Source of the DNA: an uncultured Pseudomonadota bacterium
GTDB taxonomy: Bacteria; Pseudomonadota; Alphaproteobacteria; Rs-D84
Direction of reading: 5' to 3'
Length of the DNA stretch: 64,000 nucleotides
Assembly (NCBI GenBank): GCA_947307295.1
Contig: CAMZIQ010000001.1
Span: 104,968 to 168,967 of the forward strand
In this document: positions 1 to 64,000 of the stretch, piece by piece
Position numbering within the stretch: the first letter of the stretch is position 1
How the letters are laid out: every line of letters starts with the position of its first letter
Made by a program: the position numbers and the translations under genes
Notes under the pieces: generated by a model
The model's database searches: none
Seen by the model: the letters and a program-made list of their open reading frames with translations, nothing else
What the model was told of the DNA's origin: nothing

Positions 1-9798: not shown

Positions 9799-10965
9799 CT
9801 ATACTTCTAACGCTTTAATACCAGGCAATTCTTTGCCTTCGATAAATTCTAAAAATGCGCCACCACCAGTTGAAACATAGGTCATATCGCCATGCACATC
9901 AATTGCGTCCAGCGCAGCCACAGTTTCACCACCACCAACTATACTTTTTATCTTTCCCATCTTTGTATAATGTGCCAAATCACGAGCCAAAGCGAATGAA
10001 GCCCGTCCCCACACAGCACCCCATTCTGCCATACCAAAAGTTCCGTTCCAAATAACAGTTTTTGCATCTTTTAATAATTCGCTGTTGCGCGCGATTGTTT
10101 TATCACCATCGTCAATAATTACATCATCATCTTTGACTTCGTCTGCATCACGATTTTCACGTTTGGCATTTTTATCAAAAACTTTGCCAACCCCTTTATC
10201 CAAAGGCAACAAAATTTCACAATTATGTTCCCGCGCTATGTTCATTATTTCCAATGCTGTATCTGCCATAGTTGGTTCATACAACGAATTCCCCACAGGC
10301 TGACCCATTGCGAAATTAAAAGTCGTCCCCAGCGCACCACCAACAACAACCCTGTCAGCAATCGTCACCAATTTTTTCAACACACCTATCTTAGAAGAAA
10401 CCTTAGCACCACCAACAAAAGCGACAAGTGGATGTTCAGGCTTTTCCAAAACACGCGATATATTTTCAATCTCACCGACCAATAAATCACCTGCAAAAGA
10501 CGGCAAATATTTAGTCACACCAACCAAACTTGCCGCCGCCCTGTGCGAAACTGCAAAGGCATCATTTACATAAATATCAAAACCATTTGCCAATTCGCGC
10601 GCAAAAGAATCATCGTTTTCTTCTTCGCCAATATAAAAGCGCAGGTTTTCCATCAACACAACATCACCGTTTTTCATATTCGACAGAAAATCTTTGCGCA
10701 AACAATCATCTACAAAAGGAATATTCATATATTCAGCAATCGGGCGCAAAGAAAACGCTTCATCACGTTTACCCTTTGGTCGACCAAGATGAGCACATAT
10801 AACAACACGCGCACCATTGGAAATTAAATGCTTAATCGTAGATTGCGAAGCATCAATACGAAAAGTGTCCGTGATTTTTCCGTTTTCAATTTGCACATTA
10901 AAATCATCACGCAACAAAACATATTTACCATGAACAGAATTATAATCAACTTTTCGTATCGGCAT
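9799..10965 (-). CDS. pgk: Phosphoglycerate kinase
   Basis: 388-aa product with conserved PGK blocks (VVICAHLGRPKG, GGGETVAALD, STGGGAFLEF). Confidence 0.95.
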   Translation of the reverse strand: MPIRKVDYNSVHGKYVLLRDDFNVQIENGKITDTFRIDASQSTIKHLISNGARVVICAHLGRPKGKRDEAFSLRPIAEYMNIPFVDDCLRKDFLSNMKNGDVVLMENLRFYIGEEENDDSFARELANGFDIYVNDAFAVSHRAAASLVGVTKYLPSFAGDLLVGEIENISRVLEKPEHPLVAFVGGAKVSSKIGVLKKLVTIADRVVVGGALGTTFNFAMGQPVGNSLYEPTMADTALEIMNIAREHNCEILLPLDKGVGKVFDKNAKRENRDADEVKDDDVIIDDGDKTIARNSELLKDAKTVIWNGTFGMAEWGAVWGRASFALARDLAHYTKMGKIKSIVGGGETVAALDAIDVHGDMTYVSTGGGAFLEFIEGKELPGIKALEV

Positions 10966-10992
10966 TTTTTCTCCTTTGCCTTGAAAAAACTA

Positions 10993-11250
10993 TCAATAAG
11001 ATTTTATATAAAATTCATTACATGCACGATACATCGCTGCCTCTTCGGGACTCTCTGCAATATTTTCAATAAAATGATGCTTTATTGAATCGCTTGAACG
11101 ATATGGACGTGGTTCATTCAATACTCTACAAATCTCACGAAATGATTCTTTGGTTGGTCTTGCATGTCTCCATGAATAATTATCCTCATGCTTTTTCAAA
11201 TCAATCTTGCTGTCTTTTACATCATAATTTTCTTTTATAGTTTCAGACAT
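10993..11250 (-). CDS. Small hypothetical protein (85 aa)
   Basis: ORF between pgk and rnhB on the same strand. No recognisable motif. Confidence 0.3.
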   Translation of the reverse strand: MSETIKENYDVKDSKIDLKKHEDNYSWRHARPTKESFREICRVLNEPRPYRSSDSIKHHFIENIAESPEEAAMYRACNEFYIKSY

Positions 11251-11302
11251 AATTTGCCCCTTTGTTTACACTTAAAAATTATACATTTTTTATGTAAAAA
11301 AG

Positions 11303-11929
11303 TCAAGATTTTTCGCAAATTTCCAGGATTTTTTTCACTGGTCCAAATGTCTTTCGATAATGTTCATTTACGCCATATTTTTCAATCGCATGTAAATGTT
11401 CTGGTGTTGGATAACCTGCGTTTTTATCCCAAGCATATTCAGGATATTTTTTTGCTAAATCTTTCATTAATCTATCACGCGTCACCTTTGCAACAATGGA
11501 AGCCGCCGCAATAGATAAAGATTTAGCATCACCCTTTACCACCGCTTCACCTGTCAAATTTTTCGGCACACGATTTCCGTCAATCAGACAATATTCAGGT
11601 TTTATATTCAAATTTGAAACAGCCCTTTCCATCGCGCGCATCGAAGCCCACAAAATATTTAATTCATCGATTTCCGCTGGCGAACAAGAACCAGTCGACC
11701 AAATAATATTTGGATTACTAATTATCCAATCATACGCGATATCACGTTGCTTTTCACTCATTTGTTTAGAATCAGATATAATCGGCATATCATCGAAATC
11801 ACACTTTAAAAAAACAACAGCCCCCGCAACCACAGGTCCACATAGTGGTCCACGCCCTGCTTCATCAACACCTGCAATTATTTTTTTGCCACAAATTTTC
11901 TCGATAGAAAAATCAGGAACACTTCGCAT
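11303..11929 (-). CDS. rnhB: Ribonuclease HII
   Basis: GVDEAGRGPLCGPVVAGAVV N-terminal catalytic motif. 208 aa. Confidence 0.9.
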   Translation of the reverse strand: MRSVPDFSIEKICGKKIIAGVDEAGRGPLCGPVVAGAVVFLKCDFDDMPIISDSKQMSEKQRDIAYDWIISNPNIIWSTGSCSPAEIDELNILWASMRAMERAVSNLNIKPEYCLIDGNRVPKNLTGEAVVKGDAKSLSIAAASIVAKVTRDRLMKDLAKKYPEYAWDKNAGYPTPEHLHAIEKYGVNEHYRKTFGPVKKILEICEKS

Positions 11930-11931
11930 AA

Positions 11932-13659
11932 TTATAATGACGCTTTGTCAAAAGTATTGTTTATAACATATTCATCTTCGCTGTTATAATACGGCCATTT
12001 ACCATCCGCCAATTCTTGCAAGGCAGTCAAAGGCTGATTAAGTCTTGCACGATACAGCCACAAATTAGACATCACACGTTTAATATAATATCTTGTTTCA
12101 TATGCAGGGAAACTTTCTATGTAAAGTAATGGATCTTTGGTAGAAAAACTTTTTTCAAACTTTGCCAAATTTCCAATACCAGCATTATACGCAATCAACA
12201 TTTTGATAATATTATTTTTCACCAAATCTTGTTGCAATAAATCTACAATAAATTGCTGACCCAAAAACATATTATGTTCAGGATTTGCCATATCAATATC
12301 AGACATTTTCACAGAATTTTTACGCGCGACCAATTTCGCAGTCTTTGGCATTAATTGCATAACCCCATTTGCACCGACATTTGATTTCGCAGTTGATTTA
12401 AAATTACTTTCCTGTTTTGTAATTGCCAAAAGCAACGCCCTGTCGATAGACCAACCACCCATAGGTTCCCAATTAGGAAGCGGATATTGCGCTGAATAAA
12501 TAATATCATCATTGATTTCTAAAATCCCCCTGTCGCGCATAACACCTGAAACCAAAATGGAAACGCTTGGCAAACCATACATCGAAGACACAGCATTCAC
12601 AGCATGCAACATTTTATCCGAAGACTTTGCCGTCACCAAATATTTTAAATATTGTTCAGCCCTGTCTTTGCGGCCGACCTGAATCAAAGCCAACGCTTTT
12701 TTTCCATATTTATTTTCACGCAAAGTCACGATATCTTCATCAGAACATTCTTGGTCAAAAAATTCATATTCAGGTTTATTGCCCAACATAGTCGATGCCA
12801 ACGCACCATAAAAAGACATAGGATGAGTTGCGGCGATTTTCCAAAACCTTTCAGCTTCGCTGCTGTCCCCATTTATATCAGCTGCACGCCCTGCCCAGAA
12901 AGCAGCTTCGGTCTTTCGGGCATTATTAATTTGAGTTAAATCTAAAATTTGACCGAAATATTTTTGCGCTTCTTTATATTTTTGTTCTTTGAAATAAAGC
13001 AATCCCATAGACCACAAACCATATTCCGATTTAGCATCACTAGCAACAAACCCCCATTTTTTAGCCAATTCATATTCGCCATTTGTGTAATAAAGGAACG
13101 ACAAACGACCCGCCAATCTGCCATAATCAGCTTCGGAAATTTTTGATTTAAAAGATTTATCTTCCAAAATTTTACGTGCAGATTTTGAAGAGCCGGAACG
13201 TATAGCCTTTCTAAACTTTGTTATGTTTTTCGTCACTTTTTCATTATACTGTTTAACGGTCCAAGTTTCAGATTGAGCCGCTTCGATATATTCTTTACCC
13301 GTCACGATGCTCGGCATAGCGGGTTTACGCACAGATGCTTTTTTTAACTTTGCAATTTTAGCCAATCTTTCAGAACCAGGCATATCGTTATACCTAGAAA
13401 GCCAATTTTGCAATTCTGTGCCACGTGTATGATAAGTCTTTGAAATATATCTTTGATATAAAACTTCGTTCATCAAAAATTTATCAGTTAATTTAACTTC
13501 CAATTTTTTGGCTGCATCGATTTTTTCTTTATCCTGCAACATAAATATTTGTGCATAAAGTGCCGCATCTTCATCTGTTAAAATATCAACAGATTCTATT
13601 GCCACCGATACAAGTGGGCATAAAACCAGCATTAAAAATGTAAATATTTTTTTTATCAT
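11932..13659 (-). CDS. slt: Soluble lytic murein transglycosylase (Slt70-like, SLT domain). The track ORF extends to 13779, but the signal peptide MIKKIFTFLMLVLCPLVSVA suggests the start is at 13659
   Basis: C-terminal SLT catalytic block ITKQESNFKSTAKSNVGANGVMQLMP and TPR-like superhelical N-terminal region. Confidence 0.85.
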   Translation of the reverse strand: MIKKIFTFLMLVLCPLVSVAIESVDILTDEDAALYAQIFMLQDKEKIDAAKKLEVKLTDKFLMNEVLYQRYISKTYHTRGTELQNWLSRYNDMPGSERLAKIAKLKKASVRKPAMPSIVTGKEYIEAAQSETWTVKQYNEKVTKNITKFRKAIRSGSSKSARKILEDKSFKSKISEADYGRLAGRLSFLYYTNGEYELAKKWGFVASDAKSEYGLWSMGLLYFKEQKYKEAQKYFGQILDLTQINNARKTEAAFWAGRAADINGDSSEAERFWKIAATHPMSFYGALASTMLGNKPEYEFFDQECSDEDIVTLRENKYGKKALALIQVGRKDRAEQYLKYLVTAKSSDKMLHAVNAVSSMYGLPSVSILVSGVMRDRGILEINDDIIYSAQYPLPNWEPMGGWSIDRALLLAITKQESNFKSTAKSNVGANGVMQLMPKTAKLVARKNSVKMSDIDMANPEHNMFLGQQFIVDLLQQDLVKNNIIKMLIAYNAGIGNLAKFEKSFSTKDPLLYIESFPAYETRYYIKRVMSNLWLYRARLNQPLTALQELADGKWPYYNSEDEYVINNTFDKASL

Positions 13660-13660
13660 A

Positions 13661-14161
13661 TCAGAACAAAGAAGTCTTTGGTAATTCACAAACGATTGCA
13701 TCTTCATCAGCTTCTGGTATTTGGCTGATAATCTTTTTAAAATCTGAAACCTTAGAAAATTTTCTGTAAACCGAAACAAATCTTATAAACGCGATTGGGT
13801 CAAGATTCAACAAAGAATCAGACACCATTTGTCCAACCTGTGCACTGGTCACGGTTTCATCAGCACTTTCTGTTTCCAATCTGCGTTGAATAGAAGCAAC
13901 CAATTTATCAATCTGTTCATCACGAACATCACGATTTCGACAAGCCAATTTAATAGAACGAAATAATTTTTCCCGGTCAAAAGGTTCAGTTTTTCCGCTG
14001 TTTTTGATAACAATCAAATCGCGCATTTGAATACGTTCCACAGTCGTAAATTTTGCACCACATTGATTACAAACACGTCTGCGACGAATAATCGCATCAC
14101 CACTATCTGGGCGGGAATCCGCCACACGACTATCAGTAGAATTACAATATGGACATCTCAT
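13661..14161 (-). CDS. nrdR: Transcriptional repressor NrdR (start taken at MRCPYC rather than the upstream track Met)
   Basis: Zinc ribbon MRCPYCNSTDSRVADSR...CNQCGAKFTT followed by an ATP-cone region. Confidence 0.9.
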   Translation of the reverse strand: MRCPYCNSTDSRVADSRPDSGDAIIRRRRVCNQCGAKFTTVERIQMRDLIVIKNSGKTEPFDREKLFRSIKLACRNRDVRDEQIDKLVASIQRRLETESADETVTSAQVGQMVSDSLLNLDPIAFIRFVSVYRKFSKVSDFKKIISQIPEADEDAIVCELPKTSLF

Positions 14162-14348
14162 AATTACAAAGATTAGAAAAAATTCACGCACAAGTAAAGC
14201 AGAATTTACATGCAAAAAAATGCTTTTTTAAAAAAATCAAGTGTTTTTTTTACTTGCCCGATTCGCAACACACTTTTTTCTAGGGTGAAAATATGGTAAA
14301 ATACGTAAAAAGATTGGGAATTTTAAAAGCCCAGAGGAAAGAGAAAAA

Positions 14349-15449
14349 ATGCAAAAATATCTGAATCAGATTTTGTGCGGTGATTGTATTGAAATTATGC
14401 GCAATATCCCAGACGCGTCTGTTGACGCGGTTTTTGCAGATTCACCATATAATTTACAATTGGGCGAAAAAACGCTTTACAGACCCGAAGATCAAACTGC
14501 CGCACGCGCAGTCCGTGACAATTGGGATTCTTTTAAATCTAATGCTGAATACGATGAATTTACTCGCAATTGGATGCGTGAATGTAAACGCGTATTAAAA
14601 CCAGACGGTGCGATGTGGGTTATTGGTTCCTATCATAACATATTCCGTGTGGGTGCTATATTACAAGACATGGGTTTTTGGATATTAAATGACATAGTTT
14701 GGGTAAAAACAAATCCTATGCCGAATTTTCGTGGAACGCGATTTACAAATGCTCATGAAACGTTAATTTGGGCAACGCCGACCAAGACTGGTAAATATAC
14801 ATTTAATTATGAAACCATGAAGAAATTAAACGGTGGGAAACAAATGCGTTCAGATTGGGATATAAATATATGCTTGGGCGAAGAACGTATCAAAGATAAA
14901 AACGGCAAAAGTCTGCACAACACGCAAAAGCCTATGGATTTATTGCGTCGTGTGATTTTATCTTCGACAAAGCCAGGCGATATTATTTTGGACCCTTTTG
15001 TTGGTTCTGGCACAACAGCAGCCACCGCGAAAGAATTGGGTCGTCAATATATTGGCATAGACCGCGAAGAAAGTTATGTATCTGCGGCACGCGCACGTGT
15101 TGATAATATCACACCAATTGATTTGTCTGACATTGAAGTCAGCGCACCGAAACGCGATGCTGTCCGTGTCAGCTTTAACGAATTGATTGAAAGTGGTTTA
15201 TTATATGTCGGTCAAACATTGGTTGGTCCACGTGGTGATCGTGTTATGATTACACACGATGGTCAATTAATGCATACATTATATGGCAAAGCATCAATTC
15301 ATGTTATGGCGGCACGTATACAGCACAGCGTCAGCTTTAATGGCTGGGATTATTGGTCTGCGGAAAAGAAAGATGGGTCATTAGTTGCCATTGATGAAAT
15401 ACGTAAATATGTCCGTGACATAAAATCTAGTATGAAAAAAGCCGCATAA
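14349..15449 (+). CDS. ccrM: CcrM-like beta-class N6-adenine DNA methyltransferase with C-terminal extension
   Basis: Motif IV FADSPYN near the N-terminus and motif I DPFVGSGTTAATA afterwards, i.e. beta-class order. About 80 aa of C-terminal non-catalytic domain, as in Caulobacter CcrM. Confidence 0.85.
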   Translation: MQKYLNQILCGDCIEIMRNIPDASVDAVFADSPYNLQLGEKTLYRPEDQTAARAVRDNWDSFKSNAEYDEFTRNWMRECKRVLKPDGAMWVIGSYHNIFRVGAILQDMGFWILNDIVWVKTNPMPNFRGTRFTNAHETLIWATPTKTGKYTFNYETMKKLNGGKQMRSDWDINICLGEERIKDKNGKSLHNTQKPMDLLRRVILSSTKPGDIILDPFVGSGTTAATAKELGRQYIGIDREESYVSAARARVDNITPIDLSDIEVSAPKRDAVRVSFNELIESGLLYVGQTLVGPRGDRVMITHDGQLMHTLYGKASIHVMAARIQHSVSFNGWDYWSAEKKDGSLVAIDEIRKYVRDIKSSMKKAA

Positions 15450-15519
15450 CATTTCATCCATATATTCTAAATTAATTCTCCCCCCAGCATAGGGGAGCGC
15501 GGCGTAGCCGGAGGGGGTT

Positions 15520-15556
15520 AAAAAAACAGCCAATTATTTGGCTGTTCTTTTATTTT
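15520..15556. terminator. Bidirectional rho-independent terminator between ccrM and the convergent secreted protein gene
   Basis: Hairpin aacagcc-aattattt-ggctgtt flanked by an A-run and a T-run. Confidence 0.55.
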
Positions 15557-15571
15557 AAACATTATACATGC

Positions 15572-17719
15572 TTATGGGTTAACAAAAGGAACCACAACAG
15601 CAGGAATTACCGGCACAGGGAATTTCTGCAACATAATAGTTTCATTTCCTACACAAGCTGTCCCAGCCTTTTTACATGCACCCGTGACATTTTCATAAAC
15701 ATCTTTGTTATGCAATGTTTTGGTCTTTAAATTGATAGTCACTTTTTCACAGTCCATCAATCTGCTGTTAAATTGACGGCAAGCCTGATGCCAAGATTCC
15801 CAATCTGTGACGACAGCCGTTGGTGACAAATAATCAGGCAAATTCAAATTCCATTTCACATAGAAATCTTTCAAAGTATCGATTGTATGTGATTTGCCAT
15901 ATCCCACAGAATTCAAACCATCGCCGACTTTGCAAGTAATATTGCTGCGTTCGACCAAAGCGGTAATTCCAGTCACAATACCACCAACACCAGCACCTGT
16001 GACAGTACCAATCGCGATACCTTTGCCAACATCTTTACCTTTGTCAGCATCAACAACTTCACCCCTGTCAACACCAGCATTCACACCGATAGTGCTTAAC
16101 AACGATCTCAGACGAGCAATCTGTCCTTGAACAACAGATGCTCTCAAGCATTGCCACTTTGGCTTACACACAGGGTCATTTTCTTTATTTATCACATTCA
16201 ACGGTTTAAACGTACAATGTTCATAAGCTTTTTTCGCATTTTCACAACCTGCTTTCACGGTAGCCTCTATACAACCTAGTTCACATCCATTTGCACCAAC
16301 ACCAATGTTAATAATACGTTCAGCTTCCCTCTGCTCAATTCCTGCATTCTTCAAAGCATCTTCACAAAGTTTCATTCTTTCTTCATAAAGCGCTATCCTG
16401 TCATACAATTGATAAATTTTTTTACACGCCTCTTCGTCTATACCAGTTTCAGTCTGTTGAAAATCAATATCTTCACATTCTATATCATCAATTTTTATTC
16501 CGGTTGTGTCATCAACTTTACCATTACAAAAATAAGTTTTTAACACTTCTGTTTTATGAAGTTTGGCAATCTTGTCCGCCAAGTTTTTACGATACGTTTC
16601 ATCTTCACAAACAGATTTGTACTTTTCTTTTTCTACTTTCTTATTATCATCAACTTTTTTATCATAAACCGCTTTACCAACCAAACCACCGACAAGCGCA
16701 CCTGCACCTGCACCAACCGGCACACTGATAAGTGCAGCAGATTTCGTTTTATTCATCAATGAAAAATCAAACAAATCTTTGTTGCAAATAAATGTGCCAC
16801 CAGATTTCTGCCATACTTCTGCAACAGAATCATCACCAAATCCCAACCATTTATTTGTAATCAAATTATCTTTGTTATATGCCGCAACACGAATTAAACA
16901 TTCAGCATTTTTCGCATCCCAACGCGCATAATGTCCGCGATTACCATCGTATCCGGTGGTATTAACCTCTACCCCCTGGGGATTGTCTTTTGTTTCTTTA
17001 CCATTATTGGCTTCGTTATACGCACCAACTTTATTTTGATATTCTGTAGCAACTTCATTAATATCTGACACAGCCGCAAACGAAGAACCATATGTATTTC
17101 TGTCCAACAACAAACATGTGTTTTCAGCCTGATTCGGAGTCAAACCAGTTTTACGCAAAACAAAGTTATAATATTCTGGTTGAATCACGCGCGAATTGAA
17201 ATCAAGCCACACATCAGGTGTTTCATTATAAACATTACGGCAATTTATACGAACTTCTTTAACACATTGGTCGACAACTGTCTGACAAAGGCTCATCCCT
17301 GTCATAATAGAATTACGAACATCTTGGTCAAACAAATCGCGCATTCCACCCTGCAAAGAGCCATTTTCCACACATCTTTGCAAATCAGCCATACACATAG
17401 CAACTGTATATTGAGAATTTTCCACACCCCCATCTGGGCAATTACTGGGCGTTGGGTGATCTGGATGGTCTGGATGATCCGGATTATTTGGATTATTTGG
17501 GTTAATAGTTGGCAAACCATTGTTCTGTCCACCATGACCGATAGTTGTCACCGCAGGATTTCCAATCGTGTTTAATGTCACAGTCGGCATAGTCGGCATA
17601 CGTGCAGAGCTGCCACCACCGTTTGAACCGGTACGACCAGTTGCAGCATTAGCGCCACAAAAAGCCCCAAAAACCGCGATACTTACCACAGATTTCCCGA
17701 ACAAATTCAATATTTTCAT
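15572..17719 (-). CDS. Large secreted cysteine-rich protein (715 aa) with a NPN/HPD repeat segment and Gly-zipper-like segments; divergent relative of the Cys-rich family
   Basis: Signal peptide MKILNLFGKSVVSIAVFGAFCGANA. NPNNPNNPDHPDHPDHP encoded by tandem DNA repeats near 17440-17500. Many Cys pairs. GAGAGALVGGLVG and GTVTGAGVGGIVTG segments. Confidence 0.6.
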   Translation of the reverse strand: MKILNLFGKSVVSIAVFGAFCGANAATGRTGSNGGGSSARMPTMPTVTLNTIGNPAVTTIGHGGQNNGLPTINPNNPNNPDHPDHPDHPTPSNCPDGGVENSQYTVAMCMADLQRCVENGSLQGGMRDLFDQDVRNSIMTGMSLCQTVVDQCVKEVRINCRNVYNETPDVWLDFNSRVIQPEYYNFVLRKTGLTPNQAENTCLLLDRNTYGSSFAAVSDINEVATEYQNKVGAYNEANNGKETKDNPQGVEVNTTGYDGNRGHYARWDAKNAECLIRVAAYNKDNLITNKWLGFGDDSVAEVWQKSGGTFICNKDLFDFSLMNKTKSAALISVPVGAGAGALVGGLVGKAVYDKKVDDNKKVEKEKYKSVCEDETYRKNLADKIAKLHKTEVLKTYFCNGKVDDTTGIKIDDIECEDIDFQQTETGIDEEACKKIYQLYDRIALYEERMKLCEDALKNAGIEQREAERIINIGVGANGCELGCIEATVKAGCENAKKAYEHCTFKPLNVINKENDPVCKPKWQCLRASVVQGQIARLRSLLSTIGVNAGVDRGEVVDADKGKDVGKGIAIGTVTGAGVGGIVTGITALVERSNITCKVGDGLNSVGYGKSHTIDTLKDFYVKWNLNLPDYLSPTAVVTDWESWHQACRQFNSRLMDCEKVTINLKTKTLHNKDVYENVTGACKKAGTACVGNETIMLQKFPVPVIPAVVVPFVNP

Positions 17720-17834
17720 AGTCTTTCCCCCAAATTCTTATAAACATATTATACCATACAAGCGATATTAAAAAAAGTTTTTTTTAACATTTTTTTAAAA
17801 AATATTTATTTTCATTAAAATTTTATTAAAAATA

Positions 17835-17862
17835 TTGACAAATCATTTTTATTGTCTATAAT
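17835..17862 (+). promoter_or_regulatory. Candidate sigma70 promoter (-35 TTGACA, 16-nt spacer, -10 TATAAT). It would place the TSS at or within 1-2 nt of the ATG at 17869, giving a leaderless mRNA
   Basis: TTGACA at 17835-17840 and TATAAT at 17857-17862. The ATG is at 17869 and there is no room for an SD. Confidence 0.35.
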
Positions 17863-17868
17863 ATCGGT

Positions 17869-18825
17869 ATGAAAAAGATTTTTGAATTTTTAAAATCGAA
17901 TCCAATTATTGTTGCTTGGACAATATGGTATTTTACTATTGTCTGGTTTATTTTGCAATTCATATTCAACTTTGACATGTTTTCTTACTATTATTGGCAC
18001 AGATTTTTTCATTCTTCCTTGCATGGTTTTGGTGGTTTTATGTTTGGCACAATCGTATACGCATCTTTGCCAATGTATATTGCTACAACAATAACAGTAT
18101 ATCGTAAAAAAGAATTTGTTATACCTGTCCCATTTTCAAAAACAGCATCTTCGATTTTTTCAAAAATATTCCCAACCAAAAACGAACCTGTACCAGAAAC
18201 AATCGCGATTGAACCAGAACCAGAAAAAACATCTGAACCAGAATACCCAGCCGATTTACCACCTGAATTACGCGTTCCTTTTAAACGCGCACTAAATCGT
18301 TTACCGCTGACATCTGGTGTATCTGCATACAATCAACCAAACATGTCTATTAAAAAAGCACTTAATCCAGAACCCGAAAAAGAAAATTCACCGATGCCTA
18401 TACCGATGGATTTTGATATTTCTGACGAAATACCAACCGATATGAACGATTCGGTGCCTACATTCACAGATATAAATTTTGACACACCTATTATGACTGA
18501 AAAAGAATTAGAAAACGACACTACAAAATATTTGAAAAAGAATAACATAGAATATGAAACTTATCGCGATTATGTCGCAACTGAAAAATTTGTGATATAC
18601 GAACATAATGACGAAGAATTTTGGGTAATGGATGGCGATTCATGGTTTGCTGCTGGAAAACAAAAAGATTCACCAATACCAGAATTATTAAATCTGGCAA
18701 AACAAAATAATTTAAAGCCTGTTATTTATCTGGCATCACAAAACATCATGGATATAGATAACACAATTAAAAACTTTGAATCAATGGGTATTCATGTTAT
18801 AAAAAAACTGGATGAATTAGTCTAA
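17869..18825 (+). CDS. Hypothetical membrane protein with two N-terminal TM helices and a Pro/Glu-rich linker
   Basis: Hydrophobic segments WTIWYFTIVWFILQFIF and FGGFMFGTIVYASLPMYIATTITV. PEPEKTSEPEYP low-complexity stretch. Confidence 0.55.
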   Translation: MKKIFEFLKSNPIIVAWTIWYFTIVWFILQFIFNFDMFSYYYWHRFFHSSLHGFGGFMFGTIVYASLPMYIATTITVYRKKEFVIPVPFSKTASSIFSKIFPTKNEPVPETIAIEPEPEKTSEPEYPADLPPELRVPFKRALNRLPLTSGVSAYNQPNMSIKKALNPEPEKENSPMPIPMDFDISDEIPTDMNDSVPTFTDINFDTPIMTEKELENDTTKYLKKNNIEYETYRDYVATEKFVIYEHNDEEFWVMDGDSWFAAGKQKDSPIPELLNLAKQNNLKPVIYLASQNIMDIDNTIKNFESMGIHVIKKLDELV

Positions 18826-18881
18826 CCCAATTCATCCAGATTTAATTCATTATTCGTCAAAACTTACTGTTTTTGTAATGA

Positions 18882-21557
18882 TTATCTGGTCTGACTAGAA
18901 CTTACTGTGTTTGTAGTTCCATCACTAAAACTTACTTTTCTGTTTGTAGTCACCGGATTATCCCATTGTTTACAAGCTCTTTTATCTGGATCACCAGCGC
19001 GACGAGTTTTTAAACAATTAGTTATAGTTCTGGTGACAATACAAGCATTCTGTGTTGCTTCGTATCTAGACACTACAACTGCCTTGTAATTCCAATCCTC
19101 AATATTTTTATTCATCGCTTCGCAATATTCTTTCTTAGATTGGTCATTTTGTTTCGTCATTTTTGACAACGTAGTTATATCTTTATCACGTTGCGCTTCA
19201 AATTCTGACAGCTTTGTATTGTAATTAGTAATCGCTGTGTTATAAACATCATTCACAACTATTTCATGAACAAAGTTTGTTAACTTTGGAAATGTGGCAT
19301 TATTTTGTTGTGTAGATTTATTAAAGTTTGCACTATTAAATCCTTTTACTTCGCGACCTGTCATACAATATTGAACTTTTGGTTCGTTTTCAATAGAATG
19401 TATTATTCTGTCAGCAGAATCATTCAAAGAATTAACAATGTTTTTAACATTGTCATCCGCATTATTACTATATTCAAAATACCTACCACTTGAACTACTA
19501 CTCTTAGTCAAAGGATCATTAATTGTGATATATGTCCCGAAATTAACCTGTCCGCTTATAACAGGTGTATAATTTTCCTGTATTTCGCTTTCAGATACCA
19601 AAGAAGCACTATCTTTACACTGTTGTAGTTCATCTCTTTTACATACTTGATACTTCAAACTGGTGGCACCAATATTTTTATCCAACAATACGCCAGAACA
19701 AGAATCTGTGCTGCCACAAACTTTTATCATTGCTTCATTCACAGCATTTTGACACGCAGTCAGCATAGCATTATTTATCTGCAAAGCCACACCTTGGGCA
19801 ACCTGGGCAACATATGTTGTCACTGTGGTCTCTGATTTATCTTCACTCATACATGCAGTTAACTTTTCATATGGACACAATTCCGCGATATCATTTGTAT
19901 CTAAACCGATACATTCCGAATAATCTTGACCGCAAACACCTTGGATACAAGATTTTACTTCCGCTGTACAAGCATCTACCTTCATAGCTGCCAAAGTAGC
20001 CACTAACCCACTCCACAAACTAGATTTTTCTGGCTGTTCATATGTTCCGCCTGTGGCTTCTAAACACGGCTCTAATTGCACTTTACAAAAAGATTTATAA
20101 ACCAGCGGATTCGACAAACAGATATCGTAATCTGCATCATTATCACCGAATTGTGACTTACATGCCTTTTTAAAACATTCTGCTGCTGCTGGGATACAGT
20201 TAGACCGTAAATTTTGTTCAGCAATTTCTTCCGCACTTTTCAAAGCCGGCGCAGAATTATGCAAGAACGCTTTCCAAACTGCATCATTTTTGTTTGCATT
20301 CACACATTGTTTCGTCACGCTTTCACAAATTGTCTTTTTAGATAACAATTGTTCCATCGTGCTTGCCGCCAAAGTAATGTTCGCACCAGCAACTGCACCT
20401 TTGATAGTTGTTTGTTTTGCTTTTTTACCATTGCTATTACCTTTGACATTTTCTTTGGCAGCCAAAGTCACACAACCAGTAAAATCATCGCCACATTCCG
20501 CAGTAGTTTTCATACACTGTGTAAATGCAATAACACATTCACCAGTTGTTGCATATTTATTCTGATTTTGAAATTCTTCCAAAGCAGCATCACGCAAAGC
20601 CTTTTGCGCAGTCATCAACTTTTGTTGACTTTGATTTTTTTGCGCTTTTAAACTGTTTTCATAAGCAACACAATCTGATTTAATCTTTTGTGCATAAACC
20701 AATTGCAACATTGAACCATATTCTTTACATTTATTTGATATCTGATCTGCACACAGTTTTGCACTAGCCTTATACAAAGCATTACCCTTTTTATCAGCAA
20801 AACTATTAACATCAGAATCAGAACTTGCGAACAAATCATCTGCATCATTGAATATATTGTTATCCCACGCTGACAAATCTAATGTTCTGGCTTTCTTTTT
20901 GTTTTTTTCACTATTTTCCGCATTTACTGTTTCATCAGCAACACTTTTTGCACGTGCCATTACCGCTTCTGCACCTTCGCCCATTTGAATACGTTCTACG
21001 CCTTTGGTAGCCATAAGATAACTTTGTTCATCCAATTTTAAGATATCTTCCAAAACACTATCCAATTCCACGATTTTATCATTACATTGACAACGTCCAC
21101 CGTTTGCATTATCCAGCATACAAAACGCATCCATACAGCCATAAAAAGCATCCTGACATTCTTGTGGCACAGTAGTATTTTCAGTCGCTGTTGCGACCTT
21201 GGTTCCTGTTTGAATAACTTTCTGTGTAGCACCAGCACGCGCAGCCATCACTTGATTTCCACCAGCACCCTTAACCTGTGTCTGTTTTTTACCAGCACGT
21301 GCAGCAACATTGCCCGATACAGTCGCCGCCGGTTGAGAAACATTTGCATTTTGCTTTACACCAGTATTTGCAACTTTCTGTCTTGCACCAGCACGCGCAG
21401 AAACAACACCCGATGTCGCCTGAGTCGCGGTCGATGTTGTCTGGGTCGCACCAGTATTGTTACTGGTTCCGCGTTCGCCACGTACATTAGCGGCAAAAGC
21501 CCCAAAATCTGCCATACACAAAGATAAAGCAACAGCTAAAAACATACGTATACGCAT
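18882..21557 (-). CDS. Large secreted cysteine-rich protein (891 aa), paralogous family member
   Basis: Signal peptide MRIRMFLAVALSLCMADFGAFA. T/A/Q-rich linker. ECQDAFYGCMDAFCMLDNANGGRCQCNDK motif identical in pattern to the paralogs. Confidence 0.7.
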   Translation of the reverse strand: MRIRMFLAVALSLCMADFGAFAANVRGERGTSNNTGATQTTSTATQATSGVVSARAGARQKVANTGVKQNANVSQPAATVSGNVAARAGKKQTQVKGAGGNQVMAARAGATQKVIQTGTKVATATENTTVPQECQDAFYGCMDAFCMLDNANGGRCQCNDKIVELDSVLEDILKLDEQSYLMATKGVERIQMGEGAEAVMARAKSVADETVNAENSEKNKKKARTLDLSAWDNNIFNDADDLFASSDSDVNSFADKKGNALYKASAKLCADQISNKCKEYGSMLQLVYAQKIKSDCVAYENSLKAQKNQSQQKLMTAQKALRDAALEEFQNQNKYATTGECVIAFTQCMKTTAECGDDFTGCVTLAAKENVKGNSNGKKAKQTTIKGAVAGANITLAASTMEQLLSKKTICESVTKQCVNANKNDAVWKAFLHNSAPALKSAEEIAEQNLRSNCIPAAAECFKKACKSQFGDNDADYDICLSNPLVYKSFCKVQLEPCLEATGGTYEQPEKSSLWSGLVATLAAMKVDACTAEVKSCIQGVCGQDYSECIGLDTNDIAELCPYEKLTACMSEDKSETTVTTYVAQVAQGVALQINNAMLTACQNAVNEAMIKVCGSTDSCSGVLLDKNIGATSLKYQVCKRDELQQCKDSASLVSESEIQENYTPVISGQVNFGTYITINDPLTKSSSSSGRYFEYSNNADDNVKNIVNSLNDSADRIIHSIENEPKVQYCMTGREVKGFNSANFNKSTQQNNATFPKLTNFVHEIVVNDVYNTAITNYNTKLSEFEAQRDKDITTLSKMTKQNDQSKKEYCEAMNKNIEDWNYKAVVVSRYEATQNACIVTRTITNCLKTRRAGDPDKRACKQWDNPVTTNRKVSFSDGTTNTVSSSQTR

Positions 21558-21583
21558 AAAAATCTCCTTAATCCTATGAATTT

Positions 21584-21612
21584 ATTATATCACAAATAAA
21601 GACCGTTCACAA
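21584..21612 (-). promoter_or_regulatory. Candidate promoter for the 18882-21557 gene (-35 TTGTGA, 17-nt spacer, -10 TATAAT; strong RBS AAGGAG upstream of the ATG)
   Basis: On the minus strand, TTGTGAacggtctttatttgtgaTATAAT, followed by AAGGAGattttt ATG. Confidence 0.35.
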
Positions 21613-21682
21613 ATAAATATCTTGAAAAATCTAAATTCTTTTTCCGTTAACATTTTTTCTCCTTTTTGTCATCAAACTAAAA

Positions 21683-21722
21683 ACCGTTCGGCACGCCATC
21701 GCGTCCGAACGGTTAAAAATCC
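21683..21722 (-). terminator. Rho-independent terminator on the minus strand
   Basis: Long imperfect hairpin aaccgttcgg...ccgaacggtt followed by a T-run on the minus strand. Confidence 0.5.
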
Positions 21723-21770
21723 ATGTAAAACAAATCGGAACGATTTGTTTTAGACCCGGCAAAAACTACC

Positions 21771-21792
21771 TGTGTGTGTGTGTGTGTGTGTG
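21771..21792. repeat. (TG)11 dinucleotide microsatellite
   Basis: tgtgtgtgtgtgtgtgtgtgtg read directly in the sequence. Confidence 0.9.
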
Positions 21793-21899
21793 TAGAAAAC
21801 TGCGGGTTTCAGCCGATTCATAGTTTTTCTTCCTTTTTCTTTATGGGAATATTATACCAAATTTTCATACGAAATAAAAGTTATTTATTTTATATTCTT

Positions 21900-22335
21900 A
21901 GTCTTGCTTGTCATTGCAAAGGAGCGAAAGCGACTGCGGCAATCCATCCGCTTTCGCTTACGCTACAGCGAGATTGCGCCAGCAAGCGAAGATGCGTCGC
22001 TGTGTCATTGCGAGAATGGACAATCGACAGTAAGCTTTGCGTCTGTCGTTGTCCGTTCGTGGCAATCCAGGTCTTATTATGTGTTTTGCGTTCCGCAAAA
22101 CTACTTTTTTTATTCACCTGGATGCTCACGCTCGTTAACACTCGCTCAGCATGACATAGTGTGTGTTTGATTTACCCGAAGTCGCGCCGTAGCCTTGGCA
22201 AAGGCGGATGGATGCTCACGCTCGTTAACACTCGCTCAGCATGACATGGTCCTTTGGGTCCCATCCCCCAAGGGGGAGAATTTAAAGTTCCCCTCCGATG
22301 GAGGGGTGGCACGAAGTGACGGGGTGGTCTTTATT
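21900..22335. ncRNA. GC-rich, highly palindromic intergenic block. Candidate structured RNA or repeat element; strand and identity unknown
   Basis: GC content is clearly above the flanks. Perfect inverted repeats (agcgaaagcg/cgctttcgct; cccccaaggggg; cccctccgatggagggg). A 39-bp direct repeat ggatgctcacgctcgttaacactcgctcagcatgacat occurs twice, 89 bp apart. No ORF with a plausible product. Confidence 0.2.
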
Positions 22336-22387
22336 TTCAAGATTTTGCGTTTTGTAAAATTTGTTCCGCTATCATCATACAAAGGGG

Positions 22388-22421
22388 TTTAAAAAACCAC
22401 CCGTTTGGGTGGTTTAATTTT
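22388..22421. terminator. Bidirectional rho-independent terminator immediately downstream of rplQ
   Basis: aaccacccgtttgggtggtt hairpin flanked by A- and T-runs. Confidence 0.6.
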
Positions 22422-22437
22422 TTATACAAATGAAAAA

Positions 22438-23004
22438 TTATTTTCCAGTTGCACGACGTTTAACAGCAACCGCTTTTTTTGCACCTGTTGCTTTTGGCGC
22501 AGCAGCTTTCTTTTCAGCAGCAACTTTCGTTGTTTTTGTAGTCTTTTCTGCCTTTGGAGCTTTTACTGCTTTTTCTTCTTTTGCCACAGGTTCTGTTGTT
22601 TCAGCAGCAACTGTTTTTGGTGCGACTTTCTTTGCATTTTCATCTCTGTCAACCAATTCGATAATCGCCATTGGTGCAGCGTCACCATAACGGAATCCAG
22701 CCTTTAACACGCGTGTATAACCGCCAGGACGTTTTGCATAACGTGGTCCCAAAACTGCGAACAATTTTTTAACTGTTTTATCAGAATTGTTTCCCAATTC
22801 AGATGCAGTCAAACGACGATTTGCAACTGTATCAACTTTTGCGCGAGTAATCAATTTTTCGACTACACTGCGTAAATCTTTTGCTTTTGGCAAAGTTGTT
22901 TTAATTTGTTCTTTTTCAATCAAATTTTTCGCCAAACCAGTAAACAAGGCTTTTCTGGCATTTGTGTCGCGATTGAATGTACGACCTGCTAATCTATGTC
23001 TCAT
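22438..23004 (-). CDS. rplQ: 50S ribosomal protein L17 with a Lys/Ala-rich C-terminal extension
   Basis: L17 core [21 protein letters not shown]...[10 protein letters not shown], then about 60 aa of an AKKAAAPK-type tail. Confidence 0.9.
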
Positions 23005-23221
23005 TGATTACTCCTTTTGTTTTCTGCCCCGATTCGTTTCGGGGATTTTTGAGACTCGGTGTCCTGAAAATAATTTTTCTCCAGCAACACGATTTTTTGA
23101 CAATCTCCTAGCGGTGCAAGAAAATTGTCAGAACATGCCAATTGGAAGTGTTTGGTGGTTTGCGGTGTAGTAAACCTACATAAGAACCGCCAAACACAAC
23201 TAATGGCGTGTTATCACAATT

Positions 23222-24250
23222 TTATTTGTATGGGTCTTCGTATTTCTTGGCCAATTCCGCAATATTTTCTGGTGGCCAACCTGGTACTTCCATACCCAAA
23301 GACAATCCCATAGCTTCTAATTGAGCCTTGATTTCATTCAAAGACTTACGACCAAAGTTAGGTGTTTTTAACATATCGTTTTCAGTCTTTTGAACCAATT
23401 CGCCCAACCAATTAATTTTATCATTTTTCAAACAATTTGTTGCACGAACAGACAATTCCAATTCATCAACATGCTTTAACAATTTTGGATCGAATGGCAA
23501 AACATCTTTTGCTTTTTCTTCTTCGCTTGTTGCGCTTATTTGAGTTGGATCTTCAAAATTGATAAACACAGTCAATTGATCTGTCAAAATACGTGCAGCA
23601 AAAGCAATCGCATCTTCTGGTGTGACTGAACCATTTGTTTTAACAGTCAATTCCAATTTATCATAATCTGTGCTTTGACCAACACGAGTTTGTGAAACAT
23701 TTGATGCCACATTCAAAATAGGAGAATAAATTGAATCAACTGGGATTGTTCCCAAAGGCAAATCTGCTGCGTTAACAGTAGCTGGAACATAACCACGACC
23801 AGAAGCCAATGTAATTTCCATATCCAAAGATGCACCGTTATCCAAAGTGCAAATTTCTGCATCTTTGTTCATAACTTCAACACTACCACTTGTTTCAATC
23901 ATACCAGCAGTCACAACTGCAGGACCTTTGACCTTTAACGTTGCTTTGTGTTGACCTTCGGTTAAAGCTTTGAAATAAACACCTTTTAAATTCAAGATGA
24001 TATCTGTGACGTCTTCACGAACCCCAGCCAAACTGCTAAATTCATGTTGAACACCATCAATTTTTACATAAATAGGCGCACAACCTTGTAAAGAAGACAA
24101 CAGAACACGACGCAATGCCGTTCCCAAAGTTAAACCAAAACCCTTTTCCAAAGGTTCAGCGATTAAAGTTGCAATATTAGGATTATTTTCATCGACTTTG
24201 ATATTCAACTTTTTAGGCTTAATCAAAGTCATCCAGTTTTTTTCAATCAT
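23222..24250 (-). CDS. rpoA: DNA-directed RNA polymerase subunit alpha
   Basis: 342 aa with conserved N-terminal dimerisation domain and alpha-CTD ([13 protein letters not shown]). Confidence 0.95.
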
Positions 24251-24363
24251 TTTTATACTCCATCAGGCTTAGTTTATTATTTTCACCAGATTACGCGCTT
24301 TGCCCGCGCGCCCGCAGATTTTATAACAAAAAATTTTGAAAGTCAATGATTTTTAATGCAAAA

Positions 24364-25479
24364 CTACTCTGAACGTGAACGCGAAACTACTCTGCTATTT
24401 ATGCGCCCCTGATTCAAACATGCTGGAAATTCACTAGGATTTCCTTCGCCAATTACAAACTTTATTTTGCCTTTTATACACACAGATGCTTGGGGATTAT
24501 ACGCAGTTCCAGGACCTTCTGTTGTATATCCAGGCGCACACCCGCTACATGTTTCTTGACCTGCCCTGGAAAAAGTTCCCTGTGGACATATCTCTATACC
24601 ATATATATAAGAACCAAGAAAATCAGCATCACAAGCTTGAACATGATGATCATTACCATACGGACACATATATCCTGCTGTACATTCACGACATGTACTG
24701 CCATCCATACAATGTCCCGGTGGACATGACGTACACGCACTTTGCCCACCCGAAATATTTATAGAATCATCCGGACAATTTTTACACCAATCTGAATTTG
24801 CATCTTCTGGCGCTTCAACATAAACATAACTCATTGGTGAAACAGATACGCTGTTTCCTTCTTCCTGCACCCAGGTACTAGTATTACCATCATAATGCCA
24901 TTTAACAGAAATTTCGCCATTACATTTTGTTGTTCCTTGCTGGTTTAATTCGATTCCACATTGGGAAATTCCGGTATAATCAGCAAAACGATAAGGTCGA
25001 TACAATTCTGCATCATAACCCTCTGTCGGACAAGCCTTACATTCAGCTCCATCCAAATATTGTCCGGCGACCGTACATGGCACACATGCTGTTCGTTCTT
25101 CGTTGGAATATGTACCCTGAGGACAAGCATCACACTCTGTGGCACCGGAATTTTCAGCATAATAGCCAGTCTCACAAGGCAAACATTCCGATGCGCCTGA
25201 ATTTGATGAAAAAGTACCAGCTGAGCAAGATTGCCTTTCACCATTGGAACAAAAATATCCTGGCTCACAATCAACACATGTCTCGTCCGATGATGACCAA
25301 TACTGTCCCTGGGGACATTGATTTTCAGGGGTATTATATACACCACCATACAAAAATTCATCAAACTGATCTGCTGGAATTTCATAATCAGATGTTCCGC
25401 CCAAATCACAATACGCAACACGACTGAACATCATGCAAATCAAACCCACGCAAAAAAACAATGATTTTTTTAATATCAT
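24364..25479 (-). CDS. Secreted cysteine-rich repeat protein (CXXC/GxY repeats, furin-like or VSP-like) inserted between rpsK and rpoA. The track uses a TTG start at 25488; an ATG at 25479 gives MILKKSLFFCVGLICMMFS
   Basis: Signal peptide, then repeated units such as CVDCEPGYFCSNGERQSC, CLPCETGYYAENSGATEC and CDACPQGTYSNEERTAC. Confidence 0.6.
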   Translation of the reverse strand: MILKKSLFFCVGLICMMFSRVAYCDLGGTSDYEIPADQFDEFLYGGVYNTPENQCPQGQYWSSSDETCVDCEPGYFCSNGERQSCSAGTFSSNSGASECLPCETGYYAENSGATECDACPQGTYSNEERTACVPCTVAGQYLDGAECKACPTEGYDAELYRPYRFADYTGISQCGIELNQQGTTKCNGEISVKWHYDGNTSTWVQEEGNSVSVSPMSYVYVEAPEDANSDWCKNCPDDSINISGGQSACTSCPPGHCMDGSTCRECTAGYMCPYGNDHHVQACDADFLGSYIYGIEICPQGTFSRAGQETCSGCAPGYTTEGPGTAYNPQASVCIKGKIKFVIGEGNPSEFPACLNQGRINSRVVSRSRSE

Positions 25480-25552
25480 TTCTTTCAAACTGCCTTTCAG
25501 ACTTTATTTTATCAATTTTAAGGTTTATTAGCAATTTAAAAATTATTTCAAT

Positions 25553-25590
25553 CACAAAAAAACACCACCAAAACTGGTGGCGTTTTAATA
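25553..25590 (-). terminator. Rho-independent terminator on the minus strand directly after rpsK
   Basis: ccacca-aaac-tggtgg hairpin followed by T7 on the minus strand. Confidence 0.5.
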
Positions 25591-25604
25591 TATCATGCAA
25601 ATTA

Positions 25605-25988
25605 TTACACACGACGTACTTTCTTTGGACGGCACCCGTTGTGTGGAATACGTGTCGTGTCTGTAATAGATTGAACTACCAATCCTGCATTTGCCAAACC
25701 ACGAACAGCAGATTCACGACCCTGACCAATACCGCGCATCAAAACATCAACTGTCTGCATACCCATTTCAGCAACTTTTTTGCCAACTGCATCAGCTACT
25801 ACGGTTGCAGCATATGGTGTTGATTTTTTTGCACCTTTGAAATTATTAGCCCCTGCGGTTGCCCATGTCAAAACTGCACCGCTTTGGTCTGTGATTGTTA
25901 TACGTGTATTATTATTAGTTGCAACCACATGAGCAATACCATGTGATACTTTTTTAACAACTTTCTTTTTTGATTTAGTTACTGCCAT
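25605..25988 (-). CDS. rpsK: 30S ribosomal protein S11
   Basis: Conserved S11 sequence (HVVATNNNTRITITD...GMQTVDVLMRGIGQGRESAVRGL). Confidence 0.95.
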   Translation of the reverse strand: MAVTKSKKKVVKKVSHGIAHVVATNNNTRITITDQSGAVLTWATAGANNFKGAKKSTPYAATVVADAVGKKVAEMGMQTVDVLMRGIGQGRESAVRGLANAGLVVQSITDTTRIPHNGCRPKKVRRV

Positions 25989-26052
25989 TTGTGTTTATCC
26001 TTTGATTAGATGTCTTCAATTAACTATCGTGTTAATCTCTACCCAATTAATT

Positions 26053-26430
26053 TTATTTACCCTTAGTCGCAGATCCAGCAACAACAACGCGCTTACCCTT
26101 ACGAGTTCTAGCGTTTGTTTGAGTGCGTTGACCACGAACTGGTAAACGGTTACGATGACGAACACCGCGATATGTTTTTAAATCTTGCAAACGTTTAATA
26201 TTCATTGCAACTTCGCGACGAACATCACCTTCTACTTTGAAGTTTTGTTCAATATAATTTGAAATTCTGATAACATCTTCGTCAGTCAAATCTTTTGCAC
26301 GCAGACCGTCTTTCAATTTCAATGCAGAACAAATCTGTGCAGATTTAGCTGGTCCAATACCGTGAATATAACGCAAAGCGATTTCAATGCGTTTTTCTGA
26401 CGGGATGTTAACACCTGCTATACGTGCCAT
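26053..26430 (-). CDS. rpsM: 30S ribosomal protein S13
   Basis: [26 protein letters not shown]. Confidence 0.95.
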
Positions 26431-26613
26431 CTTTTATTTTCCTTTTTTTCTTGTCCCACGAAGCCTTGGCGAAGTGGGATGATTTTATTTATTCGGATGT
26501 TTCCATCCACCCTGCATCCAAAATCCACACGTTTTTTGAATGCGTATCGATTTTTGCCGAAAAACATTTTATTATGCAAGACAACAAAAATCAAATTTTT
26601 ATTTTGTTTTCGC

Positions 26614-27933
26614 TTAACCGCGGAAACGACTACCTTTTTTGGCGTTCTTGTTCACAACACCGGTATATTGCTTTTCCACCAAATAAGACCTTATTTGATT
26701 CATAGTATCAAGCACCACACCAGCAACGATTAAGACGCTTGTTCCACCAATCATCAATGGCATACCACCACGAGTATTCAAAATGATTGGCAATACACAA
26801 ACTACAATCAAATATACCACACCAATCGCAGTCGTTCTGGATACAACACCATCCAGATAATGCATGGTTTGTTCACCAGGACGAACACCCGGGATATATC
26901 CACCCATGTTCTTTAAATTATTGCTTGTTTCTTCGCTGTTAAATACAACCGCCGTTTGAAAATAAGCAAAGAATGCGATTAAGAAAGTATACAATATCAT
27001 ATAAGACCATGTGCCATATGTGAAAAAGCCCAAAATATTTTGTACTGTCAAATTGTCACTTTGCACAAAACGTTGTATAAACGCTGGCAACATCATAATA
27101 GATGCAGCAAACACAGGTCCCATAACCCCAGACATATTAACCTTTATCGGCAAATAAGAAACATTGGTATTCATAACGCCATTTGCCAAAGCCTGACGAG
27201 GATAAAGTATTTGGATACGACGTTGAGCCTGTTCCATAAAAGCTATCAAGGCAATTATACCGATTACAAAACCCAAAACCATCGCAATCATCGCAGGTGA
27301 CATTTGACCAACACCTGCCAACGAGAATAATTTAGCAATTCCACCAGGAACCTCCGCAATAATACCTGCGAAAATTAAAAGCGAAGCACCCTGCCCTATA
27401 CCACGAGCAGTAATTTGTTCTGCCAACCACATAACAAACACAGTTCCACCAACCAGCGCAACTATCGCAGATAATTCAAACGAAAATCCAGGATTTGCAA
27501 CCGCTGCGACACCATTGACCGGTGCCATAGATTCCAGACTGCGTACAATCGCCCAACCTTGAACCACAGCCAACAACACCGCCAAATAACGTGTGTATTG
27601 ATTGATTTTGATTCGACCAGATTCACCCTCTTTGCGCAAATCAGTCAAAGATTTGCTGGTAGCTGTCAACAACTGCAACACGATTGATGCCGAGATATAA
27701 GGGAAAATATTTAATGCCAACACCGACATACGTGATAATGATCCACCAGAAAACATATCGAACATTCCCATCATACCATTGTCACCATTAAACAAGTGCA
27801 AAACCGCACTTGCATTAACACCTGGTAATGGGATAAACGAACCGATACGATAAACAATCAACGCGCCCAATGTAAACATTATGCGTTTTTGTAAATCCGT
27901 CAGATTGCCAAAAATATTCTTCAAAAATTTCAT
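26614..27933 (-). CDS. secY: Preprotein translocase subunit SecY
   Basis: 439-aa polytopic membrane protein with SecY blocks (GIMPYISASI, LQLLT). Confidence 0.95.
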   Translation of the reverse strand: MKFLKNIFGNLTDLQKRIMFTLGALIVYRIGSFIPLPGVNASAVLHLFNGDNGMMGMFDMFSGGSLSRMSVLALNIFPYISASIVLQLLTATSKSLTDLRKEGESGRIKINQYTRYLAVLLAVVQGWAIVRSLESMAPVNGVAAVANPGFSFELSAIVALVGGTVFVMWLAEQITARGIGQGASLLIFAGIIAEVPGGIAKLFSLAGVGQMSPAMIAMVLGFVIGIIALIAFMEQAQRRIQILYPRQALANGVMNTNVSYLPIKVNMSGVMGPVFAASIMMLPAFIQRFVQSDNLTVQNILGFFTYGTWSYMILYTFLIAFFAYFQTAVVFNSEETSNNLKNMGGYIPGVRPGEQTMHYLDGVVSRTTAIGVVYLIVVCVLPIILNTRGGMPLMIGGTSVLIVAGVVLDTMNQIRSYLVEKQYTGVVNKNAKKGSRFRG

Positions 27934-27989
27934 GTCTTATCTTTTATGATTAAAACACACCCGCAAAAAAATACGGATGTGTTTATTAA

Positions 27990-28448
27990 TTATTTAGATT
28001 GAATTTTTCCACCAGCTTTAACAATTGCTGCTTCGGCTGATTTAGACCATTTATCAGCAACAATATTAACTGCTGTTTTGATTTCGCCTTTACCCAAAAC
28101 TTTCAAACCATCCAATCTGCGATTCAAAATTTTTGCATTCAACAAAGTGTCAATATTGATTTCTTTTTTCGCATCGATTTTTCCGGATGCGATAAACTTT
28201 TCAATATCACCCAAATTGATTGTTGCATATTCTTTATGGAAAGGATTGTTAAATCCAAATTTTGGAAAACGACGCAAGATTGGCATTTGTCCACCTTGGA
28301 AAGTAGCCTGTTTACGAGAACCAGAACGTGATTTCTGACCCTTATTACCACGACCAGATGTTTTACCATAACCAGATGCCATACCACGACCAACGCGTTT
28401 AACATCTTTTCTTGCACCACGATTATCCATCAAAGCATTTAATTTCAT
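27990..28448 (-). CDS. rplO: 50S ribosomal protein L15
   Basis: Gly/Arg-rich N-terminus GRGMASGYGKTSGRGNKGQKSRSG. Confidence 0.9.
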   Translation of the reverse strand: MKLNALMDNRGARKDVKRVGRGMASGYGKTSGRGNKGQKSRSGSRKQATFQGGQMPILRRFPKFGFNNPFHKEYATINLGDIEKFIASGKIDAKKEINIDTLLNAKILNRRLDGLKVLGKGEIKTAVNIVADKWSKSAEAAIVKAGGKIQSK

Positions 28449-28535
28449 TTCTTTTTTCCTTTTGTCCTATGACTATATTCATATATAGTCTGTTTCGCAT
28501 ATAATACAAGATTATACACTCGGTTTATTTAAATT

Positions 28536-29108
28536 TTATTTTGTTTCTTCTTTTGCAGCTTCTAATTTTTTGCCGTCTCTGTTAGCAATGATTTCCGCAA
28601 CAGTTTTACCACGACGAGCAGCAACTGTTTTTGGAGAATTCATTTTTTCAAAAGCCAAAAATGCAGCACGAATCATATTGTTTGGATTATTAGAACCTTG
28701 TGATTTCACAACAACGTCTTGAACGCCCAAACATTCAAATACTGCACGCAAAGCACCACCAGCAATGATTCCAGTACCTGGAACAGCGCTACGAACCACC
28801 AATTTGCTTGCGCCATATTTCGCAGCACTATCATGGTGCAATGTACGACCTTCTTTCAAAGGAACACGAATCATTCTTGCCTTTGCAGCTTTAGTTGCTT
28901 TTTGGACAGCTGCTTGGACTTCCAAAGCTTTACCTTTACCAAATCCAACCATACCAGATTTATCACCAACCACAACCAACGCAGAAAAAGACATATTACG
29001 TCCGCCTTTTACTGTTTTAGAAACGCGATTGATAGAAACTAACTTATCTACCAAATTATCTGACTGTAATTTTTTATCATCAAAACGTGCCATTGTTTTA
29101 CGCTCCAT
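28536..29108 (-). CDS. rpsE: 30S ribosomal protein S5
   Basis: [31 protein letters not shown]. Confidence 0.95.
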
Positions 29109-29111
29109 CTA

Positions 29112-29468
29112 TTAAATTTTCATTCCGTTTGCGCGCATAGAATCGCCCAAAGCCTTTACACGACCATGATACAGATAACGACCACGATCAAAATAATAAT
29201 TATCTTTAATACCTGCTTTGGCCATACGTTCAGCAAAAATTTTACCTAACATTTCAGCCCCAGAGATATTCCAACCTTTGCCTTTGAAACTCTTTTCTTT
29301 TGAAGATGCGGCACACAATGTGCATCCCTTTACATCATCAATAGCCTGAATTTCAATATGACGGCTCGAGCGAAACACTGACAAACGAATTTTGCCAGGA
29401 TTCTTTCTTTTCAACGCACCGCGATTTGCCAACGTACGTCTTTCTTCAGAAGATAAATGTTTTAACAT
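29112..29468 (-). CDS. rplR: 50S ribosomal protein L18
   Basis: 118 aa, RLSVFRSSRHIEIQAIDD. Confidence 0.9.
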   Translation of the reverse strand: MLKHLSSEERRTLANRGALKRKNPGKIRLSVFRSSRHIEIQAIDDVKGCTLCAASSKEKSFKGKGWNISGAEMLGKIFAERMAKAGIKDNYYFDRGRYLYHGRVKALGDSMRANGMKI

Positions 29469-29490
29469 TTTATTTTTCCTTTTTTTATCA

Positions 29491-29510
29491 ATTTCCGTAA
29501 CAGCGGAAAT
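29491..29510. promoter_or_regulatory. Conserved 20-bp palindromic hairpin (atttccg-taacag-cggaaat), copy 1, in the rplF-rplR spacer
   Basis: Near-identical hairpin gattccg-taacag-cggaatc recurs at 31686-31705. Confidence 0.3.
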
Positions 29511-29515
29511 TATTT

Positions 29516-29746
29516 TTATTTTTCACGAGATTCTACATATCCGTATTTATTCCCACTCAAATAATCACCTATATATTGCCACAAAGATTCACTTTTGCCA
29601 ACTTTTCTTTCAACTGCAGGTTTTACTTGATGTTTTCGACCATCAAAATAATCCCCACAATAATCTAATATAGCACGCACAATCCCAAACAATTTTGGAA
29701 AGCGCTTTGAATTAGATGCAATATTAAGATTTTGTTGAGTGTCCAT
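29516..29746 (-). CDS. Small hypothetical ORF (77 aa) occupying the 294-bp gap between rplF and rplR
   Basis: MDTQQNLNIASNSKRFPKLFGIVRAILDYCGDYFDGRKHQVKPAVERK.... It is the in-gap portion of track ORF 29516-29923, and the upstream portion overlaps rplF. Most bacteria have only a few bp here. Confidence 0.3.
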   Translation of the reverse strand: MDTQQNLNIASNSKRFPKLFGIVRAILDYCGDYFDGRKHQVKPAVERKVGKSESLWQYIGDYLSGNKYGYVESREK

Positions 29747-29762
29747 ATTATAAACCCAGATA

Positions 29763-30314
29763 TTATTTCTTTTTGCCTTCTTTGCGACGGATGTATTCGT
29801 CTTTATAGAAGATACCTTTACCTTTATATGGGTCAGCTTTGCGGATTTTATGAATCTTATCAGCAAATTGTCCCAACAAATTCTTATCGATACCAGAAAT
29901 TGTAAATTCTGTTGGTGTTTCACCCATTGTCACAGTCAAACCAGCTGGAATTTCCATGGTTATATCATGAGAAAAACCAACAACCAACGTAAAGATATTG
30001 CCCTTTACAGATGCTTTATAACCAACACCCTTCATATACATAGGTTTTGAAAAACCTTCGGATACGCCCTGGACAGCAGCTTTAATATTACGAGTCATTG
30101 TTCCCCACATAGCGCGAGAAGCTTTATCTTCTGCATCTTTTGGTGTGACAACTACATGACCATTTTCAACTTTGATATCAACCAAATGGGCATTTTTAGT
30201 ATCCAAGGATACACGCAATTCGCCTTTTGGACCTTTAACAACTACGGCGTTATCTGTCATTTCAACCGATACGCCATTTTTAATTTCTACTGGATATTTT
30301 CCTGCACGAGACAT
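29763..30314 (-). CDS. rplF: 50S ribosomal protein L6
   Basis: MSRAGKYPVEIKNGVSVEM... Confidence 0.9.
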   Translation of the reverse strand: MSRAGKYPVEIKNGVSVEMTDNAVVVKGPKGELRVSLDTKNAHLVDIKVENGHVVVTPKDAEDKASRAMWGTMTRNIKAAVQGVSEGFSKPMYMKGVGYKASVKGNIFTLVVGFSHDITMEIPAGLTVTMGETPTEFTISGIDKNLLGQFADKIHKIRKADPYKGKGIFYKDEYIRRKEGKKK

Positions 30315-30329
30315 AACGATTTCCTTTTA

Positions 30330-30728
30330 TTAGATAACTTTGCATAATACTTCACCGCCGACATTCATCAAGCGCGCCTTATGATCCGTCATAACACCAT
30401 TTGGTGTAGACACAATCGCAATACCCAAACCATTAAGTACACGTGGCATTTTTGCGCAAGACGCATAAACACGACGACCTGGTTTAGAAACAATTTTAAT
30501 TTCTTGAATTGCACCGTTACCGTTCACATATTTCAATTCAACAACTAAATCGGTACGTTTTTCATCAATTTTTTCCTGATGAAAATCAGTTATAAAACCT
30601 TCGTCTTTCAAAACAGACAAAACCGCTACACGCAATTTGCTGTTTGGTACAGTGACGAATTCTTTACCAGCACTCTGACCATTGCGAATGCGGGTAATCA
30701 TATCTCCTATTGGATGTGATAATGACAT
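30330..30728 (-). CDS. rpsH: 30S ribosomal protein S8
   Basis: MSLSHPIGDMITRIRNGQ. Confidence 0.95.
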   Translation of the reverse strand: MSLSHPIGDMITRIRNGQSAGKEFVTVPNSKLRVAVLSVLKDEGFITDFHQEKIDEKRTDLVVELKYVNGNGAIQEIKIVSKPGRRVYASCAKMPRVLNGLGIAIVSTPNGVMTDHKARLMNVGGEVLCKVI

Positions 30729-30799
30729 ATTTTACTCCTTAGTTTGCAAGAATTTCTTCCTGCTCTTGGGCTGCATTGTCCACAGCTTGCTTGTTAATT

Positions 30800-31102
30800 T
30801 TACCAGCTGGATTTACGTACACCTGGTAATTTACCTTCTGACGCCATCGTGCGCACTTGTTGGCGACACAGACCGAACAAACGTAAAAAACCGCGTGAAC
30901 GTCCAGTCACGGAACAACGATTGTGCAAACGTGTTGGGTTAGCATTACGTGGCAATTTTGCCATTTTTTTCATCGCTTCCATACGTTCTTCTGGCGTTGA
31001 ATTGCGAGACATTTTTGCCTTTAATGCAGCACGTTTTGCAGCACCTTTTGCAACCAGTTCTCTGCGATTCAATTCTTTATTTCTCAATGCTTTTTTAGCC
31101 AT
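30800..31102 (-). CDS. rpsN: 30S ribosomal protein S14 (long, non-zinc form)
   Basis: 100 aa, MAKKALRNKELNRREL... Confidence 0.9.
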   Translation of the reverse strand: MAKKALRNKELNRRELVAKGAAKRAALKAKMSRNSTPEERMEAMKKMAKLPRNANPTRLHNRCSVTGRSRGFLRLFGLCRQQVRTMASEGKLPGVRKSSW

Positions 31103-31119
31103 CTTTAATTCCTTAGTTA

Positions 31120-31665
31120 TTATTTCAAAACCAATGGCAAGCCGATTTTTGTCAGCAATGCACGGGCTTCATCATCTGTTTTTGCTGTTGTCACAATGAC
31201 GATATCCATACCACGAATAGCATCAATTTTATCAACAGAAATTTCTGGGAATATCAAATGTTCTTTGATACCGAAAGCATAATTTCCACGACCATCAAAT
31301 TTAGATTTTGACAATCCGCGAAAGTCTTTCACACGTGGCAAAGCCACTGTAATCAACTTGTCCAAGAAATCATACATTCTTTTACCACGCAAAGTCACTT
31401 TTGTTCCAATTGCTTGACCTTCGCGTAAACGATAAGTAGCAATAGATTTCTTTGCATGTGTGATGATTGATTTTTGTGCAGCAATCGCTGTCAAATCAGC
31501 AGCGGCACTATCTAATTTCTTTTTATCAGACACAGCTTCACCAACGCCCATGTTCAAAACAATCTTAGTGAGCTTTGGAACTGCGAATTTATTTGTGTAC
31601 CCGAATTCTTTAATCAATTCAGGAACAATATTTTTTTCATAAATTTCACGCAATCTGCTTTGCAT
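31120..31665 (-). CDS. rplE: 50S ribosomal protein L5
   Basis: [17 protein letters not shown]... Confidence 0.95.
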
Positions 31666-31685
31666 TGTTGTACCTTTTCGTTATC

Positions 31686-31705
31686 GATTCCGTAACAGCG
31701 GAATC
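31686..31705. promoter_or_regulatory. Conserved palindromic hairpin (gattccg-taacag-cggaatc), copy 2, in the rplX-rplE spacer
   Basis: Same core ttccgtaacagcggaa as at 29491-29510. Confidence 0.3.
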
Positions 31706-31713
31706 ATTGGTTC

Positions 31714-32016
31714 TTAAATTTTTGTTCCAGATTTTTTTGAAACGCGAATTTTTTTATCCCCTTCCATTTTATATCCAACCTTTGTTGCTTTCTTAGTTTT
31801 TGGATCTACCAAAGCAACATTAGATACATGAATCGGAGCTTCGCGATCAACAATATGACCTGGTTGTTCTTGTGTTGGTTTAATGTGCCATTTATGACGA
31901 TTGACACCTTCAACCACTACACGGGATTCACTTGGACGTGCTTGTAATACTTTACCTTTGACGCCTTTGTATTTTCCCGAAATTACTACGACTTCGTCGC
32001 CTTTCTTAATTTTCAT
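31714..32016 (-). CDS. rplX: 50S ribosomal protein L24
   Basis: [23 protein letters not shown]. Confidence 0.9.
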
Positions 32017-32043
32017 TTTATCGCCTTTTTGTTGTCAAAAGTA

Positions 32044-32418
32044 TTATATTACCTCTGGTGCCAAAGACACAATTTTCTGAACATCGTATTTACGACGAAC
32101 TTCACGTGCGATTGGGCCAAAAATACGTGTACCAATTGGTTCAAAGTTGTTTTTATTAATCAAAACAACAGCATTATCATCAAAACGAATGATAGAACCA
32201 TCAGGACGTTTAACAGGGAATTTTGTTCTTACGATAATAGCACGTTGAACAGTTCCCTTTTGAACTTTACCACGTGGAATGGCATCTTTAATAGCGACAA
32301 CAATTTTGTCGCCAACTGTTGCATAGCGACGGTGAGAACCGCCCAAAACTTTGATACACATAGCTTTACGTGCACCAGAGTTATCTGCAACTGTCATAAC
32401 TGTTTCATTTTGTATCAT
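32044..32418 (-). CDS. rplN: 50S ribosomal protein L14
   Basis: [18 protein letters not shown]. Confidence 0.95.
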
Positions 32419-32530
32419 AACTTTTTCCTCAATCCTGCGAACAAGGCAATCCCTTGTCGCTTTGTTATCGGGTTTCGACTGTCTTGAATTATAAAGTTTT
32501 ATTCAAGACCTCAAAAAACCCACCATTTAA

Positions 32531-32797
32531 TTAATCAACATTAACAGAATTGTCTTTGCTGACCCCAACACGCCCTTTTACAATCCAAGATTTTGTTTTG
32601 GATAATGGACGATGTTCTTCAATAGCAACGATTTCACCAACTTTGTATTCGTTGTTTTCATCGTGTGCCTTATACTTTTTATTCTGCTTCACGAACTTAC
32701 CATACAATGGATGACGAAAACGGCGTTCAACTTCAACAACGACAGTCTTGTCATTTGCTGTACTTTTCACAGTTCCTTGCAGTATACGTCTTGGCAT
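32531..32797 (-). CDS. rpsQ: 30S ribosomal protein S17
   Basis: 88 aa, [18 protein letters not shown]. Confidence 0.9.
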
Positions 32798-32870
32798 AAC
32801 TTTAGTCCTTATTTTTTCTTGTTTTCGGCTTCTGATTTTACACTAAAAAAATCAAAAGTCAAAGATTTAG

Positions 32871-33074
32871 TTATTTCGCGGTATTCAACTTGGTTTTTAC
32901 GCGTGCAATTTCGCGGCGAGTTTGGCGCAAAACATGTGTTTTTGGCAATTGACCCGCAGCCAGTTGAAAACGTTGATTCATTTGTTCTTTTTTCAAATCA
33001 ACCAGTTTGCTTTCCAAGGCTTCCTTAGACAAAGCATCTTTTTCGGCTGTTTTCTTTACTTTTTTTTCTGCCAT
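32871..33074 (-). CDS. rpmC: 50S ribosomal protein L29
   Basis: 67 aa, position between rplP and rpsQ. Confidence 0.85.
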   Translation of the reverse strand: MAEKKVKKTAEKDALSKEALESKLVDLKKEQMNQRFQLAAGQLPKTHVLRQTRREIARVKTKLNTAK

Positions 33075-33101
33075 ATTTTCTAACCTTTTGCACTTGTGTT
33101 A

Positions 33102-33515
33102 TTAGTTGACTTTGCGGTCTACGATTTTTGTTCTAACTGGCAATTTTGCTGCAGCCAAAGCAAACGCTTCATATGCGATTTCTGGTTTAACACCATCTAA
33201 TTCGAACATGATACGGCCTGGTTTAACACGGCAAATCCAGTATTCCACAGCACCTTTACCCTTACCCATACGAACGCCACCTGGCTTAGCAGTCACAGGA
33301 ACATCTGGGAAAATACGAATCCATAATTTACCCTGACGTCTCATATGACGAGTAATGGCACGACGAGCGGCTTCTATCTGACGTGCAGTCACACGTTCAG
33401 GAGACATCGCTTTCAATCCAAACGAACCAAAAGCCAATTCACTACCACCTTTGGCAGCCCCGTGAATACGACCTTTGTGCTGTTTGCGAAATTTTGTTTT
33501 ATTTGGCATTAACAT
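33102..33515 (-). CDS. rplP: 50S ribosomal protein L16
   Basis: [19 protein letters not shown]. Confidence 0.95.
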
Positions 33516-33539
33516 GATTAAAACCTTTGATTTTAATTA

Positions 33540-34250
33540 TTATTTGCTTTTCTTTTCGCTGCTACCGGCATATTCAGTCGGACGCGCCATTTCGGACGCC
33601 AGCTTTTCTTTATTAACAACATCACCAGTATAAATCCAAACTTTTACGCCGATAACACCGTATGTTGTTTTGGCCTGAATTGACGCATAATCAATATCTG
33701 CACGCAATGTGTGCAAAGGAATGCGTCCTTCACGGATTTGTTCGCTACGTGCAATTTCAGCACCATTCAAACGACCAGAACACATTACTTTGATACCCTG
33801 GGCACCTGCTTTTTGAGCATTTTGAACAGCTTTTTTCATAGCACGTTTGAACGAAACACGACCTTCGATTTGTTGTGCGATACCTTGTGCAACCAATTGC
33901 GCATTCAAATCTGGACGACGAACTTCATAGATGTTAACAACAACTTGATCGTTCTTGACCAATTTTTTGATATCGTTGCGCAAAGCTTCAATATCCGCAC
34001 CATTTTTACCAATAATCATACCTGGACGTGATGTATGGATAGTGACAACTACCTTTTTAGCAAAACGTTCAATGACGACTTTGGCTAATCCCGCTTTCTT
34101 TAATTTCTTTTCAACGAATTTTCTGATTTTGATATCTTCAGCCAACAATGCCGCATAATCTTTTTTGCCAGCAATCCAGCGAGAATCAGTAATCTTGTTT
34201 ATAAATTCGCGCAATGAAATTGGTGATACTTTTTGTCCCATTTTTTTCAC
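33540..34250 (-). CDS. rpsC: 30S ribosomal protein S3
   Basis: 236 aa with KH domain GQKVSPISLREF. Confidence 0.95.
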   Translation of the reverse strand: MKKMGQKVSPISLREFINKITDSRWIAGKKDYAALLAEDIKIRKFVEKKLKKAGLAKVVIERFAKKVVVTIHTSRPGMIIGKNGADIEALRNDIKKLVKNDQVVVNIYEVRRPDLNAQLVAQGIAQQIEGRVSFKRAMKKAVQNAQKAGAQGIKVMCSGRLNGAEIARSEQIREGRIPLHTLRADIDYASIQAKTTYGVIGVKVWIYTGDVVNKEKLASEMARPTEYAGSSEKKSK

Positions 34251-34257
34251 TCCACTT

Positions 34258-34653
34258 TTATTTTGTTACTTTTTTTGTGTTTTTCTTTTCAGGAGCCACA
34301 CCAGATTCCAAAACTATTGTCAAATTAGAAAATGGTTTCAAAATTGGACGAGCACTTCCACGAGGTCCCGGCATAATACGTTTCATTGTCAACGCTTTAC
34401 CACACCAGATTTCTTTGATAAACAAAGTATCTACTGGTAAATTTTTATTGTGTTCTGCGTTTGCAACAGCAGACAACAATGTTTTCAAAACTTCGTCAGA
34501 AACGCGTTTCTTTGAAAACTTTAAAACGTCAACGGCACGATCAACCGGCAAGCCGCGAACCATATCACAAACCAGATTTAATTTCTGGTGGCTGATGCGA
34601 ATCATTTTGTTGAACGCACGAACCTGATTGTCTTTTATTCCATATCTTGTCAT
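34258..34653 (-). CDS. rplV: 50S ribosomal protein L22
   Basis: 131 aa, position and sequence. Confidence 0.9.
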   Translation of the reverse strand: MTRYGIKDNQVRAFNKMIRISHQKLNLVCDMVRGLPVDRAVDVLKFSKKRVSDEVLKTLLSAVANAEHNKNLPVDTLFIKEIWCGKALTMKRIMPGPRGSARPILKPFSNLTIVLESGVAPEKKNTKKVTK

Positions 34654-34664
34654 GTCAACCTACC

Positions 34665-34943
34665 TTATTTTGCTGCTGCTTTCTTGTTTGCGGCATGACC
34701 TTTGAAAGTACGTGTTGGTGCAAATTCACCCAACTTGTGACCAATCATATCTTCTACGACTGACACAGGAATAAATTTGTTACCGTTATGAACTTCAAAT
34801 GTCAAACCAACCATTGGTGGCACAATAGTACTGCCACGAGACCATGTTTTAATAGGTTTATGGTCATCTTTTTCAATAGCCACCGCTACCTTTTTTAAGA
34901 TAGATGGGTGAACATAAGGACCTTTCCATACTGAACGAGACAT
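34665..34943 (-). CDS. rpsS: 30S ribosomal protein S19
   Basis: [18 protein letters not shown]. Confidence 0.95.
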
Positions 34944-34955
34944 TTTACACTCCTA

Positions 34956-35789
34956 TTATTTCTTCTTTGCCAAATGTCTGCTACGGATAATCATCTTTGC
35001 AGTACGTTTATTGCTACGCGTACGATATCCCTTGGCTGGAATACCTGTGCGGGATACAGGTTCATGTCCTTTGGAATGACCATTACCACCACCCATTGGG
35101 TGATCGTTCGGGTTCATCGCCATACCACGTGTAGATGGGCGAATTCCCAACCAACGTGCACGACCCGCTTTACCCAAATTGACATTACGTTGGTCTGGAT
35201 TAGAAACACTACCAACTGTTGCCAAACATTCAGAATGAACTTTGCGCAATTCACCACTGTTCATTTTAATCTGGGCATACACACCATCTTTACCCATCAA
35301 CTGAGCATAACAACCAGCACTTCTAGCCAATTGACCACCAGCACCTGGTTTCAATTCTACATTATGAACAATTGTACCGATTGGCATATTTTTCAATGGC
35401 ATTGTGTTACCTGGTTTAATATCTTCACGTGTTCCAGAAATAACTGTATCACCTGGTTTCAAATCACGTGGTGCCAAGATATAAGAACGAACACCATCTT
35501 TGTATTCAATCAATGCAATAAACGCAGTACGGTTTGGATCGTATTCCAAACGAACTACTGTTGCAGGAATATCTTTCTTTTTACGGTCGAAATCAATCAA
35601 ACGATATTTACGTTTGTGTCCCCCACCCTGATGAGGAACTGTGACATGACCAAAATTATTACGTCCACCTTTGGACTTTAAACCAACAGTCAAAGACTTT
35701 TCAGGCGCACCTTTGTGCAAACCACTGTGGTCAATCAACGTCAAACCACGTGTTCCTGGAGTTGTTGGCTTGTAATGTTTCAATGCCAT
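34956..35789 (-). CDS. rplB: 50S ribosomal protein L2
   Basis: 277 aa, [13 protein letters not shown]. Confidence 0.95.
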
Positions 35790-35856
35790 TTTATTTTACC
35801 TTTGTTTTATATTTTGACACTAACATCCGAATATACCGGGTTCTCTGCCAAAATGT

Positions 35857-36189
35857 TTATTTTTGTACCTCTGCAGACAAATCCAAATTTGCATCTGCTG
35901 GCAAAGATACGTATGCTTTTTTAACTTTGCGTTGTGTTCCTGTACTGCGACCACGGAAAGTTTTCACTTTACCTTTTGTGATAACAACATTAACTTTTGT
36001 TGGTTTAATACCGAACAAAACTTCCACAGCTTTCGCCACGTCTTCTTTAGTAGCAGACATTGCGATTTCGAATACAACACCATTGCTTTCGGATAACTTT
36101 GCAGCCTTTTCCGAAATGATTGGACGGCGCAAAACATCGTATGTTCCGGCTGTCGCAACTAATTTCTTTTGTACTTTCTTTTCTGCCAT
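35857..36189 (-). CDS. rplW: 50S ribosomal protein L23
   Basis: Position between rplD and rplB; YDVLRRPIISEKAAKL. Confidence 0.85.
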   Translation of the reverse strand: MAEKKVQKKLVATAGTYDVLRRPIISEKAAKLSESNGVVFEIAMSATKEDVAKAVEVLFGIKPTKVNVVITKGKVKTFRGRSTGTQRKVKKAYVSLPADANLDLSAEVQK

Positions 36190-36206
36190 ATCTTCAAACC
36201 TTTAAT

Positions 36207-36836
36207 TTAAGCCAATCTTGCTTCTACAGCTTTAACAGCATCTGCTGTCAAAACCAATTTTTCATGTTTCAAGATATCCAAAACATTTAAACCAATTGTT
36301 GGTAATACATCAACATTGATAATATTCGCAGCAGATTTCTTGAAGTTTTCATCGACTTTTTCAGCCCCAACAAACAAAGCAGATTCAATTTTCATCTTTT
36401 TCAATTGCTTTGCCAAAGTAGCTGTTTTTGCTTCTTTCATTTTTTCGCTATCGATAATAATCAAAGCACCTTCTTTTACTTTTGAAGACAAAGCCATTTT
36501 CAAACCCAAAGAACGAATTTTCTTTGGCAAATCAATGTTGTGATCACGAACCACAGGTCCATGAACAACACCACCGCCACGCATGTGAACGTTGTATCTT
36601 TCACCTTCACGTGCATTACCAGTTTTCTTTTGTTTGAATGCTTTTTTACCACTTCCTGCAACATCAGATACAGTTTTAACTGCATGAGTGCCTGCACGAG
36701 CATTTGCACGTTGCCATGTCACAACACGGTGCAAAATGTCTGCGCGAGGATCGATTCCAAAGATGCCGTCTTGCAAATCTACTTTGCCGACTGCTTTGCC
36801 ATCTAAATTTAAAATTTCTACTTGCATTTTATTCAC
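36207..36836 (-). CDS. rplD: 50S ribosomal protein L4
   Basis: 209 aa, position and sequence. Confidence 0.9.
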   Translation of the reverse strand: MNKMQVEILNLDGKAVGKVDLQDGIFGIDPRADILHRVVTWQRANARAGTHAVKTVSDVAGSGKKAFKQKKTGNAREGERYNVHMRGGGVVHGPVVRDHNIDLPKKIRSLGLKMALSSKVKEGALIIIDSEKMKEAKTATLAKQLKKMKIESALFVGAEKVDENFKKSAANIINVDVLPTIGLNVLDILKHEKLVLTADAVKAVEARLA

Positions 36837-36850
36837 CTTTTATTGTGTCG

Positions 36851-37558
36851 TTATGCTTGTTCAGCTTCGTTTACAGGTTCTTCAGCTGTTGCAGTAAATG
36901 TTGGCATTGGCAATTTATCTTGAACTTTTTTAATCGCATCACTTACCAACACAAAAGTGCCATTGCTGCCTGGAACTGCGCCTTCAACGAAAATCAAATT
37001 TTCAGCATTATCTGTTCCAAAAACTTTCAAGTTTTGAACAGTCACTGTTTCATTGCCCATTTGACCGGACATCTTTTTACCTTTTAAAACACGACCTGGC
37101 CATTCACGCATACCTGTACCACCCAAAGAACGATGGGCTTTTAACACACCGTGGGAAGCTTCTTTACCACCAAAGTTATGGCGTTTCATAGCACCTTGGA
37201 AGCCTTTACCTTTGCTAGTCGCTTGAACATCGACATATTGACCGGCAATAAAATGTGCGGCAGACAATTGTGTTCCCATTGGAATTACACAATCATCAGA
37301 AACGCGGAATTCAACAACCTTGCGATAAGGTTTCACACCCGCTTTTTCTGCTGCTTTTGCCTGAGGCTTTGCAACATGCTTTGCTTTTGCTTCACGCAAA
37401 CCCAATATATTTGCTACATAACCATTTTTTTCCATTGTACGATTTCCAATAACAGCACAATCCCCAACAGATAAAACTGTTACTGCGTGGGCAACCCCGG
37501 CTTCATCATAAAGACGAGTCATCCCTATTTTTGTTGTAATTAATCCGCTACGTTTCAT
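36851..37558 (-). CDS. rplC: 50S ribosomal protein L3
   Basis: MKRSGLITTKIGMTRLYDEAG. Confidence 0.95.
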   Translation of the reverse strand: MKRSGLITTKIGMTRLYDEAGVAHAVTVLSVGDCAVIGNRTMEKNGYVANILGLREAKAKHVAKPQAKAAEKAGVKPYRKVVEFRVSDDCVIPMGTQLSAAHFIAGQYVDVQATSKGKGFQGAMKRHNFGGKEASHGVLKAHRSLGGTGMREWPGRVLKGKKMSGQMGNETVTVQNLKVFGTDNAENLIFVEGAVPGSNGTFVLVSDAIKKVQDKLPMPTFTATAEEPVNEAEQA

Positions 37559-37617
37559 TTTTTTTGCCTTTTTTGTCAGTGGTTAATGGACACACACCGT
37601 CCACTAACATACACATT

Positions 37618-37929
37618 TTATAATTTAATTTTTACATCAACACCAGATGCCAAATCCAACTTCATCAGTGCATCAACTGTCTGAGGGGTTGGGTTAACAA
37701 TATCTACGACCGCTTTGTGATTGCGGATTTCGAATTGTTCACGTGATTTTTTATCAACGTGTGGAGAACGGTTCACTGTGAACTTTTTAATCAAAGTTGG
37801 CAAGCGAACGGGTCCAACGACATCGGCGCCGGTGCGCTTTGCTGTTTTTACTATTTCTTCTACTGATTCCATCAAGACCCTGTGGTCGAAAGCTATTAAT
37901 TTGATGCGAATCTTAGATGCTGGTACCAT
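37618..37929 (-). CDS. rpsJ: 30S ribosomal protein S10
   Basis: [29 protein letters not shown]. Confidence 0.95.
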
Positions 37930-38007
37930 TGTTCGTTTTCCTTATTTTAAGTTTTATTATTGTTTTGCGGGCTACAGGATAAACCCATAACCCGCAAAAA
38001 TCAACAA

Positions 38008-39195
38008 TTATTTAACAATTTTTGATACAACACCTGCACCAACTGTGCGTCCGCCTTCACGGATAGCAAAGCGGCGACCTTCGCTCATAGCAATAGGTGC
38101 AATCAATTGCACGCTGATACGAACGTTATCACCTGGCAAGACCATTTCTTTGTCTGCTGGCAAAGTGATTGTACCTGTTACGTCTGTTGTGCTGAAGTAG
38201 AATTGTGGACGATAGTTAGAGAAGAACGCTGTATGACGGCCACCTTCTTCTTTCGTCAAAATATAAACTTCAGCTTCAAAGTCTGTATGTGGTGTGATGG
38301 AACCTGGTTTGCAGATAATTTGACCACGTTCTACATCTTCTTTCTTTGTACCACGCAACAACAAACCAACGTTATCACCTGCTTCACCTTGATCCAACAA
38401 TTTGCGGAACATTTCAACGCCTGTGACAGTTGTTTTTTGTGTTGGTTTCAAACCTACGATTTCGCATTCGTCACCTACTTTGATAACACCAGATTCTACA
38501 CGACCTGTGACCACTGTACCACGACCTGTGATAGAGAACACGTCTTCGATTGGCATCAAGAATGGTTTATCAACTGGACGATCTGGCATTGGGATATATG
38601 TATCGCATGCATTCAACAAAGCATCAATAGATTCTTTACCCAAACCATCGTTCTTTTCTTCCAAAGCGGAAACAGCGGAACCACGGATAATTGGAGCGTT
38701 GTCACCATCGAAATCATTAGCAGACAACAATTCACGAATTTCCATTTCAACCAATTCCAACAATTCTGGGTCATTAGCCAAATCGCATTTGTTCAAATAA
38801 ACTACGATTTTTGGAATACCCACTTGACGTGCCAACAAGATGTGTTCACGTGTTTGAGGCATTGGACCATCAGTTGCAGCAACCACCAAAATAGCACCGT
38901 CCATCTGAGCAGCACCGGTAATCATGTTTTTAACATAGTCCGCGTGTCCTGGGCAGTCAACGTGAGCATAGTGACGATTTGCTGTTTCATATTCTACGTG
39001 TGCAGTATTAATTGTTATACCGCGAGCTTTTTCTTCTGGTGCATTATCGATTTGATCAACACCTTTTTGAGCGTCAATACCGACACCATAGTAATGAACG
39101 ATTGCAGCAGTCAATGTTGTTTTACCGTGGTCAACGTGACCAATAGTACCAATATTGACGTGTGGTTTTGTTCTTACGTACTTTTCTTTTGCCAT
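38008..39195 (-). CDS. tuf: Elongation factor Tu
   Basis: 395 aa, [27 protein letters not shown]. Confidence 0.97.
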
Positions 39196-39244
39196 AGTTT
39201 TCTCCTTAGGCTTTGGTTGTTAATTTATTTTTCAATCTTCTTTT

Positions 39245-41326
39245 TTACTTTGTCATTTTTTTGATTACTTCGTCAGCAACATTTTGTGGCACTTCGTCAT
39301 AGTGTGACAATTCCATATATGGATTTGCACGACCTTGGGACAAAGAACGTAATGTTTTGACATACCCGAACAAATTCGCCAGAGGAACAAACGCAGTAAT
39401 TAACTGGCTGCCGAATCTGGTTTCGATACCATTGATTTGTCCGCGGCGACTGTTCAAATCGCCAATAATGTCACCGACGTATTCTTCCGGTGTATTAACC
39501 GCAAGCTTCATAATCGGTTCCAATAATTTTGGTGACGCTTTTTTCATAGCTTCACGGAAGCAAGCGCGCGCCGCAATTTCAAAGCATAACACATTAGAGT
39601 CAACTTCGTGATACTTACCATCTACCAATGTGGCTTTGAAATCTACTGTTGGATAGCCAATCAAAACACCAGTTTGTTGGGCTATCTTTAAACCTTTTTC
39701 TACACCTGGGATGTATTCTTTTGGAATTGCACCACCAACAATCTTGTTTTCGAATTCATACCCAGCACCTGGTTCCAATGGTTCAAATTGGATTTTAACC
39801 TGGGCATATTGACCAGAACCACCAGATTGTTTCTTATGTGTATATTCTTCCAAAATAGGTTTGCGGAATGTTTCACGATATGCAATACGTGGTTCACCAA
39901 CATTAACGTCAACTTTGAATTCACGCAATAATCTGTCAACCAAAATTTCCAAATGCAATTCACCAACCCCAGACAAAATTGTTTGTCCAGATTCTTGGTC
40001 CACAGATACACGGAACGAAGGATCTTCTTTGGCCAAAGCTTGCAATCCCAAAGACATTTTTTCAATATCAGCCTTGGTTTTTGGTTCCACAGCAATAGAA
40101 ATAACCGGTTCTGGAACGTGGATAGATTCCAAAATAATTGGATTAGATTCATCGCACAATGTATCACCTGTGATTGTTTCTTTCATACCAACCAATGTGA
40201 TAATATCACCTGCGGACGCTTCTTTGATTTCTTCACGCGCATTTGCATGCATCAACAACATACGACCAACACGTTCACGTTTATCGCGATTTGAATTATA
40301 GATATAAGATCCAGATTGCAATTTACCAGAATAAATACGGATAAACATCAAATTCCCTACAAACGGGTCATTCGCAACCTTAAATGCCAAAGCACTAAAC
40401 GGTTCTTTTGGATCAGCATGACGTTCTGCTTCTGTTTCACCGTCCATTTTCGTTCCCTTTATCGCTGGGATATCCAATGGTGATGGCAAATAATCTACGA
40501 TAGCATCCAACAATGGTTGAACACCTTTGTTCTTAAATGCAGTTCCGCACAATACAGGAACAAAGTTTTGTGCAATTGTTCCCTTGCGTAACAATTTTTT
40601 GATTGTTGCAATATCTGGAACTTTGCCTTCCATGTATTCTTCCATAATAGTTTCGTCCAAAGTCACAACTTCTTCAATCAATTTGTTGTGCAATTCTTCT
40701 GCCTTTTCTTTTAATTCAGCAGGAATTTCTTCGATTTTTGGATGAGAACCATTTTCATCTTCCCAAATAACGCCTTTCATTTCGATAACGTCAACAACAC
40801 CTTTGAAGTCTTGTTCTTGACCGATTGGGAAATTCAACACCAATGGATTAGCACCCAATCTTTCGCGTATCATATCAACACAGCGGAAGAAATTCGCACC
40901 AATTCTGTCCATTTTGTTAATAAAACAAATACGTGGAACATTGTAACGATCAGCCTGACGCCATACTGTTTCTGTTTGTGGTTGCACACCGTTCACAGAT
41001 TCAAATACTGCCACAGCACCGTCCAAAACACGCAAAGAACGTTCTACTTCCATTGTAAAGTCCACGTGTCCCGGTGTATCAATCAAATTAATACGATGGT
41101 CACGCCAGAAACAAGTTGTCGCAGCAGAAGTAATTGTAATACCACGTTCTTGTTCTTGAACCATCCAGTCCATAGTTGCGGCACCATCATGCACTTCACC
41201 GATTTTATAAGTTTTACCAGTATAAAACAAAATACGTTCAGATGTTGTTGTTTTACCAGCGTCAATATGGGCCATAATCCCAATATTGCGGTACATATCC
41301 AAAGATGCGGTTTTTCCAACTGACAT
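39245..41326 (-). CDS. fusA: Elongation factor G
   Basis: 693 aa, [23 protein letters not shown]. Confidence 0.97.
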
Positions 41327-41350
41327 TGTCTTTCCTTATTCTTTATATTA

Positions 41351-41824
41351 TTACCAACGGAAATGAGCAAATGCTTTATTAGCTTCTGCCATTCTGTGTG
41401 TATCCAATTTCTTTTTGAATGCGCCACCTTGACCATTCAAAGCATCACGCAATTCAGCAAACAATCTTTCTTCCATGGAACGTTCGCCACGTTTTCTGGC
41501 AAACATAACCAACCAACGCAAAGCCAAAGTTTGTTGACGATCTGCACGAACTTCGACAGGAACCTGATAAGTTGCACCGCCAACACGACGACCCTTAACT
41601 TCAATAGATGGTTTTAATGCATCAACAGCTTCCAAAAATACTGTTAAAACATCTTTATCTTTAGCGATGGTTTTTAATTTTTCAATTGCACCATACACGA
41701 TGTTTTCAGCAACTTCTTTTTTACCATCCCACATAACAACATTAATAAGTTTTGCAACAACCAGATTATGATATTTAGAATCTGGCAAGATTTCACGTTT
41801 TGTTGCAGCTTTACGTCTTGACAT
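41351..41824 (-). CDS. rpsG: 30S ribosomal protein S7
   Basis: 157 aa, conserved S7 sequence. Confidence 0.95.
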
Positions 41825-41889
41825 ATTTAAATTCCTTTTGTTTTCTTCACTTGGTTTCCCAAATTACTCACATTCGTTTCCGATGTGTA

Positions 41890-42264
41890 TTATTTCTTTG
41901 CGCCTTTAGCACCATACAAGGAACGACCTTGTTTTCTGCTTTCAACGCCCTTAGTATCAAGGACACCACGAATGATGTGATATTTCACACCAGGTAAATC
42001 CTTTACACGACCGCCACGAATCATAACAACACTATGTTCCTGAAGGTTGTGTCCTTCGCCAGGAATGTATGCAGTCACTTCGCGACCATTAGCCAATTTT
42101 ACACGCGCAACTTTACGTTGAGCAGAGTTAGGTTTTTTTGGAGTTGTCGTATAAACACGTGTACAAACACCGCGTTTTTGTGGATTTTCCATCATATCAG
42201 GTGCGGTAGATTTCACCTTCACCTTTTTACGTGGTTTCCGAATCAGTTGATTTACTGTTGGCAT
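41890..42264 (-). CDS. rpsL: 30S ribosomal protein S12
   Basis: [15 protein letters not shown]... Confidence 0.95.
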
Positions 42265-42413
42265 TCAAAATCTCTTTGTTTTTATTCTCTTTTTTTAACC
42301 ATACAAAACCCACAAGCAGACTTATTTCAACGCGATACGCGTGATTATAAATCTGACGAAATATGCAGATTTCTGTGCTTCTTACTTTCCTTATTTACAC
42401 GGAAAGCAAGCAT

Positions 42414-42442
42414 ATTATAACTTAACCCCGCGAATTGTCAAG
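42414..42442 (-). promoter_or_regulatory. Near-consensus sigma70 promoter for the str operon (-35 TTGACA, 17-nt spacer, -10 TATAAT), with an approximately 140-nt leader to rpsL
   Basis: Minus strand TTGACAattcgcggggttaagtTATAAT. The -35 maps to + coordinates 42437-42442 and the -10 to 42414-42419. Confidence 0.5.
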
Positions 42443-42544
42443 AAAAATTCTATATTTTTTAGCACAAAACCCGCTGAAAACTCATAGTTAGGCACTTAAA
42501 CAAATCGACAAATAAAAACATTAGTCAAAACAATAAGATAACAA

Positions 42545-42582
42545 AAAAGCCCGATCAATCGACCAGGCTTTTTCAAGTAGTT
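42545..42582 (-). terminator. Rho-independent terminator after the OMP gene (minus strand)
   Basis: aaaaagcc...ggcttttt stem followed by a T-run on the minus strand. Confidence 0.45.
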
Positions 42583-42590
42583 TTTGACGA

Positions 42591-43466
42591 TTAGAAATCG
42601 ATACCAAATTTGATACCATAACCGAAGCCTTCTTCAAAGCCCCAGCCTTTCTTTGGATTAGGTACTTCGTCAACATCATCACCTTTCCAATGGTTCATTG
42701 TACCATTGATGTACAAACCAACAAATTTTGTTGCATCAATGTTATAGTTTACACCAAATTCACCGAACCATTTACCCTCATTCTTAACTTTGTCTTCAGG
42801 TAATTTACTGCCACGATTTTTGCTATCCAAACGACCAGTATATTCAACAGTACCGACCAAGCTTAAATGATCACAAACAACATATTGACCATCCAAGCCC
42901 AAAACCAAAGTATGTACACCTTGGTGGCCAGCGTCAGCATTCCAATTGAAAGATCTTGTGTTCTTATAAACAAATTCTGTACGACCAGCAACTGTCCAAT
43001 TAGAACCTACGAAACCACCACGAACACCAGCTGTCCATTCATACCATGTTTCATCTTCATCAAACCAAGCATCTTGTTTTTTGCCAGTATCTTCATCTAC
43101 TTTTCTTGGGTGGCTATACAAATCAGTAAAGGCATAAGATCCATAAACATCCAATTTCCAACCATTCATATCCAAAGTACGGAATGTCAATTTTGCACCA
43201 AAATCATCCCAAGCATATTCTTCAAAAGCTCTATTTTCACTTAAAGATGTTGTCACATCTACAGCCAAATTATCCAAAATACCATAGCCAAATTCTTCAC
43301 CTAAACCCCATGGTGTACCTTGTTTTGTATGAGAACCCAAATCTGTCACACTATAAAAATGGTTTTGTCCTGGCATGTACAATGGATTGCCATCAATAAC
43401 GTTTGCAGCATGTGCACCGGAAACAGCAAATACAGCCATCAAAGAAGTTAAAGCTAATTTTTTCAT
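42591..43466 (-). CDS. Outer membrane beta-barrel protein (porin/OMP family)
   Basis: Signal peptide MKKLALTSLMAVFAVSGAHA. Alternating amphipathic beta-strand pattern. C-terminal Phe (GIKFGIDF). Confidence 0.65.
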   Translation of the reverse strand: MKKLALTSLMAVFAVSGAHAANVIDGNPLYMPGQNHFYSVTDLGSHTKQGTPWGLGEEFGYGILDNLAVDVTTSLSENRAFEEYAWDDFGAKLTFRTLDMNGWKLDVYGSYAFTDLYSHPRKVDEDTGKKQDAWFDEDETWYEWTAGVRGGFVGSNWTVAGRTEFVYKNTRSFNWNADAGHQGVHTLVLGLDGQYVVCDHLSLVGTVEYTGRLDSKNRGSKLPEDKVKNEGKWFGEFGVNYNIDATKFVGLYINGTMNHWKGDDVDEVPNPKKGWGFEEGFGYGIKFGIDF

Positions 43467-43614
43467 TTTTTCATCCTTTCTCTTTAGTTAAACTAAACGT
43501 CAGGTTCATTCCTGATAAGAATATTATCTCATAAACAAATAAAATCTGCAAGAAAATATATTTCTTGCCAACCACATAATAAAATGATACAATGGCGCAC
43601 GTTCTGTTTTTTTA

Positions 43615-44628
43615 TTATTGTTCACTCAATTTTTTCTTAATTTCCCGCCATTTTTCATGATGCTTTTGATGTTCACCATAATCTTTGGAAAATCTGTGAC
43701 CGCCACGTCCGTCAGCAACAAAGAATAAATATTTTGTATGCGCCGGCTTCAATACTGCACGAATCGCTTCACGTCCAACATTAGCAATCGGAGCTGGTGG
43801 TAAACCATTATATCGATAAGTATTATAAGGATTATCCATCTTTAAATGCCCAGACAACAATGGTTCACCCTGCATATCACCAAGTCCATCAGTCAAAGCA
43901 TACACAACTGTTGGATCTGCTTGCAATCTCATATTTATATTTAACCTGTTTATGTACACACTAGCGACAATCGGCATTTCTTTGGCACGCGGTGTTTCTT
44001 TTTGAACAATGGATGCCAACGTTAAAACTTCGTTCCAATCTTTAAGTGGCACCGGATATCTAGCATTATCAAAAGATTGTTTCACATCCATCATCTTTTT
44101 TCGTGCCAATTCTAACAAAGCCAATCGAGATGTTCCACGCGCGATTCGATAAGTATCTGGAAAAATTTCACCATCATGTAAATCACATACAGGAATAGAT
44201 TCTTCGCAATCAACATCCCCAACAAGATAAGGTATATTCATCAACATCATCTTGATTTGTTTAACTGTGTACCCTTCTGGTATTGTCACAGTTGTCGTAG
44301 CAATCTGCCCTTTGGTCAACATAGATGCAATAGTCCACACCCCTGCCCCGCGCGGTATATCGTATTCGCCAGCCTGAATAGTTCCGCCGTTCATACGAAT
44401 CGAAAAATAAAATAATTCTTTGGATTTAATAATATTGTTTTTATAAAGATGATTCGTCATCCGCGCCACCGAAGCACCACGCGGCACAACTATATTCACA
44501 GGCTTTTTTATTGGAGACCAAAGATTAAACACAAAGAACACAGCAAACACAATCACACAGCCAATGGCCAATATAAATTTGGTCCAATCTTTAATTCTTT
44601 TCCATTGTCTTTTAGTTATAAATTTCAT
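43615..44628 (-). CDS. mltG: Endolytic murein transglycosylase MltG (YceG family)
   Basis: N-terminal TM anchor. YceG motifs NTYRYNGLPPAPIANVGREAI. Confidence 0.85.
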   Translation of the reverse strand: MKFITKRQWKRIKDWTKFILAIGCVIVFAVFFVFNLWSPIKKPVNIVVPRGASVARMTNHLYKNNIIKSKELFYFSIRMNGGTIQAGEYDIPRGAGVWTIASMLTKGQIATTTVTIPEGYTVKQIKMMLMNIPYLVGDVDCEESIPVCDLHDGEIFPDTYRIARGTSRLALLELARKKMMDVKQSFDNARYPVPLKDWNEVLTLASIVQKETPRAKEMPIVASVYINRLNINMRLQADPTVVYALTDGLGDMQGEPLLSGHLKMDNPYNTYRYNGLPPAPIANVGREAIRAVLKPAHTKYLFFVADGRGGHRFSKDYGEHQKHHEKWREIKKKLSEQ

Positions 44629-44683
44629 AATCTTGGATTATAAACATTGTTTAAATAAAAACAATACCTTTTATAGCCAACGA

Positions 44684-45166
44684 TTATTTTTTCAGATATT
44701 TTTCAGCCCAACGTCTTAATTCTTCCACAGATACGCCCTGTTCAAAAACTTTTCCTTTTTCAACTTTGGCTTTTGGTGCAAGCGCTTGAATATTTTTCCA
44801 CGCATCACCCATACCGCTGCCACCAGATGTAGCAAAAGGCACAATCAATTTACCTTCAAAATTATGCATTTCTATAAAAGTATCTATGATTGAAGGTTCG
44901 CGATACCACCAAATAGGAAATCCCACGAATACAACTTCGTATTTTTCCATATTTTCCACATGCGATTCAATCTTTGGACGGCAAGTTCTATCTTTCATTT
45001 CGACAGAAGAACGACTGTTGTCATTTGTCCAATCTAAATCAGATTTCGTATAAAATTCTTTTGGTACAATTTCGAATACCTTTGCATCCACAGATGTTGC
45101 CAACATAGTGGCAATTCTTTTTGTGACTGATGTAGCAGAAAAATAAGCAACCAAAGCACGTTTCAT
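44684..45166 (-). CDS. Flavodoxin-like protein (start taken at MKRALVAYFS rather than the track Met)
   Basis: ALVAYFSATSVTKRIA FMN-binding loop and FVGFPIWWY motif. Confidence 0.6.
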   Translation of the reverse strand: MKRALVAYFSATSVTKRIATMLATSVDAKVFEIVPKEFYTKSDLDWTNDNSRSSVEMKDRTCRPKIESHVENMEKYEVVFVGFPIWWYREPSIIDTFIEMHNFEGKLIVPFATSGGSGMGDAWKNIQALAPKAKVEKGKVFEQGVSVEELRRWAEKYLKK

Positions 45167-45282
45167 AAAATATCTCCTTTGTATTACATGCGTATTATAT
45201 AACAAATACGCAACAAAAATCAAAAAGAACAAAATCCGTTAAAAATATTGACAAAGCAATATTTTGTATTAATATATTAAAT

Positions 45283-46119
45283 ATGAACACCGAATTAAGT
45301 CTAAGTTTTAAAATAACAAACTGGTGCAATTTGCGTTGCGCCCATTGTTGTGAATACAGCGGTCCAAGCGAACCCGCAACCTTTTTACCTTTGGAAAAAA
45401 TAGAACAATACACTATTGAATCTATCCATATGCCAATCAAGCCAAACGACTATTTAGTCTTAGGTGGCGGGGAAGCAATGGCGCCATATATGCACAACAA
45501 ACCAGATTATATCCCGAAAGCTCTTGATATCATTTATAGATACGGATATGTTCCGACAATCAAAACGAATGGTACATGGGGTGATAATGATGCCAAGCGC
45601 GAACAGATATTACACGATATAGCAAAACCTGCTTATGAATACCAAAAATTAGTCACACTGGATATTTCTATTGATGAATTTCATAACAATATTAGTGGTG
45701 TATCAAAAATTATTTACAACATATTAAGCAATCCAGATTTATGTTTAGCAATCAGATGTTGCATCGTTGGGTTTAACACCAAAAAATCAGCCATTGCATT
45801 AAGCAAATTAAAACAAATGTTGCAAAACCAAGGGCTTAAAATTTCCCCTATAAATTATTCTGATTGGATTGTGTTTACACCAAACGGTGACGCCGTCTAT
45901 TTAGTTGTTGATTATTCTGCTGGGATACATGATTTAGGTCGTGCAAAAGATAAAAAAGTTTATACATCTACTGGCAAACCTACTGGTGCAATAAGTTGTC
46001 TGCAAATTGATAACAACGATATGGCTATTTATAACTATCTGACAAAAGAACCTGTTAATAACCGCCCATTAAACGAAGTTTTGTTTTCTTTGATGAGCAA
46101 GCAAATAAAGGGTTATTAA
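45283..46119 (+). CDS. Radical SAM domain protein (278 aa)
   Basis: CNLRCAHC CX3CX2C cluster motif near the N-terminus and GGGEAM (GGE-type SAM-binding) motif. Confidence 0.6.
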   Translation: MNTELSLSFKITNWCNLRCAHCCEYSGPSEPATFLPLEKIEQYTIESIHMPIKPNDYLVLGGGEAMAPYMHNKPDYIPKALDIIYRYGYVPTIKTNGTWGDNDAKREQILHDIAKPAYEYQKLVTLDISIDEFHNNISGVSKIIYNILSNPDLCLAIRCCIVGFNTKKSAIALSKLKQMLQNQGLKISPINYSDWIVFTPNGDAVYLVVDYSAGIHDLGRAKDKKVYTSTGKPTGAISCLQIDNNDMAIYNYLTKEPVNNRPLNEVLFSLMSKQIKGY

Positions 46120-46120
46120 T

Positions 46121-47305
46121 ATGTCAGAACAGATTCAAGATATTTTTTCTGAAAGTGCCGAATTTGGAACCGAAATTTTTTCACATTCAAAAGATGGAAA
46201 TTATAATTTAAATGGTCGTCCTTTGATGGAAGGTTCTATAACTGGTCGCATATCAACTTTGTCCGAAGTATTCGTTGAATGGTATTTATTTGATTCATCC
46301 GTTGAAAAAAATATAGAAACTTTTTTACAAAACGAAGATTTAACTGATGTTTTCACAGAATCAGAATTTATGGATTTAATGTGCGGTTATGCCTTTGTAG
46401 ATAACAAATTACTTGAATTGATTACATTAAAATTACCATATCGTTTAGATACTAACAAATTAAAACACCTAAATTTTTCTTTACCTGGCACAAATCCAAG
46501 TGCACATTTGATAACAAGCAACGAAACAACTGATGAAAAAATAAAAAATTTATCACAATTAAAATCACAACAACAAAAAGACCACCAGCGTCAATATCGT
46601 GAAACTCACAGAGAACATATATCACAACGAAAACACAAATATTATAAAGAAAATCGTGAAAAAATATATGAAAAACAAAAAATATATATACAAAAACATT
46701 TAGCTGAACTCAAAGAATATCAAGCCAAATATAGAGCTGAACATGCCGCAGAATTAAAAGAATATTTTAAACAATATCGCAAAAAAAATGCAGTTGTTGT
46801 ATCCGAACGCAAAAAGAAATGTTATAACGCAAAAAAAGAACAATATTTGCGCAAAAACAAAGAAAATTACAAAAAAAACAAAGAACGACACCTAAGCAAG
46901 TGCAAAGAATATTATGAAAAAAATAAAGAACAATACCTAAGCAAGTGCAAAGAATATTATGAAAAAAATAAAGAACACCACCTTGCACAATCAAAAATAT
47001 ATAATCAGAAATTAAAACAAAAAGCCGAAGTTGCAAAAACTGTATGTGCAGCATATGTATTCTTATTAAACTTGCGCAAAACAAATAAAGAATTATATCT
47101 GCAACTGTACACTAAACGACAAGAACCATTGACCGGCATGCTTAAAACATGTGTTGCCTTACAAAATATGGATATAAATATGTGTCCGTTGTGTAATGAA
47201 AATTGTGAACATTTGCTCGAAAAATGTTGTAATCAAAAAGTCTTAGCCATTCCTAATGTACTTCAAGAATTACATGCCATAGCAGAACAATTAAAACAAA
47301 GATAA
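46121..47305 (+). CDS. Hypothetical Lys/Glu/Tyr-rich repeat protein with a Cys-rich C-terminus. Translationally coupled to the radical SAM gene
   Basis: Start is 2 nt after the radical SAM stop. Internal perfect 45-bp tandem duplication encoding LSKCKEYYEKNKEQY twice. C-terminal CPLCNENCEHLLEKCC. Confidence 0.55.
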   Translation: MSEQIQDIFSESAEFGTEIFSHSKDGNYNLNGRPLMEGSITGRISTLSEVFVEWYLFDSSVEKNIETFLQNEDLTDVFTESEFMDLMCGYAFVDNKLLELITLKLPYRLDTNKLKHLNFSLPGTNPSAHLITSNETTDEKIKNLSQLKSQQQKDHQRQYRETHREHISQRKHKYYKENREKIYEKQKIYIQKHLAELKEYQAKYRAEHAAELKEYFKQYRKKNAVVVSERKKKCYNAKKEQYLRKNKENYKKNKERHLSKCKEYYEKNKEQYLSKCKEYYEKNKEHHLAQSKIYNQKLKQKAEVAKTVCAAYVFLLNLRKTNKELYLQLYTKRQEPLTGMLKTCVALQNMDINMCPLCNENCEHLLEKCCNQKVLAIPNVLQELHAIAEQLKQR

Positions 47306-47308
47306 AAA

Positions 47309-49081
47309 TTATTTCTTGCGTGTCTGCATTTGCCAAAGTTTACTATATGCGCCACCTTTGCGTAATAATTGTTTGTGTGTCCCTGTTTCGACAATTTTAC
47401 CATTTTTAATAACAACTATTCTATCCATATTTGCAAGCGTAGATAATCTGTGTGCTATTACCAAAGTTGTTTTACCGCGCATAGCAATTTTTAAAGATTT
47501 TTGAATTAACATCTCGTTTTCTGAATCCAATGCAGAAGTTGCTTCATCCATTACTAAAATCGGAGCATCTTTTAACAAAGCGCGTGCAATAGAAATTCTT
47601 TGACGCTGCCCACCAGATAATTTTATACCATTGTTTCCAATTATCGTATTATAACCTTTTGGTAATTTAGATATAAAATCGTGTATATGTGCTTTCTTTG
47701 CAACATCAATAACTTGTGATTTAGTTGCATTAGGCTTTGCATATCTTATATTTTCCAAAATTGTTCTGTTGAACAAAGTGGCCTCTTGTGGAACAAAAGA
47801 AATACTTTTCCGCAAAGAATCTTGAGTCACATCACGTATATCTATATCATTGATTTCAACAGCCCCTTTATCAACATCATACATGCGCAACAATAGATTA
47901 CACAACGTAGTTTTGCCAGCACCAGACAAACCAACAATACCGACTTTTTCAGAATTATTTATCTTTAAATTAAAATCTTTAAAAACCTTATTATTCCCAT
48001 AAGCAAAATCAACAGATTTGAAAGAAATCACCGCTTTGTCTATTGATAAACGTTTTGCATTTTCCTTATCATTTATAAGTTTGTCCGCAATCACAACAGA
48101 ATAAGCTTTGGTTGCACGAGCACGAAAAATAGAATATCTTTGCAATCCTTTATTTATCTTATCAAAAGAATTATTTATAGAATACGATGCAGACATAACA
48201 AACGCAGCATCTGATAAAGTCATACTGCCGTTTCTAATAAAAATAAAACATAATGCTAATCCTATCAATCTGGTACAAACCCATAAAATACGCACGGGGA
48301 TTCCTTGTAATCTTTCTAAAAAGAAACGTTGTCTTATTAATTCAATTAACCTGTCTCGTCCTTTATAAATATACATATTTTCGTATTCGTCGGCAGCAAA
48401 CAATTTTACAGTCAATGCATTATTTAAACTATCGCTTCTTAATCCCGAATATTTAGAACTTTCTTCCATTTCTTCTTGGTTATTTTTCTTAATCTTTTTC
48501 TGCAACAACCATTCCCAAACAAGTTTTAATACACCGTATGTCAACAAAACCACAACCAACCAAATATTCATAACGGCCATAGAAGCAACTATAATTAAGA
48601 ATCCTAAAACAGTTCCGATAAACTCTGACCAAAAATCTCTCATTAAAAAATCTAACTTCCCAGAAACCTCAATACACATAGACATAACCTGTCCACTTGG
48701 GTTATTTATAAAAAAATGTGAATCATTCTCATAAACCCTTTTATAAAGGATATATAATTTATATCTGTTAAATATCTGCTGATATTTACCCTTTATAACA
48801 GATATAAAGAAATTTAAAAACGTAGTAAAACTATACAAACAAACAATCAATATAAACAACCTAAAAACAATATGCCAATCAGTTGAAATCGCATTTTCAA
48901 ATATTTGTATCATCCACTTTGATACCCATGGGTCAAACATCATATTAATAACATTACCCAAAAGGCCACAAACAAACACAGCCCAAAAATACCAAGGAAA
49001 CTTCTTAATACACAGCCAATAAAAACCGTATAAATTTTTCGGGAAATCAATCGATTTCATAATACAATCCTTTGTACGCAC
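47309..49081 (-). CDS. ABC transporter, fused permease/ATP-binding exporter (MsbA/type I exporter-like)
   Basis: Six N-terminal TM segments. Walker A GLSGAGKTT, signature LSGGQRQR, Walker B ILVMDEATSALD. Confidence 0.85.
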   Translation of the reverse strand: MRTKDCIMKSIDFPKNLYGFYWLCIKKFPWYFWAVFVCGLLGNVINMMFDPWVSKWMIQIFENAISTDWHIVFRLFILIVCLYSFTTFLNFFISVIKGKYQQIFNRYKLYILYKRVYENDSHFFINNPSGQVMSMCIEVSGKLDFLMRDFWSEFIGTVLGFLIIVASMAVMNIWLVVVLLTYGVLKLVWEWLLQKKIKKNNQEEMEESSKYSGLRSDSLNNALTVKLFAADEYENMYIYKGRDRLIELIRQRFFLERLQGIPVRILWVCTRLIGLALCFIFIRNGSMTLSDAAFVMSASYSINNSFDKINKGLQRYSIFRARATKAYSVVIADKLINDKENAKRLSIDKAVISFKSVDFAYGNNKVFKDFNLKINNSEKVGIVGLSGAGKTTLCNLLLRMYDVDKGAVEINDIDIRDVTQDSLRKSISFVPQEATLFNRTILENIRYAKPNATKSQVIDVAKKAHIHDFISKLPKGYNTIIGNNGIKLSGGQRQRISIARALLKDAPILVMDEATSALDSENEMLIQKSLKIAMRGKTTLVIAHRLSTLANMDRIVVIKNGKIVETGTHKQLLRKGGAYSKLWQMQTRKK

Positions 49082-49122
49082 CAGGAATTATATCATAAAA
49101 AACAAATTTTATAAATACTTCT

Positions 49123-50169
49123 TTATCTTTCAGAAACTTGATTTTCAATCTGTGCGGTGTTCATAACATTTTTTTCATACCACTTCATATAACCAGACAT
49201 ACTCCATTCATATTTATTTTTATCTTCTGACATAAATCTATTAACGCCCAAATCTTGCAATTTCAACAAAGACAAATAACCCCTTTTTCTTGGAGAAAAA
49301 GAATACCAATTTCCATCTAATTTAACCATTACAAAATAATCTTTTCGCTTTTCATCCCCTTTTACAGAAGATTCTACAACTTTTATTGGAAATCTAGAAT
49401 TCCCCATTTCTTTACAAAAATTGTAAATGTTTAATATCGCTGATTCTGTCGATTTCATATTTTTCAAAACCAATTCTATCTTCGCTGTAATCATTGTTGC
49501 TTTATAACCACGTTCAACAGAAGCCTTTAAAAAATTAGGAAATTTTGACATTTTCTTTTCATATTCTTTCCAGCGCATCATATTCATGACTTTATAAGGT
49601 GTTTCTTCTATACCATTCAATATATGATGTATTTCTTTACCGACTTCAATATCATCTACGACAAAAGGGACACCGGGATATTTCGGATGGTCTGGCAGAT
49701 TTTTAACAATATTTACATTTGATTCTATTGCATACCATTTACCGTCCCCCATTTTTACACATGGCAAAGTATGTCCAACCATCCCATCTATTAAATGTTC
49801 CGTACTTGTAGACATCATTATTTGTAAATCTAACGGTTTTATCTTTCCTTCTTTGACTAACTTATCATGCATATAACAAAACGCTTTTGCCCTGTTTCCA
49901 CAACTTATGGCAAACCTATTTTCCACAACGTCTTTACCTGTAAAAGAAAATTTAATATCAGATTCTGTCACATCATCACCCTTTACTCCATGGGTCTCGG
50001 CAATCTTGCGACCAAATTTTTCCATAGCAGCACGGTATTTATCATAATCTTTGTATTGCTTCCGCAATTCTTCACGTTTGGCATCAAAGCCTGTTTTAGG
50101 GTCATGCAGTTGTTTTAAAATAGCCTTTATAGATTCTATTCTCTGTTCATCTGTCATTTTGTTTTGCAT
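49123..50169 (-). CDS. Hypothetical protein, paralog of 8774-9763
   Basis: Shared blocks HTLPCVKMGDGKWYAIESN and GVPFVVDDIEVGKEIHHILNGI. Confidence 0.6.
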   Translation of the reverse strand: MQNKMTDEQRIESIKAILKQLHDPKTGFDAKREELRKQYKDYDKYRAAMEKFGRKIAETHGVKGDDVTESDIKFSFTGKDVVENRFAISCGNRAKAFCYMHDKLVKEGKIKPLDLQIMMSTSTEHLIDGMVGHTLPCVKMGDGKWYAIESNVNIVKNLPDHPKYPGVPFVVDDIEVGKEIHHILNGIEETPYKVMNMMRWKEYEKKMSKFPNFLKASVERGYKATMITAKIELVLKNMKSTESAILNIYNFCKEMGNSRFPIKVVESSVKGDEKRKDYFVMVKLDGNWYSFSPRKRGYLSLLKLQDLGVNRFMSEDKNKYEWSMSGYMKWYEKNVMNTAQIENQVSER

Positions 50170-50329
50170 ATGAATAACCTCTTATAATCAAATTTTCTAT
50201 ACTATTATACCATAAAAGCATATAGGAAAAAAGATATTGAATTCATCCTGTGTTTACTATACAATTTATATCCGAAGGCAACATTGTTGTTCTTTAAAAT
50301 TTTACAAAAGATAAAGAAAGGAAAAACCC

Positions 50330-50611
50330 ATGAAAAAAATCACATTAGTATCATTAATCGCTTGTTCTGTAGCTGCTTGCTCTTTGTTAAATTCTGCAGA
50401 TGTTGGTCCAAAAATGGTTGTCACATGTCAAAACGTTTCTAATTCTATCACAGTGACCGCACAAGAAGCCGCTCAATTTGTTAAAGATGCCCAAGATAAA
50501 AAAATAACAAAAGACAGCCCTATATGCTTAAAAAATGAAGCCACAACAAAATTCTGCATTGAATTGTTAAGTGCTCCTTCAAAGAAATGTTCTGCGGAAA
50601 CAGTATTGTAA
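50330..50611 (+). CDS. Small lipoprotein (93 aa)
   Basis: Lipobox-like LIACSVAACS signal. Confidence 0.5.
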   Translation: MKKITLVSLIACSVAACSLLNSADVGPKMVVTCQNVSNSITVTAQEAAQFVKDAQDKKITKDSPICLKNEATTKFCIELLSAPSKKCSAETVL

Positions 50612-50615
50612 TAAA

Positions 50616-50656
50616 AAACCAAGCCCGTTTTCATTAACGGGCTTTTTCATACAAAA
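50616..50656 (+). terminator. Rho-independent terminator
   Basis: aagcccgtt-ttcattaac-gggctt followed by a T-run. Confidence 0.55.
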
Positions 50657-50681
50657 AATTTTTTGTTAAGGATATTATTTT

Positions 50682-52022
50682 ATGAAAAAATCAATACTTT
50701 TGGGTTTTGTTGCCGTTGTGCTTGCTTCGTGTACCGGCAGTTTTAACGAAACAAATAAAAATTTCCAATTGCAATTTGATTCCGGTCAATATGAACAGGC
50801 TGCGCAAACAATGGCTGCCGCAACAATTAACGCAGAAAAACCAAACAATATTTATCTTGGCGGTTTACAATGCGGTAATGGTTTTACATGGTCAAATAAT
50901 ATAGATGGGGCGATGAACTGTTTTTCGGCTTCGGATATGGTATTATCTGGTGAAATTCCCGAAGATTCATCATACGAAATCAAAAACTATGAAAAAATTA
51001 TGCTTAAAACATATCAAAGTATTAATGCCATAAGCCAACAAGATACATTCACAAAACAATTTTTAAATCAAGCATACGATTTTCAAAAATCAAACATCGA
51101 AGATAATGGCGAAGAAATAGAAAGCCTGCGCGAAAAATTCGCCAAAGACCAAGAAAAATTACATCAGGCTGGCGTTGGTTATATGCCCAGCATCGATGCA
51201 CTGGTCAAAGAAATAGAATCTCAACCCATAGATCCAGAAAATTCTGTGGTACCGATGAAAGATTTTGCCAACCCATATACAACATGGCTGATGGCTTTAT
51301 ACGATGGCGCAACAGGTGATAAAAACAACGCAAACAATGGTATGAAACGCGTTTCAGAATTTGCACCGAATAACTCGTTTGTAAAAACAGATATCAAAGG
51401 TTTGGACCAAGGAAGCGTATACATAGTTTTTGAAAATGGAAAGGTCGGCACAATACAAAAAAGACCTTTGATTCCAGAATCATTAAAGCCATTAACGCAA
51501 CCTCTTATGGCTTTGGGTATTAACGCTGGAATTAAACTAACAATACCTGACGTATATCCAGGGACAAAGGCTTTAACAAATTTATCTATCAGCACAGACA
51601 AAGAACAAGTAGATACACAATTTTTGGCCAGCATTGATTCAATCGTAAAAACTGATTTAGATAAATATAAAACATCAAATATAATGAAAGCCGTTGCTTT
51701 TGAAGTTGGAAAAATCGCAGCTGCCACAGTTGCTGGTATCGCCGCCCATGAAGCAGCCAAAGGTTCGGCATTTCAAGATATCTTGACTATGGCTGCCGTT
51801 GTTGGTGTTATGAGTGTTGAAAAACCTTGGGATTTAAGATCTTGGGATTCTATACCTAATGAAATTCAAACAGCACGCATCAGCATGCCATCAAATCGTG
51901 AAATTCTTGTAAATAACAATTTTATTGTTACAATACCAGAAGAAGCAAAAAACGCTATTGTATTCATTCGCATACCAACAGCTAACGCTGTTCCTGGTGT
52001 AGTGGTTGGAATACTAAATTAA
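50682..52022 (+). CDS. Lipoprotein (446 aa), first gene of a secreted/lipoprotein cluster
   Basis: Lipobox VVLASCTGS. Confidence 0.55.
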   Translation: MKKSILLGFVAVVLASCTGSFNETNKNFQLQFDSGQYEQAAQTMAAATINAEKPNNIYLGGLQCGNGFTWSNNIDGAMNCFSASDMVLSGEIPEDSSYEIKNYEKIMLKTYQSINAISQQDTFTKQFLNQAYDFQKSNIEDNGEEIESLREKFAKDQEKLHQAGVGYMPSIDALVKEIESQPIDPENSVVPMKDFANPYTTWLMALYDGATGDKNNANNGMKRVSEFAPNNSFVKTDIKGLDQGSVYIVFENGKVGTIQKRPLIPESLKPLTQPLMALGINAGIKLTIPDVYPGTKALTNLSISTDKEQVDTQFLASIDSIVKTDLDKYKTSNIMKAVAFEVGKIAAATVAGIAAHEAAKGSAFQDILTMAAVVGVMSVEKPWDLRSWDSIPNEIQTARISMPSNREILVNNNFIVTIPEEAKNAIVFIRIPTANAVPGVVVGILN

Positions 52023-52043
52023 TTATAACCAAAGGAAGAAACT

Positions 52044-52418
52044 ATGAAAAAACTTTTTGTTGTATTACCAGTAATTGGTGCATTGTGTGGATGTGCAGCC
52101 ACTACAAATTCAAACCCAGATAAAATCTTTTTAACTGGTCAATCGGGAACAGGATATATCAAAAACATATCTGTTGATGAAACATTTCCAACGAATAAAG
52201 AATTAAAAAAACTCACTATCCAAGGTGAATCTTACGCTGATGCGACAGTATACTATTCAGTCGTCTGGTTTGATAAAGACAATATGAAATTAAATTCAAC
52301 TTTGTCAAAATCAACTTTGGAACATTTGCGTAAGAATCAACCGTTTATTTGGACAGCTGTTGCACCAAGTCAAAAAGCAGAAGATTATAAAATCTATATT
52401 TCTGACCGCGCAATTTAA
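52044..52418 (+). CDS. Small lipoprotein, YcfL-like
   Basis: 124 aa, lipobox GALCGCAAT. Size and position immediately upstream of an LpoB-like gene, as for E. coli ycfL-lpoB. Confidence 0.4.
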   Translation: MKKLFVVLPVIGALCGCAATTNSNPDKIFLTGQSGTGYIKNISVDETFPTNKELKKLTIQGESYADATVYYSVVWFDKDNMKLNSTLSKSTLEHLRKNQPFIWTAVAPSQKAEDYKIYISDRAI

Positions 52419-52456
52419 TTCATAAAAAACAAAAAAAACTTAAAAAGGAGCAAAAA

Positions 52457-53065
52457 ATGACAAAAAAAATATCAACATTTATATTATGTATGGCATTGGC
52501 TTTTGCAACAACAGCCTGCACTACTCAAACAAAAGTAATTTCTAGTGCCGAATCATCAGAATACGTGACAGCAACTTTGTCTGAAGATGATTTTCAATCT
52601 GCCGCAAAAGAAATGCTGGATGATATGTTGTCTAATGAATTATCCAGTCCAAAGGCAAACGGGCAACCTTATGTTATGCTGATAAGCGATATCCAAAACG
52701 ATACAATGCAACGTATTAACACAGCAGATTTGACAGATTACATTAAAAAAGAACTTCGCAGAAGTGGTCGTGTAAAAACAACTGATGCATTTGGCGAAAA
52801 CAGAAGCAAAAACGTTGCTTTGTCACGTCAATTATCAGATTCTTCATTGGTAGACAAATCCACAGTTAAAAAGAACAATACTGTAAAAGCATTTGATTTA
52901 ACCTTAGAAGGACGCATCGCTCAAAGAAACAGCACTGTCGGCAAAAACAAAAAAATTGAATATATATTCTCTTTGAACTTGATTGACATGGCTGATGGCA
53001 CAGAATTATGGAGCGATAAAAAAGTCATCACAAAATTGACTGATAAAAACACTCAAACATGGTAA
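52457..53065 (+). CDS. Lipoprotein, LpoB/COG3417-like
   Basis: 202 aa, lipobox ATTACTTQ. Size and architecture resemble the penicillin-binding-protein activator LpoB family. Confidence 0.4.
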   Translation: MTKKISTFILCMALAFATTACTTQTKVISSAESSEYVTATLSEDDFQSAAKEMLDDMLSNELSSPKANGQPYVMLISDIQNDTMQRINTADLTDYIKKELRRSGRVKTTDAFGENRSKNVALSRQLSDSSLVDKSTVKKNNTVKAFDLTLEGRIAQRNSTVGKNKKIEYIFSLNLIDMADGTELWSDKKVITKLTDKNTQTW

Positions 53066-53084
53066 TTAACCAAAGGGATACAAT

Positions 53085-54134
53085 ATGAAAGGCATATTGA
53101 CAGTTTTGTTGGCATTGTTTTTAACAGTGCCAGCATTTGCAAAAATTGTTGAAACAACAGCGACTGGTCACGGTTCATCTGAATATATCGCAACCATGGA
53201 TGCCATAGATAATGCTGTTAGACAAACAAATAAAATATCTGTGAAAAATGATAAAAAAGTTGATTTGTCTGAAACACATATCGTTGGCAAAGACGATTCG
53301 CATATCAAAAGCAAGGGTTCAAAGAAAGTATCCATATGGGGCAAAGTCAAAGGATGGTTTGGCAACTCTTCCGGCGGTTCAGAATCTTTGGATGCAAACG
53401 CAGAATCTTCATATGATTATGAAAGAAAAGGTGGTGACCTGGAATATCACGACACTTCCATATCTCGCGAAATAGAAATGAAATACAAAGGCGTTGTTGA
53501 TAATTACGAAGTTGTCGAATCCAAAGAATCCAAAGGAAAATGGACAGTAAAAATCAAAGCCAAGATTAAGCAATTGGATGATTATGCTTCGCCTGATTTG
53601 GTAGACAAGGCCAAATATCGCGTTGCGATTGTTTCTTCTGGAAACAAAAACATGTGGGATTGTGTCGGCAGCAAAAAATCCAGCAAATACATTGAAGACA
53701 TTGCAATTAAAGATATGACGAATAAAATTGTTGCATCTAAAAAAATGTCTGTTGTAGAACGCAATCATTTGGATAAACAATTAAAAGAATTATCCTTGCT
53801 GGATAAAGATTTAGCAAATCCAGATAATGCAAATAAATTAAAACAAATCGCAATTGCTGATTATTTATTGATAGTCACAGTTGATTCATTTAACGCATCA
53901 ACAACAACCAAGACAATAGAATTAACTGGTGAAAAAGTGACCAGTGGTTCTGCAAACATAGAAATGTCTTATAAATTGATTGAAACTGCAACCATGGACA
54001 TTGTGGCTAGTGGTTCAGATTCAACAGATAAAACATTAAGCGGAAAAACCAGTTGTTCATCCATAGTTGATTCTATGACGAAGAAATTAGCAAATTCTTT
54101 ATCCGAAGATTTGTTAAAACAATTGGATAAATAA
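53085..54134 (+). CDS. CsgG-like secreted protein (COG1462-like)
   Basis: Signal peptide. Block RVAIVSSGN...IEDIAIKDMTNKIVASKKMSVVERNHLDKQLKELSL resembles the CsgG core (VAVLPF...VVERQ.L..VL.E..L). Confidence 0.45.
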   Translation: MKGILTVLLALFLTVPAFAKIVETTATGHGSSEYIATMDAIDNAVRQTNKISVKNDKKVDLSETHIVGKDDSHIKSKGSKKVSIWGKVKGWFGNSSGGSESLDANAESSYDYERKGGDLEYHDTSISREIEMKYKGVVDNYEVVESKESKGKWTVKIKAKIKQLDDYASPDLVDKAKYRVAIVSSGNKNMWDCVGSKKSSKYIEDIAIKDMTNKIVASKKMSVVERNHLDKQLKELSLLDKDLANPDNANKLKQIAIADYLLIVTVDSFNASTTTKTIELTGEKVTSGSANIEMSYKLIETATMDIVASGSDSTDKTLSGKTSCSSIVDSMTKKLANSLSEDLLKQLDK

Positions 54135-54149
54135 AAAAAACTATAAAGA

Positions 54150-54180
54150 AAAAAACACCACCAACGGTGGTGTTTTTTTA
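54150..54180 (+). terminator. Rho-independent terminator after the lipoprotein cluster
   Basis: acaccaccaacggtggtgt hairpin followed by a T-run. Confidence 0.6.
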
Positions 54181-54202
54181 TCATTATTGTTCTATTAAAC
54201 GA

Positions 54203-54502
54203 GTGGGCCCCTTTCACTCCGCTTCGCTCCGTCCAGAACCCAAACATTGTTTCACAATGTACGATTTCAAACCAATACACCACAACAAAATAAAAAATAC
54301 ACCTTTCGGTGTCTTTTTTATTTTGGTCGGAGTGGCGGGGCTGTAATTCCCACTCATTTCATTCGTGGGCCCCTTTCACTCCGCTTCGCTCCGTCCCGAA
54401 CCCAAACATTGTTTCACAATGTACGGTTTCAAACCAATACACCACAACAAAATAAAAAATACACCTTTCGGTGTCTTTTTTATTTTGGTCGGAGTGGCGG
54501 GG
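54203..54502. repeat. Tandem direct repeat, two copies of about 138 bp with a 162-bp period. Each copy ends in the 3'-terminal 17 nt of tRNA-Pro(GGG); copy 2 is fused to the intact tRNA
   Basis: Copy 1 is 54203-54340 and copy 2 is 54365-54502, nearly identical with two mismatches seen. Both contain the palindrome cattgtttcacaatg and the terminator hairpin acacctttcggtgt. Confidence 0.85.
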
Positions 54503-54562
54503 TTCGAACCCGCGACCTTTTGCCCCCCAGACAAACGCGCTACCAGGCTGCGCTACACCCCG
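54486..54562 (-). tRNA. tRNA-Pro (anticodon GGG), CCA encoded
   Basis: Manual fold of the reverse complement: acceptor CGGGGTG/CACTCCG, D-arm GCGC-AGCCTGGTA-GCGC, anticodon arm TTTGT-CTGGGGG-GCAAA, T-arm GCGGG-TTCGAAC-CCCGC, discriminator A, CCA. C1:G72 is typical of tRNA-Pro. Confidence 0.8.
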
Positions 54563-54753
54563 AAAAAAGTGGTCGGGGCAACAAGATTCCCTCGGCAATT
54601 CTTGCCTGCGGAGCAACCGTAACGATTTTGGTTCGTTAACACTTCCAAAATCTACTTGTTGTCGAACCTGTCATTGTTTCACAATGATAGATATCAAATC
54701 TGTACACCCACTTAAATCAAATAAAATACAACTTCGCTGTATTTTATTTGATT

Positions 54754-54830
<77 letters not shown>

Positions 54831-54874
54831 AAAACTTTCTGATTCTGCACCAACAACCCCAAATTGTCAAAAAT

Positions 54875-56125
54875 TTATTTAACCCGTTTCAAAATCAAAG
54901 TTGCGTTTGTACCACCAAAACCAAATGAATTGCTTAACGCGACATCAACTTTCCTTTTTTGTGCTTTGTTTGGAACCAGGTTAAAATCACCAACTTCATC
55001 AATCGGGTTTTCCAGATTTATTGTTGGTGGCACAATGTTATCACGAATCGCTAATACACTAAATACAGCCTCAATCGCACCAGCCGCACCCAACAAATGC
55101 CCTGTCATAGATTTAGTTGAAGACATACATGTTTTATTTTTATCAAACAGCGATTTAACAGCAACCAATTCACCCAAATCCCCAAGTCCTGTTGAAGTCC
55201 CGTGTGCATTGATATAATCAACATCTGTCGGTTTCATTCCAGCTTTTTCCAACGCAATTTGCATAGCACGTTTTCCGCCTGCACCTTCTGGGGCCGGGGC
55301 AGTAATATGATATGCATCTGCACACATACCAAACCCAGCAACTTCAGCATAAATTTTCGCACCACGTGCCTTGGCATGTTCATATTCTTCCAAAACCAAA
55401 ATTCCAGCACCTTCGCCAATAACGAAACCATCCCTGTCTTTGTCCCACGGACGTGAAGCCTTTTCCGGTTCATCATTTCTGCCACTTAACGCACGCATCG
55501 CAGCAAAACCAATGACACCCAAACGACATGCTGCAGCCTCTGTTCCGCCACAAATCATAATATCTGCATCACCACGTTTGATAATTTCTGCGCCCTCGCC
55601 TATTGAATGGGCCCCCGTAGCGCACGCAGTAGCCATAGCAATATTTGGACCACCAAAACCATATTTTATAGAAATATGTCCTGCTGGCATATTAACCACC
55701 GATTTAGGAACAAAAAACGGACTTACGAATCGTGGACCCTCTTTCATAATAACCACGTCGTTTTCCGAAATAGTAGACAGACCACCAACACCGCTACCAA
55801 CCGAAACGCCTATGCGATTTTTATCACCAGTATAATCCGTCAATCCAGCGTCTTTGATTGCTTCGTCCGCTGCAACCAGAGCATACATAATCGTCTTTTC
55901 CATTTTACGCTGTTCGCGCGGGTCAATAACAGAGTCAGGATTATAATCACCTGGTTCTGTTCCACGTTTTGGCATACCAGCAATTTGAGAAGCGACATCA
56001 GAAACATCAAATTCTGTTATTTTACGAACACCGCTTTTGCCATCTAATAAATTTTTCCATGCATATTCCACACCAGTTCCCACAGGAGAAACAATCCCCA
56101 TACCAGTGATAACAACTTTTTTCAT
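54875..56125 (-). CDS. fabF: 3-oxoacyl-[acyl-carrier-protein] synthase II
   Basis: 416 aa. Active-site Cys context ATACATGAHS. Characteristic HGTSTGLGD and GHLLGAAG motifs. Confidence 0.95.
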   Translation of the reverse strand: MKKVVITGMGIVSPVGTGVEYAWKNLLDGKSGVRKITEFDVSDVASQIAGMPKRGTEPGDYNPDSVIDPREQRKMEKTIMYALVAADEAIKDAGLTDYTGDKNRIGVSVGSGVGGLSTISENDVVIMKEGPRFVSPFFVPKSVVNMPAGHISIKYGFGGPNIAMATACATGAHSIGEGAEIIKRGDADIMICGGTEAAACRLGVIGFAAMRALSGRNDEPEKASRPWDKDRDGFVIGEGAGILVLEEYEHAKARGAKIYAEVAGFGMCADAYHITAPAPEGAGGKRAMQIALEKAGMKPTDVDYINAHGTSTGLGDLGELVAVKSLFDKNKTCMSSTKSMTGHLLGAAGAIEAVFSVLAIRDNIVPPTINLENPIDEVGDFNLVPNKAQKRKVDVALSNSFGFGGTNATLILKRVK

Positions 56126-56248
56126 AAAACAAATCCTTTGTTATAAATTATCAGTTAAATCATACACGAAAATATTCTGTAAATCAACGAGATAAAAAAG
56201 AAAGTCGCCATTTGCATGGCGACACAAAAAACAAAAAATTAAACTAAA

Positions 56249-56503
56249 TTATTTTTTTGCAGGAGCCGCTTTCTTGGCGTGTGCTTCGATATATTTCACA
56301 GCATCACCCACAGTTGCCAATTTTGTTGCTTCTTCATCTGGGATTGTGATATTGAATTCTTTTTCAACTTCCATAACAAATTCTACAACATCCAAAGAAT
56401 CTGCACCCAAATCATTCACAAAAGAAGCAGTTTCGGTGACCTTAGATTCATCAACACCCAATTTTTCACATACAATTTTTTTTACTTTTTCAAAAGTTGA
56501 CAT
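56249..56503 (-). CDS. acpP: Acyl carrier protein
   Basis: 84 aa, [17 protein letters not shown] phosphopantetheine attachment site. Confidence 0.95.
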
Positions 56504-56640
56504 TTTATATCCTTTGTTTTCATTAATACTTTTGGCTCATGCTACTTAGCCGCCTTTCACTATAAAATACCATTTTCTGACTTATCTGTCAAGAAATTAT
56601 AACAAATGATAACAACACATTGATTTTTGGAAAAAATATT

Positions 56641-57639
56641 TTATATGAATAAATCTGCCAACAAATCATTCATATTTTCACGCAAAATATCCTTATCAGG
56701 ATTCCAAATCAAAGCATGCATCAAGAATTTATGCACATCATCCATCGTCACATTCGGAATACCTGCGCCAGTCACAATTCTTTTCCATGCGACACGCGGA
56801 TCAGTTAAATGAAATCTGCCCCGCCCCATAAACACCCATTCTCCATCTTGGGGCATGTCTTGCAGTAACAACACAGCCATATTAGATAGAGGCATATCCA
56901 ACCACAAATCATGATTAAAATCTAAATCTTCCCACCGCATTTTGAATATTTTCGTCTTTGGTGCAAAACCATAAATCAACATTAAAAAAGCAGAACGCAA
57001 ATTAACATCAGGCTCTTTTTTTATCGCATTCAATAATTTATTTAATCCAGATTTATTTAATTTTCTGACGCGTCTTACAACATTAATTCGTTCAATATTA
57101 TCCATCGGATTGTCTTTTCTGTACCCCGTAGATATCGCATAGTTAAACACGCTTTGTAATAATTCCTGCATACGCAAAGCCATTGCACGCCCAGAAATTT
57201 TATCCAATTCAATTTTTAAATCATCAGTCGTTAAATCTTGGATATTTTTTTCAAACAAACATCCAAAATGTAATTTAACAGCACGTTTTAATTTATTCAA
57301 AGAATCTTCACCACGACGTACTTTGGATTCCATATATAAATCAATAAAATCTTTAAACGAAATCTTTTTTCGTCTGATTGGAACTTTTTTGCAAGCTTCG
57401 TTTAACACTTCGCTAACTTTTGCGCGCGCATCTTCAATATCCATCTCGGGATAATTACCGATAATGATTCGTTTATCACGACCATTAACACGTTTACGCA
57501 CAAAAAAACTTTTAACACCACGTTGTGTTATATACATACGTAATCTCGGTTCAGACAAATCTTGGACAACATCAAAACCTTTTTCTGGTGATGGCAGATT
57601 ATCAAGAATATAAGTATTAAAGAAAAATTGATGTGCCAT
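56641..57639 (-). CDS. Tyrosine recombinase/phage-type integrase with P4-like N-terminal arm-binding domain; probably degenerate (box II Arg and C-terminal catalytic Tyr segment not found)
   Basis: N-terminal arm-binding-like region and box I-like FKMRWEDLDF. The expected HxLRH box reads HKFLMH. The ORF ends in NMNDLLADLFI with no RY-type catalytic Tyr motif. Confidence 0.55.
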   Translation of the reverse strand: MAHQFFFNTYILDNLPSPEKGFDVVQDLSEPRLRMYITQRGVKSFFVRKRVNGRDKRIIIGNYPEMDIEDARAKVSEVLNEACKKVPIRRKKISFKDFIDLYMESKVRRGEDSLNKLKRAVKLHFGCLFEKNIQDLTTDDLKIELDKISGRAMALRMQELLQSVFNYAISTGYRKDNPMDNIERINVVRRVRKLNKSGLNKLLNAIKKEPDVNLRSAFLMLIYGFAPKTKIFKMRWEDLDFNHDLWLDMPLSNMAVLLLQDMPQDGEWVFMGRGRFHLTDPRVAWKRIVTGAGIPNVTMDDVHKFLMHALIWNPDKDILRENMNDLLADLFI

Positions 57640-57654
57640 AATTTTTCCCTTTAT

Positions 57655-59448
57655 TTATTCACCTACTTTTAAAGCATTGATAAACGCAGTTTGTGGTATT
57701 TCTACATTACCAAAAGTGCGCATGCGCTTTTTACCTTCTTTCTGTTTTTCAAGCAGTTTTCTTTTACGCGTAATGTCCCCACCATAACATTTCGCAGTCA
57801 CGTCTTTGCGATATGCAGCAATCGTTTCACGAGCAATAATTTTTCCACCAATCGCTGCTTGAAGTGGGATTTTGAATTGATGACGCGGTATTAAATCTTT
57901 TAGTTTTTCAACAATTTGACGACCGCGTTTTTCCGCAGCGCTTCTATGACAAAGAAAAGATAATGGTTCTACATTTTCATCATTAACCAAAATTGAAACC
58001 TTTACCAAATCACTTACCCGATAGTCATATAAAACATAATCAAACGAAGCATAACCCGAAGAAAGCGATTTAACCCTGTCATAAAAATCAAATACTATTT
58101 CAGACAAAGGTAATTGATATACCAACACAGCACGATTACCAACATAAGAAATATTTTCTTGAACGCCACGACGTGCGGCACAAAGTTCCATAATCGCCCC
58201 CAGATATTTATCAGGCATCATAATTGTCGCGCGGACCCATGGTTCTTCAATAGATTCAATTCTGGTTATATCAGGCATATCGGCAGGATTTTCCAAATCC
58301 ACAACAGAACCATCACGCAAATGAATTTTATAAAGCACGCTGGGCACAGTATTTATCAAAGACAAATTAAATTCACGATTTAATCTTTCGCTGATAATTT
58401 CCATATGCAACAAACCCAAAAATCCACAGCGCAAACCAAATCCAAGTGCGGAAGATTTTTCCGTAGTAAACACAAACGAAGCATCATTAAGCGCTAATTT
58501 TTCCGCTCCTTCACGTAAATCAGGATAATCATTTGCCTCTACCGGAAAGAAACTTGAAAACACAACTGGTACCGATGGTTTAAAACCTGGCAACATTTCA
58601 ACTTCGCTTTTTGCATCACAAATCGTATCCCCAACTTTGCAATCATGAATTGTTTTCATCCCAGTAATAATAAAACCGATTTCACCAGTATTTAAACAAT
58701 CAACATTTTCCATTTTTGGTGTAAAATATCCGACCTTTTCAACAACGTATTCAGCGCCAGTAGCGATAAATCTTATCTTTTGACCACGCGATAATTTTCC
58801 ATCAACTACACGCACCAATACAACCACACCCAAATAAGAATCATACCACGAATCAACCAACAATGCACGTGTAGGCGCATTTTCAGAGCCACTTGGCGCA
58901 GGTAATTTATTAACAATTTCTTCTAATAATTCTGGAACACCTGCCCCAGTTTTACCAGAAACACAAAGAGCATCACTTGCATCCATTCCAATTACATCTG
59001 CGATTTGTTCACGTGTCCCAACAACATCACTTGATGGCAAATCAATTTTGTTTAACACAGGCAACATTTCCAAATCATTATCCAGCGCAAGATACGCATT
59101 TGCCAACGTTTGCGCCTGAACACCTTGGGTTGCATCAACTAAAATTATCGCGCCTTCGCATGCAGCCAGACTGCGCGAAACTTCATAAGAAAAATCAACG
59201 TGTCCGGGAGTATCCATTAAATTTAATTGATAAATTTCACCATTTTTTGCCTTGTATTTCAAACGCACAGTCTGCGCCTTAATCGTGATTCCACGTTCGC
59301 GTTCAATATCCATAGAATCCAAAACTTGGGCTTTCATTTCACGAGATTCAAGACCACCTGTGTATTCAATCAATCTGTCTGACAAAGTTGATTTACCGTG
59401 ATCAATATGTGCAACAATTGAAAAATTTCTTATATTTTCTTGCTTCAT
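57655..59448 (-). CDS. lepA: Elongation factor 4 (LepA)
   Basis: 597 aa, [17 protein letters not shown], LepA-specific C-terminal domain. Confidence 0.95.
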
Positions 59449-59460
59449 TCATTCCTGCTT

Positions 59461-59811
59461 TTATTTATCAATATTACTTAACAGTTCTTCAATTCTATCT
59501 GCTTTTTCCAAAGTATCATCATAAACGAATCGAATTTCAGGCACATATTTTTGGTCTATTTTTTTTGCCAATTCGAATCGCACCATCTTAGTTATTTCAT
59601 CCAAACGTTTCTGGGTTTCATCTTTATTGGCGCGAACATAAAAGAACAATTTTACAAATTGCATACCACCATGAGATTCAGCCCCGACCAAAGACACGCC
59701 ACTTATTAACGAATCGTCAGAAAAATTACGTTGCAAAATTTCAGCAACCAAAGTTTGAACTTTGCTGGCTATTTTTTCACTTCTATTGGAATTTGTTTGT
59801 TTTTTTAACAT
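59461..59811 (-). CDS. rbfA: Ribosome-binding factor A (start taken at MLKKQT; the track ORF begins 17 codons upstream)
   Basis: RbfA pattern RSEKIASKVQTLVAEIL...VSLVGAESHGGMQFVKLFFYV...RFELAKKIDQKYVPEIRFVYD. Confidence 0.7.
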   Translation of the reverse strand: MLKKQTNSNRSEKIASKVQTLVAEILQRNFSDDSLISGVSLVGAESHGGMQFVKLFFYVRANKDETQKRLDEITKMVRFELAKKIDQKYVPEIRFVYDDTLEKADRIEELLSNIDK

Positions 59812-59913
59812 ATCTTTCTTTACCCTTTGCGGCAATGATACACCGGTATATAAAAAATACAAGTAAATTATTTATCTTGCAATACAGACAATGAATACAT
59901 TATCATAACTGCC

Positions 59914-60486
59914 ATGAAACTTATAAACAAAGTCTTGGAAAAATCATCAAAACCATGGTATGCATGGGTCGTTTTTTTGATGACAGTATGTGAATCTGTA
60001 TTTCTTTTTATCCCACCAGAAGTTTTCATGACACCAGCCATAGTAGCTGATAAAAAACGCGCAACTCCAATTGTTATATCCGCTGCAATTGGTTCTTTAA
60101 TCGGTGGTGCGATTGCATATCTGATTGGTTTTTGGGTATTTGATACTGTTGGTATTTGGCTAATAAATAATGTGGCCAGTATGGAAAAATTTGAACTGAC
60201 ACAATCTTTGTTTAATCAATACGGCATAATGATTATTATTTTGACAGCCGTCACACCAATACCTTATAAAATATTGGCCATATGTGCGGGCTTTTTACAA
60301 TATCCGATTTTAACATTTTTGGCGGTATCCGCTTTGTTCAGAACCGGTCGTTTCGCATTAGTTGGCTTTTTATTGTGGCGTTTTCAAAAGCAGGCAAATG
60401 AATTAGTCAAAAAATATTCACTGCAACTAACAATCGCGGCGATTATATTCGCAATGTTAGGATTGTTGTTTATATCGTTATTTTAA
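59914..60486 (+). CDS. DedA/YqaA-family (SNARE-associated domain) inner membrane protein
   Basis: 190 aa, 4-5 TM segments, motif CESVFLFIPPEVFM typical of the DedA/YqaA family. Confidence 0.55.
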   Translation: MKLINKVLEKSSKPWYAWVVFLMTVCESVFLFIPPEVFMTPAIVADKKRATPIVISAAIGSLIGGAIAYLIGFWVFDTVGIWLINNVASMEKFELTQSLFNQYGIMIIILTAVTPIPYKILAICAGFLQYPILTFLAVSALFRTGRFALVGFLLWRFQKQANELVKKYSLQLTIAAIIFAMLGLLFISLF

Positions 60487-60489
60487 AAT

Positions 60490-61200
60490 CTAGAAGCTAT
60501 AACGAATCCCAGCAGACAAAGTATTTTCCATGATAAAGCCCATTTCGGTTTTTAAATAATCCCCACCAACATCTATTTTTATATCATTACCATGGGTAAG
60601 CGCAAAACGATAACGCAAATCAATACTAACAGAATCATCTAAATCATAAGACCATCCAAACATCAACGCCCCCATTGGCGCAATATGACTATCTTTCTTT
60701 TCGTTTATCCAAGTACTATCAATCGTCACATTTATCATTGACAATCCCAGCCCAGCACCAACATACAAACCATTATCAAAATCATAATATCCATTAGCCA
60801 TTAGATACGACATAGCCATACTAAATTCACTTTTTTCCGGATCTGGATAATATTCAGTTTCCGATTCAGAATATTTACCCAAATATCCCAATTCTATATC
60901 TGCCCGCATATCATTATCGAATTTATATCCAACCACAAAATCAGCACCCAGCACAGATTTAAAACTAAAATCATCAGAACCCGATTCTGTTGCGTTGCTG
61001 TATTTGTTTTTCCAATTCAAAAAAGATAAATCAGCATGTAAACCCATGTAATATTTTTTTGCTGTTTCGCCCATCTTGGTAGCATATTTAACATTGACAT
61101 CACCATACATATTTTTAACATAAAAATGATCGTCAGAATTTTTCGCAAACGCCATTATTGGCAAAGAACAAATCAACAAAGCTGATAAAATTTTTTTCAT
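60490..61200 (-). CDS. Outer membrane beta-barrel protein (OmpW/OmpA-like small barrel)
   Basis: Signal peptide MKKILSALLICSLPIMAFA. Alternating strands. C-terminal RYSF. Confidence 0.6.
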   Translation of the reverse strand: MKKILSALLICSLPIMAFAKNSDDHFYVKNMYGDVNVKYATKMGETAKKYYMGLHADLSFLNWKNKYSNATESGSDDFSFKSVLGADFVVGYKFDNDMRADIELGYLGKYSESETEYYPDPEKSEFSMAMSYLMANGYYDFDNGLYVGAGLGLSMINVTIDSTWINEKKDSHIAPMGALMFGWSYDLDDSVSIDLRYRFALTHGNDIKIDVGGDYLKTEMGFIMENTLSAGIRYSF

Positions 61201-61328
61201 AACTCCCCCACATATTTATATGGGATATTATATCACTCAAAAACCTATTTTACCAATCTTTATTTTTCAGGCATAATTGTATGTAAAAAGCCTTGCTCAT
61301 GGTAATTTTTTTTACTATGATAACAGGC

Positions 61329-62120
61329 ATGACGGAAGACAAGACAATAATATCTTTTGCGAATATATCTGCAAACTATGATGGTAAACATGATGTGTTA
61401 TCAGATGTGTCTTTTAATATCAGCAATGGCGCTTTTTATTTTCTAACGGGTGCCAGCGGTGCTGGTAAAACAACTTTGTTGCGTCTAATTTATCAATTAC
61501 ATCAACCTTCTTCTGGAACAATACGATTGTTTGGTCAAGATTGTCATGGTTTATCCAGAAACGATATATCTTCTTTGCGTCATAAAATGGCGATTGTTTT
61601 TCAAGGATATTCGTTAATTTCTCATATGACTGTATTTGATAATGTTGCTTTGCCATTACGTGTTCGCGGTGTTCCGAATGATAAGATAAAAAAACTGGTG
61701 ACAAAAACGCTGGAATGGGTTGGACTTGGCAAGTATGCAAAGGCTTTTCCCATGGAATTAAGCGGTGGTCAACAACAACGTGTATCTGTCGCACGTGCTA
61801 TAATTATCCAACCTGAAATTTTATTGGCTGACGAACCGACTGGAAATCTAGACGATGAAAACGCATCCAGATTGATGGAACTATTCGTTCAGATGAATAA
61901 AATGTTTGGAACAACTATTATATTGGCAACACATAATAAAAAATTATTGGAAACCTATAAATTTCCGGTAATTACGGTTGATAACCATCATGTATCATTT
62001 TCCAGCGCAAACGATAAAAAAACTTTTTCTGGCGAACACACTCGTCAATGGAAGGGTCCACAACCACAAAACTATTTTGCAGATTTATCAAAACAACTTG
62101 AAGAAATTGGAAAGGCATAA
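61329..62120 (+). CDS. ftsE: Cell division ATP-binding protein FtsE (the start could also be the Met at 61293 or 61317)
   Basis: Walker A GASGAGKTT, signature LSGGQQQR, Walker B LLADEPTGNLD. Immediately followed by the FtsX-like permease. Confidence 0.8.
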   Translation: MTEDKTIISFANISANYDGKHDVLSDVSFNISNGAFYFLTGASGAGKTTLLRLIYQLHQPSSGTIRLFGQDCHGLSRNDISSLRHKMAIVFQGYSLISHMTVFDNVALPLRVRGVPNDKIKKLVTKTLEWVGLGKYAKAFPMELSGGQQQRVSVARAIIIQPEILLADEPTGNLDDENASRLMELFVQMNKMFGTTIILATHNKKLLETYKFPVITVDNHHVSFSSANDKKTFSGEHTRQWKGPQPQNYFADLSKQLEEIGKA

Positions 62121-62959
62121 TGAAAAAAAACACACTCGTATTTTCTATTGTTCGTGAACAATCTATATTTATGACGGTTGTTATATCTGTTTTGACTTTC
62201 TTATCTGTTTTGGCATTTGGTATTGCTTTATCAATTGGCACAGGTGTATCCCGCTGGAACAATCAATGGGAAAAATATGCAACTGTCCAGGTTATCGCGC
62301 CTGAACAAAGTGCAAATGTGAAAAAAATATTTGAAGAAAATATGAACAAAATCGAATCAGTTCATGAAATTTCTAAATCAGAAATGGAACACATGATGAA
62401 ATCTTGGATATCCAGCGGTGCAAAAATTAATAACTATTTGCCACAAATGTTTGAAATCAAATTAAAAAATTCAAAAGACATGCAATTGTTAAGGGACCAG
62501 ATTTCCAGCAAGGCAAAATTTTTACCACATTCGGCAGCGTTAAAAACTTCGGTTGTTGCGGGATGGAAATTGGTGTCTATAACAATACTGGTAATGATAT
62601 TGATGTTGGTATCCATCGGCGTATGTGTATCTTGTATATCTCGAAATATTGCAATGTTGCACAAACATGAACTGGAAATATTAAACCAAGTCGGCGCAAC
62701 AGATAAATTTATCGCAAAACAAATGCAAATCATCGTCGCAAAGATAAGTTCTATCGCATGCGCCATAGGTTTTGTCATAGCAATACCTGTTATAAGTTTA
62801 ATTTTATCTACGGCTCATTCGGCACGTGTCGGATTATTGGCGACATTAACATTATCTTTTGGTGATATAATCGCGTTGTGCGCGCTGCCTGTGCTGATAG
62901 TAATATTTTCTATACACATAACAAAAAACACCACATTAAAAATATTGTCTGGCAAATGA
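62120..62959 (+). CDS. ftsX: Cell division permease FtsX
   Basis: One N-terminal TM, a periplasmic loop and three C-terminal TMs. Start overlaps the ftsE stop. Confidence 0.75.
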   Translation: MKKNTLVFSIVREQSIFMTVVISVLTFLSVLAFGIALSIGTGVSRWNNQWEKYATVQVIAPEQSANVKKIFEENMNKIESVHEISKSEMEHMMKSWISSGAKINNYLPQMFEIKLKNSKDMQLLRDQISSKAKFLPHSAALKTSVVAGWKLVSITILVMILMLVSIGVCVSCISRNIAMLHKHELEILNQVGATDKFIAKQMQIIVAKISSIACAIGFVIAIPVISLILSTAHSARVGLLATLTLSFGDIIALCALPVLIVIFSIHITKNTTLKILSGK

Positions 62960-63465
62960 TTAAATATATTCCTGTATCTTTAGTATTTATATGCTGTTTC
63001 ATATTCGGTGGAATTATGTTTAAATCTGTCACCCCACCCAGATGTGAATCTTTGATACAAGATGATACTATATTTGTATTAACGGGTGATGAACGCCGTA
63101 TACCGTACGCATTGAAAAAACTAGATAATTTGCAATACGGCAATCTTTATATCATCGGTGCTGGGGCGTATAATATCACAGAACGCGCACACGTGAAAAT
63201 CGAAACACAATCTAAATCTACGTACCAAAATTCATTGGCTATAAAAAAAATAGTAGAACAAAAACATTTAAATCGTATTGTCATAATAACAACCGAAGAT
63301 CACATGAATCGTTCACTATACCTATTACGCGAAGTATTACCAGAAACAGATATTATTCCATGTCCGGCTTCACTGGTTGGGATGCCGACACCTGCACGCG
63401 TGAAACGTTGGGGATTGGAATATATAAAATATATTGTGACTATGTTCGGGATAAAGGAAAGTTAA
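62956..63465 (+). CDS. DUF218 (YdcF/SanA/ElyC-like) domain protein (start at MIKYIP; ATGA overlap with ftsX)
   Basis: IFVLTGDERRIPYAL...IITTEDHMNRSLYLL is typical of the DUF218 family. Confidence 0.55.
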   Translation: MIKYIPVSLVFICCFIFGGIMFKSVTPPRCESLIQDDTIFVLTGDERRIPYALKKLDNLQYGNLYIIGAGAYNITERAHVKIETQSKSTYQNSLAIKKIVEQKHLNRIVIITTEDHMNRSLYLLREVLPETDIIPCPASLVGMPTPARVKRWGLEYIKYIVTMFGIKES

Positions 63466-63469
63466 AAAC

Positions 63470-64000
63470 ATGTTAAGAACTTTTATATTTAAAATCGCTC
63501 TTTTTGTATGGTTTGTTTTATGGGCACCATTGTTAATCATCGGATTAATATCACAAAAACTTGAACGTGCATTCATTTTAGCTGATGCGTGGGGCGTATT
63601 ATTTTTAACTCGTGTTATCTGTGGCATCAAATATGAAATACACTACCCATTACTAGACGATGAAAACGGAATACCTTTTAAACACAATATTAACCAACGC
63701 TTGGATGGTCGCGCAATTATCGCGGCAAAACATATGTCTATGTTAGAAGTTGCGATTTTGGTCACGCACGTTCCTAATTATTTCTTTATTATAAAACGTG
63801 AATTATTATGGATACCAATTTACGGTTGGGCGTTTAAAAGAATCGGACTTATTGGTGTAAATCGCAAACCAGGCGCAACAAATATGAACATATTAACCGA
63901 AAAAGTGACCAGAAATATCATGAAAGGAATGACATTGATAATATTCCCCGAAGGCACACGTGTGGCACCTGGTCAAAAGATAAAATTAAAACGAGGATTG
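63470..64000 (+). CDS. plsC: Partial CDS: 1-acyl-sn-glycerol-3-phosphate acyltransferase (PlsC family); continues past window end
   Basis: Acyltransferase motifs AAKHMSMLE (HX4D/E-like) and FPEGTR. No stop before position 64000. Confidence 0.7.
   Translation, partial: MLRTFIFKIALFVWFVLWAPLLIIGLISQKLERAFILADAWGVLFLTRVICGIKYEIHYPLLDDENGIPFKHNINQRLDGRAIIAAKHMSMLEVAILVTHVPNYFFIIKRELLWIPIYGWAFKRIGLIGVNRKPGATNMNILTEKVTRNIMKGMTLIIFPEGTRVAPGQKIKLKRGL

Follow-up and report, generated by a model that had tools for sequence, protein, structure and literature searches.

The locus downstream of rplQ in this genome raises a simple question: what is the GC-rich, palindrome-dense block found at 21900-22335 of the 64-kb window (the window being the whole stretch of DNA that was analysed), and at which level, DNA or RNA, could it act? 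The original prediction left three answers side by side, namely a novel structured ncRNA, a cluster of REP-like elements, and a decayed mobile element or pseudogene debris. As judged from sequence comparisons, the best explanation is the second one in an extended form: the block is probably a mosaic island in which small hairpin repeats of DNA, of dispersed type, are assembled, comparable in this respect to the NIMEs of Neisseria or the BIMEs of E. coli, and whose core would consist of four TGTC-tagged units of the CGTC-REP/SRM class serving as DNA-level Ssn sites.

Genomic setting and composition

The block is held in the 880-bp spacer that separates rplQ (22438-23004, minus strand), which has rpoA directly upstream of it, from an 891-aa ORF (18882-21557, minus strand), whose product is cysteine-rich and starts with a sequence resembling a signal peptide. 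The host RpoA is 94-96% identical to those of animal-gut MAGs labelled Candidatus Enterousia or uncultured Alphaproteobacteria, and the host can thus be considered a Candidatus Enterousia-like gut alphaproteobacterium.

The compositional description given in the original prediction proved to be sound. The GC content of 21900-22335 is 51%, against 37% for the whole window; more precisely, the fraction is 0.512 at 21896-22336, compared with 0.371 in the window and 0.32 in the remaining spacer, a level matched by only 0.03% of the 441-nt windows. The lack of coding potential was borne out as well, none of the six ORFs present in the block having family support (Pfam, E<0.05), and the terminators proposed on both sides were found. 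On the right, the rplQ intrinsic terminator, a minus-strand hairpin at 22394-22415 followed by a T-run, is conserved in relatives and constitutes the right edge of the lineage-specific DNA; on the left, a minus-strand hairpin with its T-run lies at 21682-21714, and an extra minus-strand terminator at 21752-21726.

Four tagged units in one inverted duplication

Perfect inverted repeats of 8-10 nt had been reported in the block and are indeed there, e.g. at 21923-21932/21949-21958 and 22083-22090/22094-22101, as is the motif gtcattgc...ggcaatcc, with its two copies at 21910-21945 and 22004-22068. The direct repeat described as 39 bp long also exists in two copies (22119-22156 and 22209-22246, where chance would give none), its length having to be corrected to 38 identical nucleotides, or 42 with one mismatch. 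What was absent from the earlier description is the relation between these features. Read on the minus strand, the 38-nt repeat is tGTCATGCTGAGCGAG-tgttaac-GAGCGTGAGCATCCA, with the architecture tGTCATTGCGAG...GTGGCAATCCA, i.e. the gtcattgc...ggcaatcc unit type in the reverse orientation. The block therefore contains four units of one design, tGTC-AT stem...AT-CCA, two of them (A1 and A2) on the plus strand and two (B1 and B2) on the minus strand.

All four units start with a TGTC tag, continue with an AT-first stem (ATTGC/GCAAT in two, ATGCT/AGCAT in two) and end with a CCA tail (CCAGGT in two, CCATCC in two), and in each of them GTC stands before the palindrome and C directly after it. They are 36-66 nt long; a basal stem of 5 bp leads into an internal loop, beyond which lies either a second hairpin or a 7-nt insert. 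When the full signature was defined as [CT]GTC, an AT-first 5-bp stem, the matching AT and CCA, four matches were obtained in the 64-kb window, all of them in the block and within 340 bp, with none elsewhere; dinucleotide shuffles of the whole window gave 0.11 matches and shuffles of the block only 0.0005.

Unit A1 (21909-21947, plus strand; tGTC-ATTGC, aaagGAGCGAAAGCGACtgcg, GCAAT-CCA) is a degenerate copy of the common type GTCATTGCGAG-GAGCGAAGCGAC-G(T/A)(G/A)GCAATCC, relative to which it carries indels. Unit A2 (22003-22071, plus strand) shows canonical ends and a long inner stem-loop (tGTC-ATTGC, GAG, a 44-nt inner hairpin, GTG, GCAAT-CCAGGT), and its DNA fold of -16.7 kcal/mol (z -4.75) corresponds to a strong hairpin. 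Unit B1 (22116-22156, minus strand) is made up of tGTC-ATGCT, GAGCGAG, tgttaac, GAGCGTG and AGCAT-CCAGGT, while unit B2 (22203-22246, minus strand) is identical to B1 over 38 nt and has the tail CCATCCGC, as in A1; the 38/38 identity points to a recent duplication or gene conversion. With nearest-neighbour DNA parameters, A1, B1 and B2 did not fold better than shuffles, A1 and the B units being weak hairpins, and these units may thus be decayed.

Units A2 and B1 are oriented tail-to-tail, on either side of a dimer spacer (22072-22115, plus strand) with complementary ends AGGT..ACCT and a terminator-like hairpin (22083-22101) followed by TACTTTTTTT. Moreover, the inter-unit segments of the left arm (21948-22002) and of the right arm (22157-22202) are inverted homologues of each other. 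When 21906-22075 was aligned globally with 22112-22252 in reverse complement, identity was found at 98 of the 122 aligned positions (80%), and the score of 53.5 compares with a shuffle mean of 26.6 and a maximum of 45.5. Since the arms A1-spacer-A2 and B1-spacer-B2 are 80% identical in inverted orientation, the block can be described as one large inverted duplication around the terminator-like hairpin. The same identity accounts for the strong fold of the block as a whole (z -6.4 on the plus strand and -8.7 on the minus strand against shuffles), and long-range pairing between the arms is also visible in the MFE folds of both strands.

Relationship with known repeat classes

By their anatomy, the four units belong to the superfamily of CGTC/TGTC-tagged REPs, which includes the Neisseria dRS3/NTS and the Ssn-related motifs. 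According to Di Nocera et al. (2013; PMC3733652), CGTC REPs are characterized by an unpaired CGTC tag (TGTC being a common variant, and CCTC another), a complementary AT at the start of the stem and a CCA tail; they predominate in alphaproteobacteria, show no association with transposases, and include dRS3 of Neisseria as CGTC-1. The window units share with these families (among them dRS3 and Rickettsia RPE-4 and RPE-6) the TGTC tag, the AT at stem positions 1-2 and the CCA tail, as well as the alphaproteobacterial host, the position downstream of genes and the formation of dimers capable of folding into larger structures. They differ in that the known families have an 8-9-bp stem with a 4-5-nt loop, whereas the window units extend over 36-66 nt and include an internal loop. 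Furthermore, known dimers are mostly head-to-head, whereas that of the window is tail-to-tail, an arrangement called rare in the same work (PMC3733652).

The second term of comparison is the system described by Chenal et al. (2025; PMC11893778), in which dRS3 is extended to the 28-nt NTS, CGTCATTCCCGCGMAVGCGGGAATCYRG, and SsnA, a 94-aa single-domain GIY-YIG protein, binds the NTS and cuts a few nucleotides upstream. SsnA acts on ssDNA only, on one strand only, and does not bind RNA; cleavage depends on the 3 nt that precede the palindrome, and binding on the C that follows it (PMC11893778). In addition, motifs of this kind were found nearby 71% of the SsnA homologues, and on both sides in 42% (PMC11893778). 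The window units resemble NTS/SRM in the 5' (C/T)GTC tag placed before an AT-starting palindrome with a C directly after it, and in being directional, intergenic and clustered; besides, their stem types flank small GIY-YIG genes, also in the Enterousia lineage. They are unlike NTS/SRM in having bipartite stems, where a conserved GAG/GTG internal loop separates the 5-bp basal stem from an inner hairpin that is variable or long, and not a single 8-9-bp stem, in not matching the published string, and in lying in a 64-kb window where no ssn gene was found.

The published SRM string, HGTCWYN(0-2)YYVSBRHN(0-5)WNVSBRGN(0-2)RNCYNB, does match the canonical NTS and has 14 strict matches in the relatives, but gave no match in the window (0/4 units) and only 38 among the 259 tagged hairpins near ssn-like genes, so that the window units can be included in the class only in a wider sense. 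As the remaining 221 of these near-gene hairpins, with both window types among them, escape the string, genome counts based on it are probably underestimates.

Dispersed copies and covarying stems

Units of the same types are widely dispersed. The pattern GTCATTGCGAG-N(5-35)-GTGGCAATCC was found in more than 120 IMG/VR contigs, with 195 units among the matches listed and a rough chance expectation of about 1. Among these listed matches, the free segment between GTCATTGCGAG and GTGGCAATCC is itself a hairpin, the mean perfect stem being 4.2 compared with 2.5 in shuffled segments, and the inner segments contain many GNA triloops, frequently GAA, GCA and GTA. In the relatives (1.26 Mb from 80 Enterousia-type genomes), 17 units of the window design are present at other loci, often as inverted doublets beside terminators, and blastn of the spacer against the same 80 genomes gave unit-sized matches at other loci only. 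A literature search for the unit sequences returned unrelated primers only, and no match to the exact 36-mer of unit B was obtained in the genome_contigs collection.

The comparison of such copies reveals changes that preserve the stems. A1 is 89.7% identical to a unit located at an unrelated locus of relative L123, in which ATTGC/GCAAT is replaced by ATTCC/GGAAT with pairing kept, and the B-like units of relative L182 differ from B by the compensatory double change from ATGCT/AGCAT to ATACT/AGTAT. A tail-to-tail dimer is also present in relative L131, again at another locus, and the framework of its spacer, CCAGGTnTTATTATGTGT-hairpin-ACTACTTTTTT..ACCTGG, is homologous to that of the window. 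As regards two of the signs by which the original prediction proposed to tell a genuine element from debris, additional copies exist in large number elsewhere, and positional conservation at the locus is absent. The suggestion of a cluster of REP-like elements is the one upheld by the TGTC tag, the AT-first stem and the CCA tail, and by the presence of the same types in relatives, in phage contigs and beside GIY-YIG genes.

Many of the GTCATTGCGAG..GTGGCAATCC units are found in phage contigs (L001-L120, e.g. L011, L017 and L003), in some of which they are arranged in tandem with spacers of about 10 nt, at least 15 tandem units being present in the 13-kb contig L011. Genes of terminase or portal type lie next to them, and the stretches examined are devoid of ssn-like genes. 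In phage contigs with abundant A-type units, about 960 kb in all, no ssn-like gene was detected. As a separate observation, relative L199 contains, at 15099-15203, two inverted copies of CGTCATTCCCGCGAAGGCGGG(A/G)ATCC, one of which is the exact Neisseria NTS core while the other differs at one stem base.

Association with small GIY-YIG nucleases

Two relatives, L184 and L189, encode single-domain GIY-YIG proteins of 101-113 aa (Pfam E ~1e-15), each beside tagged hairpins. Judging from their size, single-domain architecture and concordant repeat association, these proteins would fall in cd10448 together with SsnA of N. meningitidis; no match was obtained when the sequence of the Enterousia GIY-YIG protein was compared with the PDB. 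The link between enzyme and repeat was analysed in 80 metagenome loci encoding homologues of the small GIY-YIG proteins of Enterousia, and a tight association was observed. Tagged hairpins occur at 8.4 per 10 kb across these loci, their density rising to 47 per 10 kb within 200 bp of the GIY-YIG gene as against 3.3 per 10 kb at 1-3 kb. Within 500 bp of the gene, a tagged hairpin is present in 58 of the 80 loci, and in 39 of the 80 on both sides. Moreover, the unit types at these loci include those of the window (25 of ATTGC type and 27 of ATGCT type), many abutting the gene directly: ATTGC-GAG and ATGCT-GAGCG units lie 0-200 bp from GIY-YIG genes in L209, L240, L261, L262, L264, L272, L273, L277 and others, and GTCATGCTGAGCG..CGAAGCATC units flank the GIY-YIG gene in L240. 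The tagged-hairpin class is represented in the uncultured gut lineage Candidatus Enterousia.

Within the 64-kb window itself, neither tblastn with 82 proteins nor a profile search detected a GIY-YIG gene or a remnant of one. Weak matches at 1941-2048 (plus strand), opposite a 730-aa minus-strand ORF (614-2806) and without Pfam support, were rejected.

The most likely mode of action would be at the DNA level. Whenever the strand with the forward motif becomes single-stranded, as in replication, transformation or conjugation, each unit would fold into a hairpin, in which the GTC at its flank and the C that directly follows the stem may provide the contacts for a small single-domain GIY-YIG nuclease of the Ssn family, allowing its binding and a nick a few nucleotides upstream. 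Such a scheme would imply that this genome encodes the cognate nuclease and that the window copies are still recognised by it, both of which we infer.

Lineage-specific gain and a natural deletion

In the closest syntenic species, the spacer between rplQ and the next gene measures 60-140 bp and contains a terminator and a conserved promoter, whereas the window has about 770 extra bases, compared with the sister species, between the rplQ terminator and that promoter. No positional conservation of the block was observed among the 80 related genomes. The block is thus recently gained, lineage-specific DNA.

Different insertions, of about 630 bp, occupy the rplQ-downstream spacer of two relatives, L130 (7025-7665) and L148 (11705-12334), and carry a reverse-strand ORF of about 130 aa, not of the GIY-YIG type, which suggests that insertions recur in this spacer.

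Further evolution of the locus can be followed in L315, the single conspecific contig found from RpoA and NrdR look-ups, which has identical RpoA and NrdR and 97-99% DNA identity to the window; an exact-protein look-up of rplQ returned no entry. This contig lacks positions 15498-22268 of the window (6.77 kb), and with them three genes, all four tagged units and the AT-rich remainder. Each breakpoint falls within a hairpin, TCCCCCaaGGGGGAG at 22264 in one case and CTCCCCccagcataGGGGAG at 15478 in the other; the two hairpins are similar and share 7-10 nt at the junction. The window-type junctions are near 22269 and 15497, while the L315-type fusion is TTCTCCCCCAGCATGGGGGAGAATTT (L315 7966-7975), and the fused junction forms a perfect 8-bp hairpin, TCTCCCCC-agcat-GGGGGAGA. 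Five more distant relatives keep the gene order of the window (rplQ, the 891-aa gene, a 318-aa gene, a 715-aa gene, a CcrM-like methylase and NrdR), which indicates that this order is ancestral and that L315 carries a deletion.

At its opposite end, the deleted cassette is bordered by a partner island of hairpins (15474-15519, plus strand), which consists of CTCCCC ccagcata GGGGAG, GGC gta GCC and GGAGGGGG, and contains the second breakpoint of L315. Three of the four outgroup spacers judged at this site (L122, L127 and L130) have no hairpin island, only a terminator, and the fourth (L121) has an extra, unrelated CCCC/GGGG hairpin. In the 64-kb window, GC-rich hairpins that are neither terminator-like, nor located in an ORF, nor part of a tRNA occur only at the two cassette borders. 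The cassette proteins (891, 318 and 715 aa) share only 32-68% identity among relatives in which the proteins on either side of the cassette reach 87-96%, and no Pfam family was found for any of the three; the cassette genes are hypervariable and fast-evolving, and probably encode secreted or surface-exposed proteins.

The presence of islands at both ends of a hypervariable cassette, together with a natural deletion, provides a concrete case for the proposed link between repeats and plasticity, and the island would influence recombination or exchange of the adjacent cassette. By analogy, the bordering of the cassette could be likened to the NTS/dRS3 clusters that bracket surface-protein genes in Neisseria. 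Neisseria NIMEs are also multi-family repeat mosaics beside fast-evolving, probably surface-exposed genes, with presence or absence at the strain level. They are unlike the present case in that a single island pair in one window is dealt with here, and in that the deletion took place via 7-10 nt of microhomology in C-run/G-run hairpins and not in the tagged units.

C-run/G-run hairpins and a second repeat family

To the right of the four tagged units, the block contains two C-run/G-run hairpin elements. The first one (22264-22277; TCCCCC aa GGGGGA, TCCCCCaaGGGGGA) is the site of one breakpoint of the 6.77-kb difference from L315. The second one (22288-22328, plus strand), retained in the conspecific L315, is a double hairpin, here called C-type, of the form TTCCCCTCC gat GGAGGGGTG gcacgaagtga CGGGGTGGT, and represents a second dispersed repeat family. 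Its first-hairpin pattern, TTCCCCTCC-N(3-6)-GGAGGGGTG, matches 34 IMG/VR contigs, and the full framework was recovered in 35 distinct units with invariant frame and flanks and a covarying second (inner) hairpin. About five copies exist in relatives, L178 (one) and L181 (two) having the full framework and being counted among the 35, and L141 having two variant copies. A literature search for the sequence of this element returned nothing relevant.

The general form of the family is TTCCCCTCC-N3-GGAGGGGTG-(variable hairpin, often with a GNA triloop)-CGGGGTGG(T/G), as seen in L281-L314, L141, L178 and L181. Its units are common in phage contigs and sometimes adjoin TGTC-tagged units (L298 and L313). 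Clustering of the neighbouring ORFs of A-type or C-type units in phage contigs yielded ordinary phage genes only, with no recurrent partner, and the Ssn-like profile had no match in the phage contigs carrying either type.

A more speculative reading, to be taken as tentative, joins these observations: the islands at 15474-15519 and 21900-22335 may be the borders of an exchangeable cassette, the GTCATTGCGAG..GTGGCAATCC and GTCATGCTGAGCG.. units may form a distinct Ssn specificity class outside the published SRM definition, and TTCCCCTCC-N3-GGAGGGGTG-hairpin-CGGGGTGGT may be a second, undescribed double hairpin recognised by a protein and common in phage.

Alternative explanations

The alternative that survives best, plausible though less probable, regards the block as a neutral relic. 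Its units would then be defunct tagged REPs that an inverted duplication has multiplied on the spot and that no enzyme of this genome recognises any more, and they would act only as substrates for slippage or recombination. Such a relic would hardly be expected to keep the Ssn-critical positions (tag, AT-first stem and tail) intact in all four units, nor the strong hairpin of A2, and the 38/38 identity of B1 and B2 speaks of recent duplication or gene conversion. It would, on the other hand, explain the folding of A1, B1 and B2 at the level of shuffles and the indels of A1, and is consistent with four copies in one cluster and none elsewhere in the 64 kb, with the failure to find an ssn-like gene in the window, and with the deletion of L315 through microhomology in neighbouring hairpins.

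A role at the RNA level, in which the block would be transcribed and work as a structured ncRNA or else as a terminator or 3'-stabilising module like those proposed for classical REP/BIME, is improbable. The very stable fold predicted for both strands, which would be its main argument, is that of an inverted duplication; the dimer spacer offers a terminator-like hairpin with a T-run, also found in L131, and action as RNA hairpins has been proposed for REPs in general (PMC3733652). Against this, the strong rplQ terminator precedes the block, the units occur in both orientations, no positional conservation exists in the 80 relatives, the tagged A/B part is missing from the conspecific contig, and the inner loops favour GNA triloops. 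Triloops of this kind, as in mini-hairpins of the d(GCGAAGC) type, characterize stable hairpins of DNA rather than of RNA. The absence of conservation, the upstream terminator, the two orientations and the DNA-type triloops together make an RNA-level role unlikely, and the lack of RNA binding by SsnA points in the same direction.

The earlier remark that no match to RNase P, tmRNA or SRP RNA motifs could be made agrees with the covariance scan (Rfam 15), in which only two tRNAs reached the gathering score in the whole window and nothing did so in the block. Matches with E up to 10 were at chance level, and the best one at 21500-22500, of 26.9 bits compared with a gathering score of 55, fell on the rplQ terminator. 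The idea of a novel structured ncRNA is not supported, and this candidate is reassigned to a repeat class whose partner enzyme was identified only in 2025.

Mobilisation as REP/REPIN by a RAYT (an IS200/IS605-like tyrosine transposase) is very improbable. The REP/BIME and REPIN-RAYT systems of gamma-proteobacteria have in common with the block the short extragenic palindromes, the arrangement in inverted doublets and the association with an endonuclease that is specific for single strands and descends from mobile elements, and the inverted doublets of the window do resemble REPINs and BIMEs. In those systems, however, the tag is GTAG and the enzyme an HUH tyrosine transposase, whereas the tags of the window are TGTC and the gene co-localising with its unit types encodes a GIY-YIG nuclease; CGTC repeats, moreover, have no transposase association according to Di Nocera et al. 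(PMC3733652).

Finally, debris of a decayed protein gene or insertion sequence is scarcely credible even for lineage-specific DNA lying inside the ~770 extra bases, given that no ORF of the block has family support, that no similarity to GIY-YIG proteins was found, and that the sequence is fully explained by recognisable repeat units and their inverted copies. Accordingly, the part of the original prediction that invoked decayed or degenerate remains is not supported as regards a decayed gene, no remnant of a GIY-YIG or other protein having been found; the DNA does, however, represent a lineage-specific gain.

On anatomy alone, a CRISPR array (the tandem units of L011 being only about 10 nt apart), a retron msr/msd (no reverse transcriptase) and an integron attC site (no R''/R' GTTRRRY core) were also rejected as identities.

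Other features of the region

The AT-rich part of the spacer contains a (TG)11 microsatellite (21771-21793, minus strand) inside a 23-codon mini-ORF with its ATG at 21821 (MNRLKPAVFYTHTHTHTGSFCRV). The start signals of this mini-ORF (21819-21859) comprise an AAGGAA ribosome-binding site and an extended -10 element, TGGTATAAT, at 21859-21851; after the mini-ORF come the two minus-strand terminators (21682-21752), all of it being inside the lineage-specific 770 bp. No homologue was detected in the 80 relatives, and the whole looks like a small, possibly phase-variable transcription unit. The conserved promoter that serves the 891-aa gene is overlapped by another mini-ORF (21587-21652, minus strand; MLTEKEFRFFKIFICERSLFVI), which has AAGGAG as its ribosome-binding site. 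In addition, the gene at 24364-25488 (minus strand), located between the rpsK-side ribosomal genes and rpoA, encodes a cysteine-rich protein of 374 aa, whose repeats are eukaryote-like, of the Ephrin_rec_like and TNFR-like kinds (Pfam E 3e-14), and is present in the conspecific L315 too.

Follow-up and report, generated by a model that had tools for sequence, protein, structure and literature searches.

The junction between rpsK and rpoA in the alpha operon of Candidatus Enterousia appears to be an old, insulated slot, which in the lineage studied here probably holds the gene of an exported, diversifying, disulfide-rich contact or coat protein. We assign this explanation as a whole a probability of about 0.6. 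The DNA analysed, a stretch of 64,000 nucleotides referred to as the window, comes from the chromosome of a Candidatus Enterousia-like alphaproteobacterium of the order Rs-D84; its rpoA relatives (83–96% identity) were all gut MAGs labelled Candidatus Enterousia, Alphaproteobacteria or Rickettsiales. The genomes of Enterousia/Rs-D84 are smaller than 1 Mb and miss biosynthetic pathways, and an obligate symbiont or parasite has been proposed (PMC12306168).

Terminator, promoter and leader between rpsK and rpoA

On the minus strand of the window, rpsM (26053..26430) and rpsK (25605..25988; ribosomal protein S11, Pfam Ribosomal_S11 with E = 9e-38) are located upstream of the slot, and rpoA (23222..24250, with three RpoA domains) and rplQ (22438..23004) downstream of it. 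In Enterousia, two fixed elements interrupt the alpha operon at this point, a terminator behind rpsK and a promoter-hairpin-box unit ahead of rpoA. The rho-independent terminator of rpsK (25552..25586, minus strand) consists of a hairpin (25586..25559) followed by a T-run; its 12-bp stem has a free energy of −19.1 kcal/mol (z = −4.4 versus shuffles), and it was found where a preliminary description of this DNA had placed it (25553–25590). A matching hairpin and T-run follow rpsK in nearly all Enterousia loci.

Across the genus, rpoA is preceded by a sigma-70-type promoter, a hairpin and an invariant 22-nt box. The promoter, TTGACT-17-TAAAAT (24318..24346, minus strand), had been reported before; it is present and conserved across related loci, about 25 nt off the position given then (24290–24320). 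By itself, the site is at chance level (11 promoter-like sites versus 13 expected from shuffles). It is taken as real because the arrangement TTGACTTT-N17-TATAAAAT is kept in about 70 of 76 related loci, even though the upstream DNA is unalignable. The leader hairpin (CGCGC-GGGCAAA-GCGCG, 24294..24310, minus strand) was recognised by covariation: its sequence varies, and four predicted pairs survive 5–12 double changes among 67 sequences. Its support is comparative only, since the single-sequence MFE of the rpoA leader is no better than that of shuffles (z = −0.25). Comparison of loci further revealed the 22-nt box GGTGAAAATAATAAACTAAGCC (24266..24287, minus strand) upstream of the rpoA Shine-Dalgarno sequence, with 17 invariant columns in 67 distinct sequences. 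The box is present in 77 of 77 Enterousia-like loci and missing in the outgroup loci L077–79 and L081. Rfam has no family for the leaders of rpoA or rplQ; its S4-binding leader family Alpha_RBS (RF00140) gave a weak match upstream of rpsM (26398..26482, minus strand; 30.2 bits, E = 3.8e-4, below the gathering score of 38). Two conserved 5′ leaders, those of rpoA and rplQ, come to light at this locus; they are apparently undescribed and may regulate the RNA polymerase alpha subunit and L17 after uncoupling from the ribosomal operon.

In the window, the gap between rpsK and rpoA amounts to 1354 bp. Outgroups have gaps of 27–46 bp, and terminator, promoter and leader box are all absent there; the gaps are 112–202 bp in early-branching Enterousia-like lineages and reach 4282 bp in crown lineages, and in 13 loci there is no rpsK within 6 kb. 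Overall, the junction spans 112 to more than 6000 bp in these relatives. This variability is specific to the rpsK–rpoA junction, where the gap has a median of 1489 bp and exceeds 500 bp in 42 of 48 loci, versus none of 43 for rpsM–rpsK (4–175 bp) and 2 of 75 for rpoA–rplQ (median 219 bp). The ORFs found in the slot fall into at least 30 unrelated clusters with few Pfam matches, about two-thirds having a signal-peptide-like N-terminus, and nearly every species has its own secreted-protein gene there.

The preliminary description had regarded the gene between rpsK and rpoA as an insertion that split the operon. The signals are found genus-wide, even in gene-free gaps of 112–207 bp (L067, L044 and L013), and the "empty" loci L044 and L067 have terminator, promoter and leader box alike. 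The split thus predates the Cys-rich gene of the window, and the insertion is not supported as its origin. What holds of that account is that rpsK and rpoA would be separate units, the first with its own terminator and the second with its own promoter. Because the signals occur genus-wide, in near-empty gaps too, and in none of the outgroups, we regard the junction as an old, insulated slot and a hotspot. Even a gene junction that is among the most conserved in bacteria can turn into a stable hotspot, with a terminator at one boundary and a promoter at the other.

The cysteine-rich gene and its predicted product

The slot of the window is occupied by a Cys-rich secreted-protein gene (24364..25488, minus strand), identified as an ORF with a Pfam Ephrin_rec_like match and a family alignment (A4), and an open frame between rpsK and rpoA had indeed been expected there. 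The frame encodes 374 aa from a TTG codon at 25488 or 371 aa from an ATG codon at 25479, instead of the 370 aa first given, and its stop codon is at 24364–24366. The TTG is the likelier start because a Shine-Dalgarno-like GAAAGG (25493..25498, minus strand) is located 4 nt ahead of it, a layout of GAAAGG and TTG/GTG start that is shared by the relatives L004, L005, L011, L012 and L029.

Upstream of the gene is a promoter-like site, TTGCTA-17-TAAAAT with a TG extension (25506..25534, minus strand; weak, 9 of 12 matches), and −35/−10 pairs are found at the equivalent position in clade relatives. We infer that this site is the promoter of the Cys-rich gene, which would thus be transcribed from its own start. 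The stretch from its stop codon to the rpoA promoter comprises 17 nt (−1.6 kcal/mol) and no terminator; since the gene is without a terminator of its own, its transcripts would continue into rpoA–rplQ. Together with the co-orientation of gene and operon throughout the clade, this would fit a position selected for expression, in which the gene exploits ribosomal read-through or its promoter boosts rpoA–rplQ. Such a role of the position is distinctly unlikely, given that the rpsK terminator is strong and conserved, that many slot genes of other lineages are on the opposite strand, and that the conserved promoter of rpoA is kept regardless of the upstream content.

The deduced protein contains 32 cysteines (8.6%, versus 0–3% in most window proteins). 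Repeated CxxC...GxY units had been noted before and were confirmed: the protein has nine CxxC motifs, of which four show the full form C-x2-C-x2-3-G-x-[YF], with units 11–17 residues apart. The N-terminus, MKEMILKKSLFFCVGLICMMFSRVAYC (25408..25488, minus strand), followed by DLGG, was read by eye from the sequence and resembles a Sec-type signal peptide, in agreement with the preliminary description; a basic n-region leads into a hydrophobic core of 13 residues, and −1/−3 is occupied by a small residue. Homologues have a matching n/h/c layout and an AY[AC]/D motif. A lipoprotein reading was dropped, as VAYC misfits the lipobox. The C-terminus (...FPACLNQGRINSRVVSRSRSE) has no hydrophobic stretch. 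As membrane anchor, lipobox and known sorting signals are all absent from the protein, placing it at the surface rather than in the periplasm or among released proteins is a guess.

Cys-rich module 1 (residues 55–150 of the 371-aa form; 25030..25317, minus strand) comprises five CxxC units and contains the Ephrin_rec_like match. It is followed by a Cys-poor, beta-rich central segment (24787..25029, minus strand), in which the motifs YN..LY, CG, VKW and W are kept in the family (A4), and by Cys-rich module 2 (24478..24786, minus strand) with CxxC units and the motifs CP(A/P)G(Y/H)C, which is CPPGHC in the window protein, and CPxGxFS..GQ..C..C..GYTT. In the C-terminal tail (24367..24477, minus strand), which is not hydrophobic, alignment A4 revealed the family-conserved pattern IC.K..IK..-FP..L.QG.IN.RV.

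The Pfam match of the protein to Ephrin_rec_like (PF07699) scored 53.2 bits versus a cut-off of 23.1 (E = 2.6e-14), and the same profile is matched by 8 of 15 Cys-rich slot proteins of relatives. In the same scan (E up to 1), neither the VSP (PF03302) nor the Furin-like (PF00757) profile was matched. The initial assignment as furin-like or variant-surface-protein-like is right for the superfamily, to which the protein belongs by its sequence, but Pfam places it in Ephrin_rec_like instead of either of the two profiles named. NCBIfam and PADLOC gave no match for the protein or for neighbouring large secreted proteins. An exhaustive HMMER search yielded 6763 matches with giant repeat proteins on top, of which the single source-labelled one is from the eukaryote Paulinella micropora; the region matching 20–46 repeats of these giant proteins is module 1. 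A sequence search of the PDB identified Mst1 only (E = 9e-13), via the region of module 2.

Prediction of the repeat structure, proposed in the preliminary description, gave an AF2 model of moderate confidence only (pLDDT 67, pTM 0.39) when the family-only alignment was used; pLDDT values were 50–85 in module 1 and 61–85 in the central segment, where strands were predicted. A model from a mixed alignment including eukaryote-like sequences was discarded (pLDDT 46). Mst1 was also the top Foldseek match (E = 5e-6), with low TM-scores of the fold matches. The modelled fold is the elongated disulfide-ladder beta-hairpin fold of the Ephrin-receptor-like/TNFR-like type, so that repeats and predicted fold together characterise the protein as carrying cysteine-rich domains of this kind, as in ELAPOR1, EphA2 and Mst1. 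Ephrin_rec_like "emerged in ancient eukaryotes" and is rare among bacteria (PMC6993872); the domain may be of ancient eukaryotic origin.

Inheritance, divergence and putative role

Every genome of the window's rpoA clade has a Cys-rich signal-peptide ORF in the slot (102–974 aa, at least 6.9% Cys), co-oriented with the operon. Those members of the window gene's own family that have readable context (window, L001, L003, L083/84, L085, L086, L087/88, L089, L091/92 and L094) are all located directly downstream of rpsK. There is one member per locus read, and the gene is also single in the window; a metagenome scan with a narrower family alignment returned 10 loci. P0107 (L085) was considered as a paralogue beside mnmE and rejected; tblastn places rpsK directly upstream, so this locus represents the same slot with a rearranged rpoA side. 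Comparison of synteny, which had been suggested as a check on the insertion, showed that the gene is inherited at its position within the clade, whereas its sequence is extremely unconserved and no known function emerged.

Judged from the sequence, the Cys-rich gene is a resident and not a recent foreign insertion. This assignment is based on a GC3 of 0.25 (overall GC 0.416) resembling that of its neighbours (0.22–0.37), on the Cys-rich occupant found throughout the clade, and on several negative results: no integrase, transposase or tRNA was found between rpsK and rpoA, direct or inverted repeats flanking the gene amounted to short matches at chance level, and tblastn of the protein against 50,697 phage and 72,556 plasmid records gave no match. 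Tandem repeats within the gene are weak and mirror the protein repeats. That a recent foreign gene, derived from a mobile element or a eukaryote, disrupted a hitherto continuous alpha operon, so that rpoA had to gain a promoter, is consistent with the mainly eukaryotic domain type (PMC6993872), with the top matches to giant repeat proteins including the labelled one from Paulinella micropora, and with the intact 27–46 bp junction of the outgroups. The findings just listed argue against it, as do the terminator, promoter and box present genus-wide and in the gene-free gaps, and we consider it very unlikely; the insertion is largely refuted both as recent and as the cause of the split.

The window was compared with L001, a 99.5% identical strain. 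For neighbour genes, pS was 0.019 and pN 0.001 (dN/dS about 0.05), versus 0.048 and 0.046 for the Cys-rich gene; the resulting dN/dS of 0.97, from one close pair, would fit diversifying selection or relaxed constraint alike. The gene differs between the two strains by three indels, all in-frame, and all 32 cysteines are kept. More widely, the protein is 26–42% identical where RpoA is 94–97% identical, and alignment A4, with members 30–42% identical, contains 23 invariant and 26 nearly invariant columns, mostly Cys, Gly and aromatic residues. By these comparisons, the family changes at a far higher rate than the genes beside it, with its scaffold cysteines all kept.

A decaying or functionless remnant that drifts neutrally in permissive intergenic space would also give a dN/dS near 1 in the sole close pair and could explain the range of 102–974 aa among clade relatives. 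It is nonetheless highly improbable, because none of the genomes examined has a broken frame, the L001 indels spare both frame and cysteines, and the invariant columns and the C-terminal tail are conserved. In addition, Enterousia/Rs-D84 genomes are streamlined and pseudogene accumulation is reported to be absent (PMC12306168).

Further differences between the window and L001 were observed around rplQ. The two strains have different sequence types of hairpin 1 in the rplQ leader despite 99.5% identical flanks, and there is a 6.7-kb indel just past rplQ. The mosaicism of the leader and the indel are counted in favour of recombination near the slot, which they suggest. The ultra-conserved flanking genes could act as homology arms in strain-to-strain recombination, and the slot would tolerate and accumulate secreted-protein genes because it is transcriptionally insulated.

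The likely role of the Cys-rich protein is at the cell surface or in partner contact, as an exported protein that is stiffened by disulfides and subject to diversifying pressure. It would be exported via Sec with cleavage of the signal peptide, and its two CxxC modules are predicted to form rigid, disulfide-laddered, protease-resistant rods around the small beta-rich domain. It would act beyond the cytoplasm, either at the envelope or after release, in contact/adhesion or as a protective coat. A possible partner is the organism on which the metabolically dependent Enterousia live; alternatively, the pressure could come from host IgA, proteases or phages. In either case, pressure from outside would lead to diversification of loops and changes in repeat number.

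The CxxC pairs might instead bind Zn/Fe or shuttle electrons in a periplasmic metal-binding or thiol-redox protein, as the nine motifs would allow. Giardia VSPs, which are likewise CXXC-rich, are reported to be metal-binding. Enterousia is reportedly an anaerobe without respiratory chains (PMC12306168), and the DsbB–quinone route to periplasmic disulfides may for this reason be missing, so that oxidative folding may be limited. Such a function is nevertheless quite improbable: both homology and fold suggest extracellular domains with disulfide ladders (Eph CRD, TNFR, ELAPOR1 and Mst1), and a housekeeping role would predict neither 26–42% identity versus 94–97% for RpoA nor a seven-fold range of lengths.

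Finally, the slot could be a dedicated expression site for swapped surface or secreted cassettes, with a eukaryote-derived Cys-rich occupant that mediates partner attachment or mimicry. The terminator and promoter would then insulate the cassette, the near-invariant ribosomal and rpoA flanks would serve as homology arms for the swaps, and the partner would be eukaryotic, either protist or animal. If true, this would represent a bacterial counterpart to protist variant-coat systems inside a core operon. We hold a swapped-cassette site to be unlikely. The old insulated slot with an exported, diversifying contact or coat protein is the explanation preferred here. Candidatus Enterousia is uncultured and widespread in guts, and the slot protein is a concrete candidate for a partner- or host-touching molecule that could be used for localisation (antibody/FISH), pull-downs and strain typing.

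Comparison with known systems

The known Ephrin-receptor-like/TNFR-like cysteine-rich domains (PF07699; ELAPOR1, EphA2/EphB2, CaSR, taste receptor and 4-1BB) belong to eukaryotic receptor ectodomains, where they are joined to ligand-binding, transmembrane, kinase or GPCR modules. In contrast, the Enterousia protein is a stand-alone protein of 374 aa with a Sec signal, its own beta segment and tail, and no transmembrane segment. With the extracellular protein Mst1 of the Chlamydomonas reinhardtii mastigoneme (PDB 8tx1, 8wa2 and 9b4h) it shares Cys-rich repeats and the identical domain name. However, Mst1 is a glycoprotein of about 1990 residues that builds flagellar hair filaments, the match spans about 90 repeat residues, and there is no hint of filament formation by the Enterousia protein.

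Proteins of the Giardia VSP family end in a transmembrane helix and, behind it, a conserved CRGKA tail. The Enterousia protein resembles VSPs and related CXXC-rich coat proteins of protists in its gut-dwelling source, its CXXC-rich and presumably secreted or surface nature and its quick divergence, but it has no Pfam VSP match, C-terminal transmembrane helix or CRGKA tail. Its gene is apparently a single positional gene and not a member of a large expression-switched family. The CXXC-rich VSP coats of Giardia are reported to withstand proteases and pH in the gut (PMC6341118).

With regard to the locus, the order and orientation of the canonical alpha operon are kept in Enterousia, with all genes on the minus strand of the window and no rpsD. 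The canonical operon is rpsM-rpsK-rpsD-rpoA-rplQ in E. coli/B. subtilis and rpsM-rpsK-rpoA-rplQ in Alphaproteobacteria. The Enterousia operon differs in that a terminator, the variable slot and a promoter and leader dedicated to rpoA separate this gene from rpsK, and in at least 13 Enterousia-like genomes rpoA–rplQ is no longer near rpsK. Variable surface-protein loci between conserved core genes are also found in other small genomes, such as those of Mycoplasma. The Enterousia slot resembles such hypervariable loci and hotspots in its conserved, fixed flanks, its lineage-specific and mostly secreted or surface content, and the mosaicism among near-identical strains; recombinase genes, phase-variation repeats and silent cassettes were not seen in the window, and the slot differs from such loci in being located inside a ribosomal-protein/RNA-polymerase operon, bounded by a conserved terminator and a conserved promoter.

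A cysteine-rich gene between rpsK and rpoA

On its minus strand, the window includes the final part of the S10-spc-alpha ribosomal cluster, with secY (26614..27933), rpsM (26053..26430), rpsK (25605..25988), rpoA (23222..24250) and rplQ (22438..23004) in the gene order of that cluster. The alpha operon order is kept, and rpsK and rpoA are not adjacent; the interval between them comprises 1354 bp and contains one long co-oriented ORF (Cys gene, 24364..25488, minus strand). It encodes 374 aa from a TTG start or 371 aa from an ATG at 25479. The 374-aa product is the likelier one because GAAAGG lies 4 nt before the TTG, and relatives have GAAAGG ahead of their TTG or GTG start as well. The deduced protein contains 32 Cys (8.6%, versus 0–3% in most ORFs of the window) and nine CxxC motifs, four of them in the form C-x2-C-x2-3-G-x-[YF]. 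Its N-terminus, MKEMILKK-SLFFCVGLICMMF-SRVAYC|D, has, as read from the sequence, the layout of a Sec signal peptide; a lipoprotein reading was rejected, as VAYC is no lipobox. The Cys-rich signal-peptide ORF reported in the preliminary description was confirmed.

The rho-independent terminator previously assigned to rpsK was also recovered as a 12-bp GC-rich hairpin with a T-run (25586..25552, minus strand, −19.1 kcal/mol, z = −4.4). The TTGACT/TAAAAT motif noted upstream of rpoA is present, and its position had to be slightly corrected (TTGACT-17-TAAAAT, 24346..24318, minus strand). No terminator was found from the Cys gene stop codon to this promoter. A promoter-like TTGCTA-17-TAAAAT site with a TG extension (25534..25506, minus strand) precedes the Cys gene, and clade relatives have −35/−10 pairs in the equivalent position. 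The Cys gene is probably transcribed from this site, and its transcription would read through into rpoA-rplQ. At the rpsM start, 26398-26482 (minus strand) had a sub-threshold match to Rfam Alpha_RBS (RF00140, the S4-binding alpha-operon leader), which at 30.2 bits (E = 3.8e-4) falls short of the gathering score of 38.

Age of the rpoA-rplQ uncoupling

RpoA homologues at 65–96% identity were identified in 80 species-level genomes. Those with RpoA ≥83% identical are MAGs recovered from the gut of ruminants, horse, chicken, human and termites and labeled Candidatus Enterousia, Alphaproteobacteria or 'Rickettsiales'; in a near-identical strain (L001, an ENA metagenome contig), RpoA is identical and the flanks are 99.4–99.5% identical. 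Enterousia (order Rs-D84) are rods with genomes <1 Mb and without a TCA cycle, respiration or most biosynthetic pathways, and an obligate symbiont or parasite life with metabolites taken from other cells has been proposed (PMC12306168). The sole related mention in the Enterousia papers found is of 'hypothetical membrane-bound proteins'.

In four outgroup genomes (RpoA 65–77% identical), the rpsK-rpoA spacing is 27–46 bp, with no terminator or promoter in the gap and no leader upstream of rpoA. In nearly every Enterousia-like locus, rpsK is directly trailed by a terminator hairpin and T-run, and in 77 of 77 loci a 22-nt leader box, GGYGAAAATRATAAACTAAGCY, lies ~37 nt before the rpoA ATG (17 invariant columns in an alignment of 67 distinct sequences); this box is likewise absent in the outgroups. 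It is preceded in most loci by a hairpin whose sequence varies while pairing is kept by compensatory changes. Upstream of the hairpin, TTGACTTT-N17-TATAAAAT is conserved, and the DNA beyond is unalignable. Promoter, hairpin and box make up the rpoA leader (24251-24346, minus strand; equivalents in L002-L076 and L080), which matches no Rfam family and is a candidate new cis-regulatory leader of rpoA-rplQ.

The earlier proposal that insertion of the Cys gene had split the operon was not borne out: gene-free gaps of 112 bp (L067), 137 bp (L044) and 207 bp (L013) retain the terminator, promoter and leader in immediate succession. Gap size tracks phylogeny, with short gaps basal (L080, L070, L059 and L067) and long gaps in the crown of an RpoA neighbor-joining tree. 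Because gene-free gaps already carry all three signals, the uncoupling of rpoA-rplQ from rpsK is older than, and independent of, the Cys gene.

The rpoA-rplQ spacer (23005-23221, minus strand) ends with a two-hairpin rplQ leader conserved in 36 aligned loci. Hairpin 1 (~23046-23080) showed strong covariation, with double compensatory changes in 9 of 12 pairs, and is followed by YGTCTC, hairpin 2 (CCCYG...CRGGG), GCAGAAAC and AAAGGAGTAATC-ATG. The element had no match in Rfam and may be an L17 autoregulatory leader. The window and L001 differ in the sequence type of hairpin 1, with flanks 99.5% identical.

Variable gene content and evolution of the Cys gene

Gap variability is confined to the rpsK-rpoA junction. 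The rpsM-rpsK gap spans 4–175 bp (>500 bp in 0 of 43 loci) and the rpoA-rplQ gap has a median of 219 bp (>500 bp in 2 of 75), versus 112–4282 bp with a median of 1489 bp for rpsK-rpoA (>500 bp in 42 of 48). Another 13 loci have no rpsK in the 6 kb preceding rpoA. The ORFs in this slot, bounded by rpsK terminator and rpoA promoter, form at least 30 unrelated clusters, about two-thirds with signal-peptide-like N-termini. They include large families at 4–5% Cys, hydrolases, OMP-like proteins and occasional housekeeping genes such as rpsB-tsf. The commonest neighbor of the rpoA promoter genus-wide, on either strand, is a small secreted protein family (101–172 aa, most ~105–140 aa; N-termini, e.g., MKKTILSGL...ANASDGG.Y.ETETYTN) in the slot of 25 loci, including L009, L010, L014-L022, L027 and L032, without a match in Pfam. 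The slot probably gathers secreted-protein genes partly through transcriptional insulation, and its near-invariant flanks, ideal homology arms, are probably a second reason for the build-up. Mosaicism between the window and L001, seen in the differing hairpin 1 types of the rplQ leader, a raised pS in rplQ and a 6.7-kb indel immediately past it, supports local recombination.

All genomes of the window's RpoA clade (L001-L008, L011, L012 and L029) have a co-oriented signal-peptide slot ORF with 6.9–9.8% Cys and a length of 102 to 974 aa. An exhaustive HMMER search of cluster representatives retrieved ~11 full-length homologues of the Cys protein (33–42% identity), whose alignment has 23 columns that are invariant and 26 that are nearly so. 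Family members begin with a signal peptide and an optional N-terminal extension, followed by a CxxC module, a Cys-poor beta segment (YN..LY, CG, VKW, W), a second CxxC module (CPAGYC, CPKGxFS..GQ..C..CA.GYTT) and a conserved tail (IC.KI.IKLK....FP..L.QG.IN..V). The synteny comparison placed all members with readable context (window, L001, L003, L083/84, L085, L086, L087/88, L089, L091/92 and L094) directly downstream of rpsK, including L085 with a rearranged rpoA side; no second copy was found in the 64-kb window or any locus read. The Cys gene is thus a positional orthologue that evolves fast and is restricted to a single clade.

The Cys protein is 26–37% identical where RpoA is 94–97% and S11 98–99% identical. 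Between the window and L001, pS, pN and dN/dS were 0.019, 0.001 and about 0.05 for 15 upstream genes, 0.022, 0 and 0 for rpoA, and 0.048, 0.046 and 0.97 for the Cys gene, the last value coming from one close pair in which positive and relaxed selection are not separable. Three in-frame indels (12, 2 and 2 aa) were observed, and 32 of 32 Cys were unchanged. Since the synonymous divergence of the Cys gene is unexceptional, with similar values in secY and rplQ, its excess is at the protein level and not due to local hypermutation. The gene bears no mark of a mobile element: GC3 equals that of neighboring genes, flanking repeats, integrase and tRNA are absent around the gene, and the protein has no similarity to phage or plasmid sequences. 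The Cys gene is resident and not a recent arrival.

Beyond rpoA-rplQ lies a further variable region, the 6.7-kb block missing from L001 (15497-22264, downstream of rplQ), which encodes 891-aa and 715-aa secreted Cys-containing proteins and a 318-aa membrane protein. L023 and L036 have a homologous membrane protein/715-aa-type pair upstream of rpoA, in L036 with an 891-aa-like ORF ahead. Large secreted paralogues at 1-600, 614-2806, 3243-5603 and 18882-21557 (730, 786 and 891 aa plus a partial edge ORF; 4–5% Cys, 22–36% mutual identity) obtained no assignment from Pfam, NCBIfam or PADLOC and are unrelated to the 374-aa Cys protein. The 730-aa protein (614-2806), with a weak C-terminal class IIc bacteriocin match below cut-off, and adjacent genes for a radical-SAM protein, a 394-aa protein and an ABC exporter (45283-49081) may represent a cluster for peptide maturation and export. 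An ORF with the arm-binding and central domains of a phage integrase lies ~2 kb from two tRNA-Pro genes (anticodons GGG and CGG); these features (54486-54830 and 56641-57639) may mark the edge of an integrated element. Paralogous ORFs at 8774-9763 and 49123-50169 (329 and 348 aa, 39% identical, ~40 kb apart) had no match in Pfam.

Protein class and possible role

Pfam assigned the Cys protein to Ephrin_rec_like (PF07699; 53.2 bits versus a cut-off of 23.1), with weaker overlapping matches to TNFR_ELAPOR1_6th, NCD3G and TNFR_c6 and none to VSP or Furin-like. The top-scoring database proteins are giants of 2000–8000 residues in which residues 53-152 are matched 20–46 times; just one of them carries a source label, that of the eukaryote Paulinella micropora. 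Ephrin_rec_like is regarded as eukaryotic, and rare bacterial cases have been put down to HGT (PMC6993872). On L082 (ENA ERZ28548055, 441 kb), a eukaryotic-looking contig, the distant match P0005 lies within a cluster of several Ephrin_rec_like ORFs adjoining a zf-MYND protein, which illustrates the eukaryotic context typical of this repeat. An AF2 model of the protein with the family alignment reached pLDDT 67 (188 residues at ≥70). Foldseek ranked Mst1 first (E = 5e-6), which was also the only match in a PDB sequence search (E = 9e-13). The Pfam, Foldseek and PDB matches are all extracellular disulfide-laddered rod modules.

The Cys protein would be Sec-exported and cleaved after AYC, its two CxxC modules predicted to be disulfide-stiffened and to flank the central beta segment; such oxidative folding would have to take place in an anaerobe that lacks respiratory chains. 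We infer a role outside the cell in contact/adhesion or as a protective coat, where an external partner, or host IgA, proteases or phage, would drive loop and repeat-number change.

Of the furin- or VSP-like label in the preliminary description, the Cys-rich repeat character stands, with the protein falling in the Ephrin_rec_like/TNFR-like repeat superfamily. Unlike Giardia VSPs, it has no VSP profile match, transmembrane helix or CRGKA tail, and it falls outside the furin-like repeats. The CXXC-rich VSP coats of gut protists, which withstand proteases and pH (PMC6341118), serve here solely as a functional analogy. We are not aware that the Cys family, either leader or an alpha operon with an internal variable-gene slot has been described. 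Two known kinds meet in this symbiont-like bacterium: a variable secreted-protein locus and a Cys-rich repeat protein of eukaryotic type.

Follow-up and report, generated by a model that had tools for sequence, protein, structure and literature searches.

Small proteins encoded in ribosomal-protein operons have repeatedly proved to be overlooked components of the ribosome, as in the case of bL38. In mycobacteria, bS22 and bL37 are lineage-specific small ribosomal proteins that were found by cryo-EM, and in archaea the spc operon carries the genes for eL32 and eL19 between those for uL6 and uL18. Small open reading frames upstream of other genes can also encode regulatory arrest or leader peptides, of which SecM, MifM and TnaC represent the type. 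The bL38 protein is a 5.6-kDa basic protein that was first suspected from the location of its gene in a ribosomal operon (10.1101/494179) and that binds and stabilises uL6 (PMC7797042, PMC11851116). At the RNA level, the spc operon of E. coli has a ribosomal-protein autoregulatory leader in the S8 operator at rplE (PMC3616713, PMC7247131). In this work we describe an spc operon in which a small protein gene and a conserved mRNA hairpin lie together between rplF and rplR. We know of no work on the control of ribosomal-protein synthesis in Rs-D84, the order to which the host of this operon is assigned below.

The window, by which we mean the entire 64,000-nt stretch of DNA that was analysed, carries on its minus strand a str/S10/spc/alpha cluster of ribosomal genes (Table 1). 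Its uL6 protein shares 73-97% identity with L6 in 80 of 242 L6-positive genome loci, and all 80 come from uncultured gut or rumen Alphaproteobacteria, many of them labelled Candidatus Enterousia. On the strength of these matches, the host is assigned as a Candidatus Enterousia-like alphaproteobacterium of the order Rs-D84 with a predicted genome of about 1 Mb or less. Members of this order, including Candidatus Enterousia, have genomes of ~0.75-1.0 Mb with ~90% coding density (PMC12306168). Inert DNA is therefore unlikely to last long in these strongly reduced genomes (PMC12306168).

The distance between rplF and rplR is exactly the 294 nt (29469-29762) given in the first-pass annotation, and the spacer was rightly described as unusually long, relatives without the ORF having 44-54 nt. 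That annotation had also taken a few base pairs to be the normal distance between the L6 and L18 genes; this does not apply to the clade, in which 44-54 nt is the norm and the hairpin is already inside. The ORF itself had been quoted with the correct sequence and assigned to the correct (operon) strand, and only its length needs revision, from 77 aa to 76 aa plus a stop codon. It starts 16 nt past the rplF stop, and its 3' end differs from that of its relatives (window, GAAAAATAAAAATAATTTCCG; L008, AAAAAACAAAAATAATTTCCG). In the window copy CAA has changed to TAA at 29518..29516, and the usual family stop survives 6 nt downstream; through this nonsense change the window ORF has lost its final two codons.

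Table 1. Features of the rplF-rplR interval and of the second hairpin site, in window coordinates
Feature	Position	Strand	Basis
rplF (uL6), 183 aa, upstream of the insert	29763..30314	-	ORF list; Pfam Ribosomal_L6 on syntenic genes
Weak SD-like GGG, 8-10 nt before the small-ORF ATG	29755..29757	-	Read from sequence, inferred
Small ORF, 76 aa + TAA, double-motif ('A2') member of the orphan family	29516..29746	-	Homologues, pN/pS, in-frame indels, synteny, shuffle test
Ancestral stop of the family (TAA, in frame), 3 nt upstream of the core	29510..29512	-	Comparison of 3' ends
Conserved mRNA hairpin before rplR	29489..29512	-	Fold, covariation, covariance model; all 89 loci
Invariant hairpin core CCGCUGUUACGG	29506..29495	-	Comparison of 89 related loci
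rplR Shine-Dalgarno AGGA, downstream of the hairpin	29477..29480	-	Sequence and fold; AAAGGAAA conserved in all spacers
rplR (uL18), 118 aa	29112..29468	-	ORF list, synteny
Second hairpin copy, between rplX and rplE, 24 nt upstream of the rplE ATG	31686..31705	-	GAUUCCG-CUGUUA-CGGAAUC; covariance model

Comparison with relatives supports the proposal of a real small-protein gene, encoded on the operon strand within the long spacer. When the 294-nt spacer was shuffled 20,000 times, just 0.3% of the products had a complete ORF of at least 76 aa. When homologous spacers were compared, as the first-pass annotation had suggested, those with the extra ~245 nt carried an intact, in-frame ORF under pN/pS <1, the values being 0.31-0.67 in 11 of 12 pairs, with one close pair at 1.03, and significantly below 1 in five pairs (one-sided Fisher p<0.01). 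The annotation had named a conserved spacer with an absent or frameshifted ORF as the case that would speak against coding; this is not the picture that emerged, and in relatives without the ORF the whole insert is gone. The flanking L6 and L18 genes have pN/pS values of 0.02-0.29, and the constraint on the ORF is thus real but moderate, several-fold weaker than that on its neighbours. At synonymous sites the ORF has diverged about as far as its flanks, both between the window and L001 (0.27, against 0.26 and 0.31) and between L061 and L069 (0.57, against 0.60 and 0.59), and the gene has therefore largely diverged together with the operon. An SD-like AAGG, AGGG or AGGT lies 7-12 nt before the ATG of each related carrier, the GGG of the window being the weakest version.

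The same comparisons bear on the possibility that the extra 245 nt act as RNA, either as a regulatory leader or as a small RNA, and that the ORF is incidental. The operon is one in which RNA-level regulation is common, and a structured, conserved hairpin adjoins the insert. Among the carriers, however, the frame of the ORF is intact in at least 13 distinct members and is the only one open in all of them, the other frames and the opposite strand being broken; length differences between carriers are all multiples of three, substitutions favour synonymous sites, and amino-acid conservation is visible where the DNA has diverged, with the central motif kept across members of just 14-35% identity. 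Together with the lack of an Rfam match to the spacer, this makes a purely non-coding element very improbable. The comparisons show instead that the spacer ORF is a genuine and, as predicted from its sequence, translatable gene at a fixed site, co-oriented with and tightly packed among the spc genes. We consider it probable that this is a real protein-coding accessory gene whose product, and not just its translation, matters.

In the window protein a module of ~50 aa occurs in tandem-duplicated form; the module comprises an amphipathic helix, an EYxGDY[LF]SGxK[YH] motif and a basic tail. The N-terminus of the module is polar (N-[LR]-x-I-A-S-N-S-K) and precedes the amphipathic helix, which is ~20 residues long and ends in the motif. 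Across the family the motif reads E-Y-x-G-D-Y-[LF]-S-G-x-K-[YHW]; Y33, G36 and K38 never vary within it, and Y29 and D32 hardly ever do. It is followed by a variable linker of ~10 residues and a short Lys/Gln tail that is mostly KQK-terminated. The window protein contains the motif twice, as LDYCGDYFDGRKH (aa 27-39) and as WQYIGDYLSGNKY (aa 56-68), and in this protein and its close relatives the second copy consists of the helix end plus the motif. Comparable duplications arose independently in other branches (P0029/P0045, P0049 and P0054), and the repeated origin of double-motif forms, in these and in the A2 group, points to a function at the protein level. Family proteins are basic (pI 9.3-9.9) and rich in aromatic residues, and candidate tryptic peptides such as AILDYCGDYFDGR and SESLWQYIGDYLSGNK can be proposed for them.

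AlphaFold2 returned only helices for the window protein, at low confidence (pLDDT 56.6), and likewise for a single-motif member (pLDDT 68.0, again low confidence), in which the central helix reached 74-87. A transmembrane helix was not found in the window protein, whose best 19-residue Kyte-Doolittle mean is 0.69 and whose helix carries four charged residues. A type I toxin or small single-pass membrane protein was considered and rejected because the window protein has no hydrophobic transmembrane helix. By sequence and prediction, the product is shown to be a basic, helical module; its aromatic-Gly-Lys motif is sharply conserved and in the window is duplicated.

Homologues of this protein form a small family with a single genomic address. 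The single-sequence search returned six homologous clusters of 71-78 aa at 64-83% identity, none with a Pfam domain or a name, and profile searches returned 26 clusters among 5.8e9 proteins and ~35 clusters (50% identity) among 1.84 billion representative proteins. Members are 45-87 aa long, the sole exception being a protein of 123 aa on a low-coverage, chimeric-looking contig of 549 nt. That contig apart, all members with readable neighbours lie between Ribosomal_L6 and Ribosomal_L18p genes. The close homologues that could be placed start 16 nt after rplF and end 41 nt before rplR, and the order rplF, ORF, rplR recurs for P0029, P0038, P0040 and L095, the last of these being the one locus that was confirmed, in identical context, by a metagenome scan with a narrower alignment. 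Five further loci of the 80 (L061, L069, L080, L082 and L083) have spacers of 217-232 nt with ORFs of 49-54 aa, which match the window protein over its N-terminal half, and a profile-profile comparison shows that the single-motif form is homologous to the double-motif form (hhalign probability 95.4%, E 1.9e-8).

Searches of Pfam and NCBIfam with the window protein gave no family at E<=10, and the 26 members scanned singly gave only scattered matches to unrelated families at E>=0.011. The best PHROGs match had an E-value of 0.11, PADLOC gave no match, and the best match among PDB sequences (E 0.055) was not usable. The few members deposited in GenBank are labelled 'hypothetical protein', and we found no paper on a gene between rplF and rplR or on the hairpin. 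The family thus appears to be new, lying outside Pfam, NCBIfam, PHROGs, PADLOC and PDB, and its members place it, as far as the sequences surveyed show, in Candidatus Enterousia-like gut Alphaproteobacteria of the order Rs-D84, to which it is restricted. What makes the family interesting is that it lacks described relatives, that its motif is sharply conserved and that it occupies one fixed address in the genome. Its pattern of presence and absence is unusual as well, as is its close junction with a conserved hairpin that had not been described.

The palindromic hairpin that the first-pass annotation placed after the ORF is real, but it does not belong to the insert. It has the form AAUUUCCG-CUGUUA-CGGAAAUU at 29511..29490, and the MFE fold has 9 pairs and extends over 29512..29489. 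The hairpin is present in all 89 related loci whether or not they carry the ORF; its 12-nt core is invariant and its outer stem covaries. Across the loci 92.1% of stem cells are paired, against 22-59% in slid controls, compensatory changes occur in 5 of 8 pairs, and the number of double-change cells (108) was reached in none of 500 shuffles (26±6). G-U pairs are frequent and are formed on the sense strand only, which indicates that the hairpin works as RNA on the operon transcript. An identical core occurs at 31701..31690, in the rplX-rplE spacer, and this twin hairpin was found in 74 of the 74 loci that reach that spacer. A covariance model matched the rplR hairpin at 42 bits (E 2.7e-11) and the rplE hairpin at 34.5 bits (E 1.1e-8); these were the only two significant matches in the 64-kb window, both at fixed operon positions, and each related locus likewise has exactly two.

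Several known classes of element were compared with the hairpin. An intrinsic terminator was rejected since the hairpin is followed on the operon strand by GAUAAAAAAAGG, without a U-run, and a terminator-like score was obtained on the plus strand only; a dispersed repeat of the REP or MITE-like type was rejected since there are just two copies in 64 kb. Rfam gave nothing for the spacer at gathering or E-value thresholds. The hairpin is missing from the published candidate ribosomal leaders, among which there is no rplE or rplR leader (PMC7247131), and the covariance model had no match in the 16S, 23S and 5S rRNAs of the E. coli rrnB operon, which stand here in place of the host's own. What it does share with described leaders and operators is a covarying, conserved structure next to the start of a ribosomal-protein gene. 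Judged by its distribution, the hairpin is separate from and older than the insert, an independently conserved mRNA element. We infer that it may be a protein-recognised operator or a coupling element placed before two genes for 5S-rRNA-binding proteins. The pair of hairpins thus constitutes an undescribed, strongly constrained mRNA element and a candidate cis-regulatory RNA.

The position of the hairpin relative to stop and start codons is closely kept. At both sites the upstream stop, of rplF or of rplX, lies 9-20 nt before the core (10-19 nt for rplF in insert-free relatives), and the end of the core lies 22-26 nt before the next ATG. In all nine other intact members of the family (9/9) the small-ORF stop falls exactly 3 nt before the core, and a ribosome finishing the small ORF would therefore have to melt the hairpin. 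In relatives without the insert, a ribosome finishing rplF would melt it likewise, so that the insert would preserve a stop-hairpin-start geometry that links upstream translation to rplR. We propose that the small ORF was added in such a way that its own stop takes over the role of the rplF stop. The ORF would have no promoter of its own and would be read from the spc mRNA, and ribosomes would start on it either at its weak SD or by re-initiating when they have finished rplF. The weak SD-like G-run and the start 16 nt past the rplF stop suggest that synthesis of the protein roughly keeps pace with that of the ribosomal proteins.

This geometry is also what would be expected of a cis-acting upstream ORF, in which translation and not the peptide matters: a ribosome at the stop, which lies in the base of the hairpin, would open the hairpin or dislodge whatever is bound to it and so set the rate of rplR initiation, and the conserved motif would be a pausing signal in the nascent chain. 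The stop is fixed at 3 nt before the core although tail lengths vary, the hairpin stands 22-26 nt ahead of the rplR ATG, and both the final KQK residues and the A-rich RNA ahead of the hairpin are conserved among family members, all of which fit such an arrangement. Most species, however, manage with the hairpin alone. The rplR AGGA and AUG are free of hairpin pairing in the MFE fold, so that the SD is outside the hairpin and is not sequestered, and the same is true of the SD at the rplE site. The distance from motif to stop varies from about 8 to 21 residues, unlike in known arrest peptides, the N-terminal region is conserved although it lies 40-70 residues from the stop, and the repeated, independent duplications of the motif are hard to square with a pausing signal. 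We therefore regard a purely cis-acting role as quite unlikely, and continue with the reading in which the protein itself has a function.

Such a function must be compatible with a very patchy distribution. The gene is absent from 68 of the 80 related species (80 of the 242 L6-positive loci), all with the 44-54-nt spacer, and L010, the closest relative among the loci listed (97% L6 identity), is also without it. As most close relatives lack it, the gene is dispensable. On a rough, unbootstrapped NJ tree of L6+L18 DNA (about 900 nt) the carriers are scattered; L001 and L022 carry the gene and their nearest neighbour L013 does not. The flanks of L013 and L001 are 88-99% identical per 100-nt segment, mostly at least 95%, with 97% and 99% in the segments adjoining the gap, and in general the uL6 and uL18 of carriers are almost the same as those of non-carriers. 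The double-motif carriers that were read (the window, L001-L009, L022 and L095) have a common allele of the hairpin and downstream spacer, from which L009 is one base off, and the allele of L013 is that of its ORF-less relatives. This distribution of alleles suggests that homologous recombination has replaced the allele at least once. In L062, identity to the window is 79% for L6 and 95% for L18, which places a recombination breakpoint at the rplF-rplR spacer.

Not every insert is complete. The L060 spacer holds only a tail-like remnant, ...GQKFRQMAFWQRNNQNKK (weak, E 0.03-0.07), and the L078 spacer holds a broken ...RYFAG... that is not significant; the first, and possibly the second, has the look of a decayed remnant and is an exception to the pattern of intact ORFs. 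Read together with the nonsense change in the window copy, L060 and perhaps L078 would be signs of loss by decay.

Patchiness and decay of this sort could also be produced by a neutral or decaying passenger, either an insertion or an old gene that no longer has a function, that persists between essential genes and is slowly lost, its distribution reflecting repeated deletion and recombinational allele replacement. The large majority of species without the gene, its presence and absence between the near-identical flanks of L001 and L013, the remnant-like spacers and the nonsense change, the single pair with pN/pS at 1.03 and the recombination seen in L062 are all in keeping with a passenger. 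On the other hand, the motif has been conserved down to 14-35% identity, several independent pairs have pN/pS values significantly under 1, the frame is intact in the 13 or more distinct carriers, and strongly reduced host genomes should shed useless DNA fast (PMC12306168). A passenger is accordingly an unlikely explanation, and an accessory gene retained for its product agrees better with these observations.

To place the insert among others in the operon, all spacers were surveyed in about 90 loci. There are two hot spots of insertion, 21 loci having an insert between rplF and rplR and 11 having one between rplO and secY. Three more inserts sit beside rpmD (L30), one of them between S5 and L30 and the other two between L30 and L15; in these loci no insertion was seen at rplX-rplE, where the hairpin also occurs. 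At rplO-secY the inserted genes are for a lipoprotein-like protein of ~145 aa and for a family of ~96-100 aa, neither of them ribosomal-looking. At the rplF-rplR slot itself, L067, L068, L073 and L088 carry a different, membrane-type ORF of 53-57 aa with a hydrophobic helix (Kyte-Doolittle mean 2.08), which compares with the orphan family at an hhalign probability of 32%, only the basic tail being similar (E 0.005, tiny database). As the operon hosts non-ribosomal inserts, operon position alone does not imply a ribosomal role. The survey thereby shows essential operons of these reduced genomes serving as landing places for accessory genes. A link between the ORF and loss of rpmD (L30) was also considered and rejected, L30 being missing from the operon throughout the window clade with or without the ORF.

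What the protein does can be stated only tentatively. It is possible, on the model of bL38 and other lineage-specific small ribosomal proteins, that in trans it is a small accessory partner to the ribosome, to uL6 or to uL18/5S. Its dispensability, the near-unchanged uL6 and uL18 of carriers and the presence of unrelated passengers in the operon count against a ribosomal partner, and we hold it about equally likely that a helix-forming peptide with a non-ribosomal partner uses the operon merely for its expression. The fuller proposal, in which a clade-restricted, ribosome-associated partner or chaperone of uL6 or of uL18/uL5/5S is combined with a hairpin that is a new operator coupling rplE and rplR synthesis to upstream translation, is more speculative, and we consider it rather doubtful as a whole. 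The natural presence/absence polymorphism among close genomes means that comparative meta-omics can be used to ask what the gene does.

Among the described systems, a positional parallel is offered by the archaeal eL32 and eL19 genes, which occupy the same operon slot as the window ORF. The parallel is positional only, as eL32 and eL19 are much larger and universal in archaea and Pfam gave no ribosomal family for the window protein. The family resembles bS22 and bL37 in being very small, basic, overlooked by annotation and restricted to one clade, and differs from them in that they are universal in their clade, without homology, whereas the window family occurs in a minority of species. Like the ORFs of arrest and leader peptides, the window ORF is small, encodes a conserved motif and lies immediately ahead of another gene, from which a hairpin separates it. 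Unlike in those systems, the window hairpin leaves the downstream SD unmasked, the Gly of SGxK lies 8 to 21 residues from the C-terminus across members and not at a fixed distance, and most relatives have the hairpin without the ORF. The hairpin is in turn like the S8 operator in being a covarying mRNA structure just upstream of a start in the spc operon, with one copy at rplE, but it has a simple stem of 7-9 bp with an invariant hexaloop where the S8 operator has an internal-loop helix.

A further comparison is with bL38 (DUF4295 / PF14128; rpmL; Bacteroidia). Neither the window protein nor the members scanned singly gave a PF14128 match at E<=10, and the window protein has no PDB match; bL38 is a beta-hairpin that lengthens the uL6 sheet on the 50S subunit, whereas the window family is all-helical in the low-confidence models; and the bL38 gene follows rpmB-rpmG whereas the window gene follows rplF. 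In addition, bL38 is conserved across its phylum and important for growth, whereas the window family is patchy and dispensable. The two are nevertheless alike in being basic proteins or modules of about 50 aa that are confined to one lineage and encoded in a ribosomal-protein operon, and the window gene lies directly after the gene for uL6, the protein on which bL38 acts. In this respect the family described here is already known in kind, as one more case of lineage-specific small proteins encoded in ribosomal operons.

Four related loci (L067, L068, L073 and L088) carry a different ORF of 53-57 aa in the rplF-rplR slot, which lies in a spacer of 227-240 nt, combines a transmembrane-like helix with a Lys-rich tail, and ends 16-18 nt upstream of the hairpin core. 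Its likeness to the orphan family of the window's small ORF is confined to the tail (YLSINKSKIKKNLQESKQK), and the two may be homologous (hhalign probability, 32%). A further locus, L062 (CADCKW010000004.1), encodes an L6 that is 79% identical to that of the window and an L18 that is 95% identical; from these sequences, this looks like a recombination breakpoint between fairly distant lineages, lying in or adjoining the rplF-rplR spacer.

At the codon where the window's small ORF stops (TAA), its closest homologue, L008, reads CAA (Gln); the usual family stop survives in frame two codons downstream, where it overlaps the base of the hairpin. An atypical family member, L093, is found on a 549-nt ENA contig (coverage 0.8) and encodes a 123-aa ORF, the C-terminal 46 residues of which have a uL18-like start (MLKH...) followed by the family motif (EYTGDYFSGQKWK...). 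A variant hairpin (ATTTTCG-CTAATA-CGAAAAT) lies downstream, and neither rplF nor rplR was found near the ORF on this short contig. Either the contig was assembled as a chimera or L093 represents a copy that has been displaced.

Insertions in the spc operon of relatives have a second hot spot, the rplO-secY spacer, which measures 287-611 nt in 11 loci (L055, L060, L061, L065, L067, L068, L069, L071, L073, L078 and L081). Inserts of one type encode a lipoprotein-like ORF of ~145 aa (MKKILGIVVLLVVCA...), and those of the other comprise one or two copies of a ~96-100-aa protein with a conserved ...IPAKYH... stretch. The corresponding gap in the window is 56 nt long and holds no insert of either kind.

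In the window, no rpmD (L30) is present between S5 and L15, and L30 is likewise lost in 33/33 close relatives (L6 identity of at least 83%) and retained in more distant ones; a tie between this loss and the small ORF was ruled out, as the loss is unrelated to ORF presence. The secY-rpsM gap lacks adk, infA and rpmJ (L36) and contains no L36-like ORF; the alpha operon presumably has its promoter region here. In the window and its relatives, the S14-S8 spacer is regularly longer than is usual in this operon, with a median of 76 nt and a range of 54-90 nt across 85 loci, and might contain another conserved element. Two tRNA-Pro genes separated by ~190 nt are the sole Rfam and ARAGORN matches in the whole 64 kb.

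Coordinates of features in the window
Feature	Position	Strand	Details
secY-rpsM gap	26431-26613		183 nt
rpsE-rplO gap	28449-28535		
Usual family stop	29510-29512	minus	
Small-ORF stop	29516-29518	minus	TAA
S14-S8 spacer	30729-30799		
Second hairpin copy	31686-31705	minus	GAUUCCG-CUGUUA-CGGAAUC; rplX-rplE spacer; rplE ATG 24 nt downstream
tRNA-Pro (two genes)	54486-54562 and 54754-54830	minus	anticodons GGG and CGG

The invariant hairpin before rplR has a second copy before rplE, and the pair is kept in every related locus that spans both spacers. Both rplE and rplR encode 5S-rRNA-binding proteins.

What the first reader, a model, noticed from the sequence alone, without database searches (positions are those of the whole stretch)
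56641..57639. Apparently inactivated P4-like integrase between acpP and lepA, 2 kb from the tRNA-Pro scars
The ORF has a recognisable arm-binding N-terminus and box I, but the box II HxLRH reads HKFLMH. The protein ends without the conserved C-terminal catalytic tyrosine motif. It lies close to the tRNA-Pro att-like fragments but is separated from them by the core genes fabF-acpP, so the integrated element has probably decayed or rearranged and left only a recombinase remnant.
Basis: partly seen in the sequence, partly recalled or inferred. Interest (0 to 1): 0.55.

Follow-up and report, generated by a model that had tools for sequence, protein, structure and literature searches.

The report
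Conserved catalytically dead integrase-like core gene
This is not a decaying prophage remnant: it is an intact, strongly conserved integrase look-alike that has lost every residue needed to cut DNA, is inherited vertically in a fixed housekeeping operon across a whole order of tiny-genome gut bacteria, and so most likely serves the host as a DNA-binding protein.

Summary
The 332-aa ORF at 56641-57639 (-) is real. It has a P4-type arm-binding domain, a core-binding domain and a lambda-Int-like catalytic-domain fold (AF2 pLDDT 87.7).

Profile alignment to intact relatives shows Arg-I replaced by Pro, the Lys hairpin deleted, His-II replaced by Asp and Arg-II by His. The segment carrying His-III and the Tyr nucleophile has no counterpart.

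The "decayed remnant" reading is wrong:
- Orthologues of 327-353 aa with the same lesions occur in at least 201 species genomes of Candidatus Enterousia / order Rs-D84, whose genomes are under 1 Mb.
- The gene order is always lepA-(0-4 small ORFs)-this gene-acpP-fabF, down to 42% identity.
- There are no disrupted copies. dN/dS is about 0.05-0.15, including the dead domain.
- Its divergence tracks that of lepA and fabF.
- No frameshift restores a Tyr tail.
- The nearby tRNA-Pro genes are unrelated conserved synteny.

Best reading: a domesticated, non-catalytic integrase derivative that works as a DNA-binding protein. One candidate target is a deeply conserved GTTAT repeat that abuts its stop codon and the -35 of the acpP promoter. 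That link is inferred, not shown.

The parts
56641..57639 (-). Complete ORF (332 aa plus stop) of the catalytically dead integrase-like protein
   Evidence: ORF; 1057 homologues, top 120 nearly all 332 aa, two 100% identical; 80 intact orthologues
57385..57639 (-). N-terminal arm-type DNA-binding domain (residues 1-85), the most constrained part of the protein
   Evidence: Pfam PF13356 at 32.3 bits, above the cut-off of 27. Matches PDB 3jtz/3rmp, the arm domains of P4-like integrases. dN/dS 0.095. Net charge +5.
57085..57360 (-). Core-binding (SAM-like, Phage_int_M) domain, residues about 94-185
   Evidence: PF22022 at 26.7 bits, borderline against a cut-off of 27. Foldseek matches to the integrase CB domains 2kj9, 2kob and 2khv. 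Net charge +5.
56644..57060 (-). Catalytic-domain-like fold without an active site (residues 194-332)
   Evidence: PF00589 at only 13.9 bits. The AF2 model is confident here. The full-length model matches lambda Int and Tn1549 Int. dN/dS 0.13.
56959..56961 (-). Pro227 codon at the position of catalytic Arg-I (box I, TGxR becomes GFAP)
   Evidence: Pro in 287 of 324 family members; Arg kept in only 8.
56890..56895 (-). M249/P250 junction, where the 10-residue beta-hairpin with the catalytic Lys is deleted
   Evidence: (gap in 324 of 324 members)
56728..56742 (-). Degenerate box II: D300-D-V-H303-K304 in place of H-D-L-R-R
   Evidence: hhalign
56644..56715 (-). Last 24 residues (loop IWNPDK plus one C-terminal helix), in place of the roughly 48 residues that carry His-III and the Tyr nucleophile in intact relatives
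   Evidence: helix 316-331; profile alignment stops at residue 308; no rescue frame
57640..57654 (-). 15-nt spacer with a ribosome-binding site (AAAGGGA) between the lepA stop and the start codon; the gene is operonic with lepA
   Evidence: In all loci the gene starts 10-25 nt after the preceding ORF's stop.
56599..56616 (-). Tandem direct repeat GTTGTTAT-CA-TTTGTTAT (10-bp period), 25 nt after the stop codon and abutting the -35 of the acpP promoter. Candidate operator or relic arm-type site, or a promoter element.
   Evidence: At least 90% conserved columns across 81 species. The only site in the 64-kb window with at most 1 mismatch. Present in 79 of 80 loci and in outgroups L085-L087; the promoter-proximal GTTAT is also kept in L081, L088 and L089.
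56564..56592 (-). acpP promoter-like site: TTGACA, 17 nt, (TG)TATTTT
   Evidence: conserved

Best explanation
The gene encodes a domesticated, catalytically dead descendant of a P4-type (arm-binding) tyrosine integrase. It became fixed in the lepA-acpP-fabF gene cluster in an ancestor of the alphaproteobacterial order Rs-D84 (Candidatus Enterousia and relatives) and has been inherited vertically under purifying selection ever since.

It keeps the three-domain integrase architecture: arm-binding domain, core-binding domain and catalytic-domain fold with a C-terminal helix. It cannot cleave or rejoin DNA, because all six active-site positions are substituted or deleted.

Its most likely mode of action (inferred) is sequence-specific DNA binding. 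The highly conserved basic arm-type domain would recognise short direct repeats. The CB and CAT-like clamp would contribute affinity, DNA bending or oligomerisation. The outcome would be regulatory or architectural.

The leading candidate target (inferred, low confidence) is the conserved GTTAT tandem repeat. It lies directly after, and in some lineages overlaps, the gene's own stop codon, and it touches the -35 hexamer of the acpP-fabF promoter. Binding there would modulate transcription of the fatty-acid synthesis genes.

Shown: fold, loss of the catalytic residues, conservation, synteny, selection, operon position. Inferred: DNA binding, the target site, the regulatory outcome.
For: Fold:
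- AF2 mean pLDDT is 87.7.
- The top Foldseek hits are full-length lambda Int (1z1b, E 9e-9), then Tn1549 Int and XerD. The arm domain matches the HPI/P4-like arm domains 3jtz and 3rmp.
- PHROG_1 integrase matches at E 2.5e-27.
- hhalign to intact relatives gives probability 100%, E 2e-69.

Dead active site:
- PF00589 is below its cut-off. It is on record for 0 of 120 and 3 of 120 listed family members.

Selected, vertically inherited gene:
- 201 species genomes hold a relative. All 80 fetched loci have intact ORFs with identical ends.
- Synteny is invariant and holds in outgroups down to 42% identity.
- dN/dS is 0.05-0.15 in every domain.
- Divergence is congruent with lepA and fabF.
- Host genomes are only 0.75-1.0 Mb with about 850-950 genes (PMC12306168), so dispensable genes are not expected to persist.

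DNA binding is plausible:
- The arm domain is the most conserved part, and most invariant residues lie there.
- The protein's pI is 9.5. The arm and CB domains each carry about +5 net charge.

Candidate site:
- In the one lineage where the gene has moved (P0129), it sits next to an acyl-ACP thioesterase, again an ACP-related gene.

Precedent for a non-catalytic tyrosine-recombinase derivative used for DNA recognition: TnsF of Tn6022 (PMC10293859).
Against: - No experiment or direct computation links the protein to any DNA site.
- The tandem repeat has a simpler reading. Its second unit, TTTGTTATAAT, is a textbook extended -10 (TGnTATAAT). TTTGTTAT is over-represented in the window in general (22 observed against 10.8 expected). 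It also occurs in other promoter-like intergenic contexts. So the element may just be a second acpP promoter or an UP-like element.
- The repeat is degenerate or single in some lineages that keep the protein (L081, L088, L089). It is absent next to the relocated P0129 gene.
- The CAT-like domain is about neutral in charge.
- Only one 64-kb window of this genome was available, so a regulon could not be sought.
Confidence: 0.7

Rival explanations
1. One reading: a decaying recombinase pseudogene left by an element that once integrated near the tRNA-Pro genes. It has no present function.
For: The active site is destroyed. Two tRNA-Pro genes with short repeated 3'-end fragments lie 2 kb away.
Against: - All 80 orthologues are intact and share the same start and C-terminal end (lengths 332-340 aa).
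- dN/dS is 0.05-0.15.
- The position between lepA and acpP is fixed down to 42% identity, including lineages without a neighbouring tRNA-Pro.
- Host genomes are under 1 Mb.
- The lesions are shared by the whole family, so they are ancient.
Confidence: 0.02
2. A still-active site-specific recombinase that uses a non-canonical active site or nucleophile.
For: The fold and the C-terminal helix are retained. A few residues in the CAT-like domain are invariant (H277, D280, K304, R320). Eight basal members keep Arg-I.
Against: - No Tyr is conserved in the last 100 residues. The only near-invariant Tyr (Y223) aligns with a hydrophobic helix position that is also Tyr or Leu in intact relatives.
- The Lys hairpin is deleted in 324 of 324 members.
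- The H277/D280 motif (GHLxDP) is also present in intact relatives, away from the active site.
- No inverted or direct att-like repeats bracket a segment in this window.
Confidence: 0.03
3. A non-catalytic accessory or target-selector subunit that recruits another recombinase or transposase. It would be analogous to TnsF, or to an inactive partner in a heterotetramer. This might explain why the lepA-X junction is a hot spot of gene gain.
For: - The spacer between lepA and this gene ranges from 0 to 2282 bp across species. It holds 0-4 tandem small Cys-rich ORFs of two families, or a NUDIX gene in one outgroup.
- In L080 the last 29 nt of lepA are duplicated 535 bp downstream, which looks like an att site.
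- TnsF is a precedent.
Against: - No transposase or active recombinase lies in any of the neighbourhoods, and there is no other tyrosine recombinase in the window.
- The lepA-end duplication is seen in only 1 of 80 loci.
- No attC-like or other recurrent boundary repeats flank the small ORFs.
- The small ORFs are tightly packed in the operon, which fits tandem duplication.
- The window itself has no cassette.
Confidence: 0.08
4. A selected protein whose role is not DNA binding, for example a protein-protein or RNA-binding role linked to LepA or the ribosome, because it is co-transcribed with lepA and rbfA.
For: It is tightly coupled to lepA (0-36 nt spacers, overlapping in some species). The protein is basic.
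Against: The best conserved part is a domain known only as a DNA-binding module. The relocated P0129 copy is not next to lepA.
Confidence: 0.12

Closest known systems
P4-type / genomic-island tyrosine integrases with an Arm-DNA-bind_3 (DUF4102) domain, e.g. the Yersinia HPI integrase (PDB 3jtz, 3rmp) and CP4-like integrases
   Same: The three-domain architecture is the same. The arm domain passes the Pfam cut-off. Identity to intact environmental relatives of 380-440 aa is about 30% over residues 1-308.
   Different: All six catalytic positions are lost. The protein is about 60 residues shorter. It is not at a tRNA or att site and has no element cargo. It is inherited vertically as a core gene.
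Lambda integrase (PDB 1z1b, 1z1g, 5j0n)
   Same: Best full-length structural match for arm + CB + CAT (E 9e-9, TM about 0.5).
   Different: Sequence identity is only 15-16%. There is no R212/K235/H308/R311/H333/Y342 equivalent. The helices that carry His-III and Tyr are absent.
TnsF of Tn6022-like Tn7 transposons (inactivated tyrosine-recombinase target selector; PMC10293859)
   Same: It is a bacterial tyrosine-recombinase derivative that lost its catalytic pocket and is used for DNA recognition rather than catalysis.
   Different: TnsF has N-terminal zinc fingers and tandem CB domains, is carried on a transposon, and works with TnsABC/TniQ. The protein here has an arm-type domain, no Cys motifs and no transposon genes nearby, and it is a chromosomal core gene.
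Domesticated Crypton-derived genes of animals and ALOG domains of plants (PMC3212892, PMC3537659)
   Same: The evolutionary pattern is the same: a tyrosine recombinase of a mobile element exapted as a non-catalytic DNA-binding or regulatory host protein.
   Different: These are eukaryotic, have unrelated origins and different retained domains.
XerC/XerD chromosome-dimer resolvases
   Same: They are chromosomally encoded, vertically inherited members of the same superfamily. XerD (1a0p) is among the structural hits.
   Different: Xer proteins lack an arm domain and are catalytically active. The NCBIfam XerD score here is 16.7 against a cut-off of 329.6.

Membership tests
Tyrosine recombinase / phage integrase superfamily (functional enzyme) | Catalytic domain recognised by Pfam PF00589 above the gathering score | tested here: not met
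   13.9 bits against 27.1, covering only profile positions 3-123 of 172. PF00589 is on record for 0 of 120 and 3 of 120 (weak) listed relatives.
Tyrosine recombinase / phage integrase superfamily (functional enzyme) | Arg-I (box I, TGxR) | tested here: not met
   Pro227. Pro in 287 of 324 family members, Arg in 8.
Tyrosine recombinase / phage integrase superfamily (functional enzyme) | Catalytic Lys on the beta2-beta3 hairpin | tested here: not met
   A 10-residue deletion removes the hairpin in 324 of 324 members.
Tyrosine recombinase / phage integrase superfamily (functional enzyme) | Box II His-x-x-Arg | tested here: not met
   HDLRR aligns to D300-D-V-H303-K304. His-II is Asp in 307 of 324 members.
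Tyrosine recombinase / phage integrase superfamily (functional enzyme) | His/Trp-III | tested here: inconclusive
   The profile alignment ends before this position. One MAFFT run places the conserved W312 in this column; another places a deletion there.
Tyrosine recombinase / phage integrase superfamily (functional enzyme) | Tyr nucleophile near the C-terminus | tested here: not met
   No counterpart in any alignment and no conserved Tyr in the last 100 residues. No rescue frame downstream.
Tyrosine recombinase / phage integrase superfamily (fold and ancestry) | CB plus CAT two-domain clamp fold homologous to lambda Int/XerD | tested here: met
   AF2 pLDDT 87.7. Foldseek probability 1.00 to 1z1b, 6emz and 1a0p. 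hhalign probability 100% to intact relatives.
P4-type arm-binding integrases | N-terminal Arm-DNA-bind_3 (PF13356) domain | tested here: met
   32.3 bits against a cut-off of 27. phmmer hit to 3jtz. Foldseek TM 0.77 to 3jtz.
P4-type arm-binding integrases | Located at the edge of an integrated element next to its att site (usually a tRNA 3' end), with element cargo | tested here: not met
   Flanked by lepA and acpP-fabF in all loci. tRNA-Pro lies beyond fabF and is absent in the outgroups.
TnsF-type inactivated recombinase target selectors | N-terminal zinc-finger region and neighbouring Tn7 core genes (tnsABC/tniQ) | tested here: not met
   The N-terminus is an arm-type beta-sheet domain without Cys motifs. 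Neighbours are housekeeping genes. TnsF features are taken from PMC10293859.
XerC/XerD | NCBIfam equivalog score | tested here: not met
   TIGR02225 scores 16.7 against 329.6.
Anti-phage defence system components (PADLOC) | Match to any PADLOC model | tested here: not met
   0 families at E <= 1.

The most novel reading that the evidence does not exclude
An island or phage integrase and its own arm-type repeats were exapted together as a transcription factor and operator pair. This pair would control the acpP-fabF (fatty-acid synthesis) promoter in the streamlined genomes of order Rs-D84. It would be a core bacterial regulator born from a mobile-element recombinase. The conserved GTTAT tandem repeat at 56599-16 would be the fossil of the element's att arm next to the 3' end of int.
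Probability: 0.2. Interest if true: 0.8.

Novelty: new variant of a known kind. Interest (0 to 1): 0.6.

Why it matters
Integrase genes are routinely used as markers of mobile elements. Copies without catalytic residues are routinely dismissed as pseudogenes. Here a full-length integrase homologue with every catalytic element removed is a core gene, under purifying selection, in a whole order of gut bacteria with some of the smallest free-standing alphaproteobacterial genomes.

That makes it a clean bacterial example of a tyrosine recombinase domesticated into a non-catalytic host protein. Such cases have been described for eukaryotic Cryptons and for transposon-borne TnsF. My literature searches found none described for a chromosomal bacterial core gene.

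It also warns that these proteins are mis-annotated as 'tyrosine-type recombinase/integrase' in MAGs and would produce false mobile-element calls.

If the link to the acpP promoter holds, it would show how a reduced genome obtained a lipid-synthesis regulator from a mobile element.

Tried and rejected
1. Frameshift rescue of a Tyr C-terminus. All three frames downstream contain stops, and C-termini of intact integrases have no tblastn match there. Rejected.
2. A link to the tRNA-Pro 'scars'. tRNA-Pro(cgg) after fabF is conserved synteny inside Enterousia and is absent in outgroups that keep the gene. The repeats there are a 138-nt local duplication and a 20-nt copy of a tRNA 3' end. No connection to this gene.
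3. An integron-like or att-bounded cassette array between lepA and the gene. No recurrent boundary repeats were found. The lepA-end duplication occurs only in L080. Not supported.
4. The small Cys-rich ORF families have no Pfam match and no member in the window.
5. A regulon search with the tandem repeat found a single site in the window. Second sites in five related loci lie between mltG and an OMP gene. They look like an extended -10 element after a terminator, with no Rfam RNA there. Uninformative.
6. PADLOC gave no hit.
7. Literature searches for this family or for dead bacterial integrases found only TnsF, Crypton and ALOG analogies.
9. A Pfam scan of the whole alignment exceeded the size limit.
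10. Cluster-member names gave no taxonomy for the nearest intact relatives.

Full report
**Observation**

It starts 15 nt after the lepA stop codon, behind an AAAGGGA ribosome-binding site. It ends 137 nt before acpP.

Pfam scores:
- Arm-DNA-bind_3: 32.3 bits, above the cut-off of 27.
- Phage_int_M: 26.7 bits, at the cut-off of 27.
- Phage_integrase catalytic domain: 13.9 bits against a cut-off of 27.1, covering only the first 123 of 172 profile positions.

NCBIfam gives only negligible XerD-type scores. PHROGs places the protein in phrog_1 (integrase) at E 2.5e-27.

**Active site**

I aligned the protein and its relatives with intact 380-440-aa integrases found by an exhaustive HMMER search. 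Those relatives carry TGARR, ETKNG, HDLRRT and GHxS...IYAR motifs. MAFFT alignments and a profile-profile alignment (hhalign probability 100%, E 2e-69) agree on these points:
- Arg-I is Pro227 (Pro in 287 of 324 family members).
- The 10-residue beta-hairpin that carries the catalytic Lys is deleted in all members.
- His-II is Asp300 and Arg-II is His303.

The profile alignment stops at residue 308. The remaining 24 residues are a short loop containing a conserved Trp, followed by one helix. They replace the roughly 48 residues that hold His-III and the Tyr nucleophile in intact relatives.

No Tyr is conserved in the C-terminal 100 residues. The 137-bp spacer to acpP has stops in every frame and no similarity to integrase C-termini.

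**Fold**

An AlphaFold2 model built on 150 family sequences is confident: mean pLDDT 87.7, with no segment below 50. Against the PDB it matches:
- full-length lambda integrase best (1z1b, E 9e-9);
- then Tn1549 integrase, XerD and XerA;
- the N-terminal domain alone matches the arm-binding domains of P4-like integrases (3jtz, 3rmp);
- the middle domain matches several integrase core-binding domains.

The three-domain architecture is intact, including a C-terminal helix (residues 316-331).

**Not a remnant**

A word-indexed search returned 1057 homologues. Of the top 120, 119 are 332 aa (one is 333), at 79-100% identity, and none has PF00589 on record.

A scan of one genome per species found relatives in 201 species genomes. 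The 80 loci fetched are MAGs of Candidatus Enterousia or unnamed Alphaproteobacteria from rumen and gut. In these loci:
- The order is rbfA-lepA-[gap]-this gene-acpP-fabF on one strand in all 80.
- All 80 orthologues are uninterrupted ORFs of 332-340 aa. They share the start MAHQF[FY]FN and the same C-terminal ending.
- Nei-Gojobori dN/dS is 0.05-0.10 for the closest pairs (dS below about 0.6) and 0.14 at the median. By domain it is 0.095 (arm), 0.22 (core-binding) and 0.13 (dead catalytic-like).
- Pairwise protein distances correlate with those of lepA (r = 0.89) and fabF (0.79). That is at least as good as the correlation between lepA and fabF (0.71).

Six more distant family members (42-51% identity, 327-347 aa, GC content of their contigs from 25% to 51% for the five measured) keep the same neighbours, as far as their contigs reach. 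One member at 37% identity has moved. It sits between an acyl-ACP thioesterase gene and recR.

Beyond this family, similarity drops abruptly to ordinary intact integrases at about 30% identity.

The host lineage is order Rs-D84. Its genomes are 0.75-1.0 Mb with roughly 850-950 genes (PMC12306168), which makes long-term retention of a useless gene very unlikely.

The two tRNA-Pro genes 2 kb away are themselves part of conserved Enterousia synteny. They are missing next to the gene in the outgroups. The idea of a decayed element tied to those tRNAs is not supported.

**How it probably works**

Shown:
- An integrase fold without any catalytic residues.
- Strong purifying selection on all domains.
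- Co-transcription geometry with lepA: the gene always begins 10-25 nt after the previous stop codon, behind an RBS.
- A basic protein (pI 9.5), with the positive charge concentrated in the arm and core-binding domains.
- The arm domain as the most conserved part.

Inferred: the protein acts as a non-catalytic, sequence-specific DNA-binding protein with a regulatory or architectural role.

A concrete candidate target emerged from phylogenetic footprinting of the spacer between this gene and acpP. The spacer is 116-155 bp in all but one of the loci (one is 88 bp). It contains a block conserved at 90% or more:

TTTGTTAT-NN-TTTGTTATAATTnCTTGACA-N17-(TG)aTAnnTT

This is two 8-mers at a 10-bp period, directly abutting the -35 hexamer of an acpP promoter-like site. 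Further observations:
- It is the only such site in the 64-kb window.
- It is found in 79 of 80 loci.
- In three outgroups the first unit overlaps the gene's own stop codon.
- The promoter-proximal GTTAT at a fixed distance from TTGACA survives even in the 25% GC and 51% GC lineages.

Tandem 8-10-bp direct repeats next to the 3' end of int are what arm-type sites look like in lambda-type att regions (my background knowledge). So one attractive reading is that relic arm sites became an operator for acpP-fabF.

There is a simpler reading. TTTGTTATAAT is a perfect extended -10 box. The 8-mer is generally over-represented. It also appears in other promoter-like contexts. I therefore give the operator idea only about 0.2.

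**Rivals**

- A pseudogene: about 0.02.
- A cryptically active recombinase: about 0.03.
- A non-catalytic accessory or target selector for another recombinase: about 0.08. This was prompted by the very variable lepA-gene spacer in other species, which holds 0-4 small Cys-rich ORFs. But no recombinase genes, boundary repeats or recurrent target duplications were found.
- A non-DNA role linked to LepA: about 0.12.

**Comparison with known systems**

By ancestry and fold, the protein belongs to the P4-type arm-binding branch of the tyrosine-recombinase superfamily. By function, it fails every testable defining feature of an active member. It should not be filed as an integrase or as a marker of a mobile element.

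The closest functional analogies are TnsF of Tn6022-like transposons, an inactivated tyrosine-recombinase derivative used as a DNA target selector (PMC10293859), and eukaryotic Crypton- or DIRS-derived host genes (PMC3212892, PMC3537659). It differs from TnsF in domain make-up, genomic context and mode of inheritance.

Literature searches found no description of this family. Databases name it 'integrase', 'tyrosine-type recombinase/integrase' or 'hypothetical protein'.

**Verdict**

- It is a new variant of a known kind: a domesticated, vertically inherited pseudo-integrase.
- Its molecular role is still open. It can be tested directly with binding assays on the adjacent conserved repeat.
- Interest: 0.6.

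Noticed in passing
Related loci L002-L080 between lepA and the integrase-like gene (e.g. L080:3719-6000, L053:4256-6000, L055:2032-4301); absent in the window (57640-57654): The lepA-to-gene spacer ranges from 0 to 2282 bp between species. When it is longer than about 250 bp it holds 1-4 tandem, same-strand small ORFs (95-370 aa). They are Cys-rich, fall into two sequence families (78 and 20 members) and have no Pfam match. They are tightly packed in the operon. Outgroups carry two unknown ORFs (L086) or a NUDIX gene (L088) at the same spot. This looks like a hot spot of gene gain or duplication.
   Followed up: partly
L080:3689-3717 and 4224-4252: The last 29 nt of lepA, including the stop, are duplicated at 90% identity 535 bp downstream, bracketing the first small ORF. 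This is an att-like target duplication seen in only 1 of 80 loci.
   Followed up: partly
window 54203-54340 / 54365-54502 and 54570-54589 / 54754-54773: A 138-nt direct duplication (99% identity) overlaps the 3' end of tRNA-Pro(ggg). A 20-nt copy of the 3' end of tRNA-Pro(cgg) lies just upstream of tRNA-Pro(ggg). They look like local duplication of the tRNA region, and the tRNA-Pro pair after fabF is conserved in close relatives.
   Followed up: partly
window 56564-56616 (-): A deeply conserved non-coding block between the integrase-like gene and acpP: tandem TTTGTTAT repeats, then TTGACA, 17 nt, and an extended -10. It is conserved across 81 species and partly in lineages with 25-51% GC.
   Followed up: yes
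L036:~12254-12290, L046:~12436-12470, L058:~11930-11965, L059:~2003-2020, L075:~6500-6535: In one Enterousia subclade a conserved element of about 70 nt lies between mltG (yceG) and an outer-membrane-protein gene (gene context checked in L058 only). It consists of a hairpin, then TTTGTTATAATTnGTTATA, then an AT-rich stretch. It is on the strand opposite to the acpP-proximal repeat. No Rfam family matches and no ORF lies downstream, so it may be a small-RNA promoter or a second binding site.
   Followed up: partly
L070:4286-4915: One of the spacer ORFs in this species (209 aa) begins with a phosphopantetheine-binding (ACP) domain (PF00550, 32.5 bits). That domain is 41% identical to the window's AcpP. 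It is an extra ACP-like gene upstream of the integrase-like gene.
   Followed up: no
window 56204-56223 (-): A terminator-like hairpin (GTCGCCATGCAAATGGCGAC plus a T run) lies between acpP and fabF. An overlapping sub-threshold Rfam L20_leader hit (26.8 against 58.7 bits) is probably chance.
   Followed up: no
L083:2580-5033 (contig CAZEWI010000038.1): The most divergent family member (P0129, 353 aa, 37% identity) is not next to lepA/acpP. It lies between an acyl-ACP thioesterase gene and recR-rsmA. This is the only relocation seen, and it is again beside an ACP-related gene.
   Followed up: partly
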